Shown here: positions 1 through 64,000 of the stretch, in pieces
Position numbering within the stretch: position 1 is the stretch's first letter
Layout: each line of letters starts with the position of its first letter
Source: Setoptus koraiensis
Taxonomy: Eukaryota > Animalia > Arthropoda
Assembly (NCBI GenBank): GCA_048013815.1
Contig: CM106586.1
Span: forward strand, 6,634,001 to 6,698,000
Length of the DNA stretch: 64,000 nucleotides
Direction: 5' to 3'
Translations under genes and position numbers: made by a program
The notes under the pieces: generated by a model
The model's input: only the letters and a program-made list of their open reading frames with translations
Told to the model about the DNA's origin: nothing
Databases searched by the model: none

Positions 1-1150
1 CGCAACGACATACAACAACCAGCACGACAACCAGCAACAACAAACAAGCTCGCCAGTTGCTGCCTGGTCGAGTCTCAGAGGATCGCCGTCAGCGGGGGCC
101 ATGCCGCAACCGCTGCGAGTGATACCGCGCTGCCGGCAGCTCAACGGGCCGCTCAACGGGCTGCCCGTCGGGCTTGGCCGGCTCGCTGGTGCGGGCCGCT
201 GGCCGGCTAGCGGCCCGTAATTACCCGTATTCACACTTGCGCTATCATTACTATTGACATCCGACCATCATGCCGCTCTGGCCAGTGCTCGTGTGTGGGG
301 CCCCGCTCGTGAGCTGCCTGCCGCCTGCTTTATTGTGACGGGCGGCGTAGTAAAATGCTAGTTAATGTCGGCCAAAAGGTCGTCTAATGCAGTTAGGTCA
401 ACGAGAGGCTCTTGAGGGGCGCTGCCGGCAGCGGCTGCCCTGGGGACCGCTCCGGCCCCATTATTGGCGTTTATTTATTCTTTGCGTGGGCCGCACTGGC
501 CGAGCCAGTCTGTGCCATTCACTCGAGCATTGGCCAGCCTCTTTTTCGGCTCTCAACAGCGAGGCGCCCCCGACCTGGCCCCATGTAACATGGGCCATGT
601 TGCGTCGCATCCAGTGTTTGATAACTTGTGCAATAACTTCATCTCGGCCGCAGAGACTCGGCGATATATGCCGGCCAATGCACAGTGAGCAACGAAGTTA
701 CTCGGCGAATTCGCCACTTGTGATAATAATTATGTTATTACAACAAATTCAATTGCGCGATTGTGTTGAGGCGCGATCATCGCGCATCATTTGACTACAC
801 ACAACACAAACGGGGCCCCACTTTTGTTGCGCGCTAAATCGCTGCCAGTTGAGATTCGCGTCACGCATTCAACACTGATCGGCCAGCCGGATATTGGCCA
901 GATATTGGCCAGATATTACTGGTGCACACATGAACTCTCTGCCATCCATCGCCAATTTTCTGATGAGCGCTGCTGTTATGTTTGTGTTGTCAACTGATAA
1001 TTTTCTGATAGTTTTCTATGATCCATCTATCGCCAGCCAGCCAGCCGGCATTGTTTTAGCATGTCAGTTGCCAGTTGGCCTCTGCAATCCAGTCGGGCCT
1101 AGCTGGGGCCCCGCTGCGGGGTCAGAAGGTCGCCAGACTGGGGCCGGCAG

Positions 1151-1230
1151 CTCAAGTTCAACAATTTCGGCTCAAGTTCAGCATTTCCAGCCCAAGTTCA
1201 ACATTTTCGGCTCAAGTTCAGCTTCTGTCG
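1151..1230. repeat. 20-bp tandem repeat, 4 copies, with A-B-A-B higher-order pattern
   Basis: ctcaagttcaacaatttcgg / ctcaagttcagcatttccag / cccaagttcaacattttcgg / ctcaagttcagcttctgtcg read directly. Confidence 0.9.
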
Positions 1231-2124
1231 GCACTGGCGACGCTCTCGGTGCCCCGTCCGTGCATCCACACTCGCGAATAAGCCCCGAATAACCGCTCGC
1301 TTGGCGTGCCGTGATCGCATCAATCAGTCACTCGCAAAATGCTCGTGTGCCCGCTCAAATCAATGCATTTGGCATGACATTTGCGATATATTTTGTGTGG
1401 GCCCCATTTTGCAGCGCCGCAATCCATCCACGACAGAACAATGTAACCGAGCCCAAATTCAAAGCAGACGGATCCGCGCTGACGTGCCGCTGCAAATTAT
1501 CCGCGCACGTATCTCGTCACGGGCCGGCGACGGTGAGTCCGTGGTCTATTTCGAACAGAAGAAACAATTGAAGAACCGGCCCGACTCGGTTCGCTGCGAA
1601 AAGCCGCCATTTATCAGTGAAAAGCCGCTGTTTTTATCAGGCAAGAGCCGCGACTCATCGGGCGAGAGCCGCGTTTCGTCGGGCGGCGATTCATCAGCGA
1701 CGAGCCGTGATTTATTGGCGAACGGCACGGCAAACTGTGGGCTCGGAGCGGCGGATTTGAGCCGAGCGACGATTGTCGCATTGTCTGGCAGAGCGAAGAT
1801 CATTTGTTTATGCCGGCCGGAGATCATTGAACGATGGCGCTGTCTGGCGGGTCGTTTAATATGTGTCGCTACATATTAAACGGCTCAATTGAACGGTTCA
1901 ATCGTTTTCCGGCCAATGATCACTCGATTTGAACAGCCCTCAATGGCTGGCCGTTTGGGGCCCGTCGCGCGACGCTTTTGTCGCGCTGACAGGGCGCCCG
2001 ATTGCGCTGAATGCGAGCGCCCGATTCCACTTATCCCGTCCGGCGACCGGTGTGCGCCGGGCGTCAGCGGGGCCAATTTCATTACTGGCATTTCATTACT
2101 GGTTCTTTTTGTGCCCACTTTATT

Positions 2125-2220
2125 GGCCGCACAGTCTGCGCAGGCCGCATAGTCCGCGCGGGCCGCATAGTCCGCGCGGGCCGCACAGTCTGCAGAGGCA
2201 TAGTCCGCGCGGGCCGCAGA
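2125..2220. repeat. 18-bp GC-rich minisatellite (ggccgcatagtccgcgcg), about 5 copies
   Basis: Units start at 2125, 2143, 2161, 2179 and 2197 (the last has a 3-bp deletion). It explains the repetitive ARADYA ORF 1885-2226. Confidence 0.9.
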
Positions 2221-4191
2221 GGCCATAGAACGCGCGCGGGGCCCGAGCGGCCGCCGGTCAACGGCCAGCCGGTGCCAGCGGCACTTGACGAGGGGCCAGC
2301 GCAGCCGATTCAGCTGTCTGTCAGCTGAATCAGCTATGTTAATATTTGCTATATTAGCTTTATAATGCAGCAGCAGCGGCAGCGGCAGCTCTATAAGGCA
2401 GCAATATAAAGCAGCTTTACAGGTAGGTTACATAATAGGTGCGCCGGGTGCTTTCAGGTATTTTCAGGTGCATTTACAGGATAGTTATCTGATTGAATGG
2501 CAGCGGAGCGGCAGTTATTCAATTGGATAGCACTCGGCCGGCTGGCAGCCAGTTTGACAGCCGATGGACAAATGAGCCGGGTAAATAATATTGTCGCTTT
2601 GCCCGGCCCGGCGGCCGACAAGTGCAACGCCGCTGACAAGTGGCGCCAAGACAGCTTGCCATTGACAGAAAGTCAGTGTGTGTGTGTGTCAGGCAATGTG
2701 TTTACTTGTGTACTTTGCTGCAGCGCGTCAGTTGACGGGGGGCCCCTATAAATCAATGAATAATAGAGAGATTTGCTGGCGCCGCTGTCTACTTATACAC
2801 ACGAACAAACAAACTGACAGATGACAGCGAGCTGGCGACGTGCAACTATGATCTGCGATATTGATTTAAGTAGCAAATCACGCCTGGCGGCCACACTGAC
2901 GGGCACGAGAAAGGGGCCCGCCAGTTCAAACTTACAAATCAGCAAATCGGCAAATAGAGCAGCCACTTGGCGAGCCGCTCGGCTTGCCAACTGGCGAAAT
3001 AATAATAATGATAATAAACTGTTCGTCGGTGACCTTGTTGCGCTGACCTCGGGCCGGGCTTAATGGGCGCAGGGCGCCGGGCGCCGGGCGACGGACGCGG
3101 GGCGACGCTCTCAATCAAACGCGCCAGCGTTGCCCGGCCCGAGTTAATGATTGAGAATTAGCGAAAAGAACAGCGCCAATCGGGCTGCCAATCAGTCAAT
3201 TATTGTAATTGGCACAGGGGCATTATCATGGCCCGGCTGGCCCGGTTCATTCGCGATCACCGACATCATCGCTGGCGACTAATGACCGGATTATTCATTT
3301 CGTTCGCCCTATCGGGCCTCTGTCGGGCCTCTGTCGGGCCTCTATCAAGCCCCGGTCGGGCCGCTTCGTCGGGCCTCGGTCGGCCGCTTTGTGGGGCCAA
3401 CTAATGAATTGTTCGCGAATCGCGAGTCGCGAGTCGCGACTAGCCCGAGCCGGCCCGCAGATCAGCGATAATCGGTCGAGCGCGACAGCGACAAACAGCC
3501 CGAACGGTTAGCGACTCGCTGATAGCGAGCTAGCGAAGCTCATCGCGCACGCTAATCAATTTCAATGCCAGTGTGTCACTCGCACACTTCCGGTGAGACG
3601 CCATCTCCAGGCGGGCACGGGCGTAACTCCTAATTGCTTATTAATTAGCTATTTAATTAGTTGTCATGTGGCCGTCAGAGGCCGTTATGTTTCCGTTGTG
3701 CCGCTGTCGCTACTACTAGCAGCCTCTACTCGTCCCGTTGATGATGCCGCTTTGGCTGTTGTTACATAATATTATCACATATATAATACAACTTGCAACA
3801 TAATACTACATGTGTTACGTTTAGCGCACATTGGTGGCCGTTGATTTATGAGAGGCCCGCTCGCTCGGACACTTAACCTTGCCACTCTTAACTGGCGCTT
3901 GTGTGTCTTGGGGGGCCCGTAGCGACGAAATCGGTGATTATCTGGCGTGCTTGCGTGCGAGCAACTGTATTATTGTTATCACTGTGCCAGTGTCAGATAG
4001 TAGATCTGTCTCCATTTATTCATGTACCCCCATGTAATTGGTCGTAATCATTGCGCAATGCACCGTTGCCCCTGTCGTGTGTGTGTGTGTGTCGCAATAT
4101 AACGTACAATTGCACGTGCACAATTGCAATTGTACGTGGCACACTCTGTACTCTCATTAGCATAGCGAGCTAATGGGCTCTCCGCAGCGCT

Positions 4192-4263
4192 CGCGAGTCG
4201 CCACCGTCGCTAGGTGCTCCGCGAGTCGCCACCGTCGCTAGGTGCTCCGCGAGTCGCCACCGT
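4192..4263. repeat. 28-bp tandem repeat, about 2.6 copies
   Basis: cgcgagtcgccaccgtcgctaggtgctc at 4192 and 4220, partial at 4248; no spacers. Confidence 0.9.
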
Positions 4264-7200
4264 TGGGCCGAAAGTGCGCGTACCACGCGGATCCCGTCCA
4301 ATCCGATCGAATGTAATGTGTGTGGGCCACGCAAACACATTGTGCCGCCGCCGACAACACTTGTGCCTCTTGTGAGAAGTCTCAGCCCGGTTCGCCGCCG
4401 AGATCGATGGCTCTCTTGCCACTGTTGTAATTCACCGGCAGCTCGCCGGCTGGCGGCGAGCGAGCGAGCGAGCGCCGGGGGCCCGCACTAAATTCAGCGA
4501 CCCACTAGATAGTGATTGATGTGATCGAAAGAGACACACTCTCACTTTGTGCCACCGTTTGCCAGTCGGCGCTGCTGTTGTTGTCGTTGTTAGCGTTGTT
4601 GCTGTTGATGGTGTTATGACGCGTGAGTCGCAACCCACATTACGTAATGCACAGCCATTGTGGCCCTAGGTATAATTTCTGGGCACCGGGCCGCTCCTCG
4701 CCCGACGCCAGCAGCGACCCCCGCCAACGGCGACCCCCGCCACCAGCGACCAAGACCAAGCATTAATAAACGGGCGAGTGCGGTCAGGAGAGCTCGCCAA
4801 GTGAGATGTCTCCTCTTTTGGTGGATGAACCACACTGTTGGCGACTGCACTGTTGGTGCATAGCGATGCGATCAATCCGCGCTGATTGGTGCGCTGGCTG
4901 GCTGGCTGGCTGGCTGGTGCGAGCTCGGGGCCGAGTCGGTGGTGCTGAGGCCCCGCGCAACTCACGGCCCGGGTGGCACGGGTGGCACGGGCGGTCCGGG
5001 CGGCACGGCCCGAAGCTCGAAGCCCGAGCGAGTATCAGATCATTGTGCGACACACAGCCAGTGAGGCACATCAAATCAGTGAGGCGACTTGTGGCCGCGC
5101 GCTGTGATAGACTCGTGCCAAACGGGCACCTAAGAGGCCCCATCAGCGGAGGCAGCAGCATCAAATTGATTCTAGTTGAAGCGCCCATTATCGGACCAAG
5201 CGCATCGAAGCGCCACTTTGGGGCCAATGTTAAAATTAACACAGGCACCACTGGATGATAACCGGTGGCGGGCCACTTGAATTTTGAGAGGGGCCAGCTC
5301 GTCGGGCTCGGCCCCGCGATAATCAACGCTCAATCATAATACATGTAATGTATGAGGCAATCACAGCAGCACCCACACCTGATCTATCCGCTGACCATCG
5401 TTACCAGTGTGCGGGTCTTTTTATTTTTCGTCCATCGGAGGGGTCCTTTCCCAAACATATACCTCACATATACCTCACAAATACCTCACGTATGCCACAT
5501 ATACGATATACAACTTGTATAATCCAAGTAAAAGCTGACTCGCAAATTGTTTTGCGCCTATTTTTCTTGTCTCACACCCACACTGTATATATGTTTATGG
5601 TCAACCACTACCGGATGGATGGACTTGGTGTCGACTGGACCGACCACGGACTCGACGGCACCATCGTTTATCGGCGACGTGTCCGTTCGAATTAAATCAA
5701 ATTTTGCGCCATTTCAAACAACACCCACCGCTGTTTACCACTACATAATACATTTTACAATGCGCGCCACTGTGTGCAATTTTCGTCATCGCCTCGCCAA
5801 CTCTAGTCCTATCAACTGTCACCAATCGTTTGGGGGCACTGCGTCAGCCGCATCACCTGAAACATCACCAACAACAACAACAACAACAGCAGCAGCAGCA
5901 ACAACAACGACAACAACAACAATAGCCACAGGGGCAACGATGCGACAGCCTGGGCCGAGGTCAGCCGAGTTTTCAATTGGTGCGTGATCTGAGCGCCACC
6001 AAGCTTCTCAGACACTTTGTGTCCGGACCCCAATCACTGACTGCAGTGCCGTGTTGAAATTTCACCGTTACAAAGTTCACCAACTGCCACCCACTCACTA
6101 CACGTGGCATGGTCAACTGGACACGAGCTCCACCGAACATGGATGCCGGGCCCCAACTAATCAATCAGTCGGGCTCGCACCGGACGTGCCGCCGCTGCCA
6201 TCCGATCGCTAGCATACTAATGCATCTCATATAACTACTCTCTATATCTGTCGCTCTCAAGCCGACCACGTACAAGCAATAATTTGGTGAACATAAATTG
6301 TTACGTCATGTATCAAATCACATATACATATATACATATATATATATATACATTAAGTGCACATTATGTAAACGCACACAAATTTGTCATAACCTTTATG
6401 TGTGATGCGAATAAACTTAGCTCATTGCAGCAAATCGTCACTTGTGAATGGCTCGCCTTGCCGGATCCCTGTCCGCTACTACCTGTGCATAATGTTTATC
6501 GGCCGGTCAACTTCGGGTGTCGCCCACACAGGCCCCAAAGACGCATAGACGCATAGACGCATAGATGATGCGAACAAATTTGTCATGTATCCGCATACGA
6601 TCTCATGCGGCCTCTCGCAAGGTTCAGCTCAATTGAGCGCGAATCAGGGCCGAGTTCGGTGGTGCCAAACTAACATTCGGGGCCCATACGGGACCGAATC
6701 GGGCTACGACGGGATGCCGTCAACAGATGCGCACGACATCTGATGGCGCCTTGATGAATTTGGGCTCGAGAATTTAAATTCTGTCGGCAGCAGTTATAAA
6801 TAGATTAATAACATTCGGGGGGCGGGGGGGCCTCATTTGAATGCGATCCCAACCAAGACACAACATGCCGCTGCGCTAAATGTGATCCAAAGCCGAGCGG
6901 AACACTCCAAGTGTATAATTTACTTTTTGTCCCTTTCTTCGCTGCTTTTGTTGCATTGTTTGCATGCACTGCCCAGTTGGCCGGCCCAACAATGTCAAAA
7001 ACCAACGAGGGACACCTATGACGCTCCAATTGCTTCCATTTCAGTGTCGTTGTGCGGGGCGAATTGTTTTTAATTGCTGCATCTTTTCTCTGGCTGCCAT
7101 TGGATAGTTTGCTGCTGCTTTTGTTTTTTGTATTGTCGCAATGGTTGCGTCACAAAACAAACCGGCGACAACAGATGACAAACAAAAGGAAAAAATTATG

Positions 7201-8617
7201 CGGTGGCCCTAAGCATGACTTGTGTGTCACTGGATCGTTGAAACAATCTTCTTTTGTGCGCGACAATTTATTCGGGCCAACTCTCTAATCACAACCACCA
7301 CCGACAACAAATGCAACCACTACCAACAACAACCAGCAACAACAAATGACAACCACCGCAACAATGACTGCTGTTATTGTTGCGGTTGTTGTTGTTGTTG
7401 TTATACTTCAATTAGGCAGCTACTCGTAAACGTACACCAACCAGCATGAACAACATTCACGAATTAACGGCTCAGAAATTCTCGGAATGTGGTCCCATAT
7501 TGTTGCTGTGTGCTTGCAAACCAAGACTAGCCCGCAACTGGATAAATTACAAATCGTTTGCCAGTTGCGAATCGCCCCTACAATCGCTCATTCACGTTCA
7601 CAACATGTATACACGTTCTTTGTTTAGATTGCAATGCTCACTTTGCACCAGTAGCCCGTCAAGCCCTCAGATGCCGAATAGACTACACGTGACCATATGT
7701 TGGTTTGTTTGTTGCTGGCAAGTTGATGGCATAATTATTAGGTTAATGAGCTTGCCACACGGGGCGAGGGGCGCGCCTAGAGCGTCTGGGCATGTTGACA
7801 GCTTGATTCGTCGTGCTAATTGTTTTGAAATGGTCAGCGAAATAATGACTCGCAGCACGAGGCACGTGATTTGGGCACCATCTCATTGTGGTTGCTGCAA
7901 TAATTGTGCTCGTGCAAACAATGTAAACACTTGTTATTATGTCGCGAGTGACCGCAAGACAATTGTCGCTTGGCACATCATTAAACAACTTGTCGCTCCG
8001 AAAAGTTGTTTTGGGATCTGTGCCGGTGACGGCTGAATTAGGGTCCGCTCTATCTAATGGGTCGCATTGTCAAATTGTCACATTGTCACTCGCTGATGGT
8101 GACGTGCGGCCACGATTGGATGGCGAGATTAGATTGCTGGCCAAGATCGTCTGTTTGCAGCCAAATTGTAGCCAAACAAACAGTCGCATGCTGAAGTGAG
8201 CTGAGTAAAAGCAGCAAATGTAAAAGTTAAAGTTGAGCAATCAGTTATATCTGTGACTTCATGTCGACAAATTAATAATGAATATTAACCATTATTTATA
8301 ATCATGTTGCCAACAGTCAGACACTCAATCGTTTTTTGTGTTTCGTCTAGGCGCCAACAGCAACAATGTCGACAGATGACAGATAAGACAACAACAGGGA
8401 TTGTGCAAAATCGTCATACGGTATCTGCGCTTTCCTAGTGCCGTCTAATACGTTGTATCTATTTATGTTGTTATTATGTTGTGATTATTAGCCAGTAAAA
8501 TATAAATCACTTATCATTGGCAATATAGTCAGACATATATGGTTAGACCATTGAAGCAATCACTGTTCAGCGACTCTGGTAGCAGACGGATATTGCACAA
8601 TTCGTAGCCCGGTCAGC

Positions 8618-11613
8618 ATGATGAGCAAGCCGACGAAGACGAACAAAGGCATCGGTGGCAATGTTCAAACAATGATCGGCCATATGCCTAAATTTAATTA
8701 TATCACAGTGGCTTTTGGTTTGATTATTAGCCTGCTGCAGCTATCGGCACCACCGCTAATTTTTTGCCACAGAAGCAAGCCAGAACCGGTCAATAAAAGC
8801 AGCGATAAAGTTATATATTATGATAGAATATTTCAGGATAAGCTAAGCAGCAAACCGACAACAAGCGCCAACAGATTCGATTATGTATCTCCGACAATCT
8901 CGGAATCGGTCTCTGAGGTGAGCAAGTCAGTTGCGAACTCCAATTTTATGGAGCCATTGCTCGAATCGTCCCTTTATCCTAGGTGAGTAGCCGGGGCTTA
9001 AATAACCGACGATATGATCGAATTCAATATTATTATCCGCTTTATTAGCCGATAGTTTAGCCTCTAATTGAAACACTTGTTAATGACACGGGAAACATTT
9101 TCAGACCGACGGAAACGAGGAGCGTGTCGTCACTGAATGGCGTGTACGATTTTTGTTTGACCGAACAAAAATCCGCTATGCAAACTGATTGGCATACAAG
9201 GGCTCTAAGGGATGCTTGTTCCAAAGAGGATCTCTTTAGGATGCCCGTTCCTTCGGCCTACAATGACATAACACCCTTGAAACGAGTTAGAGATCACATT
9301 GGTTGGGTGTGGTACGAAAGGGATATCGTCTGTCCACAGACTGGACGCTCGTCACCGGAAACAGAAAATTCATTTGACAACAGTGGCGGTAATAGTGTGC
9401 ATTTGTTAAGATTTGACAGTGTTAATTATGAAACAATTGTATGGTTGAATGGCATTAAGCTGGGCACACACATAGGCGGTCATTTGCCATTTAGCTTCAG
9501 ATTGACCAATAGGGACCTTTGCGATACACTCAAGCAGGACAATGGCAAAAGGAAAACAAACAGACTGACTATTGCCGTCAACAACAATCTCACCGCAAAC
9601 ACCATACCCAGCGGCCAATTGAAACAGATCAAGCTGTCCAATGGTAAATTGGTGAACCGTTTCCGGCCTGACTTTGATTTTTTCAATTATGCTGGCATAT
9701 TGCGTGATGTCAGATTGTACACTGTGCCTGATATGTTTATTAGCGACATAACGACTTATGTCAAAAATGTTATCTATGTTGAGCAGGATAAAAAAGAGGA
9801 AGAGGGAGATTTTGGGAAGTTGTTCGGCACCGCAAACAGGTCCACATCGAGTCGCACCTCTGTTGACATCCCCGTCAGAGCAATTGTTGGCTACAAACTA
9901 AAAGTTGATGTGCCAGATAGAGTTTTATCGTGGATGAAGTCGGTATCTGACAGTGCTGGCACTCGTGATATAGACAGAACGAATAATTTTTCTATTATTG
10001 TCAGCCTGAGAGATGATAGAAGCGAAGTGGTGGCCAGAACTGTGAAAACTTTCAACATTTCTCATGTCATGAACTCGCAAAATGAATTGCCCCGATACAA
10101 TAGGAGATACTTTGAGTTGGAGGGCGACATAGAAATCAACAGACCCAAATTGTGGCTACCCTACCAGCTAGCTAATCAGATGAACTCAGTGAAGGCAACA
10201 AGCACAAGTCATTGTGACACAACTTGCACTACGAATGAATCTAACGAACAAGAACAATCTGACAGTGACAGATTAAATTATCGCGCTCATCTCTATGATA
10301 TAGAGTTCATTATTAAATTAAGTGATAATCATACAAATCATGCAACAAGAGACATGTACAATCTGAAGATTGGTATAAAAACAGTTGAACTTTCAACAGA
10401 GAATGGTCCTTTTGTAATCAACAAGCGTCCACTCTATCTGAAAGGATTCGGTAAGCACGAGGAACAATTGGTAAGTCGTCGGGTTCTTTACAACAAGACG
10501 TGTATCAATTGATTGGTGTAACAAAAATAATAATATTCTTACATTTCACCTTTCAGTTTCGTGGTCGCTCAATGGATCTGGCGTCGCTCATGAAGGATAT
10601 TTATTTGATCAAATGGACGGGAGCCAACGTAATTAGAACGTCACATTATCCATACTCCGAAGAGTTCCTTGATGAAATGGACGCTCATGGTCTGATGGTT
10701 ATCGACGAATGTCCGGCTGTAGGTGAGTAAACTGAATTATACACTGTAATAAAACACTTTTTAGCAGCATACTCTTGAAAGATTATATCTATCGAATCAC
10801 TGCAACTAAATGTTTTTCCTTCTATTATTGCAGGATTGAACTACTTTGATGACAAAAAACTTAGTCTCCATCAAAATATCATGACAGAACTTATTCAGCG
10901 AGATAAAAACCGTGCCTCTGTTATCATGTGGTCGCTGGCCAATGAACCAAGATCTGATATGAAAGAATCTAACAAATATTTCAAGAATTTAGTTGACTAT
11001 GTAAATAAAGTGCAATCGCCAATTAAACTGCCGCTGACTGGCGCAATAGCACAAGAATACAATACTGACCATCTTGGTCAATATCTGGATGTCCTCATGA
11101 TCAACAGGTACTACGGTTGGTACGAAGACGTGGGCCACACAGATCAAATCTACGATAAATTGACAGGTGATCTACACAATTGGATAAAGAAATTCCAGAG
11201 GCCTGTAATGATTAGCGAGTATGGAGCTGATTGTGTGAGTGGCCTGCATAAATTGCCAGATATAATCTTTTCCGAAGAATTCCAAACTGAGCTCATGAAG
11301 GAGAACTTTCGTGCGTTTGACTTCTTCCGGAATATAAACGACACCAGATTGGGAAATTATTTCATCGGGGAAATGATTTGGAATTTCGCTGATTTCCAAA
11401 CACACCAAGCCCTTAACAGAGTTGGTGGAAATAAAAAAGTAAGTGTGATTTATTTTAACATGGTCAACTGAGATTATAATTTGACTCCAAGTTATATTTA
11501 AAAAATGTTTACTTATGTTTTATTACAATCTGCAGGGAGTATTCACCCAGGATAGACAACCAAAGATGGCAGCCCACCTGATAAGATCTCGCTATCTTCT
11601 TCTAGACAAATGA
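8618..11613 (+). CDS. GUSB: Beta-glucuronidase (GH2), 5 exons, about 859 aa
   Basis: Exons 8618-8982, 9105-10470, 10557-10722, 10834-11438, 11536-11613, all GT-AG and phase-consistent (2580 nt). Motifs: LYPR..ETR, WVWYER, HIGGHLPF, FDFFNYAGI, GFGKHE, RTSHYPYSEE, acid/base WSLANEP, nucleophile SEYGAD, WNFADF, GNKKGVFT. N-terminal hydrophobic stretch YITVAFGLIISLLQL; the start could instead be the ATG of MPKFNY. Confidence 0.93.
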
Positions 11614-11803
11614 TAGATGATTAGGATGATGGTCGAAAGATGAGCGTGAGACTGAGATTTAGGACTTTATTATAACATTAAATTGTTGGGCCTATTTAAT
11701 GTAGAAGGATTCAACTTTGATACTGTACATTTACCAATTGTCGCGTCAGCCGTGCAATCAGTTGAGATGAGTGGTATTAGATGGGGTAGGTCATTGGTCA
11801 GGC

Positions 11804-13025
11804 TTATTTTTTATCACAGTCGTCTTCAAAAATGGCAAAAGTTGGTTTGGGCTTCGGTGCAGTGGTAGTAGGTCTTGAGCGTGACCTCATGGGTCGTCTT
11901 GACAATCCTGAACTAGCTTCAGTTATCTTGTCTGATACTATCTCATTTTCTCGGCCCACTTTACCAACACTTGATACACGTTGCGAAGTGGGTATGGGTT
12001 TTGGTAAAATAGTCTTCAGAGGCCCCACAGTATCTTCATTCTCGTCTGCAAAGACATCGAGTGGGACCTGTTTCTCTCCGGGTTTTCTGTCGGTGAGTTT
12101 CGGCTTACTTTTAACAGCTACTTTGATGCCATTAACAATCTTGGTCTGACTTTTAAGACCACCAACATTCGCCTGGTCTACAGCAGATCCTGTTCTATTG
12201 ATAGATACTTTGGCCTGATCATTCTTAAGTTTAGTCATTTTCAAGCTTTGTAGGGCCTTCCTTATGCCAGCCTGCTCCATAATGGTATTGGCATTGGGGC
12301 CGGTATTATCGTTGGTATTCTGTTCGAATTGTTCACTCTCGCCATTCATAATAGCTTTGAACAGACGATACTGAAGTTGATCGCGGGCTTGCTCTAAACT
12401 GTCTATTGGCGATGCCCTGTTCTTTATTCCTGTTTCGATTATCTCATTAGCCTTCTTGACGTTGAGTCTGATATCGTATTGCCAGGACCAGCGTAAATAG
12501 AATGACGCTATGAGGGAGGAGATTGAGTTAGCATACATAAAGCTAAATATTTCTAGGGGTTCGCTGCAGAAGCGTTTGAATTTCATGAAAATATTGAACA
12601 ATCGTTCGTCCTGTTTAAACTCTTGGACATCGTGAAATTGTTCAATACAAGTCTCCACAGCCTCTGCTATGATTGAATTGTCGCCACCCTCAGGACAATT
12701 TTGTTCTAGCCAATCAATATAATCGTGCCACAGGGTGAGCTTATCGCTCTGCGTTATGTCTGCCTGGTCTAACTGGGCTTTGAATTGACTATATATTACA
12801 GAACAAGGTAAGAAAACAACATGTATGTATGGATAAGTATGTGGAGTAATGTTAGGGTTGCTCAATTGACTGTCACTACACTTACCTCTCGCGTTCTTTC
12901 AATCTGTTCTCTCTTTCTTTGTGGTTGTCGGTGAGTTTCAGTGCCTCAAACAAATCGTCAATCTTTCTTCCCTGAGTCAGTGGTTGTATGTTCTCCTTGC
13001 AGTGATCCCAATCTAGATAAGCCAT
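11804..13025 (-). CDS. mad3: Mad3/BubR1-like spindle checkpoint protein without kinase domain, 2 exons, about 374 aa
   Basis: Exon 1 13025-12886 (MAYLDWDHCKENIQPLTQGR, the KEN1 box), intron 12885-12789, exon 2 12788-11804 with a Mad3/Bub1 TPR region (LWHDYIDWLEQNCPEGG, FKQDERL, FSFMYANSI, GIKNRASP), ABBA-like LDVFADE and FAIFEDD, and RENE at the KEN2 position. Confidence 0.88.
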
Positions 13026-13254
13026 TGTGTGATGATGAGGTTTAACTATAACTAATTAATAACTTCAACTAATGTCTATTATAAGGTGGGAACAATGATA
13101 GTAATAGTGAATGAGTGTCGATAAGAGTTGTATCATGTCTCTATAATGCTGGATAAACTCGTGGTAAATCTTGTCGGGTAAAACTAACCGTTTCGTCGCG
13201 CATAAACAAAACTTCGGTTCAACTTGTTCAAGTCTAGTTTACGCTTGCGCTGCT

Positions 13255-13270
13255 AACTTGGCGCCAAGTT
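13255..13270. promoter_or_regulatory. Perfect 16-bp palindrome AACTTGGCGCCAAGTT (double E2F-like TTGGCGC) in the mad3/SLC25A32 bidirectional promoter
   Basis: The palindrome is read directly and lies between divergent ATGs at 13025 and 13430. The regulatory role is inferred. Confidence 0.5.
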
Positions 13271-13429
13271 CAAATAAGATTTTTTTTTCTTCTTTTTATG
13301 CTGATTATTACAAACACGCAGAAATCATTGTGATGTGGAAACACGCTTCCAAGACACATATCTATACTACATACACATGTATTTACACATATAGAATTGG
13401 TTGATCTTTCACCCAAATAACCAACCAAA

Positions 13430-14329
13430 ATGAGCTACGAAAATCTTCTAGCTGGCATATGTAGTGGTATTACATCAACATTGGTCCTACATCCATTGGA
13501 TTTACTTAAAGTGAGATTTGCAGTCAGTGATGGTCAATCAAAACTAAAACCTAATTACAGGAATATTGGTAACGCACTAACAACCATTGTTAGAGATGAA
13601 GGCTTTAGAGGTCTCTACAAAGGAGTTGCCCCCAATTGTTGGGGCGCCGGCACATCATGGGGACTATATTTTCTATTTTATGAAAAAATTAAACACTGGA
13701 TGTCGAAAAGTAATCACAACCAACCACTCGGACCAATCAAACACATGACAGCAGGTGCTTGCGCAGGTTCACTATCAGCCGTTATAACGAATCCTATTTG
13801 GGTTGTTAAGACAAGATTATGTCTCCAGTATGGCAATTTAAATATAGCAGGAGGTGTCAATCAGTTGCCTGAAAGCAAAAGATACTCAGGCACAATAGAC
13901 GCATTTAGAAAGGTTTACAAATTTGAAGGTATACCAGGCTTATATAGAGGATTCCTGCCTGGTTTATTCAATGTCTCACATGGTTCCCTTCAGATGATGG
14001 CATACGAAGAAATGAAGAAGGCTTACATAAAACGCAACAATCTACCTAATGATCATCAGTTTAGTCAAACGCAATATTTAGTTTTCGCCAGCTTAAGCAA
14101 GATATTTGCCTCTTCATTAACTTATCCATTTCAAGTGGTACGCGCCCGACTTCAAGATCAGCACTCAAATTATACTGGCCTAACTGATGTTATTAAGAGA
14201 ACTTGGAGGTACGAATCTTATTTAGGATTCTATAAGGGTTTTCGCGCTTATATATTGCACGTAACGCCTAACATCTGTATAGTGTTCTTTGTTTATGAGG
14301 CAACAACTCATGCACTCAAGAATGGTTGA
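13430..14329 (+). CDS. SLC25A32: Mitochondrial folate/FAD carrier, unspliced isoform A (299 aa)
   Basis: Three carrier repeats: HPLDLLKVRFAV, NPIWVVKTRLCLQY, YPFQVVRARLQDQH. Also WGAGTSWGLYFLFY and GLFNVSHGSLQMMAYEE, typical of SLC25A32/Flx1. Confidence 0.95.
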   Translation: MSYENLLAGICSGITSTLVLHPLDLLKVRFAVSDGQSKLKPNYRNIGNALTTIVRDEGFRGLYKGVAPNCWGAGTSWGLYFLFYEKIKHWMSKSNHNQPLGPIKHMTAGACAGSLSAVITNPIWVVKTRLCLQYGNLNIAGGVNQLPESKRYSGTIDAFRKVYKFEGIPGLYRGFLPGLFNVSHGSLQMMAYEEMKKAYIKRNNLPNDHQFSQTQYLVFASLSKIFASSLTYPFQVVRARLQDQHSNYTGLTDVIKRTWRYESYLGFYKGFRAYILHVTPNICIVFFVYEATTHALKNG

Positions 14330-14538
14330 ACAAGCTCACTCTAGTTGAGTCACAGACTAGTTAATTAGTATCACGAAAAGAGAGCTGACTAATTCTAGAT
14401 TTATTAGCAATCCAAAGTATATTTATATTCGTAATCGAGTATATACACACACATATATATATATACAAATACAATATATAACATCCCTCCAATTCATTAT
14501 TGTTATTGTATTGCCCTGTCTATAATCATCATCACTAG

Positions 14539-14668
14539 GAACGAACGGATTAGTGGATTCTACAAAGGATTTCAGCCGTCACTAATTAGAGTTGTTCCCG
14601 CCAGTGCCATCACATTTACTATCTACGAAGGTATCCTTAACGGGATCCGCAGAGAAAGAAGAGATTGA
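14539..14668 (+). CDS. SLC25A32: Alternative duplicated 3' terminal exon of SLC25A32 (isoform B C-terminus)
   Basis: Internal donor GAG|GTACGA (exon end 14208, phase 2) and acceptor CATCACTAG|G at 14538/14539 are phase-compatible. The exon encodes R-NERISGFYKGFQPSLIRVVPASAITFTIYEGILNGIRRERRD*, a second copy of the carrier helix-6 segment. It is absent from the ORF track. Confidence 0.85.
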
Positions 14669-14875
14669 CAATAATTTAGCTCTATCCTCACAAAGAGCCG
14701 CATCCGATTTGCGCCTATAGAACCCATATATTAATGGCGTGGACGATAACAATATAATATAAAACCCAACATGCCTGAACAAGATAGTTCTGTCCTCAGA
14801 CTCAACGTTCAGGAAATGTCGAAAATTTTTCACCCTCTTCTCAAGATTTTCGACTCGCTTTATAAGCGAATTCAT
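14582..14875 (-). CDS. Small single-pass membrane protein of unknown family (97 aa)
   Basis: Basic amphipathic N-terminus (LIKRVENLEKRVKNF), TM-like HVGFYIILLSSTPLIYGFY then RRK. A TTACAG acceptor lies 9 nt upstream of the ATG. The last 87 nt overlap the SLC25A32 alternative exon on the opposite strand. Confidence 0.45.
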   Translation of the reverse strand: MNSLIKRVENLEKRVKNFRHFLNVESEDRTILFRHVGFYIILLSSTPLIYGFYRRKSDAALCEDRAKLLSISSFSADPVKDTFVDSKCDGTGGNNSN

Positions 14876-14975
14876 CACTAATCTCTGTAATTCAAATTAT
14901 TCAAATAGTGATTGTAGTTATTATAGTGGTATAAATAAAGTTGTTGTTATGATTCCTTATCCGTATTAATCCGTA

Positions 14976-15170
14976 TCAATTGTCAGCGGTCTTGGTTGGT
15001 TTTGCCACCTGATCACCAGATATAGATTTGGCGTTTTTTTCGGCTATTTCTTTCAAAATTGGCGAATATATGTAATAGGCAATAACGGTTTGCATAAACA
15101 TAAAAACGCCTATGGTCGTATTAGATACTCCTCTTAGGCGCCGTATTCTGGTGAACTTGTTACGGAACAT
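14976..15170 (-). CDS. Microprotein (64 aa), PIGBOS1-like single-pass membrane protein
   Basis: MFR..RRLRG, a hydrophobic segment ending YYIYSPILKE, then a charged tail. This matches the recalled PIGBOS1 layout (MFRRL...GGVYIFQPVFEQ). Similarity judged by eye only. Confidence 0.45.
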   Translation of the reverse strand: MFRNKFTRIRRLRGVSNTTIGVFMFMQTVIAYYIYSPILKEIAEKNAKSISGDQVAKPTKTADN

Positions 15171-15782
15171 CACGTGTTTAGATCATGCTCGATCTATATG
15201 ATTAAATGATAGATTCTGACAACAAGTAGACTGATTGTCTTGAACTTGAGATTGATTTGTTAATAGGGTCGTCGGCGAATGAGACAGTGATAACCTTGTT
15301 TCTGTATCATGTTAATTTCAATTGAAAGAATCACATGTATGATATCTCATGCTTGTTTTGTTTATTTGCGAGCGCCCTCTTCCATCGATGGTCTCCACTA
15401 GAGTTGGCGCGCACAACATCATCCATTTTTGAAGAACGCAAAAAGTTCTTGCGAAAAATCTGATAGAAACTTATACAACTTACAATCAACAAAATTGATC
15501 ACCCGTCACGAGTATTAGCCAGTCAATTATGATCATGCGGATGGGTTCGGGATGAAATCTAGACAGCAACAAAATTTTTGATTGACGCAGAATTCTTGTA
15601 AACAACTATATTTTTCAAAGAAAACTGTAACTATTCCTACATCTTAGAAAATGTCCTAAAAGATCATCATTCTGAGAATTGGTTACATCTCAACAGCCAG
15701 CTGCCGATTGGCGCGAATTATTACTATTTGTATAATCATGGTTCAATCTTAGACTCCTGAAAACATGTGGATTGTATTTTCT

Positions 15783-16912
15783 TTACAGGTCTAGGGATTC
15801 ATATAAAATTTTTATTTATAGAACGCATTTACACAGAAAAACAGTCGAAAACTTTAGTCAACCAAAGTTATCACCCGTTACTTACCGATCGGTAACCTCG
15901 CCTTATGTTCTGACTAGTTTTCAGGCCACTTCAATCAGTGACCTCGTAAATCGACTTTCTACTTACCTTGGATATCTACCTGGATGATCTTCTTGAGATC
16001 AGGATCAACTTTGTTCGAGGCGACACACTCGTAAAGACCAGAGTTCTGCGCTATAGCATCATTAACCGATAACATCCCATCGACATCTTTTAAGTTTGGG
16101 GTCTCATTGATGTTACCATTCAATTTTCTCCACTTCACTAATGGTTGTGGCTGCCCTTTGGCCAAGCAGTTTATTTTCGCTGTTCGTCCGACGGCTATTT
16201 TTATGTCTTGAGGTTCCACTAGCCACTTTAGTTCGGCTGTATAGATCACCGAGAAGGTGTTTAATCAGATAATGAAAAGTTAATAGGTAACCACGAGGTA
16301 CACACGAGTGGTAATATCATAGTTGAATTATTTAGTAAATAAGGATAATTACCAACAACCGTTAAACGTGCAGAGACACTGTCGTGACCATGGGAATTTT
16401 CCACTCGACAAGTGTAATTTCCTGCGTTAGCTACAGTGATATTGGTTATCTGCAATATTGAATGGCCTTGCTCAAACTTGATAGTATATTGTCCCCCGTG
16501 ATTGTTGTCTAGTTTGTGACCGTCCTTTGACCATTTATATCTGAGATCATAACTGTTCTCTCCATTGGACACAATACAGAACATTCCAGCGTTTGATCCC
16601 TCACTGTAGCTATCCTGTAAAGGCATGGGAAGTAACTTCGGAACACCTGAATTTGCAAATTAAATTTATTAAGATACAGATATCTGTGAATAACTATACA
16701 ACAAGCTCAATGATCGAGTGAATCGTGTCCTTATGTCTTACTGGAATTGTAATCAGTTTATTGAACTGACTGTGAGTATTCATTCACTTACTTGATTTTA
16801 GCTTATTGTTTGAATTGACGGCATCCCCTGATGACAATGTCAGAGATTGGTATATGGTAAATAGAAACAACAACCATACTGATTGTTGTCGTCGCTTGTT
16901 TGCCGCACACAT
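15783..16912 (-). CDS. Secreted two-Ig protein resembling a shortened-Dscam variable cassette (leader + Ig7-like + Ig8-like), about 238 aa
   Basis: Exons 16912-16792 (signal peptide MCAANKRRQQSVWLLFLFTIYQSLTLSSG), 16646-16353 (Ig: FCIV..WSKDG..AGNYTCRVEN), 16236-15967 (Ig: WLVEPQD..INCLAKGQPQPLVKWRK..GLYECVASN), putative 24-nt microexon 15909-15886 and stop exon 15790-15783. All junctions are phase 1; total 717 nt. The last two exons are less certain. Confidence 0.75.
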
Positions 16913-16984
16913 TTGTCCGTTTGAGTCAAAATATATTGTATTCTATTATAGCTTGAAAAAGTTGATCTGATGAAAGAAATGTGA

Positions 16985-16992
16985 TATCGATA
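16985..16992. promoter_or_regulatory. DRE motif TATCGATA
   Basis: Exact DREF-type palindrome 73 bp upstream of the Dscam-like leader ATG. Function inferred. Confidence 0.4.
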
Positions 16993-18551
16993 AGAACAAT
17001 CGTCTCGGTCAACAACAGTGAGAACTGCTTATCATAGCCAAATACGATGATCTATAGATTGAGGTTTATATTTTCACAGGTAATACCAATAACCAACGAA
17101 GAAATCCAACATTTTTAGATCTGTTTTGTTTTTTTACGCATTTTTTATCTAAACAAGACCAGCTGATATGCGGTGACATATGCAATGACCGCGCCTAGCT
17201 CCGTTGTCCAAATGCAAATCCCACTGTCACAAAGTCACTATGGATATGGATCTATATTATGTTTCGATCTTTGTAACTTTATATTCAGCATATATTCCAC
17301 CTGTCAGGGTCCCTGAAGTTTAGTTCGGAATCTTCATTGCTCACTAGAATTGAAGTAAATATATTCTCTCCTTAAAGATGTTAGTCGGAAGGCGATCATC
17401 CACAGGAACGAAAGAAATTCAAATTTCTAGGCTAGTGGTTCGGTCCACCTTCTCATTTAGTTTGAATAAATTATGCTCAATGAATGAACCATTGACGTAA
17501 TGAGGGCAAATTCCCTCGACGGCTTTGTTTGACTCAGACAACTCAGACCTTCCAAATACAATGTAATAGTCCGACAGGAGATTAAGATTGCTAATTAACA
17601 ATGCACATCACTCGTAAATGTATAAAATTAGGCATCTTGAGCGATGTGAAATATTTTATCGATCATCAATATTTTATCATGATAGTCAACCTTGTTCCGC
17701 TTGGAGCTTGAGTGTTCCAATTCCGAAACATCCTTTACTGCTACATGACAGCATTATTAGGGCCAACAGAATTGGTAGTCATTCTTGCCATAAATCGATA
17801 GAAATCATGTGAAATAAAACGTAATTTCAGATGGCAGTATATATGCGTGATTGTGCAGCTACCTATTGAGTTGATTTTAAATTAAAGATTAACTCTAATC
17901 ATGTGACAACTCTTCAGGTCACCTTCTGTACATTACATTCAGAATTTATCTGATCAAACACGGACTAAAGCTTATTTCTATCGTATGACAATGTGAGCTG
18001 CCAATGGAATCATCAGCGTTTGTCATCTAGAGAATAACTGCTAGATTTGCCCAATCTAACACCTCCGAGGATGCAGTTCAGTCGCTGTGAGTGACTGACG
18101 ATGGAAGTTTTCAGACCCTACTAATCTTGCGGTAATCAGGATCTTGTTCATTCGTAATTCATTGAAAATCAGATTCCATGTGAGTTTTATTGTCATAGGC
18201 ATGACGGATGACAGACCGCCCGTGATCAGATCTTCCTAGTCATACCTCGATTTTCTCAAGTTCGTTTTCCCATCGTCGTTAATTCTCCATAAATCATATT
18301 GTTTTGTATCGAACGATAGGCAAGACAGAACTAGTGTTAGAAGTATTTTTTTTTTGTTATGACATTGAAAAATTATAACAGGGAAAGCTAAATTGTGTAC
18401 TGCTATTTAATATCTTTAATTAATAAACAAGTGCTGTTACATGAGCTTAAGCGACTTGCCAATTTGCGCATCGTTGCCCTCGGGACCGGAAACGGGTGAA
18501 TCTAATTCTCTAAAAGGGACCTCACGATCTTCAGTTCTAGAAAGGTTACGT

Positions 18552-18993
18552 TCATGATTTGGGGCACAATGTGATCGATGCGCAGAAATCTCTATCATCC
18601 ATGTGCTTTATGATGACAGAGTCTACCACATCACGAAGAAAACTCTCCAAAGATCTTTCACAATCTAATTCGAGCTTTTTGACAACGTTAAAAAAAGTGC
18701 AAACCTTTCGCACAAATCCATCTAACTTCTTTTTATCGCTTGCTTGTTCTTTGAGGAACTTCAATGCATCTAGACAAGAATCACATATCGGAATTCCCTG
18801 TTCAGATAGGATAACTGGTCTTTGCTTTATAATCGCCGCCTCTAATCATCCGTGTTTGATGCAGAACAGGAAACAGATTAGATTAGTCACGAAGAACATA
18901 CAATTTTCAATATTTCCCATCAATAAAATACTTACCTAATGCAATAACAAAGCAGGCAACAGTCAAAAGAGACAGCGCGAATTTGGTATTCAT
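18552..18993 (-). CDS. Secreted single-domain saposin-like protein (115 aa)
   Basis: Exon 1 18993-18936 (signal peptide MNTKFALSLLTVACFVIALG), intron 18935-18842, exon 2 18841-18552 with the six-Cys saposin B pattern CDSC..VC..DC..FCASITLC. Confidence 0.85.
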
Positions 18994-19891
18994 GATGATC
19001 ACTTGTTGAACGCGATAATGAACGATGGATTCGTCGCATAGGGTTTTGATTATCTTGATATCGTTCAAAAATGGGCCTTTAAATTAGAAGTGTCAATCTT
19101 CGAAGTGTCAATCTTTGTTTCTGAAAATTCAAAAAAATCTTCCACTTACATACCACAATATCTGCCTGAAGTCGTTCTAGCTAACGAATAAACAAAAAAT
19201 TTATGATTTCGTTTATAATCTCATCGGCAATATTCTCGCTGTTTCTCACCATGGGGTGGATCAAATTGGCGAAAACGCTCAGTTGCAGTTTATAGTATGG
19301 TTACGATCAGATAGTGAGAAGCACAATCACAGAGACTAAAACAGACACGCAGCTTCGATGGATCTATGAATATAATAACAATTTGTCAATCATTAATAGA
19401 TATCCGTCGACAGATAGAAAGCAGTTTACCTGACATTTTTTTCGAATTTTTCCACCTATGAAGTACTTGCACTGTCGTCAATTAACTTCTAGTTCATTAA
19501 CAACAGCTGTCTAACTGTGAGCCTTCGCAGGGCAGAAATGCCCCACATCCGTCACTATAGTTGTTTTGGCATAGTTTTTCTCTCCTAGGTTCGTCCATTC
19601 ATACTATTGTTCTCGTAGTCGGTGTCACATTTTATTCAAGAGTGATGTCAATCATTAATGAAAAAGTACATTCGTCAACGTAATTCAATAGATGGACGAA
19701 AAGTATGGTGACAAAGATATTGCAGTGGTCGTGAGAACTGCAATTGCGCACTTGCTTTCGATTCGGAGTCCGATTTGTAATCGTTCGTTTTCGGGCTGGT
19801 CAGTACGAGTGTCTCAATGATAGAAACCAATAAATAATTAATACCAAGAACTTTGCATGCAATTCAAATCTTTCAATGTTTATCTTCTACA

Positions 19892-21785
19892 ATGTGGCCT
19901 CTTGGAATAAAAAAACAAGTGAAAACTAGTGGTGCTCTTTTAGAGCTCATATTCCTCTTCTATTTGCTTCTAGGAGATGCAGTCTTCATGGAGGGGGCAG
20001 TCTGGACAAAATATCAAACCAGGAGGTATCTCACCAACAAGACCTTATTCGTTTCAGTTATAGTGAGAGAGCCATTTGTAATATTCAATAAAAATGGGCC
20101 AGCTCGCATCAAGGATATAGCGATGGCTGATGATAAAAATTCAACTACATTAGAAGAATATCAGGCCGACGTTTCCGATCCACAAAACTATTCAGGCGTT
20201 GCCGTTGAGGTTCTCGAACGTTTGTCGCAAATGTTTCGCTTTAAGTATCGTTTTCTGCGCAGGAAAGACGGCCTATTCGGATCAAAAGGGCGCGATGGTA
20301 CATGGAATGGTCTAATTGGTGATGTTTATCGAAATATATCAGATATCGGCCTAAGTGCCCTATCCATCACGATGGAACGGATGTTGGCGGTTGATTTTAG
20401 CCGGGCATATTTTGTAGAGACGACCGCAATATTGATCCCTAAACCGGAGGAGGAAAAAAATTATTTTGCCATATTCCAACCATTTTCGATGAGTGTTTGG
20501 CTAATATTGTTGGTCACCATATTAAGCTTAATTATGCTCATACCCTTAATGTCGTGGTTTGAATTTGGGACCAAAGAAACAACAACAAAAGGCATCGCTC
20601 ACGGCGGCATCGCTTCGAAACATTGCTTCTCATCGAAACGCAAACGAAGTTTGTCGATAAGGCAGTCGCTTCGTGACACAGAGGTCAAACATTATTGGGT
20701 GCAGCAATTTTACTATGCGGTTTCGTGTGTCATCAATATACTTTTGATAAGAGGTTCGTTATATACTTTCACCATCTACATGTTTGATCACATTCATCTA
20801 GTAGTTCGTTAATTTATATATGCTTTATATAATCAAATCAACTTGATTATGTTGATCCTCTCGCTTCGTTATCGTTGTCGCGCTAAACAGATATTGAGAA
20901 TCCGCCAAGACAAAACCCGATCAGGATACTGTTGTGCGTTTGGTGGTTGAGTACAACAGTTATAGTAAACATTTACTTTGGTATATTATTTGGACAACTG
21001 GTGGTACCCCGTGTGCCTCGCTCTATAGACACATTGGAGGAGCTGGCTAACCAGGACAAGATCAAATGGAGTGTCACCAGAGGTTCAGCGACATATGATC
21101 TATTTTTGAAATCGGCCCCCGATTCAATCTATGCGAAAATTGGCCGAGCTATGGAGAATGCCACGAGTGCCGAGTATGGTATCAATCGAACATTGAATTC
21201 TGGCTGGGCATTTATAAGAGAAAAATCAATTCTGACATTCAAGGTAAGCTTTGTCGATTGATAGAATACTGCGGACAATGAATAACAAAGTTTGTCAGAA
21301 ACAACTAACACATGTGCTCATTGTACTGTGGCCCATGATTGAAATAGATTTCAGAGTATCACACCCGTATGAAACAATGCAAAATGAAACTTGCCAAAGA
21401 GGAGTTTTTCTCAGTTGGATTTGGGATCGCCTTCAAAAAGGGTGCCCCTTACGTCAGTGCCTTTGACTCGGCTATCGGAATGATGATAGAGAATGGATTT
21501 GTGGCAAAATGGCAAGCTCAATACTGGCCCACGAAAAATGTCTACACTCAATGCGACGATGGACCTACAGAGGGCGAGCCTCTGTCCATGAAGCATTTTC
21601 TAAGTATCTACCTGGTCTGCTCATTGATCATACTAACTTCGGCTGGAATATTGTTGTATCAATCAACTCACAAGCATATATTCGTTGGCCAAATGAAACC
21701 ACTCATAATTAGAATGGTTCAATGGATACGAAATAGCAGGAAGAACAGGCAAATGATGATTGGTGGTAACGCGGCTACGGCCTGA
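19892..21785 (+). CDS. Ionotropic receptor (variant iGluR/IR family), 3 exons, about 550 aa
   Basis: Exons 19892-20753, 20891-21243, 21348-21785 (1653 nt, phase-consistent). S1 (REPFV, GTWNGLIGDV, ITMER, VDFS), M1 (IFQPFSMSVWL), M3 (WWLSTTVIVNIYFGILFGQL), S2 (RGSAT, AFIREKS, GFGIAFKKGAPY), M4. The start at 19892 gives a signal-peptide-like N-terminus but is uncertain. Confidence 0.9.
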
Positions 21786-22679
21786 CGTGGTTGCTGCTCG
21801 AATTATGTAGTCGCTAATTTCCATTGGATGCACATTGTCTTAGCGGATGCCTTTAGCGAGCGGTCCGATCCGGGCGGATTTCTTACCAGACTTGCCACGT
21901 CTGAATCATAAATCAGGGCTGATATCGATCAAAATTAATACAAATCAATTAATAGTAGTGGTAGATGATTAATTGTTTTAGTGCGGCAATTGTTAGAGGC
22001 CTTAGGAACGATCAACAAACTATGACCAGTGGCCAGTACTCGGCAGCTCATGGTTGTTTTGTTCGCGAGCGCCCTCTCGCCGAGATTCTCACAACTAGGG
22101 TGTGTAAACAGTTCGTGCTGCGACGCGCGCACGATTGTCCGTCAGCACCGTGCGCTCTGTTCTCTTCTCTCACTTGTAACGTGGTGCTTGACCAGAGCAG
22201 TTCGCAACAAAGCTCACCTGAAACGCTCTCATTTCGAGGCACACAGCATATCAAACGACCCCAAGACAAATTTAGTTTTTTACACACATAGCTGCAACAA
22301 GAAATATTCAAGATAATCAAGACACGTTCATAGTGGCCACATCAATCGGTGAAGCAACAAGATGAGAATGCCAGCGATAGAAAAATAATCAGATCCAGCG
22401 AATTTGTCCGCCGAATCGCCCCCCAAAGCAACACATGTTCAGTTTTTTATCATCAAAATCCCCATGTCGACCACTTGACTCAACGCTCTAGCTCACTAAG
22501 AGAGCGTTTTTTGTGAGCCAACAGCGCCAATCTCACAGCTAATTTATGATAATTAAATCTGAACCATTCGCTCGCCATCTCACACATAAAACACACACAC
22601 ACACATACACAAACGAACAACAAGCTTGACAGATGAGTCCCCAAGAATAATCAGCATTCTAGTGAAAAAGCCTGAGAGA

Positions 22680-25600
22680 ATGTCGACTAGGCACGCAACA
22701 GTATGCGTGTTAATTACGCAATCATTGTTACTGGCTCTTGTCACGGCCTTGAACGCAGCAACGAACACGCCAGCAGGAACAAGCATCAGCAAATTGCAGA
22801 GTGATCAGCCACCATCCGCGTTTATCAACTCCAATTCTAGTCCAGTGCCAATTTGGCGACAGCAACAACTGCAGCAGCAGCAGCACCACCACCACAGTTC
22901 GAACACGCCACACCGAACCAGACGGCACGATGGCAATCGCAACAGCAATTCAGGGCCCAGCAGCAAAGGTGAGTTACCGGTAACGCGTGCAGTCTCTTCC
23001 CCTCTCTTTGTCCAATGGAAAACTAGAACAACTTTTTCGTCCGTGAAACAACAGCAGCGATCATGTGGCGGTCAGTGGGTATGAAATTTGTCATGGGCAA
23101 GAATTGATCTGGCACAGAATTTACTAGGTTAGGCTAACGCAGGTTTACTGGGGTTCTTTACGAATGCGCGAATAGTGTGTGTGTGTGTGCAGTATTCCTT
23201 CTTTCTGTGTTCCTTGTAACTACCCCCGATGCGCACCGAAACAGCGGTAGAACATTTTTTGAGAGTGCCATTGTAGAAAAGAGAAGCTGGGGAATTAGTT
23301 GGCAGTGTCGTTGGCATTGTTGGTGACCGATGAAGAAGAAGAAGAGGCAACAATGGCAACTACTGAGTTGTCGCTCATTCAAATCGCCGATCGTGTCAAA
23401 TGACGTGCTTCTGCTGCCCGTGCATCTGGCGTTATGTTGTTATTGTTTGGCCGTCCTTTCACAAGTCGAACTGTTTGGCTTCCAATTGGTCCAGTTCGTT
23501 GATATGACTCGAGTGACAAGATGGTATCATCGTGCCCTACAGTACAGCGGTCGTTTTCGTTGTCCTTGCGTTCGTTGGATATTTCACGTTTGTTAACACT
23601 TTTCAATGATGTGTGTGTGTGCCGCCGCTAGCACTCGTTATTGTTTGCTCACTAATGCGCGTCGGCCAGCAGTTCTTATCCGCATTATGCAGCAGTTGGT
23701 AGCCCCCTCTTGCCGCAAACGAAAGAACCAACCAATAAGAAAGAGTAGCAGGCATATGTCGTGGCGAATGCAGATGCACGCACAAACACGGATGAAACTG
23801 GTGCACATACAGCCACTATAAGGCATTATCTTAAATATAAATATAAAATGGAAACGGAACAAAAGATATATGGCCACCGTTCCGATCGATCAACGTGGAA
23901 AACGATCGAAAGCACGCCATTCAGCCTTACAAAGGCACAGTGAGAGAGATTTACCATGCAAAGCAACGGTGATAGAAAAGCTCCCACTTTGTGCGTGTGT
24001 TTCTGGGAGATAGTGCCAATTTGGCTGATAGTTTTAAGTGATTCATTTTCATTCATTGTGCTGGGTACTTTAGTAACCAAAGAGAATCACATTATTATTG
24101 TTGCTAGCATCATTGTGCCGTGCCATTGCGAAGCGCTATGTCGCTGGGCCCAGAGCCTTTCGTCGACGATATTCATCCATTATTATTATTGTTGTTGTTG
24201 TTGTTGTCGCTTGTTTCATCGACCACGATACCAAGCAACCAATTTGAATTGTCTATTGAACTGCACAACAACGACGATGGCAACAACACAACGTGAAGCA
24301 AAGTGAATCTGCAAAGGTGTGCATGTCATTAATGTATTCATGTGATTCGTTGTTGTTGCCTACAGTGCGTGTTTGCCGCTTATTCTATCAAAGAGCCATT
24401 AATTTTTGCCCCACTACCACTTTGGTATTCTTTTTAGGTTCTGGTTTTGGCCCTGGTTGTGTTTTTGGCTGCTAGTTGCTGGCATAGTTCTTTCAGTTCA
24501 CTGAGTGCTGACAATGCAATAGGGATAGATGCCATAGACAGACACGCAGAGGGGGGGGGAGCGATCTTTTGATCATTGTTTGTGATGAATAGATTCGCTT
24601 CTTCTTCCTCCATCTCTGATGTTGTGCGTCTATCCATCTTTTCTATAAAATATAAGAGTTTCCTATTTAGAGTTGGAGCCAACTAACAACAAGATACTAG
24701 CTCCCTCTCACTCTCTTTTATGCGTTCATCGAGGATGGCCGCTATCTCTCACGAGGACCAGCGTTGGCCAGCGAGAGCGATGGAGAGAGAGAGAGAGGTT
24801 TCCACTGGGAGGAGAAAAGTTGCAAGTTGTGTGCCAGCGTGTGTCTATCTGCGTGCGTATATATAAAGTAGATTCTTTTGTGTTTGTGTTGCTGGCGTCG
24901 TGGTCGCTGTTATCCCATCGGTTATTTATGGACCATAGACAATTAGTGTCTAGCGCTGGTATTGTTGCCTGGCAGTGGTCGGTGGTGATGGAAGTGCCTT
25001 ACGTCGCTTGTCGCGCAGATATATCACTCTCAAGTTAGTGAGTTGTAAAGTTGCCTTGTTTGCCAACAAGCGCGTCTGACATGCTGTTCGAACTCGGAAC
25101 GTTGTCGTGCGGGTGTGTGTGTGTGTGTGTGGAAATTGGGTGACCGACTGACAGTGTTGTGTTTATGAGCGCCGTCTCCACGGGTTACGTGCCGTTCCGT
25201 TTCTCACAATGGTCGCGCTTGCATCATTTTGCATGTACGTTTTATATGTCCTCTGTTCTGGTTTGTGGCCGGCCGGCCGGGCGTACTGAGGGCGCGCAAT
25301 TGGTGGTTACGGCACACTAATCATGGCGAAAATAATAATTTGATGATAGAATCCGTCCGCTCGTTAAGATTTGAATAGCGAATTGTCAAGTCGTCATGTG
25401 TGTGTGTTATCTGCGAACGTAATATACTGTTACAGTAATACTACAGTCACTGTAGTACAGTGTTACGTTGGCAGCAGTAGCATCACGCGTAATAGATACG
25501 CGATACAGCAAAGTGCGTTTGTTTGCTCGCGCACTGGCACAGTTTTAATTGTAACTTATCATTGTCATTATCATCGGGCGTGGTCTGGTCGTGTTCGGTC

Positions 25601-28600
25601 TGTTACACCGTGGCGCTCGGTGTGCGCCTGCTGATGGCAGCCAGATAGATGATGCATTGCTGGCCATTAGTTGGCGCAGCGATGCCCCGCTGCCGGCCCC
25701 ATTAGACGAGCGGTTTGTTCGACAATGGACCAAACTAAAAATGTGCGCGCCGACTTGACATTGGTCTGAACGCGCACTTAATGAGCGGCAGCACAACATT
25801 CTGTTGTCGCGTTCGAGTGTCTCAAGTGGCCGCGTAGCATCAGCATGTTGCTACACGGGCGCTGTTACTGTGACACTGTTACTGTGACACTGTTACGGCA
25901 GAACTCGACTCGTGAGTCAGCAGTGCCGACCCGCAGCGGCCAGCAATGGAGTTAGCGCTGCCTGTAGGCACTAATGGCGGCCAAAATGGCCGCCGCCTGC
26001 AGACGGCGATGTCACTTAGGTTTGATTTGTGGTGAGACCGAGCGAATCTCGAGAGCGACACGATGCGACGAGCCGCACGATGTGACGAGCCGCGCACGAG
26101 TGATAATGATGCCGCGCCAGCACTGGCAACAATTTACAATTATTGTCGGCGTGGCCGGCGCTGGCAACAATAATCGGCGCACTGCTTACCAGTGACTGGC
26201 ACTCGGCAATGAGTCGAATCGGCCCGATCGAACCTAATCGAATTTGCATTGTTGGCCGCTCGTTGATTGCGCTGTCTGTTTGGGACGCGCTGCGTTTGAA
26301 CACACACTGTCTGCTTGACACACACGCACGCACCGCCTTTGAGAGCCCCAAATTGAGACACACGCACCGCGCTCGAGACACACGCACGGCCCGTGTGACA
26401 CGGGCGAGTATCACTTGGCGAACTTTTGCTCGGCGAACTTTTGCTCGGCGAACTTTTGCGCCTCGCTCAATGTGTGTCGCGAGCAAACTCGCGCAGTTGA
26501 GCCCCGGCCGCCCGAGTCACTCGGGCCGAGTGTCGATGGGCGTAAGTACACAACTGGCCAGCGGCACCGGACCGAACTTCAGTTGCCGAACTTCGGTTGC
26601 CGAACTTTAGTTGCTGAAGTGGCCCGGTCCGAGCGCCATCAATCAACGTGCCCGCTCGCCGGCGAGCGGCGCGGTCCGCGGCCATTAGGCCGGCCTACAC
26701 ACGCCGCAACACAGCAGCGCGCCGTGCAGTTGTGCGCGGCTCAACCGTTGAGCCCCAACGCCGGACTCAATTGGCCGAGAGCGACAGAGAGCGAGAGCGG
26801 CTCTCAGAGAGTCTCTCAGAGAGCGCCTCTCAGAGAGAGAGCAGCTCGCAAAAAGAGCCGCGCCAATTCGATTCTGGCGCTGGCCCTTGAGCCGTATGCA
26901 AATGATGCAATTAGATCGCCGCTCACAATGGGCCCACTGTGAGTGCCACAAACTGTGGCCCACAGTGGGCCCATTGTGATGGCATGCGCTGTGCGAGCGG
27001 CGGGCCAGACACTGGAGCGAGTGAAGCGTCGAACCGGCACAGAGTCGCCATTAATCATCAGTGGCACCACTTAATTGCAACCAATCACTTGGCTCGCCTA
27101 CCTATATGGCGCATGTATAATATGCGCGCGCGCGTTGATAATCAATGCTTGATTGGTGTGTTCGCATGTTCGCGCCGCTCTCGCGAGCAGGTGGCTGCGG
27201 GCCGCCATCGGGCGCAGGTTCTATCGGTGCGCCCAAGTTCCGCGATCGCGAACGAAACACGACAGACAATGGAGGTTGGCACGAACGGGTTTGCCGGTCA
27301 CGAAGCGTTTACGTGCAAGCACTTGTAAACGGCAACCAATTTCGCTTAAATCGGAATTTGTTATAATCGTGCGAAGGCAAGCAGGGGAGAGGCGCACAGA
27401 GAGGATTTATCGGCACCGAACAGGGCCATAAAGCAGCAATATAAAACTGTATAATTAAAAGTGGCGACGCCAACTTTTTTGCGCCTGTGCCGGTCCATTA
27501 TTATCGCGGCAGGTCCGCGGGTGCTTGCGCCCGGCCGGCCGCACCGCGGATCCACGCCGCGCCGACCGGACTCGTCGGCACTGGCCGCTGACGGCTCTGG
27601 CTGCTGTCGGCACTGGCTGCGGCCCGAAGCCGACAGCAGCGACGGCAGCCCGACAGCGGCAGCGGCAACGGCGGTGCCAGAAAAACAATACCCGCAACAA
27701 AAGAGCGAACGGCAACATTAGCGGCGCCATCGGGAGGCCAAAGTTCGATCGCCGGACACAAGGAGCAAAAAGAGTTGGGCTAGAGTTACAATGGCAATTA
27801 GCGTCGGTTGTTGTATGCATGCCAGACACAACAAATATACAAATGCACGCAAATGTAACATGTACATGCACGCCGGACACAGTAGAATCCAGTGAGTAGA
27901 TGGATGCACCACGCCGGACCATTATGGCCGCTCATTTGCAAGCCAGTGGCAGCACCCAAAGCGCACACATCCTTTCCCAGACGCACACACATGGGTTAGA
28001 TACAGATAAAATGATACCAAATGTAGCGACACACATATACACAGATAAAATGTAGATGACCGGATAGATAGCGCCCGTGTGAGTGTTTGTATGTGTGTCT
28101 ATATAGATTACTATCGCAATTTGCGAACATCATCGAATAACACCACTCACACCGTGATACTATCACTCCACTGTTAGGTATCTATGCGCGTCGCCAACAG
28201 CAACGACAACAACAGCGACAACAGCGACGACAGCGACAACAGCGACAACGCTGCTCGTATCTATCGGCGGGTGCCATCAACTGGTCGTTATCGGCACCAG
28301 CAGAGGGTGCCGGTATGTGTTGGCGCAGTGTCCCACGTAACTTGACTCGATACTATCCAGCTGAATATCCAGCTGAAAATAGCAACGCAACCTATAACCC
28401 GATTTGAGAGCAACCTCTAACGACTATTCTTTTCTTTTCTTTTCACTCCGTCCAACCACCGCCACCGTCACAAAACTATTTCCAATTTCAACAACAAAAC
28501 AAACAAATTTTCTACGCCTATACGACATGCCGCTGCCGCCGTCGCCACTTGATGATGGATACAAATAAATGGATTTTAACCGAACGCGGCCCGAATTGCA

Positions 28601-31600
28601 CTCGGGGGCTTGCTCGTTGCCTCATCATCATCCATGCCATGTGCACGCATCCACTAATGAATCGTAAACTGGACCAAACAAACCACGTCGTAACGTTCAC
28701 GTCCTCCTATCATCATCAGGCTACGCACCAACCATTTTAGTGAGCGAGGACGCCGTCGTGCAGACAGTCGAATTGCACAAGTCGCACGTTATAGAATGCG
28801 TGCACGAGGCAGAGCCAACTGCAACTGTTGTCTGGTACCATAACAATGAACCTATTGAAACCGACGGGCATCATCATCAAGCTTTGGGCAGCGAATTAGT
28901 GTTTCTGGAGACCAGTGAACACGATGAAGGCATCTATCGTTGCAAGGCCTCTAATAAGTTTGGCAGTGCCACCAGTCCAGAGTTTAGTTTGAGCGTCACA
29001 AAGCCAAGTAAGTGCAACATACTTTTCTGCCCATTTATGGGCCAACATTATCTAATGCAGCATCTCCGCTCCGCTTGTATCTATTTGCACCATCTATAAT
29101 ATCATCTATATCCATGTCTATTCAAGATAGATTAGCACGCAATCAGCGAAATCGGCACTTATATTCTTGCCCAATGTCCGATATTCTCCTATCCTCCGAT
29201 GCTGGTGTTGATGTTTGTAGTTGGTGTAGGCAACAAACTGTAGTTTTCTTGTTTGTGATGTTCATCATGTACCAGGCCAAACAGGCTACAGGCAAACACC
29301 ATAACGTAACGTGTGCACGTTACGCCGATGATGACTACCATGAACAAAGAGAAGCGATCGCATTCCAATTCAAATCGCCCTATCATTGTAATCTATCTAT
29401 CCGATTGCTCGATAATAGATACAATTGGTGGCGCATTAATAATTCTTTTAGGCCTCATTGCATCCGAAGCCGTGCCAACTTCTCACAAACAGCTTGTTTG
29501 AGAAAGAGCAACGGCAATTCCTATTTCTCTTAATGCTTAACAATGTTTCTGATATATATATATATATATATATCAAGCTTAGTAACTGGGCTTGATCGTG
29601 CTAGCTCATGACCATCTACTCACTAGCACGGCGACGGCGCTGGGCTAGTGAGGGATTTCTTTCTTTGTTAGGGCACAATATTAGCATTTACATTGGCACC
29701 CGGAGCCAGTGCTAGAAAGAAAGGGTCAGTGCACAAGAAATCTAGATTGCAGAGAAAAGGGGGCCCCCGCGTGTATTCAGACGGATCTAGGCAAAAAAGC
29801 GCTTTGGCGCGTGAATTAACACACACACACACACACACACAGCGAGTCTGCTGCTCTTTTTGATGGCTTCCTCTTTGCCCTACAATGTTCACCCAGAGGA
29901 AATTGTGAAGGGGGACAGCGCCTCCGTGACGCACAATTGCGATGAGATTCGAATCGGAAATGATGGGCCATAAAGTCCTTGTTTATTACCAGCTGAGGCC
30001 ACACACATATACAACAAATGCCAGATCTAACTCAAGGAAGGGGGAAGGGAGAGAGAGAGAGAGCGAGCCACCATTGTTGTCATTGTTGTTGTGTTGGTGG
30101 TCGGTTGTGGAACGTGCCAGCTGCGAGCGCGAGCGAGTCCAGTGTTCATGACTGACCATCACAATTGGTGGTGCAAGCAACTAAATCAAGAAGCTGTTGT
30201 TGTTGCTGGTGTAGTCTCTATTGAAAAAGAGAGAAAGACTTGCAAATCACAACAATCGCCGCAACAGTATAACATTGTTAGCCGTGATCAGTGGGGTGGT
30301 CCTTTGAGTTTGTTCTTCTTTGATTATAAGTATTTTATGTGTTATGTTCCTATGCACAGAGCATCATTCAAATCCCTGCGGAGGCCCACTGCAATAAGCT
30401 ACAGGACAGATTGATCCTCCGGCCTATCCTCGCCCAAACTCAACGTATACCGTTACAACTCACTTGATGAATAAACTTTCCTTCGTACAACCAACAACAA
30501 AAACAAAGACAAGTTGAGAACAACGTGGTTCCCCTTATTTCAGCGCACATTGATGCTCGGAAACAAGGATAACCAAGTTGTGGCAGTAACGGTGGCACCC
30601 ATTCATCATTGATCATGTCTGGGGGTGGGCGACTTCATTATTGGGCACTTGAACCTTTTAATGCAACTCTCAGCGCAATGATGGTCGGTTCATAGCCAGC
30701 AAACTTGCCAGCCACCATCAGCCAACAAATAAGTGGGGGCCGACCACCACATTACGGCTACGGCGCTACGGATACGGCTGGTGTGTCGCAGCTGGTGCAC
30801 CACCGCTGGCACCATTGCACGTTTTTATACCGTTTGAACTGTTGTTAGAAACCAGAATTGGCACAGTATTGAGTAGTGGCATTGTCATTCTGGCAAACAA
30901 CTGCAAATCGGGAGAAAAATAAAGCAAACAAATAGTAGTTATTAAGTAGCGCTGGTTGTACCTATTACTATACCATTGCGACCGCTAAAGCTGCTGTTGC
31001 TATTCCCAAATGATGGTGCCCAGTTATTGTTTACATTATTGGCCGACCAGTGACTACCCATAGGTACCTATAGGTAGCTTACATCAGGTTTGATTTGAGC
31101 AAATAGCACCATAAACAACCCGAATGTTTGTTTATTTCCTTCTCCTCTTGCCAAATACACGACGAACTAAGTCAGGTCGTTTTGGATTTCCCTTCCATGT
31201 TTTTGTTGGCACAATGGCACAAAAGTATACCAAGCTCGTTGCCCTCTAAGCGACACCAGTGCTAAATCGGCGTCGAGACGCAACTAACAAGACCGTTATC
31301 CGATTGCGAATGTGCGACAGTTCGATCATTATTTTTTTAAGTGACATAAGATAAAGAGAAGGGCGAGCGGAGCTAGTTCAGCTGGAGCCCTAAACTAACG
31401 GAACCCGTCTATCATTAGTTTCGGAGAGACAAGAGACTTCAGAGCACACCCACAAGTGAGGTGCTGGCGCTCGCCTCTATGTGTATGCTGTTCGCAATTT
31501 GTCGTCGAAATTCAGTTAGTAACTGTATCGAGAGGGCTTATGGCTCACTAATCCCGGTCGCATTTACTATACTATCAATTTGGCATAAACTTCTGCTAAC

Positions 31601-34600
31601 TCATTAGTGCAAAACTAGTTGGCAACATAAGCAATAACAACAACTAGACAACTAGCATTGGTTGATGCATTATACAAATACGCAATTTCAATCACCACCA
31701 GCAGTGCCAGCGATCCGAAACAGAGCCCGTCCAACTCCCCCACAACCAGATATATATAAGCCCGGGTAATCTCTTGGTTTTTCCCCCTCTTTGTATGATA
31801 TTTGTATGTCTCATGTCTAATACACAAATCTGGCAACTAGCGATTGGACAGCGAGTTAGCTGGTAGCAATTGGCCAGTTGCGGGCCTAGTAATGAAATAA
31901 TCTAGTTACGCTATAGTACCAGTGATATAGTAGTGACGATGGTTCCCAGCGACCCAGAGCAGTCCTCAAATAATGATGTACATGATTTATGATGCAACCA
32001 CCACTCTCATCTCAATGATGTGTGTCCGGAATTGAATCTCTGTGCGCTCATAGGCCTACAGAGAGATTATGATGACCATTAAATCTCAGTAGTAGCCTCT
32101 GGACAAGTCTAGTTTTTACCCAAGGGGGGGGGGAATACTCTGGATTCGGGGCTAGTTTAGTGGTTGTTACGCAGTAGCTGTGTGGACAACAAAAATGACA
32201 AGCTTTGTAGGCTGACATAAGTGCGCCCCACGAGTAACTAACAACGAATCTGGCTCGACTTTACTCGGCTCAGCCAACCAGCTAGACAGCTATTATTGGC
32301 CCCTTTGTGCGAGCTTGCATCTTCTTGTTACTTTTGCAATTTAGTGTGATATTGTAAATTGATCATTGTGTACTTTATCTTTAGCAATCAGGACAGAGAT
32401 TGATGTATTCCATCCAATTGTTATGCCATCTAAATGGCCCCTCTGCTTTCCGACTAAAAATGTAATCAAACAAGCATGCCTGGGTCCTCTCTTTTGCTAT
32501 TATTTCTAATAACTTTTTTTTTCTTCCGCACACAACAACAAAAACCGATCTATCCCAACCTCACCCTACACCCTCATCACAAACTTTTCATACAAACTTG
32601 AGCAGACAAGCCACCACAGATTAATCACATCAGGCAACACAATGTTAGGCCGTCAATTAAATTTGAATCGAGCGTTGTGAAAGGAAATAAGCCTATGGAT
32701 ATTGTTTGCGAGGCTCCCAATGATGAGAAGATTATATGGAAAGTGAACGATCGCCAATTTTTTGCTCAAACGACCCAGACTAGCGAGGATCCCGCTAGAA
32801 ATAGCTTCCAATATTCAGTACAAGATAATCAGTTCGCATTCGATCAGAGAATAGGCAATCTAATGGCTAACAACCAAAGAGAATATATTTTAACAATGTT
32901 ACTTAAACATTCTGCTGCCACTCACTCGCAGCATCATATCAGCATCAACATAACATGCGCCTATCAATATGTCAAAGAGGGTGCATTCAAATGGATGAAT
33001 TCAGATCCAGGACAATTGGTCGTGATAAGCCAAGGTGAGTCACTAGTTCTCAAACTCTCTTGCGACTCGTCGTATCCAACTAAAACTAATACTAGAAGCT
33101 CTCTCACTAACCTCTATGACTTCCGTTCGTTTTATTCTATATTGACACTGATAGATACCTCCGTCAGAAACTATTCAGATGTTGGCCAAAATGGCACATA
33201 TCGAGTACCTATTGATATAGACATGGCTCCACCTTTCGAGAATCTCATCAATGGTAGCATCAACGGTTTCAATAGGTCTTTGCTAACAAACATACTGGAG
33301 ACATCTGAAAAACCGGGCACGCTATGGAACGTCCACGACAGATTTGTTTCTATGACTCGTCAACACTTTATACCAGTAGTATTAGTTCCCACCTTAGTTT
33401 TGATTACATTAATCATGTTAGTGATATTATTTGTGTGGCGCCGTCGTTTAGCTGCACGCGAAACTAGTGCTTATAAGCGCGATCAACAACATCACAAGTC
33501 CTACCAGCGTCACTTTCAGGTTCAGGCCCCTCTTCAAAATAATCTATATCCGCCCGGTTATTATCCATACGCACAACAAGACAAACAGATTCCATATATT
33601 CCATCTCAAATGAAGGCGACGCACCATAGGTCGCATGATTTAGGCAAATCATTACGAACAAATAAAACCTGGAGTTTGTTTCCTTCATCGAAGAAACACA
33701 CCCAACTGATCAATCCGTTCATGGGTGCTGATTCCAGACAATTGTCTATGATAAACAACGCCCAATGCTATCCATCTCTCAATGGAAGTTCCAGGGGAAT
33801 AGATTTGCTGCCCAGAATACTTCATTCTAGTTTAAGTCAAAACAATTTTGCAACAGCCTACTCTACTAATTACATCGATATGCGATGCGCGACACCGCAA
33901 CAAAATTCCAATCAAGGTGATCAATTTTTGGCATCGCAACATAGGATCAATCAGCAATTTGTCATGGATTCCGACCAATCTAGGTTTGCAAATAATAATA
34001 ATCAAACGGCCATGATGCACTCAACTAGTAAAAATGTGATGTATGATGCACCCTCGGATGGAACTACTCCAACTTCGACATCATCGGCCTCATCTCTGAC
34101 AAACACTATCAGTGGTCAGGTAATCAATAGGCCAGCTAATCTAAAAGGTGGTAGCCAATCTATTTTGACAAGTAATAATACCTATTTGTCTGGTGACATA
34201 AAACGTTCGTCGGATGACAAAAAAATGGTCACCAACTATGATCCCTACAGCCTGGATCAGAGAACATTCAAGGATTCTGATCATCATTATTCAACTATTG
34301 CTGAGGCTAACAATAAATGTCCTGATAATAATCAAATGGATGCCTGCTACGAGGATCTTGATCGACATCAAGTGGCTCGAAACTATTTGGGAACCCAAAC
34401 CATCAATAAAAACCAGATTTCAGTTGTTGGAAACCAAGTCGTTCCTGGGGAATCTTTTGGTACAAATGATAGCTTCAGGTCGAGAATATCATCTTTTCTG
34501 GCACATCAAAATAATGGCAAGAGAAACAGCGGTGCCTCTTCTTCGACACGATCCTCCAGATCTGCATCAAAATTCAATCATACAAATAATGGCACTTATG

Positions 34601-34764
34601 ATAATCAGCAACAGCAGCCCCATCCATATGCAGTTGCTTCTATACGGGGCGTCACACCGACCCCACCACCGCCACCTATGAGTGAAGCAATGAAGACACT
34701 CAATGAGCAGTTCAATTTGGACCAACTTATCATATTTAATAATAATGGCATCAATGGGGGTTGA
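22680..34764 (+). CDS. Type I Ig-superfamily receptor (signal peptide, I-set Ig, divergent Ig, TM, about 440-aa Tyr/Pro-motif tail), 3 exons, about 911 aa
   Basis: Exons 22680-22968 (signal peptide VCVLITQSLLLALVTALNA), 28720-29007 (IEC..VVWY..DEGIYRCKASNKFG) and 32606-34764 (IVC..IIWK..ITC; TM FIPVVLVPTLVLITLIMLVILFVW then RRR). Both introns are phase 1; total 2736 nt. Additional small exons in the long introns cannot be excluded. Confidence 0.8.
26417..26459. repeat. 15-bp tandem repeat ggcgaacttttgctc, about 3 copies
   Basis: Units at 26417, 26432, 26447. Confidence 0.9.
26572..26613. repeat. 14-bp tandem repeat ccgaacttcagttg, 3 copies
   Basis: Units at 26572, 26586, 26600; shares the CGAACTT core with the 26417 array. 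Confidence 0.85.
26923..26979. repeat. Perfect 19-bp inverted repeat forming a 57-nt hairpin
   Basis: tcacaatgggcccactgtg (26923-26941) and cacagtgggcccattgtga (26961-26979). The spacer holds an inner stem gccaca-aac-tgtggc. Confidence 0.9.
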
Positions 34765-35276
34765 ATTTGCACAGCTAGTTCTATCTTTTGCTACACATAC
34801 CATTTATCTCGGCAATCGATGTATCTGTAGCATAAATTTACATAGATTCCAGTTACATGAAAACCGCGTCGAGCTATCTTTCGGGTGTAAATAGATCTAC
34901 CGGATCAAATTAGTTGTTGATTGTTAATTATGAATAGAAGATTCCTGATGATAAATGAATAAATACATCAAATTTTTAAGTCAGTTATACCTTCATCGAT
35001 GAATATATGTATTTTTTTTTTCTACCAAGAGTAATGAAATGTACCGATGACTCCATAAACGAGAGAGCAACTTGCTATATGTCTCACCAGCGAGCAAGCT
35101 TTCGTACCATGCATGCTGGCAACGTAGTTTCGGGGCTTGGTGAGCACTTATCTCTATTTATTGTTCAATGGATCAATTGAGAAGCAATTTACAAGATTTC
35201 GAAATTGCAAAGTAGTTTCAGTCATATATATATATATACCTGCTTCCAATGTGAGCTGCTTATACCAGCTAAGCGC

Positions 35277-36005
35277 TCATCTTCGAGGTGTATAGTTAGT
35301 GTTTATTGAATTGCCATGAGGCAGTCCCACCACTGATGATTGTCCAACTCTCTGGCGAATATTGGTAGTTGATGCGGGTGGGATCGGCATCATATTCACC
35401 ATCATGGGTTTTCCATCTAAAAGTCTATTATGATAGACCTTTACAGCGCGGACAGCATCTCCGCTGTGCTGATATGTAACTAGAGCAGTAGTTTGGTTAA
35501 TCATATTGACAGCTGTCATTGATCCTACATCGCCAAACAGTTCTATTATATCTGATTGTGTTATGGTTGGTAATAGATTAGATATGAGGACGGAGGCGCT
35601 CTGATGTTCAATACCGTCCATGGCGAGGCCGTGGTGTGGCGGAGCTTGAGAAATAATATAAGTCGGTTGAGTAGCTTGTAGCTGTCGCTTAGATTGTTGT
35701 TGATTGTTATTGTTGTTGTTTCTTCTTGTGCTACCTCCTGATGGTTTGCCCCTATTATTCGTTGGTTGTTTGTTGTAACTACTCGGCTGTCCGCGAGTTC
35801 CACGTTTGGATGTGACACTCTTGCGTTTATTAATTTTGTTGGTCTTATTGCGCTTCGTCTTGACCAGAACCTCTCTAAGATCCTTGATCTTTGCTCCTGT
35901 TGTTTTTTTCTTGATGCCTGCAGTTTTAGTGCCTGGCTTTCGTCTGCCTTTGAGTTTATTCTTTCTTTTCTCGTCGATTTTTTTTCTCGCATCTGTAGGT
36001 GCCAT
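35277..36005 (-). CDS. POLDIP3: Polymerase delta-interacting protein 3 / SKAR-like RRM protein (242 aa)
   Basis: N-terminal DARKKI / DLREVL motifs, a basic low-complexity linker, and a C-terminal RRM (VLISNL..ITQSDIIELFGDVG..AVKVYHNRLLDGKPM) of the Aly/REF-POLDIP3 type. Confidence 0.75.
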   Translation of the reverse strand: MAPTDARKKIDEKRKNKLKGRRKPGTKTAGIKKKTTGAKIKDLREVLVKTKRNKTNKINKRKSVTSKRGTRGQPSSYNKQPTNNRGKPSGGSTRRNNNNNNQQQSKRQLQATQPTYIISQAPPHHGLAMDGIEHQSASVLISNLLPTITQSDIIELFGDVGSMTAVNMINQTTALVTYQHSGDAVRAVKVYHNRLLDGKPMMVNMMPIPPASTTNIRQRVGQSSVVGLPHGNSINTNYTPRR

Positions 36006-36425
36006 AGCTAGAGTTTATTAATATAAATCGATGGTATTTAAAAAAATTTTTTCCTTTTCCAAATTATTTAATTTAGTAGTAAAATAGTGATACTGAAGAA
36101 TTGAAGATGCTGAAAATAAATATTCCCTATGCCAACGGTTGCAGAGAAATATAAATGAATTGCAAATCATGTTACCAATTCATCCCCCGCGTTTCCCCTT
36201 GCGAGATTTGTATCATACGCGAGTGCGCATGCTCGAAGAGAACAAACACGTGAATCTGTGGATAACATATTCACATTTGCGCACAATATCGCTTTTCTGC
36301 ACATTTGTTGGTTCTGTGCAAAATTCTGTGCTCCACGGCTTCAGTCACACCTTTCGATGATTGCCGCGGATATAATCCAGTCGCATTCAACGAGCTGCAT
36401 CAATACTGCCTGTAGAACTACTCTG

Positions 36426-36705
36426 TTTTCTTTTGTCGCAAGCACAACGACAAAACTGATCTATCCCGGCCTCTTCAAATTTGTTACGCAAACTTAAACG
36501 GTCAAGCTGCCACAATCCGAAAGATGCTATTTCCGTGGCGCCGTCGCTTAGCTGCACATAAAAATAGCACCTACAGCGGTAAACAGTACAACACTCAGGT
36601 TCAGGCGCCAGATTATCATCCATACGCACAACAAAACAAACAGATTCCATGTATTCCATCTCAAATGGAGGTGACATCACCACAGGTCACATGATTTTGT
36701 CAAAT
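36426..36705 (+). pseudogene. Degenerate, internally deleted partial copy of the Ig-receptor gene exon 3 region
   Basis: 36426-36505 resembles 32512-32625 (intron end plus exon start; acceptor cag changed to cgg). 36520-36705 resembles 33417-33649 (e.g. gtggcgccgtcg(c/t)ttagctgcac, ccatacgcacaaca, aaacagattccat(g/a)tattccatctcaaatg). Confidence 0.85.
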
Positions 36706-37049
36706 ATCAATATCCTCCCGGTTATGATTCATTCTCCCTACAATGAGCAGTTTCGATTCAGATCAACTCCTCACACTAACTGGTAGCGTCGAATGCCTGC
36801 GCGCAACAATTGCGGCGCAGGAATCGTGGCACAACAATTCAGTTTGTATTTCGCGGAAAGTTGCAGCACAAACTGCACATTCATCTAACAGTGAGTTGCA
36901 ACTTGCACCCAAATTTACAACCGCCATTCTGAGCGCGTTCAAGGCACCGAACTTTGCATAAGGATACGACACACAAAAAGCAACACTGCCTGCATAATCT
37001 AATCCGCCCTCCTCGTGTTACATATTTTCATTTCACTTCGCTCGACATC

Positions 37050-38702
37050 ATGGTTAATTATGATCAAATAACCTCCATCAATAGGGACGACAAAAAAATT
37101 ATTAGTCTTCTTCAAAACGTCAGGGAGGCCTACGATACCCGAATAGGCGAGCTCGTGCGCAATTACGAGGCTAGAAACCCCGGCCAGACTCCCACTATGA
37201 CAAATTCCGATAAAAAGAAATCCAAAAAGAAAGGAAAATCTAAGGGTGGCGATGAGTCAGCTGACACTGCTGGTGATGATTGGGGCACCAAAGAGCAAGC
37301 TTCGACGGAGACAACTACCACAGTAGCCGACAATGGCTGGGGTAATAAGAAAACTACCCCGAAGAAGCCAACCAACGATGATTGGGGCACTAGCGAGCCA
37401 GCTCCTGCGGAGCCAACCAATAATAGCTGGGGAACCAGCGAGACAACTAGCGCCGCAACCGACAACGGCTGGGGCACGAAGAAGTCTTCCCCAAAGAACC
37501 CAACCAATGACGGCTGGGGCAACAGCGATCCAGCTCCAACGGAGACAACCAATGATGATTGGGGCACTAGCGAGCCAGCTCCTGCGGAGCCATCCAACGA
37601 CGACTGGGGCAACAGCGATCCAACTCCACCAGAGCCAACCAACGACGACTGGGGCAACAGCGATCCAGCTCCAACGGAGCCAACTGTTGCACCCGTTGAT
37701 GAAGGTTGGGGCTCCACAGATCCAGCTCCAACGGAGCCAACTGTGGGTTCTAAAGCACAACCAAAGCAACAACCAAAGACTCAACAAAAACAGCAAACAA
37801 AAGCTCAGCCAAAAGCCCAACCGAAGGCCCCGCCGAAACCGCAAACAAAAGATCAATCTAAAGAACAATCTAAAGATCAGACTAAAGAACAACAAAAGGA
37901 GCAACAAAAGGAGCAAGCAAAGGAGCCAACAAAGGAGCACTCAAGAGAACAATCAAAAACTCAACCAACATCGCAACCTGTGACACAATCTGCCACGCAA
38001 CCTGCGGACCCAACAACCGGTGAAATTGACTACAGGGATCGGTATTTGACTGCCAAATTGGACCTCAGAATGCTGCAACGTGACAATGATAGTCTCACCA
38101 AGTCACTTGATCAAGCCCAGAAAAAGGTCAAGGAGCAACGGGTTGAGCTAGATACCTTGAAATTCAAAGTCCGAACTCTTACGACGGACCTTTCGGCTGC
38201 CAACGAAGAAATATCCTCTTTGAACAAAAAATTTGATTCGCTTGAAACAGACAGATCATCAAGGGAGAAGGATCTGCAGCGCCAATTGTCTTCGACAAAT
38301 GAGAAGATCGAGCGCTATGAGAGCGATTTGTCTCATTGCAAGGCTTTGATACGAACCTTGAAAGAAGGCTGCCAACTCGTCGAAACTCAAGCAAAAGACT
38401 TCGAATCAAAACATGACACGGTCCGTATGAGTAAAGCAGAGCTGGAGCGCGACTTGCTAGCCATTAAAGAGGAGGCTAGCATGCATATTACGTCCATTTC
38501 AAAACTACAAAGGTCCAACAAGCAACTCAGCCTCGCATTCCAAATGAGTGTGGACAGAGAAGAGAAACTCAAGAAAGAATTGGAATATATAAAAAACCAA
38601 GCTGCCGCACGTATAGAAAATCTCAAAGTTGAAAATCATCGCTTAAATGAAACTACTAGCCAATTACGGAAACTTGTTGATTTTTTACAATCCAAAGATT
38701 AA
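37050..38702 (+). CDS. WG-repeat, Q/K/E-rich and coiled-coil protein (550 aa) with a Citron/Sticky-like C-terminal coil
   Basis: Single long ORF; likely start MVNYDQ at 37050. Ten WG motifs (DDWG, NGWG, NSWG, EGWG) at about 37275-37712, QPK/KEQ repeats, and about 220 aa of heptads ending SQLRKLVDFLQSK. Confidence 0.85.
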   Translation: MVNYDQITSINRDDKKIISLLQNVREAYDTRIGELVRNYEARNPGQTPTMTNSDKKKSKKKGKSKGGDESADTAGDDWGTKEQASTETTTTVADNGWGNKKTTPKKPTNDDWGTSEPAPAEPTNNSWGTSETTSAATDNGWGTKKSSPKNPTNDGWGNSDPAPTETTNDDWGTSEPAPAEPSNDDWGNSDPTPPEPTNDDWGNSDPAPTEPTVAPVDEGWGSTDPAPTEPTVGSKAQPKQQPKTQQKQQTKAQPKAQPKAPPKPQTKDQSKEQSKDQTKEQQKEQQKEQAKEPTKEHSREQSKTQPTSQPVTQSATQPADPTTGEIDYRDRYLTAKLDLRMLQRDNDSLTKSLDQAQKKVKEQRVELDTLKFKVRTLTTDLSAANEEISSLNKKFDSLETDRSSREKDLQRQLSSTNEKIERYESDLSHCKALIRTLKEGCQLVETQAKDFESKHDTVRMSKAELERDLLAIKEEASMHITSISKLQRSNKQLSLAFQMSVDREEKLKKELEYIKNQAAARIENLKVENHRLNETTSQLRKLVDFLQSKD

Positions 38703-38748
38703 ATATTTATGTATCAAACGCTTTATTCCTCAATAATAGTTAAATATC

Positions 38749-40536
38749 TTAAGGCATCTTTCTTTTACCTCTAGAACCTTTCTTGTGGCTGGGTTTGGAC
38801 TTGTGGCCAGATTTGGATTTGGTTTTAGATTTGCTCTTGAACACCTTCTTCTTCTTAATCCTTTTCTCTTTTTTCTTAATCATCTTCTTGATTTTTTTCC
38901 TAGAGCTGGGTGCAGAAATTTCAATTTCCTCTTCCACCCTCTTTTTGTTGTTGGTGTGACTGAACTGCTTCTGACGAGATAACAGGGTTGGTGGCACTAT
39001 ATAGTCTGGCATGTCTCTAAGGTGAGGCTGTGATCTGACATTTCGTATTGTTTTGTCATGACGAAGGATTTTTGCGTCATTGGGATTTTGGTTGAAAAAG
39101 CTCTTCAATTTTTCTGAATTCCTCATTTCATTTCGGATCTCTTTAGCACGAGCTTCATGGATAACACTGGTGGTTACAGCCCTGATTGCGTCTCTGGATC
39201 TATATCGAAAAGCTTCCAGCTCCTCCATTTTGAATGCATAGGGTCGAAAAGTTGCGGTGCCGTCGAATGCCTTTTTGATTCGTTCAAAAGATTTGACTTC
39301 ATCTCTGGAAATGAAGGATAAAACAGTTCCCTCGGTGATGTTTGAATTAGTTGCATTAATAGCTCTAGCTGTCCTACCAACTCTATGGATATAGGCATTG
39401 ACGGATGTGGGAAAGTCGAAGTTCACAACATTAGTGACTGATTGAAAGTCGATGCCTCGTGATATTCCATAATCTCTATCCAAATTTTTCTTTTTGGATT
39501 TCTTAGAGTTTATCCGTGTCGTTGGATCTTGAGCACATTTTTCGTCGCAAGCAATAATGATGTCATAAGTCCCCGTGTTGAACCTTTCAACTATATTACA
39601 TCGAGTTGAAACTGGTAGTTCTGGGTTCAGTATACAACTTCGGATTGCAAATTGTTCTAGGAATATTTTCAATTTATAACAACGATTCAATGATTTAACA
39701 AAAATGATTGTCTTTCCTCTTATGAGATTCAACTTGAATAAGGCATTAATCAGGACGAATTTCTCTTCTTCGTCACAACTAATATGGTACTGGAGAAGTT
39801 GTTCACATTCTGGAAGTTCTGGTTCCTCTAACTTGATGACAACGGGTTTGTTGAGAACAAGCTTTTTAAGATTGATGACATCAGGATTGAGCGTGGCAGA
39901 TACTAAAAATGATTGGCACCCTTGGTCGGGTACAGCTTGGGAGATGAGAGTTTGTAGATCTCCTTCAAAGCCGAAGCCAAATAACAGGTCGGCTTCATCG
40001 ACTACGAGATACTTAAGTGTTTGTTTAAGGGTCGTGAGAGCACCACTGCCAATGTGTGCTAAAATCCTTGAGGGAGTGCCTACAATAATATCTGGCTGCT
40101 CGGCTATTAGAAGTGACTTAAGATCGTTCAATTCACCCATACCTAAATCAACTGATTTGATCTCGCGTGAGCAGCAAGATGTGAGCTGTCCAATGTTGGT
40201 GTGAATTTGTTTGCACAATTCTTTGCTAGGAGCCAATATCATAGCTCTGGTCTTTCGTTCTTGATAGGGCTTAGCTAGTTTCTCTTTAAGAATTTGATTA
40301 ACTATAGGTATGACAAAAACTGCAGTTTTTCCTGAACCAGTTCTGGCCCTTGCCAAAATATCGTTTCCTTCAAGGGCTAGAGGTATTGCCTTCTCTTGAA
40401 TAAGTGTGGGCTCACTCCAGCCTAACAGGGCGATTGATTTTAGAAGGCGATCATCAATTCCCATCTCGTAGAATTCTAGTTTGACGTCATCCTCATCGTC
40501 AGAGGATTCCTCAATAAGTTTGTTTTGGCAAATCAT
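38749..40536 (-). CDS. DDX56: DEAD-box RNA helicase DDX56/Dbp9 (595 aa, intronless)
   Basis: Q motif, LARARTGSGKT, LAPSKEL, GTPSR, VVDEAD, SAT, CILNPELP, SRGIDF, YIHRVGRTAR, AFRYRSRDA, LRHDK, PDYIVP. Confidence 0.96.
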   Translation of the reverse strand: MICQNKLIEESSDDEDDVKLEFYEMGIDDRLLKSIALLGWSEPTLIQEKAIPLALEGNDILARARTGSGKTAVFVIPIVNQILKEKLAKPYQERKTRAMILAPSKELCKQIHTNIGQLTSCCSREIKSVDLGMGELNDLKSLLIAEQPDIIVGTPSRILAHIGSGALTTLKQTLKYLVVDEADLLFGFGFEGDLQTLISQAVPDQGCQSFLVSATLNPDVINLKKLVLNKPVVIKLEEPELPECEQLLQYHISCDEEEKFVLINALFKLNLIRGKTIIFVKSLNRCYKLKIFLEQFAIRSCILNPELPVSTRCNIVERFNTGTYDIIIACDEKCAQDPTTRINSKKSKKKNLDRDYGISRGIDFQSVTNVVNFDFPTSVNAYIHRVGRTARAINATNSNITEGTVLSFISRDEVKSFERIKKAFDGTATFRPYAFKMEELEAFRYRSRDAIRAVTTSVIHEARAKEIRNEMRNSEKLKSFFNQNPNDAKILRHDKTIRNVRSQPHLRDMPDYIVPPTLLSRQKQFSHTNNKKRVEEEIEISAPSSRKKIKKMIKKKEKRIKKKKVFKSKSKTKSKSGHKSKPSHKKGSRGKRKMP

Positions 40537-40704
40537 GTCAAGAATTAGGGTTTATGACAAAAGATTATTGTTACTATAAGATGTATTTAATTTATGATTT
40601 GCAACATGTGGACAGGACAATTGATGTTATTTATATAGCTATTATTATTATTATTTTAATATTTAAATGTTGTTTGTTGAAGTTTAGTCACGTTTAGTAA
40701 CAAT

Positions 40705-41763
40705 TCATAGAGCGATAAGTTTTCCACGTTGTTCTGTTGTGCGCCACGAGAATAATTGATTGGCGCTAAATTCAAATGGATCCAAGTTTTTTGGGTTGCG
40801 TCTTGCCACATAGTCCTGTTGATATTGTTGATGACGATATCGTTGAGGGTCGCCTTGAAAGCTGCCTCTGATATCTTTATAATTGAATTGTTCTCTGTTT
40901 GTTGCCTGTTGCCATTTAGACGGGCCCAGACTGTAACCATTGGACCACACCTGTTCTGGTCTCCTAACACATAGAGTTGGCTGAATGATATTAGAGTTGG
41001 ACGAAAAGGATGGTCTATTCTTTGGACAATATCTCATAGTGTGAGCGTGATCGCCTCCGTTATTCAAGCACAGTGGACAATTGTAGGCGCGCAATCTAGG
41101 ACAAACCACCAATCCTTGTGGATCCTTCAGAACATGGCTCGAATAAACTTGCTCTTTCTCTTGATTGTTCTTGCAAAAAGAACAGAAACGTACACTACTA
41201 GGCCCGGTGCGTCTGTTATACGTGCGCCTATAGGTTGTGGTGGTGGTGGTGGTGGTGTTGAATGTATCTGATTGAGAGAATTCAATTGTTTCACAGAGAG
41301 ATCTATTCAATGATGTTGTTGGCGCCGCCACTAATTGAGATTGTTGTTGCTGCTTATCTTCGTTTTTCTTTGGACAATATCTCATAGTGTGAGCGTGATC
41401 GCCTCCGTTATTCGAACACAATGGACAATTGTAAGCGCGTAACTTTGGGCATAACACTATACCTTGCGGATCTTTTAGAACATGGCTGGTGTAAACACTC
41501 TTGGGTTCTTGGTTGTTCTTGCAAAAGGAACAGAATCGGCTACCACTAGATCCAGTACGGCGCTTATAGGTGCGCTTATATTTGTTGCGAGAACCCGATT
41601 GTTGTTGTTGCCGCTGTAGTTGTGGTTGTTGTTGGTCTTGTTGGTCTTGCTGTTCTTGCTGTTCTTGCTGATCCTGTTCTTGTTCTTGTTCTTGCGATGG
41701 TTGCTCTCGCTCTTGTGGAGATTCACTTGTCTCACAAAGCGATCTATTCGATGTTGTTGACAT
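40705..41763 (-). CDS. nos: Nanos with two tandem nanos zinc-finger domains (352 aa, intronless)
   Basis: Two copies of [10 protein letters not shown]...[35 protein letters not shown], 348 bp apart (about 41535-41369 and 41187-41021). Confidence 0.93.
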
Positions 41764-42477
41764 AGCTTAAATTTATGAATGACCGCTCTCGCTCCCTCTC
41801 TCTCGCCCTCACCGATCAATTAGTTTATTATCTCTATTTGCAGTCTTGATTTTAATTCATCAAATAATTTGCGCAATTAAATTAGTAATTACTCAAGTAT
41901 CGAACTCTAATAGATGAATAACTTGGAATTATGCACTAGCTTTGCTCAGCAAATGCGACCAACAACTACGACGTAGCGAAAAGAGTTTCAACATATCTGC
42001 ATATCTTACATAAGTGCGAGTTAATGCGTGCGACATTGTTATTGGTAGGTGCAACGAATTCTTTCTTTTATATTTTGTTCTAGCATAAGATAGTAACAAA
42101 CTTGAGTAGATTATAAGCACGCTCGTGTGGTCAGCCGATAGCAGCGCGCTATTGCGTAGATCACTGTAAGAACCGAGCAGATAATCACAAATCGATAACA
42201 GCTAATCGTCTGATAAATGCTCTTGTTATGTGCACTAGTTGACAAACTCATCAAGGCCCTAATTACGCACACACACACACACTGTGTGCCGCATTAAAAG
42301 TTACTTTCCTTGCTTACTTTCAAGAGAAATTGCAATCAATATCCGGAATGCCTGTCTATTTGTTGGAATTCTCTATAAATAGGCACATGTGTGTGATTAT
42401 TCGGCTGTAGAGGCTGTATAGATAGTCTTTATTTAATCTCACATCATTATAATAATTATGTCCAATGAAGAGTGTTA

Positions 42478-43466
42478 TCAATCTTGATGCTCCCGATGAG
42501 CTTGTTGTTGTTGCTGCTGTTGTGCGGGTGGCCTATTTCCTTGCTGGAAACCGGGAGCTACCTGCACTTCCGGTCTCACAGGTTGCCCGGCCGGGGCTGG
42601 TTGAGCGGCAGGATCTATTGGATTGGGAAAGTTGAATCTCTCGGGCCTATCATCGTCATCAACGACATAGGCCTCGTCAAATCCCAATCTGGTAAATATG
42701 TACTTCAGAAAGCCTGGAGTTTGTAGAACCCTAAAGCCATGTGGTTGTGTTGGAAATACATCTTCGAAGAAATAATAGAAATGACCTACAGCTATGCCTA
42801 TCAGATCAACAACCATTGATCCTCCCATTAGCATTGAAAAGCCTAATATCATCCAAGGTAGATAAGGTGCCTGAAATGTGATCAGACCAAAAAAATTCAT
42901 CCGAACCAAGGGATTTCTTCTGCTCCAAACATATACTAGCATTATAGTGAACGCGTTGCTTAAGAAAAGCAGGTTAACAAAAAATGCTATGATAGTTACA
43001 AGGATCCCCCCAATGAGAAACATATAAAAAAAATCGGCTGTCCTATTTCTATAGAAACTCTCTTCTAACATCCTACAATAACGGTAGGTGAATGTGATGT
43101 TGAAAAAGAAGTTGAATCCAACTGGGCCAAAGAACAGGAACGGTGTCAACAATCTCCAGTACTGGTATTGATAACATTGTCAGTGTCCGGAAAGGGGACA
43201 GACGAGACAAAAAAGACAGCAAGTTACAAATTGGGTGAGTTGTTAGATGGGTAAGTTTGTCTCGGTGAGAAAAAAACCGGGTGAGATTGACTAACTCTTC
43301 TTACCTGGTGAGAGTTGAATATCAATTTTGGATTAAAATATAATTGAAATGGCGTCAACAATTCAATCTGGACCAAACCGGTTGTTACGACGGCCGCCGT
43401 AAGATAACCCCTAGTAACTGGAGGTATTTCATGGTAATCGCGTACCAATGCGTTGAACGCCTCCAT
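42478..43466 (-). CDS. DERL2: Derlin-2 (ERAD rhomboid pseudoprotease), 2 exons, 281 aa
   Basis: Exons 43466-43305 and 43161-42478 (phase 0 intron). [63 protein letters not shown]. Confidence 0.95.
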
Positions 43467-44554
43467 AGTTAATCAGTTAATGGTAGGATTCTTGATGGGC
43501 GATAATAGGCTGTGACACAGATGTCAAATATTAATAAAGTATTCGCTGGGTTAGAGGGTTTCTAGGTGAATCCAAACTTATCACATGAAATACTTGTTTT
43601 GAATTGATCGTTAATTAATAATAATATCTTGGCTCAATATGCTTTGTTTATCTCACGCACGGATTCACGAATAAATGTCTGAGTTTATACTACATAGGTA
43701 GCTCTCTTCAAAACGAATCCATTGTCTGACAGTCCATTGTTAGTAGTTGTTTTTGAATCTATTGCCTCTATTATGCTTGATTTCATCCAACACCATTAAC
43801 GTAACATATTGTTGTTATTGTTGTATCATAATTTATCCAGTGGTTGTAGTATTGTGATGTGCACTTGTGTGTTTTCCGAACTTGATGTTTTGACTTGATG
43901 ATCACCAAATGGTCTAGTGAAGGCCTCCAAATAACACCAGCTAGGATTGTTCAGTGGACAGGTTAATCAAAAAAATAAATTAAATAACAAGCATTTTCCT
44001 CTATCATGTGTTTCAATGAAGCAACTTGTAGTGAAATCGTGTAACATGGTTTGTTTGTTTGTTTGCTTGCTTGTGTGTGTGTGTGCTTGTTTGTAGATTT
44101 CAGCTGTTGGTGTGTGCGTCAGTTTGATTGACCATGTTCCAGGCAGTGATACTGATGAATCGGAACATATGATGAAAAAACTCACCGTAGCAATGCTGAA
44201 TCACCAGAAGGATATGTGGATATCTTTTATCATGAACAATTTGATAAAATGAAAATAATTCAGCGCAACGATATTACCCATACCTGGCAGCACAAAATCC
44301 GTCTATAGATGAGACAAACAAATACTAATCCAACAAATGTTTAATCAGGATATAATCTCTTACTCTATTTTAATTTATTATTATTATTTCTCTTACACGA
44401 TGCGAGGGAATTAATACGCCCCCAACTCAACCTCGGAACACACGCACCAGGATTATCGTTATCATTGTTAGTGGGAAACCAGTTCTCTATTATCTAACTA
44501 TTTATCTGACATCACCAAGCGAACTTAGAGCTCTAAAGACTCCCTACAATAATA

Positions 44555-45307
44555 ATGCCCATAGATCACGGAATCTTCAATAATAATAACAATAACGTCA
44601 CCATGCCCGACGATAATCAGCACAATGAGGCCATGAAGATGACCGAAGAAGATCATAAGAGACAAATCGAAACCAAAGAGGAATTGATACAGGAACTGTT
44701 GAACAAAGTAAATGCACTTGTTCTGGATAAAAACAGACTCAGGCAAAGACTGACCCAAAAGAGCCAGCAACGATCGAATAGATACTCGACCAATGGGGGC
44801 ATCAATCCCGCTAGCATGCATTCATCCGCAAGCCTAGGTTCGAATGAGAATGACAATATACTGCTCAACAACAATAGCATAGATTCTCCTCAACAATCAT
44901 CAACATCTAGTTTGTCAGACATAAATAATCCTGTGATTGACGGCATCGAGTGTGCCACTTCTTGCGAAGAGGATATGGTTTCATTATTAAATCTTTACAA
45001 GAAACGATTGTCGGATTATCAAAATGTAACCGAATACGTATCTAGCAAATGTATAGCGTTTCATCAAGAATTGATTGCCTTGCAAAAACACTATGGATAC
45101 GCGCAACAGGAGATTGTTGATTTGCGCCATCAATTAGAGATGAAATCTGAGGAGTGCGTCGACATAAAGAGCGAACTACAGACAGTGGTGCTCAATTACG
45201 AATCACAGCTCAGTACAATGAGCGAACACGTATCTTTTCTGACGGATAAAGTTGCTTCGCAAAGTGATGAAATAGAGCGTTCGAAATTGATTTCGAAGAT
45301 GAAATGA
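44555..45307 (+). CDS. PPP1R21: Miniature PPP1R21 (FERRY Fy-2)-like coiled-coil protein (250 aa)
   Basis: The C-terminus SKCIAFHQELIAL...LQTVVLNYESQLSTMSEHV..LTDKVASQSDEIE matches the recalled PPP1R21 end (SKSVHFYAECRAL...LTTTKRSYEDQLSMMSDHL..MNETLSKQREEID). The N-terminal coil KRQIETKEELIQEL..VNAL...RLRQRL resembles the end of the KLRAQ coil. Confidence 0.75.
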   Translation: MPIDHGIFNNNNNNVTMPDDNQHNEAMKMTEEDHKRQIETKEELIQELLNKVNALVLDKNRLRQRLTQKSQQRSNRYSTNGGINPASMHSSASLGSNENDNILLNNNSIDSPQQSSTSSLSDINNPVIDGIECATSCEEDMVSLLNLYKKRLSDYQNVTEYVSSKCIAFHQELIALQKHYGYAQQEIVDLRHQLEMKSEECVDIKSELQTVVLNYESQLSTMSEHVSFLTDKVASQSDEIERSKLISKMK

Positions 45308-47034
45308 TGGGTCTCCAAGTATCACATGTTTCTGATATCCAAGTTCAATTCTATAAACGTCAGTAGCCTGTCTCGGATATTTAGCAGCTATTGAATACGC
45401 AATAAGCTAGGTGTTTCTATATCATCTTGGCTCATCGTGGGAAATTATATATTTGAGAAGGTTTAACTGAACATCGGGCGTCCAGGGTTCACAAACCTTA
45501 TATCTATTTCCTTAAAGTAGCACCACTATGAACTTCATTTGTTTTGGATAAATCTAAGTACTATGAAAATTCTTTCTAGGCTACAGGAATATGAAGGCGA
45601 TGTCAATATTTGATCCGGATACTCTGGGATTGCCAACATCAGGACGGTCGGGATATTGGCATCTCTTCTGCACCAGAGCAGACATTGCAAATTGTCAGTT
45701 GTTTCGATGTATTTGTTTACACATTGCAACATGTGACTTAAATGACTCTCAAAGTTCTCTGTTTCAGTCAGTTCACATGTCTCAATCTGACATTTTTCTA
45801 AGCTGTTGTCGATTGTAATTCACGAACGATCAATTGTTAGCTGGCTACAAAATGACTGATCGGTACAATGGCACCAGATAGTCACCACTAAGGAATAAAC
45901 TGAGTTAGATTGAGTAAATTGAGTAACGTCATCAAAGATATGAATAAACAAGAAGCCCGCTTAGTCTGAATGACGACATCAACTCGTAGTAGTTACATGT
46001 GTTTACGGTGGAAAGCCCTATTGCAGAGAGGTTATAAAGCAGTCATATTTATGACACTATATGATAATGAATAGTTCTTTGTTATAATCAGTAGAATTAT
46101 TATTTTGTTTCATCATTCCAATGTTTTATTTGATTTTGTTGCTGGGAGATTAAACACTGACTCATTAGCACTGCCGGTGTCATTATTAATAGCAGAATTT
46201 GAGATACACTAATTAATCCAGTGATTTGCTGAGGTTTTCATCAAGCGGTGGCGGCTGAGCAACAACTATCATGTTGTCAAATGTGCGATCATCCCGGTCT
46301 CTCACAGAGGAGGTCTCAATCAACCTTTCAAATGTCATGATTAACTACATGATACACCGATAGAAAACTGTAATACAATAACAGAAACCCCTCTCTATAT
46401 GACAATCTCCTTACAAGTTGTCAAAAGATAAGATCATCTATCTTGATAGATATTATTCACAGCCTGACAATTAGTGGCTAGGTCGCCCTAAATTAGACCA
46501 TTAGTAATGAATATTAGCTAAACTATTGAAGTGAACAGTCACTTGAGCTTCACAAGTATCTGACACAAGTATCTTCCTTTGGACAGAGCGAAAACTTGCA
46601 AACTACAAACAATTTGTGATTTCTAATCAGAAATTGTTTATTCCAAAAACACTGAATACTGATGAACGTCTCATAAGTGCAGTCTGTATAAATATCCCTG
46701 ACACATTATTCAATTGAAATCTAAATTTATAGCATAACCAGCTAGACCTAACTAACTAGTCTGCAGAAACTCGCCTATCTCTCAGCACAATCTATCGTCA
46801 AATCTGTTCATTAATTCATTCATCGTTAAATTGCCAGTTCGGTGTTAGTGCGAGTTGGCGCCGTCAATTACTATTAAAACTTTTCAGACACTTCCATTGC
46901 ATCAATCAGTCAGTCAAGTCAAAGCTAATCAACTTCGAGACATTGAGAGATATTTCTTAGAATTCAACACGTTATATTCTTCGACCAACAATATCAACGA
47001 TAATATATAATATATAATTTAAATAACCGCAACA

Positions 47035-50000
47035 ATGGCCAGTCATTTGTATCATCGAACCAACAATTTATTCGTTTGTTCACGTAATATTGTCAAAGGA
47101 AACAATTCACTATCGTCAATTGTCGCCTCAAATGGATCGAGCGCGCAATTGAGCAGTATAGTGGCCACGAAACGTTACTTGCAATTCTCTTCCAACAAAA
47201 ACTATAATCAGACATCCCCTCAGACAATTCTACACGAAGAACAACAGCCTCATCATGTTACTGTTCATCAAGACAACCATAGAGATATATTATGTGATTG
47301 CGACCATAAATTGCCGATTGCTGTAAACAGTAAGAGATTGAATAAGTATATACAAAACAGCAAGCCGATATTTGATTTGAAACATCACCAATCAGCAAAA
47401 CAGCAGCAGCAACAACAACAACAACAACAACAGTTTGATTTAGAGCAAGAGAATTTCAAGCGCGATTTGCTAGATTTGACATTTAATGACACACAAAATG
47501 CCTTCAAAAGCAAGACAATGTCTGAATTAATGAGAAGTTTGTAAGTAATTAATGTTGGTAATTGTCTTCATATTGTCTTGTGACAATAGTTGTCATTTAT
47601 GTAATGTTGTTAGTAGCACGACACGACTTTGCGCACTTTGTACCGATTTTGCACCCAAATTGGTACCTGTCTCGCACTGGATAATTTATTATTACACACA
47701 TTGATTAATTAAAACCTCTGATGATGCTGTGCTGTTAATTTGGAGTGCTCATGTTACCTATCGAGATTCAGATTGAGACAATTGATAAGATATGACGATC
47801 ACAATGACTAATGACAACAATTATGATATACCGACAAATGTATACATTGTTAATAGACGGTGTATCATGCCATTGTAACCATTTTCAGTGCTTGATATGG
47901 GCACCAGTGGGCGCTCGATCTGACTTATCTACGCCTAGGCGTGTTGATTGCAGCCAGCTTTCACTACTAATATCGACTATCTGGCCTAGGGGTCGCTTCA
48001 GTTTATCTTGATAAGTGATAGGATCGACACGATACAATTGTATCATATCAATCGACAACATGTGCCACACGATTGACATTTGTTGACATTGACAGGAGCC
48101 TGATGTTTGGCTGTTATCGCTGTCAACCGATCGATCACAATAGCGAATCAAGTCAAGTGTTTCCCATGTCACATTGTCAATTGTCTAACAATGGTTGTCA
48201 AGTTGACAGTGTTTGTGGTGGCGGGCGAGTTTGTCGACACCACCGCCGACAACCCCCGCTGCTGGCTCGATCGCTCCACCAGAAACTTGCGGCCCCAAAA
48301 CTTGTAACCCAAAACTTGTAGCCAATACTCATTTGCATATTCTGTTGTCATTTTGTTGTCGTTCTGCTGTCATTCTGCTGTCATTCCGTGCTAACTGGGC
48401 CGGCGCGAAACAGTTTCGTTTTAGGTTTGTGCACCAGCGATTTTCTGGTGAAAAACAATGAACAACTGATGAAATTGAGCAAAAAACTGCTGGGCAGGCG
48501 CCTGTTCAACAATGTGATGCGCGCCACCTTCTTCGGACAATTTGTGGCCGGCGAAGACGAGCACTCCATCAAGCCCATCATAGATCACCTGTCGTCGTTT
48601 GGCGTAAAATCAATATTGGATTACAGCGCCGAAGAGGACATAAACGAGGAAGAGATTGTTTTGGACGCCATTAGCGATTGCAACACAAACACAAGCGAAC
48701 AATTGGCGCTTCGCAACGTTGTCGGCCTGAAACAGTATCAACAGTCGACGGATTTTGTCGACAGGCGCAAATATGGGCCCGTGGCGCGAACTTATTTTTA
48801 TCACGGCGAAACACAGTGCGAAAAGAACCTGGAATCGTTCTTCAAGTCAATAGACGCCGTTGCCAACAGCACCAAACAGACGGGCCTGGCCGCGGTCAAG
48901 CTGACCGCTCTGGGTCGGCCCCGTCTGCTGATGAAATTGTCTAAAATAGTTGAATGTGTCAACCAGCATCAGCTGACCAGCTTGAGACGACAGGACGAGC
49001 CAATGAGGCCCCACGACGGTGGCTCGTCAATGGTGGAGACGGTGCTGAACCAGTTCGAATCGCTCAATCAAAACAAGATAAATCCTCTGGCCGAGGACGA
49101 AATAGAGATGTTGCGCAACTTGTTGAGGCGCGTCAATCGGGTGGCCGAGTACGCGCGCGACAACGGGGTCAGATTTATGGTGGACGCCGAACAGACTTAC
49201 ATGCAACAAGCAATTAATTTGATCACCATGCAACTGATGCGACAATACAACCGGCAACAGGCCATAGTGTTCAACACGTATCAGTGTTATTTGCGCAGCG
49301 CCCACGACAGAGTCCGACAAGATCTGCAATTGGCCCGCAGCGAGGGCTTCTATTTTGGGGCCAAACTAGTGCGCGGCGCCTACATGGAACAGGAGCGCGC
49401 CCGTGCGGCCAAACTGGGCTACCCGGACCCCATAAATGCCAGTTATGAGGACACTACGCAAATGTACGAGAAAACGCTGGCCTATCTTATGGGCGAAATC
49501 GTTAAAACGGACAACACTATTGAGGAGCAACGAAAGATTTGCATAATGGTTGCGTCACACAACGAGGACACTGTCAGGTTCACGGTGAACAAAATGAAAC
49601 AATTGAACATTCGGCCCGAGCATCGGGTCATTTGTTTCGGCCAACTGTTTGGCATGTGCGACCACGTGTCGTTCACGCTGGGCCAATCGGGCTACTCCGT
49701 CTACAAGTACCTGCCCTACGGTGAGTTCCCTGCTCCGACTGCCCATTTCCGGTTATTTCCGTTTGAATTGCAATTAGTGCAAATTAATTAATTTGCACTA
49801 ATTGCAATTTAATCAATTGAAATTGGTCTAACTAGTCTCATCTAATCGTCTGATAACTGTGCCGATTGTACCAATTATGCCAATTGTGCCAATTATGCCA
49901 ATTATGCTAATAACTGATCATTCACGCATTCCGATCGCATTGTTTCAACGCGCAGGGCCCGTGGACGAGGTTCTGCCGTATCTGGCGCGACGCGCCACCG

Positions 50001-50122
50001 AAAATCACGGCATCCTGCACAAGGTCGAGCGAGAGCGTTCGCTGCTCCAGAAAGAACTGTTCGAAAGAATGAAACAACTGAAGCTGTTCTACAAGCCCCA
50101 GGGCCAATACAAACCCGTCTGA
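47035..50122 (+). CDS. PRODH: Mitochondrial proline dehydrogenase (sluggish A ortholog), 3 exons
   Basis: Exons 47035-47540, 48414-49720, 49956-50122, phase-consistent. LDLTFND..AFKSKT, TFFGQFVAGE, ILDYSAEE, KLTALGRP, MVDAEQTY, FNTYQCYL, AKLVRGAYM, MVASHNEDT, FGQLFGMCD, KYLPYG|PVDEVLPYLARRATEN. Confidence 0.96.
49859..49912. repeat. 9-bp tandem repeat (atgccaatt)n, 6 copies, in PRODH intron 2
   Basis: gtgccgatt gtaccaatt atgccaatt gtgccaatt atgccaatt atgctaata. Confidence 0.85.
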
Positions 50123-50591
50123 TATTGTCGAAACACTGGGACGAGGCCCGGTTGTGTGAGGCCCAGTGTTCACCTCTAATACCGACAACCAAGCAGAAAG
50201 TTGAGGCCAACGGAATAGCAGCCCCAGGCGAGCTGGCCGGCTGGCGAACCCAAATGAAGTATCAATATATTTGTGTACATTGATCAATTGATGATATATT
50301 AATGATGCAATAGTGGTAACATTGAGATGACATTAATTATAATAATGATGATAATAATAATAGTTGTGTGTATACAAGTGCATTGAAGTCGGTTATTAAT
50401 CAATTGTTAATCGATCCTTAATCAATAACCAATAATGGTTGTTGCAGCAATGTCGCGCTCGTTGTGTAGACCGGTAGTGAGTAGATGCGTCAACAAGGCT
50501 AAAAAGTGTCAGTTGTGGTAATTAATTAGTTGCTGTAATTAGAGTTGGCCCGTCCCGTGTGAGCGGGGCCCCATAAAGTGGGCCCACTGTC

Positions 50592-53500
50592 TCATGTGAA
50601 CGGCTCAACGAAATTTCCGGGAAAAGTGCCTATATCACCTGTCAGACTAGAGGAACCTATGCACCAGCCATCATCACATTCGTGTGTGACAGTTAAAATG
50701 TCGTCAACGATCAGTCGCAATTCGTCCTTTTGTTGCGGCAAATAAGCGTATTTTACGCGACACAATTGCGGATAATTGTTGCTATTGCTATTCTGGCAAG
50801 ATCGCTGCTGTGATTTGCCGGCGCTCGCGCCCGATCGTTGCTGTTCGTGTTGACTAGCCAAATATTTAGTAGACAATCTGCTGCTGTTTGTCTGCTGCTG
50901 CTGGCGGAAGTGACGCTGTTGTTGTTGTTGGTGGTGGTGGTCTTGCTCAATAACAGGCTCGTTGTGGTGCGATCCCGTTGTCAGGTAGGGCGACGACACC
51001 GAGCGCCTGAATCTGTCGCTCGGGTCGTCGTTGACGTGGTGCCGGCCCATGCCGGCCCGTCGGTTGTACTGCGGACTGTTGTCGGTGTCGGCGAAAAAGT
51101 CCCCATTGTCCAGACCGTATTTGTGCGCGCGTTGGCTGTGACGACGCGACCGATAATGTTGTTGTTGTTGTTGCTGCTGTTGTTGCATTCTTAATTGCTG
51201 TTGGTTGCTGCTAGCGAACACCGTTTCGTCGTCGTCGTCGTCGTCGTCCATATCACACCGTGCACCGAACGCCAGGGGGCCCACCCCTCTGGTGGCGCCG
51301 GGCGCGGCATTGTCTGCAGCGGGCGCCAGCGGTTTCAATCGTTTCATCAATTGTCTAATCTGATACAGATCGGAATCGTCGTGATATTCGTTCAGATCGA
51401 CACCAAAATACCTGCTGTTGTTGCTGTTGTCGTGTTCGGCGGTTGTGTTATAACACTGTCGACTGTCGTTGTTGTTGTGTGTCGTTTGTTTGTGTCTTGC
51501 GTCATCGTGATGCAGCTCATCTGTCGTCGTGTGCACTTCGTCTCGTGACGAGGCCGCCGATTTCGAGCGCCGCCTCAGATACACCTGAGATTGATTGAAC
51601 TCATTCAATCTATCAATTAGCTGCTTGTTGTTCAAATGGTGCGCCGATTGATTCATTGACTCATCGTTGTGGCGACTTTTTTTGTTGCCACTTCCGCTTG
51701 TTGTTGTTGCGCCACTGCCGCGGACAATTGTCGAGGTGCAACTGGTGGTTTGTTGCGCTCTCGAGGCCGTCGCCCAAGTTGCTGGCTCCTTTATAATGTC
51801 CAAATGATAGGCGGCCACCAGGCCGATGTTTTGTTTCGAGTTGATGCCCTCGTACCACTGCGAGTCGATGCGTCTGGTCAGCGTGACGGCCTCGTCCTGT
51901 CGACAGTCGAATGATTGAGTTAATTAATTAATTAATCAAGTTTGCAAATTGAATCGCGCTCAATGAGTCACACATTAGATAATTATAATTGCGCAATCAT
52001 GATTATCTCTCTATAATTTATTTATATTGATTATATCTCATCATGGTGCAGCTTACCCGCCTGAGCGACAGCTCGCAACTGGACCGGGCCTCGAGATCGT
52101 GGCTGGCCAGCGCCAGCCCTATGTTGGTGTCCAAGAACGAGCGGGGCACCAGTCCGCGCAGCGACGACTGGCAGTCCTCGACCTGGAGCCAGTCTTGGTC
52201 GTTTATGGGGATGTCGGTGTCGTCGGTGCCTGTTGTCACCAGTTCCACCAGGTCGCCCTTTTTCACTGACAGCTCTTGCGAGTTTTGCGCCCTAAAATCA
52301 AACAGAATGCGCGCGAATATGTTCGACCTGTCCGACTTGAGGTCTGATTGTGATTAACGGTTGTAATTGAATAATTGCAAACAATTAATTAGCATAATTG
52401 GCATGATTGGCATGATTGGCATGATTGGCATGGGATTGGCGCACTTGTGGCGATCATATAAATATAACATGACGTGCAACAACAACTCACCCGGCCGTAT
52501 GGAGGTCTGATTGTAGCGGTTGAGATCCACGAATGGCGACGAGTTCTTCGAGGGGCGCCGGCGCGACGAAACGTCCGATTTTTGTTTTATCCTCAGCTGA
52601 CAGGTTCGGCTGCTGGCCGGCTTGTCGTCGCTGTCCACTAGATGGCCGTGCAACAGGGCCGCGTCCAGTGACATGGCCTGGTATTCCAGACGACGGCGCG
52701 ATTTTGAGTTTGGCGTAGCCGTCGAGCTGCTCGATCCGGTGGATAATGTCAGCAATTTCATGCGACGAATAAACTCTTCATTGTAGAATTTTCTCATTTC
52801 ATTTATGTCGAAACTATTGTCTAATTGTCTACTTGTGGTCGGCTGTTCGGCCGTTTTGCTGTGTCCACTTATCAATCTGCCAGCGGGCGCCATGTAGTGA
52901 ATGTTGATTTCTTCGTCGCTGAATTTGTGCGCCGAATCTAGTATTGAAATCGGTGTTAAAATGCCCATTATTCAAACATGAGGCCGTGATACATCATAAA
53001 TCATTTGTAGCAAATGGCACAAATTAGTGGACAGGCGAAAGAACACAATTGTGAGAGAAAAACGTTAATTGTCGGTTAGTTGATCGACATTGGCTCGTCT
53101 TTTGGAGAGTCTTTTGAGAGTCAAACTGGAAACAATTTTCAAATTATATCGCTTGGCTTACTAATTAAATAACTCAATGAAAACTTAGTGGTGATAGGAT
53201 CAATAACGAGGCGATAATTGATTAGGGTGCTAAAGGAGCGAATCGAGACTGGCTAATCGCGGCTCGAGTTTGCTCAAGTTGTTGGTCTAGTCTGATCTGG
53301 CTGCTATTCTGGTCTGGCTGTCTGGTCTCATCTAATCTGTTGGGGCGCGATCAGCTGATAGTGGCAAGCTAGCGAAACTGGCTAACAATAGTTAGATGAT
53401 AGATCTAGGCTTGAGTTAGATTAGATAGTTGGTGTAATGTTGTTTTGGTTGTTGTTGTTGGTGTTGCCTACCACTTTTGGTGCCACTGTTAGTGTAAAAC

Positions 53501-56500
53501 TGCTGCTGCTGCTGCTGTTGCTGCTCAAACAATGGTTGAATGGCGTTGTGATTTGCATAAATGCTGCGCCTATCGCCCGCCGTCTCTAGGCTTGTCATGT
53601 CGGCAAAATAATAATTAGACGACAACGATGACGCAATATCGTCTAATTCACTAAAATTTACATAAATAGGTGCCGCTGTGGTGCCGTTTGTGTGTGATTG
53701 TTTACCGTTTATAATATTGTTTATATCACTACTTGCGGTTGTGCGGTGATTTATTGATGATGGATTTGATGAATATAGTTGTTGAGCGTATGGGGCACGA
53801 TTCGAATCAACTGGTTGCAGCGATGTCGCATTAATGTTGGCGGCTCGACAAGCAAGAGACTGCCTGTCGTGTTCCTCAAGCAGACTCTGCAGCACGTAAT
53901 CACAATCGGGCGAGCGCAATCGGGGCGACACCGATTGCCCCCTGTACTGTTGTTGTTTCTGATCCTCTATGGTCTTGTAAATCTCTTCAAAGTCCTGATA
54001 GATTTTCTTTTGCCACGAAGCGATGGCCTCGTCCGACAACGGCGACAACAGTTCGGCCCCGTTGTTCGTTGTCGACAATCTGTTGCCGTTGCTGTTGCCG
54101 TTGTTTGTGTACCGGCGGGGCCTCAGTGATTGGCAGTTAGATTTAGGCGAATGGGGCTCGTCGTCGGTAGTGTTCACGTCACCATAAATGTGATGATTGC
54201 TGCCCGCCAAACTGGCCACCCGATTGTTAATGCTACAGGCCGGCTGATAGATGGCCGACCTGGTACCTGGTGTCATACTGGCCAGACTGGTGTTGTTATG
54301 AGTGATTGTGTCTTGACTGGTTGCAAATAATGAATTGTTTTGCTTGCTTGATGCGGCTTGCGACAACAAGCCGCCATTGGCACTCGCAAGATTATACCTA
54401 TTAAATGGGGGCCCGTCTGCGCCGAGGCCATGAGTCGGCTGTTGTCTGAAGCAAGTTGCCGGAAGTGGCGAGCTTCGTTCGAGTTTGTCTCGGTTGTTGT
54501 CGTTACTTGTGTGGTTGCTGCTGTTGCCGTTGCACTTAGCGCTTGTGGCCTGGCGCAATGCTTCCTCCAATAAATAGTGAGCGGGCAACTGCAAACTGCG
54601 AGTTACCGGGCCCACTGTTCACGTTGCGTCATATAACGCGTGTTCATATGTCACGCGAGGTGAGTCAAGCCAGCAGCACACATAAACGAGGCAGCGCATA
54701 ATACGACAGGTACGCATAGAAATAAGGATATTCGGTTGTGGTTGTGATTGTGTTCAGGGTGCGTTGACGAACGTGAGTGTGAAACAAGCGATAGGTCGAA
54801 TAAAAACGAAAAACAAACAAACAGGTTGAGAGGATCAGAAGAGAGACAGCTGATTGTGATACTACTAATTAAGCTAGTAACTAATGAGTGGCAAACCTAA
54901 TAATTGGCAAGTGGTTAATTAACATGCACAAATGATTCAGTTGATAATAATTCAATTTGTGTGCAATGCGCGCGAGTTACTATTTAACGGCTAATGTAAA
55001 ATTAGCATATAAAATATAATAAAAATGGTTATCAACTGGTATAAAATAATGATACAAAATATCCGGATATCACCGGTGATACTCACCGAGGTGGGCGTGC
55101 GGCTGCGGCCCGGGCATCCTCAGGCCCTCGAATGGTATGTCTCGGCCTTGTTGAACGGCCACATAGTCCCTGTGGCTGTCTATCGGACTTCTACGTTTTG
55201 GCTCCGGCGACGAATTGCCAGCGGAATACATGTTGCCACTAGATGATAATTGCTGTTGCTGCTGGTGAGGATCTTTCTTTTTGATTATGTAAGAAGAGTC
55301 AGACTCGTAACCGCTCGCTGTGGATCGATTTGTAAGAGCATTAAACACACACTTCCTGTTGTGCTGGTCATCTTTCAATTGTTGCCTATAGAATTCGCCT
55401 CGGCGCTTAAAATTGACAGATATGGGTGTCTGTGGTCCACTTTGGCTAAACATTGTCATTTGTGTCTGGCCTCGCAATAGATTATTATTGTTAATATCAC
55501 CATTTTCTACTTTGTTTTTATTGCTAATTATCGCCCTGTCCGTCTGATCTTTTGGTTTTCTCATGGCCTATTAAAACGATTGGGTGTCATAAAGAAACAA
55601 ATAAGTGATCAGTCAATTATCGATGCTTTGTCTCAATTTATCGGTCATTGGTTGGTTTAGTTGATCAGTTAGTCTCAATCAAATTGTGATTGCAATCAAT
55701 CGCGATCAATTGCGATCGACCGCGATTAATTGAGATCAAATGCGATCAATTGTGAGTTTGGGAGTGGTGAAAGTAAAGGGGCTCTACCTGTTGATCGACA
55801 AATTGAGCACTGTGAGCTGCGCTGTGAGTAGCATTGAGATTCACATCAGCGTTATCGCTGGGTGAGCTAGGTCTTTCCGGGAAAACTTTGTTAAATATTT
55901 TGTCTATGTGACTAATTAGTTGAGCATAAAGCTGTGAATACATAGCAGTTACAGTTAGGTGGTTACAGAGAGAAAGTTAGGTAGTAGTGTATTGAGTTAG
56001 TCATTCGCTGCCAGTCAAAGTTAGTCAAAGTCGCTCATTTGCTATGCTAGATATCGTCATGTCTAAATATGGCTAGATATCGTTATGTGAATAGTTGGCT
56101 GGATATCGTCATGTCTAGATATGTGGTTGGCGTACTTACCATTTGACGTTCGTGATTCGAGATGCTAGAATTGCCCGGTTCGTAGTCCCAAATGTTCCTT
56201 GGTTGTTGGTTGAATGGCGAGTGCAACCGGTTCAGTTCGTCCTCGGAACTGTAATAAGAGGGGCTGTAGCGATGATCTGCGTCGGGTAACATAGGTGAGG
56301 TATATTAACGTATTAGTAATTCATCAGTTGATAGACCGAAAACTAGAGAAAAAAATATTTTCTAGCTATTTCGTTCATATCCGAGATTAGTGGATGCGAT
56401 TTCCGGTTTGCAGAACATGAGAGCCTCTATGAAGAGAAAGAATTTTTTTTTCCCGAAAAAAAATTTCCAAGAAAAAATTTCCACACCATGGCATCGTCAG

Positions 56501-59500
56501 CCAATTTCTGACCGCCGAACATCCGCTCTCAAAGTATCGGATCGGATCTGACCTCTGGAAAATTGAGCCGCTGGCGACCGTTCTGGCGCCACCAGCGGCT
56601 CAATTTTCCGAAAAAATTTTCAGAAAAAAAAAAGTTTCACGAAAAATCTCGTCGGGCCACTTACCGGTTTTGGGCGACTTGACCGTCACCATGGTGACAC
56701 TTTCGCGCGCTTCCTGTTCGGCCGTTTGTTTGTGCAATTTCTTGTACATGGCCTTGTACCAATCCTCGCGAAACTCTTCCTTGACGTTCATTCGCAACGA
56801 AGTGGGCAAACCACAACTGTTTATGCTATCGTGGATATTCTGCTGCTGACCAGATCCTCTTGTGGGCGTTGATTGGGCGACCGGCACACTCCTAGACGAC
56901 TGATCGACAGCGGTTGCAGCAACTTCCGGTTGCTGGTGATCTTTTTGGTGCTCGTGTTGTTGTTGTTGCTGCTGCTGCTGTTTGTCGCCGCTGGGGCCCG
57001 TTTGAGATTCCGAGGTGGACACTGACGAATTGAGGTTTATATCGTCAATTTTTCTGGCTTTGTTAACCACACTGTAGGTGGCGTTTACATTTGAAGTTGG
57101 CTGATGAGTGCTCGTCGAGCTGTCCTGCTGTCTCGTGTGCCTCATCGATTCGGATCCGTCCGATTGGGGCGCCGATTCGGATTTGGTCGCTTGTTGATTG
57201 TCGCCTTGGTTGTTGTCTGTGTTGCCATTATCAATTACATTGATGTTGTTAGTCGATGAAATGTTTGCCTGAGATTCGGTCTGGTCAGCCAGACAAGTGG
57301 CCACTGCTGGCGTTTCCGCCAGTTTCTGTGACACATCGTACTGATTCTCTTGGCCTGTTTGGGCGCATTCCTCGAAACCCTTCGGGGGCGACGGAGCCGC
57401 TTGCTGGCGACTCTTGAGCTGACCACTGACGGGCGATTGCTGGCAGCCTTTCGCCTCGGCGTCGATGTCGCCATTGTTCAGTGGCCCAATCACAGTTGTC
57501 TGCTGTTGTTCGTTGTCGTTGTTGTTTGAATCTTCTTCCGGTTTCTCTTGCTTGTTTTCGGCGTGGCGTCGCATTTTGTCCGCCGAAGAGCTGTCGTCTG
57601 CGCCGTACAGGAGGTCACTTTGCGGATGGTGGTGATGGTAAATGTCTATTATTTGTTGCGACGATTCCGACATGATCAAGGGTCTCGGACTGGCGCAATA
57701 ATTCAAAATTTCACCGTCGTCATCGCACTCAATCGGGGCCGGCGGAAGCGGGCCTCCGCCCGCCAACGACGACAGATTTTCGCTGGTCGAGCTGGTGTTG
57801 CTCGAGCTAGACGGACTCCATACTGCGAAACATACACACACCAAATACACAATATACAAACACCAAATACACAATATACAAAGGTACAGAAATACAATAT
57901 CGATCAGCTTCAATCTTGTGGATAAAACGGAAATAAAAACACGTGGCAAAACAAAACGATACTCACTGTTCTTGGGGGCGCTCGCCTTAAACTTGGGCCC
58001 CTGCACGGGCAACACGGGCGTGGGCGTGCCGTCCGCACTTCCGGGCTGGTCGCCGGTGACGCCTACGACCGAGGGCGACGACACGGCCATCATATGCGAA
58101 TGGTGATACCGGGTAGTTTGATAATTGTCCAAGTGTTGTTGGTGCTGCTGTTGTTGTTGCTGTTGTTTCTGGTGTTGTAATTGTTGCAATTGTTGCAAAT
58201 GTTGCAATTGCTGGAAATGATACGCTTTCTCTTGTTCTAGTCTGTTCTCGTCGGAAACTAACGCCAAAGATTTGTGAAAAATTGATTGCTGCTGGCCCGA
58301 CGGCTGTGGGCCAATGTTACGTAATTGCTGTTGCTGTAGGTGCTGTTGGTGCTCTGGGCGCGATCTTGACGACGTCAAATATGCGCACTGTTGTTGCTGT
58401 TGGTGCGCCAGTGAGGCCGGTATGCTGCCTATGGACAATGACTGGGTATGATGATGATTATTTGCGCAATGGTTGCTGTTGTTGCTGTAGGCCGCTCGTT
58501 GCCGGACGCTCGTCCAATTGGCCTGATTGAGCGCCACTTGTCGCCTTGGATCGCCGGAAGTGAAATTGTGTTGATCTGTCAATACTCTGGTGTTGTTATT
58601 ATCGTCGTCGTCGACGTCGTCGTCATCGTCGCCCTGTTTGGCGTTGTTGTTGTCGTCTCTGTCGTCGTTTCGGTCGTCGTGTCTGTTCTGGTTCTGTTCA
58701 TCAAGCTCATGAGCCAACGGTGCGCCGACGCTCGCTGCGGGCCCGTTAGAACGCGATCGCCGTGTGTTGCTCAGCTGACCGGAAATTGAAATAGGCGGAT
58801 AATTGGGGTGCTCGCGTTGCCAATTGGCCACTCCAATCAGCACTGAACCATCCAAATGGGTTGTGTGTCGCCGGGACAAGGGTTGATTGCAAGCTCCCTC
58901 TACTGGCCGTTGCTGGTGTTGCTGTAATTGTTTGTGGTGGCCAATTGTCGACGATGATATAATGGCACTACTGCGTACGTTTGGTGTTGTTGTTGCGTCA
59001 TAATCATAACTGTTGTCATCGGGATCGCTTCTCTGACTCAAGTTGTAGGGTCGATACAATTGGTGTGCCTGTTGCTGTTGCTGCTGCTGCAAAAGATCAT
59101 CCACGTCTGGGGCGCCACCTCTCATTAGAACACCAGTACTACCCACAGCACTAGTTCCGGCCGATCTCGGAGCGGACTGAGTGACCACCAGGGGTCCGGC
59201 TAGGCGCCTGAGCTCCTCTAGTGAGTAGTGTTGTTGTTGTTGTTGTTGGTGTTGGTGATTGTTGCCGGTGATTATTCGCGTTGCACCGCTGCCGGCTTTG
59301 CTGGCTTGTCGCAAATGATCGAGGGGTGACTTGCCGGTCGACTCGAGTTGTTGCTGTTGACGTCGAAGTTGTTGTTGTTGCTGCTGCTGCTGGATGAAGG
59401 TGTCGTCGGGAGACTCGGCCCGATTGTTGAGTGTGTCGGCGTAGCTTGCCTGGTAGGGCCGGTAGGGGTGCTGTTGTCGCTGCTGGTAGGCCTGCGTCGA

Positions 59501-62500
59501 CGACCTCCGCACGGGCACCTCGGGCGGTACGTCGCTTCTTTTTTGCGCGTAAGTCGCTCGCGGCTGACTGTTCGTTTGCAAATTATCCGCTTGTCTATCC
59601 GCTTGCCGGTCCGTTTGTCTGTCCGTTTGTCTGTTGTTGTCGGGCCGGGCCAGCGAGTGGGTGGCGCTCGGCGCGTACGCAAAAAAGTATCCGCCGGCCT
59701 TGGGTTGTTGCTGTTGTTGTTGCTGGTAGTACCTGTTGAGAGTGAGCGAGCCCGAGGATTTGTTTGGGCGCTGCTGGTGCTGCTGTTGTTGTTGTTGTTG
59801 GTGTTGTTGTTGGTGCTGGAATTGAGCGTTGCTGTTGTCGGCTTGGCTTGCGTGATAGCTTGGCGCGTCGGCGTTGAAAAGGTGCGCGGCGGGCGCCAAT
59901 ACGAGGCCCGTTTGTTCCGACGCAAACTGCTGACTGTTGGGCAAATTGGACGCGTTCGCCGACAGGTGAGCCGCGCTCGATTGGCTGGGCAGGGTGCGCG
60001 ACAAATAGGAGTCGTCGGGCTGTTGCTGTTGATGCTGTTGTTGGTGTTGTTGTTGTTGGTAGCCGCTGGCTTGATGTTGCTGCTGCTGCTGCAGCGGATA
60101 TTGTTGGTATTGGTGGCCGTCGAGTGTGGCAACGGCGGGCCGATTTTGGCTGCCGATTTGATATGAATTGTCTGCAAACTTTGCCTGTTGTTGTTGTTGT
60201 TGCTGCTCTTCGTCGCTCAATTGTTGCGCTGCTGGCACATTGTGTGTAATGTTGCGCAATCGGGTGTGGTCCGTTATTTGTTTATCGGGTTCGTTCAATT
60301 TGAATAGGAAATTTGAATTGGAAGGGATGATAAAACGATATTGAGTTAGAGAAAGTTGGCGATAATTGTCAAGTTGCTGCAATTGCAACGATGTTAGCGT
60401 GTTAAGTTTGTCGAGTTTGTCGAGCTCGTATGGCGAGCTGGGTGTCGCTGTTGTTCGGATTCTCTCTCGTCGGAGAGACTCTCAATTGGAGAGCGACTCT
60501 ATCAGAGTGGCGTTGAGTCGCGTTTGTTGTGACTTATGGTCTCGACGAGTGTGCCAGCACTTATCCGCTACGTATTGCAGCAGCCTGGCAAAGTGTGACT
60601 AAATGGCTGTTTGCATCAGCATAATGTTTGTTGTGATTATGGCAACTGGCAATTGGCAAATGCATATGAGTGCTGAGTTTATATCAAATTTGTATTTGTG
60701 TTTGTGTTTGTGTTTGTGATGATGATTGAGCTGAGCTCGCCCGACGCAATTGCGTAACATTGCTAAGCTCGCCGTTGTTGTGGTGAATGAATCACCACAA
60801 CAGCAACAACAACACACTGCATTAGACACTGCATTAGACACTGCATTAGACGCTGCATTAGACGCTGCGTTAGGCAGTGCGGATATTGGCCAGAAATTAG
60901 CGATATTGCGCAAATTAAGCCGCACAAGATAAAGCCCGGCAGTCGAGCCGGCAATAAAAGGCACGTTTGTGATTCATTTCTATTTCTGCGTTTAATTCAC
61001 AGTGGCTCGGCGAACGGCAACTTATATTACCGAGTCTGTTGGCACCGTTCAAATCAAATCAAATCAAATGGCCATCGTCATGTTGCACTGGCTCACGTCG
61101 CCAGTTCAATTCTCTCAATCGAGCAATTACAATCGAGTGATTAGAATAACAATTATTGCGCAACATTACGTTAACATTACATGCGATATGATTTGAAATA
61201 ATGAATGATGAGCGATAAATAATATCGCAGTAGCCGGCAACAATAGTCAGGTATCGCTAATTGGCGTAATTAAGCGACTTGAGTCCGGCGGACTCACGCC
61301 ATTGTTAGTCAACTCTAACTCTGTAACTCTCGGTAACTGTAACAGTTGGCTAATAATGGCAGCTCGACGGGCGACGCGCCGGCCGACCCAGGTCGCGCCT
61401 GTAATCAAATTAGTGCGCCAACTGTGCGTCGGAGTCTCTCACAATCAGAGTCTGATTTCGCTCTCATTGAGACCGTCCAATTCGGACGATGCGAGCGCTG
61501 TTGCGCAACAACAACACGCCGAGCGTCGCGCCATTCCGCTAGGGCGACACGAGCGCCGCTAGATTCGAGCGGCAGTCGCATGTCGCGCGGCTCGGCGGCG
61601 GGCCGGCGTGTTATCACAACAACGACGCTGGTGTCAACAAATATAACATCAGCGGCTGTTGCCAAATTTAGCGCCACTCACTATAATGAGCAGTCGCCCC
61701 CGATGATTGCGCAACATGCGCCCCCGCACACATTATTATTATTTATGGCAGCGATCGTATGCAAATATCGTGCGCACATTACGCATACATGCGAGTGCAT
61801 TTTACATGTGAGAGGTGAGGCACTGGAGCGATAATTTAATTAGCCAGCTAATAGAGCTATGAACTCGCTTCGGCCCCTCACTTCCGTGTCGCTCAACAGT
61901 GTTGAATCAACAGTGTTGAATCAGCGCCCTCACACCCGGCTCCGTGTGTCAGGCCGCTCGACGCTCGTTGTTACCGCGTTTGTCGTTTTGTTAATTTTGG
62001 CGTTTTGTGTTAGTTGTGTGTCATGTCATGCGATGCCACAAATCCGTTATGTTGCGCAATATGTGCTGTGTACTGATTGCGCAATCACCGGCAATAGCAT
62101 AATTAATAATTAATATCGAAAATGTCGCCCCTCAACCGATAATGAGCGTGTGCATGCAAATGGGCGCCAATTAACGGTTGCTACTATATGTTCACAATAA
62201 TATGCTTACAATTGGCGCTGTAACACTGCAAACTGTCCGCTGCTGCCCTGTGCCGCTGTGCGCCCGCCTCCTCGCTGTTGGTGCGGGCCGCGCAGGGTGC
62301 CGGGCCGGCCGCCAACAGTCTCGGGCTCACGAGCAGGCTAGCGCCGCTCAACAGGCTGGCCGGACTGGTGGCCGTATTCAAGCTGGTGCCGCTGTTCAGG
62401 CTGCTGGCGCTGTTCGGGCTCATGGGCGGACTCAGCGGGCTCAGCTGGCAGTTGAGCGCGGAGCCCGACGCGGAGCCCAGCGCGGCGCAATTGCCGGCCT

Positions 62501-63245
62501 GACCGTCGTCGTCGTCGTCGTCTTCATCCTCGTCGGTTTCATCTTCGGTGTCCTCGTTGTCGTTGTCGTCGCCGTTCTCCTCTATTATGGGCGGCAAGTG
62601 GCAGCACATGAGCGCGGGACCCGACGCAAAGGGCGGCGACTCGGGCAACTGGTCCACCTGCTGCACCTGATACAGCGGATTGTCGTGCTGCTGGTGCTCT
62701 GTGGCGCCCTCAATGAGCTCGGGCTGTCGGTGCTTTGTGGCGCCCTCAATGAGCTCGGGCCGTAGGAGCTGCGGGCCGTCGGGCTCGCAAAGCTTGAGCG
62801 GGTCGGGCGGCGCGCCTGCTGCCACCTCTGAGTGGCGGGCCGAAGTAACGAGCAGCGAGTTGTTGTTGGCGTCTTGTTCGGGCTCGCTCCGGTCCTCGGG
62901 CCGGTCCCGCTTTCCGCGATCGGGTTCGCCTTCGTCGCCGTCTTCGTTTTCGTCTTGTTCGTTTTGTTCATCGTCGTCGTCGTCGTCGTCGTCGTCGGTT
63001 TCCTCGATGGCCGCCTTGCCGTTGCGCAGCGTCCGGCGACGGCGTTCCGGCGCCCGCCCGGCGATCCCGTCCGCGAGCCCGTTGGTGAGCCCGTCCGCGG
63101 GCGACGGCGCCCGACTGGTGGAGCGGTCACTGTCCGACGAGGAGGCGCTGCTGCACTCGAGCTCGTCCAGCTCCGTCTCCACGTACTGCTGCTGCTTGGC
63201 GGGGGCCACTGGCGACTCGGCCTCGAGCTTGGTTTCTTCGCCCAT
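50592..63245 (-). CDS. CAP: CAP / Sorbs (vinexin-ponsin-ArgBP2 family) adaptor: SoHo domain plus three C-terminal SH3 domains, about 2800 aa, 10 exons
   Basis: Exons 63245-62210, 60231-57967, 57822-56665, 56276-56140, 55931-55788, 55567-55087, 54614-53472, 52937-52491, 52343-52057, 51896-50592 are phase-consistent (8403 nt). SoHo EDWYKAMYKKLH; WDYEPGNSSIS; GYESDS; SH3-1 ARILFDFRAQNSQELSVKKGD..GLVPRSFL; SH3-2 split across the last intron; SH3-3 KYAYLPQQKDEL..DDGWCIG..GTFPGNFV. The 5' exons are low-complexity and less certain. Confidence 0.85.
52387..52442. repeat. 9-bp tandem repeat (gattggcat)n in a CAP intron
   Basis: About 6 units; nearly the reverse complement of the 49859 array. Confidence 0.85.
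56046..56123. repeat. 26-bp tandem repeat, 3 copies, in a CAP intron
   Basis: gctagatatcgtcatgtctaaatatg and variants at 56046, 56072, 56098. Confidence 0.85.
56557..56609. repeat. Perfect 18-bp inverted repeat (53-nt hairpin) in a CAP intron
   Basis: ggaaaattgagccgctgg (56557-56574) and ccagcggctcaattttcc (56592-56609), 17-nt spacer. Confidence 0.9.
60814..60873. repeat. 12-bp tandem repeat acactgcattag, 5 copies
   Basis: Units at 60814, 60826, 60838, 60850, 60862; explains the DTALDTAL / MQRLMQ ORFs. Confidence 0.9.
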
Positions 63246-64000
63246 TGGTTAGTGGGGGCACATGAGCGGGTTGTGTGGGCAGTTATTTGTAAATCGAAGC
63301 TGCTTCACCTGTTGTCTTGATCGCTTGCGGTGACCGCTCGTTGCGGGCCGGACAGTCTCTATTGTGTTGTCGTTGTTGTTGTTGTTGTCCAATTGCTGTT
63401 GTTGTTGTCGTCCAATTGTTGTTGTCGCTGTTGCTGTTGTTGTCGCTGTTGTTGTGTGTGCATTCGCTGGTATGGCCGCACATCTCACACGCATATATCA
63501 CACTCGTCCGATCACATTCGAGCGATCGCATAAATGAACGAACGCGAACGCTCTCGAACGCAAAACCGAGAGCTAAAAAAGAATGCAACAACTCATTGTT
63601 TGTTGGCACGGCGCCAATGGCTTTCCGATTTTATCTCTGCCGTGTCATGCCGCTGGCGCTGTTGGCGCTGCTGATAGCGGCGCCCACGGCGCACAGCCCG
63701 GCGGTCTGACACACTCGCCTCGCCATAATTCTCTGCCCGACTTATGCCAGAGTTACGTAACTCGTATTAACTCGACGACGCATTATGCAAGTTGCATAAT
63801 GGCACATCATGTGCTCGTTAGGCTCATTTTGCGCACCACACAATGGCGCTATAGCCATTGTGCGATGACTGCCATTGGGACTGCGCGATTTGGATCACCT
63901 AGCGACCGCGCAGTCGCCAACGGCCGCTAATGCCGCAAGCTCGCTAGCTTGTTGCGCCCTGTGAAGTGCGCATTACGCAACGACGTTCACTGTGAGCCGC

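What the first reader, a model, noticed from the sequence alone, without database searches (positions are those of the whole stretch)
14200..14668. Hidden duplicated terminal exon swaps helix 6 of the mitochondrial folate/FAD carrier, with Arg vs His at the substrate contact
Seen: the intronless SLC25A32 ORF contains an internal donor (GAG|GTACGA, 14208/14209). A phase-matched acceptor 330 nt downstream opens a paralogous copy of the last 40 aa. Isoform A ends YESYLGFYKGFRAYILHVTPNICIVFFVYEATTHALKNG; isoform B ends NERISGFYKGFQPSLIRVVPASAITFTIYEGILNGIRRERRD. Known: H6 carries the usually basic contact point 3 of the SLC25 substrate site, and vertebrate SLC25A32 has LIRVTPA there. Isoform B keeps the Arg and isoform A has His. 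Inference: a splice/polyadenylation choice could produce two carriers with different substrate preference (folate vs FAD or other) from one gene. I recall similar HVTPNIC / RVVPA variants among insect orthologs, which would make this an ancient arthropod switch, but I have not verified it.
Basis: partly seen in the sequence, partly recalled or inferred. Interest (0 to 1): 0.8.

Follow-up and report, generated by a model that had tools for sequence, protein, structure and literature searches.

The report
Two alternative tails of mitochondrial folate/FAD carrier
A mite gene for the mitochondrial folate/FAD carrier (SLC25A32) makes two proteins that differ only in the last membrane helix, by splicing or not splicing one 330-base intron; the same pair of tails is found in flies and in an annelid worm, so the switch is old, and what it does to transport is unstudied.

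Summary
ORF 13430-14329 (+) is an intronless SLC25A32-type carrier. An in-ORF donor AG|GTACGA (14208|14209) joins acceptor CTAG|G (14538|14539) in phase. This replaces the last 39 residues (tail A, His at contact point III) with a paralogous 42-residue tail (tail B, Arg).

Exactly this junction stands in transcript-derived contigs of two public runs, and unspliced contigs stand beside it.

Donor, acceptor and exon B are kept in four other eriophyoid-like mite genomes, with dN/dS 0.02-0.07 where computable. A fifth has lost both the GT and exon B.

The same fused layout occurs in Drosophila pseudoobscura and a sciarid fly. The annelid Dimorphilus has the two tails as separate tandem terminal exons behind one phase-2 donor. 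A hemichordate has only tail B.

Databases already hold both isoforms of one gene for Aceria and Ceratitis. Separate Anopheles species carry RefSeq X1 (tail A) and X2 (tail B) entries. I found no paper that describes the pair.

The residues that tell the two classes apart fall on one helix face, AAC positions 276/279/283/287, which lines the pore. A difference in substrate or kinetics is therefore plausible, but nothing here tests it. No second poly(A) signal was found.

Verdict: a real, ancient, under-described alternative last exon. Its function is inferred only.

The parts
13430..14208 (+). Common body of the SLC25A32-type carrier: helices 1-5 and the start of repeat 3b (259 codons plus 2 nt), with no intron.
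   Evidence: ORF. Three Mito_carr repeats, E 4e-67. Best named relatives are SLC25A32 / mitochondrial folate transporter of mites, spiders and ticks.
14204..14214 (+). Dual-use site TGGAG|GTACGA. It codes W-R-Y-E of isoform A and serves as the 5' splice site (14208|14209, phase 2) for isoform B.
   Evidence: Sequence. Joint with GT..AG ends. The same donor is conserved in L002, L004, L009, L010, L001 as GTATGA, a sciarid fly and D. pseudoobscura.
14209..14329 (+). Tail A: helix 6 with His at contact point III (...YILHVTPNICIVFF...) and stop TGA at 14327-14329. It is read only from unspliced RNA.
   Evidence: Unspliced contigs X2 14180-14566 and X5 14288-14533. The A-type tail is conserved in 93 proteins. 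dN/dS 0.02-0.05.
14209..14538 (+). 330-nt intron removed to make isoform B. It contains tail A, its stop, and a TA/CA-rich simple repeat at about 14435-14480.
   Evidence: Joint 14206->14537, 'skips 330, GT..AG (cut +2)', in X2 and X5. No AATAAA or ATTAAA inside it.
14539..14668 (+). Exon B: one base that completes the Arg codon, then a 42-aa paralogous helix 6 with Arg at contact point III (...SLIRVVPASAITF...), stop at 14666-14668.
   Evidence: Mito_carr E 2.1e-8. The 628-nt contig of X5 runs 13882-14206 then 14537-14839. Orthologous exon in four other mite loci and in the Aceria tosichella protein P0041.
14669..14960 (+). Shared 3' UTR, with the only canonical poly(A) signal (AATAAA at 14934-14939).
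   Evidence: Contigs X2 14537-15040 and X5 reaching 14839. The exact 3' end is not determined.

Best explanation
This is a genuine, conserved alternative last exon of an SLC25A32-type mitochondrial carrier in an acariform mite; the nearest named relative is the eriophyid Aceria tosichella.

How the two proteins arise: the primary transcript runs through both tails to one distal poly(A) signal.
- Left unspliced, translation reads tail A and stops at 14329. This gives a 299-aa carrier whose helix 6 carries Tyr/His/Asn/Val on its pore face.
- If the in-ORF donor AG|GTACGA is used, the 330-nt intron is removed. That intron includes tail A and its stop. Exon B supplies a paralogous helix 6 with (Ser/Asn)/Arg/Ala/Thr on the same face and a longer basic C-terminus. 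This gives a 302-aa carrier of the vertebrate type.

Origin: the two tails come from a tandem duplication of the terminal exon that predates the arthropod-annelid split. In mites and flies the intron in front of exon A was lost. The junction AG + GTACGA (codons Arg-Tyr-Glu) itself serves as the 5' splice site.

Shown: the anatomy, the splice in RNA, the conservation, and purifying selection on both tails.

Inferred: the two isoforms differ in substrate selectivity or kinetics, because the class-defining residues line the translocation pore, including contact point III.
For: - Splice: the joint equals 14208|14539 with GT..AG ends, in contigs of X2 (short 57-nt contig, 27 nt on one side) and X5 (628-nt contig, 0 mismatches), with unspliced contigs in the same runs.
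- These runs are RNA-derived. They also lack the 97-nt GTAAGT..ATATAG intron (12789-12885, minus strand) of the neighbouring gene.
- Five mite loci keep donor, acceptor and exon B, with intron lengths 330, 397, 212, 434 and 244 nt.
- B-exon dN/dS is 0.02-0.07 where dS is computable; elsewhere dS is saturated.
- Natural control: L011 has TGGAA|ATACGA (no GT) and no exon B within 2.5 kb.
- Same-gene isoform pairs have identical bodies: Aceria P0026/P0041 277/277 and Ceratitis P0085/P0127 274/274.
- In Anopheles, RefSeq X1 of A. aquasalis has tail A and X2 of A. moucheti has tail B, which are different species. The A. christyi model P0103 fuses both tails.
- Layouts elsewhere: Dimorphilus has AA|GTAAGT followed by the A and B acceptors. 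The sciarid fly and D. pseudoobscura have TGGAG|GTACGAACG plus a downstream exon B.
- Class-specific residues: Y/H/N/C/V (97-100%) against N(S)/R(K)/A/x/T at offsets -10, -7, -3, -1, +1.
- The Arg aligns with the Arg of UCP1 SFLRLGSW.
- PMC7226361 places contact point III on H6 and lists positions 276, 279 and 287 as pore positions.
Against: - The kind of the runs is not on record ('?'), and only contigs were available. So there are no read counts, strand or 3' ends, and relative use of A and B is unknown.
- Both runs with the joint belong to one study and one organism label. The X2 joint rests on a single short contig with only 27 nt on one side, so X5 carries most of the weight.
- Unspliced contigs could in part be pre-mRNA.
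- No transport data exist for either tail in any species.
- The window's own tail B has diverged faster than its relatives (dN about 0.2 against about 0.1 for tail A).
- The tick locus shows no exon B within 10 kb, so the pair is not universal.
Confidence: 0.85

Rival explanations
1. The isoforms carry the same substrate(s). They differ in something other than the binding site: stability, membrane insertion, regulation, or interactions through the C-terminus. Tail A ends right after helix 6, whereas tail B has an extra, often basic, extension.
For: There is a consistent length difference. A-type proteins stop a few residues after the YE motif. B-type proteins continue with ...NVSHFLL... or, in the window...GILNGIRRERRD. 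SLC25A32 substrates have not been defined by direct assay (PMC7226361), so no substrate logic can be checked.
Against: The invariant class-defining residues are inside helix 6 with i, i+3, i+7, i+11 spacing, including contact point III. They are not in the extension, which is poorly conserved.
Confidence: 0.25
2. In this mite only one tail matters. Either the splice to exon B is low-level noise acting on a relic exon, or the unspliced form is merely pre-mRNA and tail A is not made.
For: Only contigs from one study show the joint. No quantitative data are available. Lineages exist that have lost B: L011 and possibly the tick.
Against: Both tails are under strong purifying selection among mites while synonymous sites are saturated. 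Donor and acceptor are conserved in five loci. Loss of the GT coincides with loss of exon B in L011, which implies the donor is maintained for B elsewhere. The spliced contig's depth is of the same order as the unspliced one. Both isoforms were recovered as transcript-derived proteins in Aceria and Ceratitis.
Confidence: 0.07
3. The joint reflects a genomic deletion variant or an assembly artefact rather than RNA splicing.
For: The run kinds are not on record, and the tool warns that a joined form present in DNA runs would be a DNA variant.
Against: The joint has exact GT..AG ends and preserves the reading frame into a paralogous helix. The same runs have another canonical intron removed in the neighbouring gene, and their coverage is patchy and exon-centred. 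The homologous junction is encoded in Aceria and Ceratitis transcripts.
Confidence: 0.02

Closest known systems
SLC25A3 (mitochondrial phosphate carrier) isoforms A/B from exons 3A/3B
   Same: One SLC25 gene carries a tandemly duplicated exon. The two versions are used alternatively and replace a membrane segment that lines the translocation cavity. PMC7226361 describes isoforms A and B and an exon-3A mutation in the cavity. That the two PiC isoforms differ kinetically is from my own knowledge (Fiermonte et al. 1998).
   Different: In SLC25A3 the exons are internal, near the N-terminus, and mutually exclusive between common flanking exons. Here the pair is terminal (helix 6). In mites and flies one version is fused to the body, so the choice is intron retention versus use of an in-ORF donor. 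The PiC pair is a vertebrate feature, whereas this pair spans arthropods and annelids.
Vertebrate SLC25A32 / mitochondrial folate transporter (MFT) and yeast Flx1p
   Same: The window gene is an ortholog by best hits. It has three Mito_carr repeats. Isoform B has the Arg-type helix 6 (LIRV-P-A...ITF) seen in deuterostome proteins such as Saccoglossus P0113.
   Different: Only the Arg-type tail is found at the Saccoglossus locus. To my knowledge this also holds in vertebrates. The His-type tail A (Y..H..PNIC.V) is an additional protostome form with no characterised counterpart.
Composite terminal exons / alternative last exons and exitron-like splicing
   Same: An internal 5' splice site inside a coding terminal exon is either ignored, giving a protein that ends in the retained sequence, or used to reach a downstream terminal exon.
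   Different: Here the two alternatives are paralogous. They encode the same structural element, both are under purifying selection, and the arrangement has lasted since before the arthropod-annelid split. The donor nucleotides are also conserved codons (Arg-Tyr-Glu).
UCP1 / ADP-ATP carrier arginine at contact point III (UCP1 SFLRLGSW; AAC position 279)
   Same: The Arg of tail B aligns with this arginine, and tail A puts His there. Contact point III on H6 is part of the proposed common substrate site (PMC7226361).
   Different: These are different subfamilies and substrates. The comparison only locates the residue. It does not predict what His does.

Membership tests
SLC25 mitochondrial carrier family | Three tandem repeats of about 100 aa matching Pfam Mito_carr (PF00153) | tested here: met
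   three stretches, E 4e-67, for ORF 13430-14326. Tail B alone matches profile positions 58-92 at E 2.1e-8.
SLC25A32 / MFT / Flx1 subfamily | Closest named relatives are SLC25A32 orthologs over the full length | tested here: met
   55-65% identity over 97-100% of the query to proteins that NCBI, UniRef or JGI name SLC25A32 / mitochondrial folate transporter, in mites, spiders, ticks and insects. No tree against other SLC25 subfamilies was built.
SLC25A32 / MFT / Flx1 subfamily | P-I-W in place of the usual P-x-[DE] of the second signature motif (from my own knowledge of MFT literature) | tested here: met
   The ORF reads ...ITNPIWVVKTRL..., as do all homologs shown. That this motif is diagnostic is recalled, not tested.
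SLC25A32 / MFT / Flx1 subfamily | Transport of folates and/or FAD | not testable with these tools
   No assay was possible. PMC7226361 states that even human SLC25A32 had not been characterised by direct transport assays.
Alternative last exons arising from tandem exon duplication | Two paralogous exons in tandem behind one donor, in the same phase | tested here: met
   phase 2 in the codon before [YNLF]-E in mite, fly, tick and annelid. In Dimorphilus both acceptors are ...cag|G TTG GAA GG.
Alternative last exons arising from tandem exon duplication | Both forms present in RNA | tested here: met
   spliced and unspliced contigs in X2 and X5 (contigs only; run kind inferred from removal of the neighbour's intron); both forms as database proteins with identical bodies in Aceria and Ceratitis.
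Alternative last exons arising from tandem exon duplication | Separate poly(A) site for the proximal exon | tested here: not met
   no AATAAA or ATTAAA between 14330 and 14538, only weak variants at 14468 and 14473; an unspliced contig continues across the acceptor. 3' ends cannot be read from contigs, so a weak site is not excluded.
Mutually exclusive internal exons (SLC25A3 type) | Alternative exons flanked on both sides by constitutive exons | tested here: not met
   Both tails end in stop codons (14327-14329 and 14666-14668) and no exon follows. It works like an MXE pair at the protein level but is not one.

The most novel reading that the evidence does not exclude
Protostomes have kept, for more than half a billion years, a one-gene switch that rebuilds the pore face of helix 6 of SLC25A32: Tyr/His/Asn/Val against Asn/Arg/Ala/Thr. 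On this reading the two isoforms carry different cofactors, for example flavin nucleotides versus folates, or another nucleotide-like cofactor. Vertebrates would have kept only the Arg form. If so, the natural isoform pair would separate the two activities disputed for SLC25A32 and show which pore residues select each.
Probability: 0.25. Interest if true: 0.8.

Novelty: new member of a known kind. Interest (0 to 1): 0.6.

Why it matters
What SLC25A32 transports (folate, FAD or both) is still argued, and direct assays were lacking as of the 2020 review PMC7226361. A conserved natural pair of isoforms that differ only in helix 6, with His or Arg at contact point III, would be a ready-made structure-function experiment.

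The layout is the same in Drosophila: internal donor TGGAG|GTACGA, with exon B about 1 kb downstream in D. pseudoobscura. Isoform-specific genetics is therefore feasible.

There are also practical consequences for annotation.
- ORF-based or single-isoform gene calls in compact arthropod genomes miss isoform B.
- Some gene models wrongly fuse both tails (Anopheles christyi, Cotesia, Trachymyrmex).

The site is also a clear example of codons (Arg-Tyr-Glu) that double as a 5' splice site after intron loss.

Tried and rejected
- Literature: six full-text searches and four papers read. Topics were CG8026, SLC25A32 splicing, insect carrier reviews, SLC25 intron positions and alternative last exons. 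None describes the A/B tails. The library lacks most subscription journals, so this is not proof of absence.
- Region-restricted word search with the annelid A tail gave only 12 candidates. It added Capitella (A-type) but cannot delimit the taxonomic range.
- Intron-identity control: global alignments of unequal-length introns gave meaninglessly high 'identity of the shorter'. I discarded it.
- dS is saturated for most pairs, so only 3 of 10 dN/dS values for exon B are usable.
- L001, the 95%-identical relative, ends in the intronic TA repeat 151 nt after the A stop. Its exon B cannot be checked, although its donor GT is intact.
- The tick locus shows no exon B within 10 kb. This may be loss or a long intron; undecided.
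- Owenia protein P0118 was not on record for a locus look-up.
- Saccoglossus has a weak A-like match (IKPNLCLVFNNY, E about 0.1) 16 nt after the donor. I judged it chance because there is no room for the first half of the exon.
- The Xenopsylla pair P0157/P0197 did not have identical bodies in my crude anchored comparison, so it is not counted as a same-gene pair.
- Structure prediction was not run, because the tool returns no coordinates and could not show side-chain orientation.
- Earlier notes of this scan had nothing on this locus.

Full report
**1. What is in the sequence**

ORF 13430-14329 (+) encodes 299 aa with three Mito_carr repeats (E 4e-67). Its best named relatives are SLC25A32 / mitochondrial folate transporters of mites (Aceria tosichella, 65%), spiders, ticks and insects. 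The window therefore comes from an acariform mite, probably eriophyoid-like. A Logan contig holds a 95%-identical protein (P0001).

Inside the ORF, TGGAG|GTACGA puts a GT at 14209, in phase 2 of an Arg codon. The intron is 330 nt. The acceptor tcatcactAG|G at 14538|14539 opens a frame that completes the Arg. It then reads 42 residues to a stop at 14666-14668.

That piece alone matches the second half of the Mito_carr profile (E 2.1e-8). It is 36% identical to the ORF's own tail.

**2. Is the splice used?**

Laying Logan contigs of four runs on 12800-15400 gave one joint: 14206->14537, 'skips 330, GT..AG (cut +2)'. That is exactly 14208|14539.

- In X5 it is in a 628-nt contig covering 13882-14206 and 14537-14839 with no mismatch.
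- In X2 it is in a 57-nt contig with only 27 nt on one side, below the 31 nt the tool asks for before a record counts as bridging. So X5 carries most of the weight.
- The same runs hold unspliced contigs (X2 14180-14566, X5 14288-14533).

The run kind is not on record. However, both runs also carry a contig whose loose end at 12886 continues at 12759-12788. This removes a 97-nt GTAAGT..ATATAG intron of the minus-strand Mad3/BUB1-like neighbour. These are therefore transcript assemblies.

X3 and X4 are the same data filed twice and show no joint.

Limits: contigs only, both informative runs come from one study, and there are no counts, strand or 3' ends.

**3. One poly(A) site or two?**

The only AATAAA between 14300 and 15100 is at 14934, after exon B. 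The intron has only weak variants, at 14468 and 14473. An unspliced contig crosses the acceptor.

The simplest reading is one transcript with one distal 3' end. The choice is then to splice (tail B) or not to splice (tail A, whose stop at 14327-14329 ends translation). A weak proximal site is not excluded.

**4. Conservation among close relatives**

Four other mite loci have about 70% protein identity and different synteny partners. All keep the donor TGGAG|GTACGA, an acceptor YAG|G and an intact exon B reading ...GFYKGLGPSLLRVVPASAITF.VYEKSL... Intron lengths are 397, 212, 434 and 244 nt.

Synonymous sites are saturated for most pairs. Where dS is computable, dN/dS of exon B is 0.02-0.07, like tail A at 0.02-0.05.

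L011 gives a natural control. Its Arg codon has become Lys (TGGAA|ATACGA, no GT), and no exon B is found in 2.5 kb downstream. Donor and exon B were lost together.

Aceria tosichella has two UniProt proteins with 277/277 identical bodies, one with each tail (P0026, P0041).

**5. Depth of the arrangement**

Among 208 collected homologs, 127 end in the His-type tail and 78 in the Arg/Lys-type.

| Species or group | Finding |
|---|---|
| Ceratitis capitata | both tails on identical bodies (274/274) |
| Anopheles | RefSeq X1 of A. aquasalis has tail A; X2 of A. moucheti has tail B (different species) |
| Anopheles christyi, Cotesia, Trachymyrmex | gene models wrongly fuse A and B, which shows the A-then-B order |
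| Sciarid fly, D. pseudoobscura | the mite's layout, down to TGGAG|GTACGAACG; exon B lies 4.5 kb and 1.0 kb downstream |
| Tick Rhipicephalus | exon A is still separate (CG|GTGAGT ... cgcag|GTACGAG); no exon B within 10 kb |
| Annelid Dimorphilus | one donor AA|GTAAGT followed by two tandem terminal exons, A then B, 400 nt apart, same phase |
| Annelid Capitella | has an A-type protein |
| Hemichordate Saccoglossus | same intron position but only exon B |

The duplication therefore predates the arthropod-annelid split. The one deuterostome tested shows only tail B.

The fused layout in mites and flies is most simply explained by independent loss of the intron before exon A. The junction AG+GTACGA (Arg-Tyr-Glu) then itself acts as the 5' splice site. 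This last step is inference.

**6. What changes in the protein**

I aligned 93 A tails and 33 B tails.

| Offset | AAC position | Tail A | Tail B |
|---|---|---|---|
| -10 | 276 | Tyr 100% | Asn 82% / Ser 15% |
| -7 | 279 | His 100% | Arg 76% / Lys 24% |
| -3 | 283 | Asn 100% | Ala 94% |
| -1 | n/a | Cys 97% | Ala / Met / Cys |
| +1 | 287 | Val 99% | Thr 97% |

The Arg of tail B aligns with the Arg of UCP1 ...SFLRLGSW.... That is contact point III, AAC position 279. The diagnostic positions are thus 276, 279, 283 and 287, which form one helix face. PMC7226361 places contact point III on H6 and lists 276, 279 and 287 among pore positions.

Tail A also ends just after helix 6, whereas tail B carries an extension. 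That the isoforms differ in substrate selectivity or kinetics is a reasonable inference from this pattern and from the deep conservation. It is untested, and which substrates are involved is unknown. Even human SLC25A32 lacked direct transport assays.

**7. Comparison and novelty**

The closest described analogue is the SLC25A3 exon 3A/3B pair. That case is also a duplicated exon giving two carriers, but there the exons are internal and mutually exclusive.

Formally, this case is an alternative last exon. In mites and flies it takes a composite or retained-intron form.

Both isoforms already sit in databases: UniProt pairs for Aceria and Ceratitis, and RefSeq X1/X2 entries in Anopheles species. 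The phenomenon is therefore annotated. I found no paper that describes or interprets it.

I rate it a new member of a known kind. Interest is moderate to high because it offers a natural handle on the unresolved SLC25A32 substrate question and is present in Drosophila.

Noticed in passing
window 11804-13025 (minus strand), intron 12789-12885: The upstream neighbour is a Mad3/BUB1-like gene (Pfam Mad3_BUB1_I on the syntenic gene in L001). It has a 97-nt GTAAGT..ATATAG intron that is removed in contigs of X2 and X5. This is what shows that those runs are RNA.
   Followed up: partly
L011:2340-4968: One related mite (protein P0031) has Lys instead of Arg at the junction codon (TGGAA|ATACGA, no GT) and no exon B in the 2.5 kb downstream. 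Donor and alternative exon appear to have been lost together.
   Followed up: partly
L004:4160-4340 (same in L005): Downstream of exon B lies a third, decayed copy of the gene's 3' end. It is A-like (...LRVTPNICIVFFVNETVTK) with frameshifts and altered key residues, so it is probably a pseudo-exon from a recent local duplication.
   Followed up: partly
proteins P0103 (Anopheles christyi), P0065 (Cotesia congregata), P0110 (Trachymyrmex zeteki): These public gene models join tail A and tail B in one 364-378-aa protein. They are annotation errors caused by the tandem paralogous terminal exons.
   Followed up: partly
window 14435-14480: A TA/CA-rich simple repeat lies inside the intron. Logan contigs break there, and the contig of the 95%-identical relative L001 ends in the same repeat, which hides its exon B.
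   Followed up: no
window 14540-14665 versus L002, L004, L009, L010: The window's tail B has diverged about twice as fast as its tail A (dN about 0.2 against 0.1). It differs from the otherwise near-invariant mite consensus at several positions (F-Q for L-G, T-I for V-V, G-I-L for K-S-L), while keeping R, V-P-A-S-A-I-T-F and Y-E.
   Followed up: no
L012:17674-17709 (Saccoglossus): There is a weak A-like match (IKPNLCLVFNNY, E about 0.1) only 16 nt after the penultimate exon's donor. It is probably chance, but a relic of an A exon in a deuterostome is not excluded.
   Followed up: no
L008 (Rhipicephalus sanguineus): The tick has exon A as a separate exon, and no exon B was found within 10 kb downstream. 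This is either lineage-specific loss of the Arg-type tail or a very long intron.
   Followed up: no

Follow-up and report, generated by a model that had tools for sequence, protein, structure and literature searches.

An intronless mite nanos gene predicted to encode two Nanos zinc-finger domains through internal tandem duplication

Nanos is a germline and posterior determinant with a single (CCHC)2 zinc-finger domain, which binds RNA weakly and acquires its specificity via Pumilio. To our knowledge, nanos is essentially unstudied in mites. Members of the family are recognised, domain by domain, by the pattern C-x2-C-x12-H-x10-C followed by C-x2-C-x7-H-x4-C, and the solved structures closest in sequence to the protein described here are Drosophila Nos in Pumilio-Nos-RNA complexes (5KL1_B, 5KL8_B) and zebrafish Nanos (3ALR). 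In the fly protein, residues F321, T366 and Y369 form the pocket for the base located directly upstream of the Pumilio site (-1U) (Weidmann et al. 2016, PMC4995099). The Pumilio-contacting segment of fly Nos, I376-E385, is placed just after finger 2, binds repeats R7-R8 and diverges outside Diptera (PMC4995099).

The locus under study lies in a window of 64,000 nucleotides (the whole stretch of DNA that was analysed) from the mite Setoptus koraiensis. According to the ORF listing of the window, it is a single, uninterrupted ATG-to-stop frame of 352 codons on the reverse strand (Table 1), which is matched twice by PF05741 (zf-nanos) in the Pfam search, with an E-value of 1.5e-45. The six-frame profile scan of the genome placed both domains in the same open frame. 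Both matches are full-length (model positions 1-54), and their scores of more than 80 bits compare with a curated cut-off of 27 bits. The encoded protein contains four CCHC fingers, two in each domain, and all 8 zinc ligands are present in each domain copy, finger 2 having a spacing of x8 where the family pattern has x7. Judged by its sequence, this ORF is one gene encoding two intact Nanos zinc-finger domains. A DEAD-box helicase ORF on the same strand (38749-40536 (-), 595 aa; Pfam DEAD and Helicase_C) begins 168 nt past the nanos stop codon. On the other side, the ORF 42478-43152 (-) has a Der1-like match (PF04511) and a Gln/Pro-rich tail at its end; it probably represents the final exon of a derlin gene, because the match starts only at profile position 46 and runs onward from there.

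Table 1. Coordinates of the double-domain nanos gene, of the other nanos genes of the genome and of double-domain genes checked in other sources.
Feature	Position	Strand	Evidence or remark
Complete intronless CDS, double-domain Nanos (352 aa + stop)	40705..41763	-	single ORF, two Pfam matches, syntenic orthologue L005 144-1058
N-terminal motif copy 1 (aa 1-14, start codon included)	41722..41763	-	39-nt direct repeat, 85% identical
Gln/Glu-rich low-complexity tract (aa 17-55), unit 1 only	41599..41715	-	TRF arrays of period 6/9/18; AF2 pLDDT <50
Basic pre-domain stretch copy 1 (aa 61-77)	41533..41583	-	within 215-nt repeat; aligns to Drosophila Nos YKR...SR (5KL1_B)
zf-nanos domain 1 (aa 78-132; fingers 1+2)	41368..41532	-	PF05741 83.8 bits; AF2 pLDDT 91-96
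Linker (aa 133-193)	41185..41367	-	coding frame free of stops, no Met; AF2 pLDDT mostly 46-56
N-terminal motif copy 2, inside linker	41281-41319	-	39-nt repeat partner
Basic stretch copy 2, inside linker	41185-41235	-	partner of basic pre-domain stretch copy 1
zf-nanos domain 2 (aa 194-248; fingers 3+4)	41020..41184	-	PF05741 84.9 bits; AF2 pLDDT 95-98
C-terminal tail (aa 249-352), unduplicated	40708..41019	-	long invariant runs vs P0001 after domain 2 and at C-terminus
Conserved last 27 residues of tail	40708-40788	-	alignment with P0001
48-nt identical run, finger 2 of copy 1 (probable gene-conversion tract)	41366..41413	-	partner 41018-41065
48-nt identical run, finger 4 partner	41018..41065	-	partner 41366-41413
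nanos L003	1378-2532; C2:8980260	-	384 aa, x7 finger-2 spacing
nanos L004	1378-1974; C1:5710826	+	198 aa, unusually short x5 spacing, long tree branch
XP_015791221.1 (P0028; UniProt T1KW43)	L007 4001-4960, T. urticae HE587324.1		319 aa; domain DNA identity 90%; continuous ORF checked
P0027	L008 1413-2552		domain DNA identity 85%; continuous ORF checked; domains 90 residues apart
P0033			domain DNA identity 92%; continuous ORF checked
P0032			domain DNA identity 71%; continuous ORF checked; domains 4 residues apart

The extent of the duplication was defined by the repeat search, which found a 215-nt direct repeat (41018-41232 vs 41366-41580; 80% identical, spacing 348) and a 39-nt repeat spanning the N-terminal motif (41280-41318 vs 41721-41759; 85% identical, spacing 441). 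These repeats, together with the two Pfam matches, bear out an earlier note on this DNA, in which two complete nanos zinc-finger domains 348 bp apart and a duplicated N-terminus 441 bp apart had been described. The pair of 16-residue stretches that it had listed, which are the basic stretches before each domain, both read as it gave them, and the one-residue insertion claimed for finger 2 of both copies (C-x2-C-x8-H) could be located by alignment to Drosophila Nos (5KL1_B). The two halves of the protein are 82% identical over 62 aa in BLASTP (E 1e-40), while the DNA identity between the copies is about 77-82%. The duplicated unit extends from the start-codon region to just beyond CPK and contains N-terminal motif, basic stretch and zinc-finger domain; the C-terminal tail of 104 residues is present once, and unit 1 contains a Gln/Glu-rich expansion. 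Because the tail occurs once, the event reads as a tandem duplication inside the gene, covering roughly the first 134 codons, and not as two whole genes fused. A comparison by eye of the 5' UTR with the junction in front of unit 2 revealed no convincing similarity. The description of a head-to-tail fused gene duplicate thus holds as far as a head-to-tail duplication within one ORF is concerned, but not as a fusion of whole genes. About 50 further matches to the Gln/Glu-rich tract, which is of the CAA/CAG type, were found across the genome (75-87% identity), which makes tracts of this kind common here. Apart from these poly-Gln matches, no further copy of the double-domain nanos was found in the 48.7-Mb, two-contig genome, which contains two further nanos genes with one domain each (L003 and L004, Table 1).

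Of the 185 domains in the best 170-odd matches, 84 have the x8 spacing of finger 2. The ten named x8 proteins that were traced all come from mites (Tetranychus, Panonychus, Dinothrombium, Halotydeus, Leptotrombidium, Medioppia (two), Dermatophagoides and Galendromus). The spacing is the marker of a mite-wide Nanos subfamily and not a peculiarity of the window gene. Since it is spread through this subfamily, the insertion is far older than the duplication, in agreement with the order of events that had been proposed earlier from the two copies.

The best database match of the window protein is P0001, a protein of 304 aa which is 56-60% identical depending on the method (60% in the MAFFT alignment). 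P0001 is encoded at 144-1058 of L005, a 1294-bp ENA metagenome contig (ERZ27316339), by a single continuous ORF with two zf-nanos domains, an open and Met-free linker and the same C-terminal tail. A helicase start is located downstream of nanos, at L005 1248, and its first residues match the DEAD-box helicase of the window. Because the same helicase gene follows nanos, L005 is considered the syntenic orthologue. Conservation between both proteins is strong in unit 2 and in the tail, where it includes the block just past domain 2 and the final 27 residues, and far lower in unit 1 and the linker; the sequence after domain 1 lacks the strong conservation seen after domain 2. Moreover, unit 1 of P0001 has neither the poly-Gln tract nor the basic stretch of the window protein, and the divergence of its domain 1 is much greater. 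On these sequences, the two-domain layout appears to be maintained by selection in at least two mite species. The word search and an exhaustive HMMER search both returned P0001 as the sole close orthologue, and no further orthologues came from the scan of metagenome contigs with the back-translated alignment or from a degenerate pattern of the C-terminal motif.

The constraint acting on the domains was estimated by the Nei-Gojobori method on 55 codons, with about 33 synonymous sites per domain. The comparison of the two window domains gave dN 0.098, dS 0.97 and dN/dS 0.10, and that of window domain 2 with L005 domain 2 gave dN 0.098, dS 1.11 and dN/dS 0.09; across the measurable pairs other than that of the two window domains, dN/dS was 0.05-0.09. 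In pairs involving L005 domain 1, dN was about 0.24 (vs 0.09), with saturated synonymous sites. All 8 of 8 zinc ligands are intact in each of the four domains. These values indicate that the domain copies are under purifying selection, and the roughly 2.5 times faster change of L005 domain 1 could reflect a relaxed constraint on unit 1. This last point is central to the best surviving alternative, according to which the duplication is real and translated but neutral, unit 1 being a redundant passenger in slow decay. Such a view would fit the greater divergence of L005 domain 1, the most diverged of the four (69-71% vs 84-85% amino acid identity), the loss of the basic pre-domain stretch from L005 unit 1 and the loss of Cys ligands from the first copy in nanos isoforms of Schistocerca gregaria. 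However, both species keep all zinc ligands and pocket residues, the measurable dN/dS values are about 0.05-0.1, pN is about 0.21 with saturated synonymous sites even in the pairs with L005 domain 1, and the ORF is still open across a divergence that saturates synonymous sites. Neutral decay is therefore regarded as unlikely.

The two copies within the window are not uniformly similar. In their 228-nt, 77%-identical alignment the longest identical run is 48 nt, and the remainder is about 70% identical. Where both copies encode the same residue, none of the last 15 codons differs, vs 20 of the first 43, and a 48-nt run would arise by chance with P of about 1e-4 (codon-column shuffle). The run is a probable gene-conversion tract between the copies. 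Such conversion would also leave window domain 1, window domain 2 and L005 domain 2 roughly equidistant. The four window and L005 domains form one unresolved group in the protein domain tree, and the nucleotide quartet gave informative sites in the ratio 4:3:2 for the timing of the duplication relative to the split from the L005 species. Neither result dates the duplication, because conversion blurs the signal and synonymous sites are few. Given the orthology and the identical layout, a duplication ancestral to the window mite and the L005 species is the simpler reading.

The linker between the two domains is informative for the question of whether both are present in the mature protein. Its 61 codons are free of stops when read in the coding frame, each of the five other frames has 2-8, and a shuffled linker would stay open with P of about 0.04 in the window and about 0.03 in L005. 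Since the linker is without a Met codon, unit 2 should not be translatable separately. An intron or an alternative transcript might nevertheless remove unit 1 or unit 2, so that the mature Nanos would be single-domain as usual. An in-frame GTGAG...TTAG pair (CDS nt 29-433) would excise exactly unit 1, but it is a weak match to the consensus, has no other support and may be due to chance. The linker is, moreover, open solely in the coding frame in two species, with no Met to start unit 2; both domains are under purifying selection; and a continuous layout of this kind recurs in T. urticae and other taxa. Removal by splicing is thus considered very unlikely. Separate nanos genes can lie in tandem: in Galendromus, 12.6 kb contain six single-domain ORFs, two of which are joined by an automated model. 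Here, however, a faulty assembly or the misreading of two neighbouring genes as a single one is hardly credible, because the copies are only 77-80% identical in DNA, differing at about 1 base in 5 where an assembly duplicate would be expected to be near-identical, because neither a stop between the units nor a start codon for unit 2 exists, and because the independent contig L005 from another species has the identical layout. Each of the three alternatives is rated less likely than a genuine double-module Nanos.

An AlphaFold2 model, free of zinc and built on an alignment of 42 sequences, predicts both zf-nanos domains with pLDDT 91-98, and nearly everything else is under 50-70 (pTM 0.32), a picture of two rigid modules connected by a flexible tether. 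Short helices are predicted at aa 311-351 of the tail with pLDDT 50-70. In the Foldseek search against the PDB, the only matches were Nanos structures (5KL1_B, 5KL8_B and 3ALR), with a TM-score to target of 0.76-0.89. The alignment to 5KL1_B indicates that counterparts of the F/T/Y pocket are kept in both window domains and in both L005 domains. Both modules look competent for zinc and RNA binding. Pumilio binding is not readable from the window sequence, because the contact segment of the fly protein is not conserved beyond Diptera; a Pumilio gene, with its PUF repeats in a 1147-codon open frame, is present on contig 1 of the genome, at about 13.916-13.918 Mb. A reading of the 352-aa translation revealed no NIM string of the W-x-D-Y-L type, and the database match P0003 has one. 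Because this motif is missing from several invertebrate Nanos proteins (PMC5207322), it is not family-defining.

We consider it likely that the window contains a real double-module nanos of the x8 type, formed by internal duplication, kept by selection and subject to conversion, with unit 2 as the canonical module and unit 1 as an extra one. Such a gene would have arisen when the 5' two-thirds of a single-exon x8 paralogue, comprising the N-terminal motif, the basic stretch and the (CCHC)2 domain, were tandemly duplicated internally. The resulting single chain would contain two Nanos RNA-binding modules that fold independently, joined by about 60 flexible linker residues and followed by one conserved tail; the two copies would exchange sequence by gene conversion while selection keeps the layout. 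Because only unit 2 carries the conserved tail, the two units, as compared by sequence, do not seem to be equivalent, and the division of labour between them might be as follows. Unit 2 with the tail would act as the canonical Nanos unit, bound to RNA just upstream of a Pumilio site, and the tail would be the part that contacts a partner or acts as an effector. Unit 1 would be an extra RNA-binding module which raises avidity or lengthens the RNA footprint. Through the flexible linker it might also reach a second site on the same mRNA, bridging of Pumilio/NRE sites being one version of this arrangement. A bivalent function, either bridging two Pumilio/NRE sites or a lower dependence on Pumilio, as the earlier note suggested, is plausible.

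The double-domain layout is not restricted to this gene. The exhaustive HMMER search of 1.84 billion representatives returned 1976 Nanos-like proteins at E up to 0.001, and among the best 150 of them about a dozen contain two complete domains. These include the T. urticae protein and three further predictions in which the continuous ORF was checked (Table 1). The call of P0027 treated TGA as a Trp codon, of which three lie in frame; under the standard code, the part between the second and the third of them is still open and contains both Nanos domains. The caddisfly Arctopsyche grandis has a RefSeq-predicted two-domain Nanos of 140 aa (XP_077302215.1, P0037), and P0036, P0057 and P0039 are further predicted doubles; in all of these, as in P0027, P0032 and P0033, both domains are complete by regular expression or Pfam. 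In the domain tree, the domain pair of each double groups with its own near kin; the doubles would therefore have arisen several times. The event in T. urticae is most directly read as young and independent, because its Panonychus citri orthologue (P0131) has one domain. P0131 also has a long N-terminal region which is missing from the T. urticae gene, and which the duplication seems to have replaced there. Besides the domain itself, the T. urticae gene repeats about 60 residues ahead of it. In nanos isoforms X2/X1 of Schistocerca gregaria (P0112/P0171) the whole unit is tandem-repeated and the first copy is minus several Cys ligands, so that these models, judged by sequence, would be a decayed counterpart of the intact mite doubles.

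Other candidates were rejected. The Galendromus occidentalis RefSeq model LOC108864932 (P0002, 443 aa) is a chimera of separate genes, in which two ORFs of a tandem array are spliced together with an unrelated N-terminal part. The array itself (JH620811.1; L006 8050-20611) consists of stop-bounded single-domain ORFs of 135-193 codons. The multi-domain models of a fish (P0029) and of Tuta absoluta (P0031) look like assembly or model artefacts, with repeats that are near-exact in the former and near-exact and partial in the latter. No description of a two-domain Nanos was found in the literature search, which covered one library, so that this absence is not a proof; a 'four CCHC' match concerned Vasa. 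A two-domain Nanos is not categorically new, since such proteins are already present, unremarked, in public protein sets. T. urticae T1KW43/XP_015791221.1, for example, is named only 'uncharacterized' or 'Nanos-type domain-containing protein'. Automated annotation therefore hides real doubles, such as this one, and also invents false ones, such as the Galendromus chimera.

Summarizing, the recurrence of such proteins in mites and their retention under purifying selection constitute the most interesting aspect of these results. It is a speculative and rather doubtful proposal that mites repeatedly and independently evolved a bivalent Nanos, in the window lineage, in Tetranychus and in at least two more lineages, and that it has been maintained for a mode of action absent from single-domain Nanos, e.g., stable RNA binding free of Pumilio or two-site bridging. 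A natural two-domain Nanos offers a ready test of how valency relates to target choice and to Pumilio dependence, and it points to a possible difference between mites and the insect model in the regulation of the germline or axis.

Among the known systems outside the orthologous pair, XP_015791221.1 of T. urticae is likewise an intronless head-to-tail double of the x8 type with a duplicated unit extending from the N-terminal region through the zinc-finger domain, whereas its tail is unrelated to that of the window protein and its domains are 90% identical in DNA. The remaining doubles (P0037, P0027, P0032, P0033, P0036, P0057 and P0039) differ from the window gene in that they belong to different lineages, several have the x7 spacing, and their linkers range from 4 to 115 residues. 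The Galendromus array shares with the window gene the x8 subfamily and the repeated local duplication of a Nanos unit, but there the duplication produced separate ORFs and no fused protein. In relation to Drosophila Nanos (5KL1/5KL8 chain B), the window protein has two domains instead of one, x8 instead of x7 in finger 2 and no recognisable counterpart of the Pumilio-contacting C-terminal helix (I376-E385). Both proteins nevertheless have the same (CCHC)2 domain (E 8e-20; Foldseek probability 1.0), the YKR...SR stretch in front of it and the residues F, T and Y of the -1U pocket.
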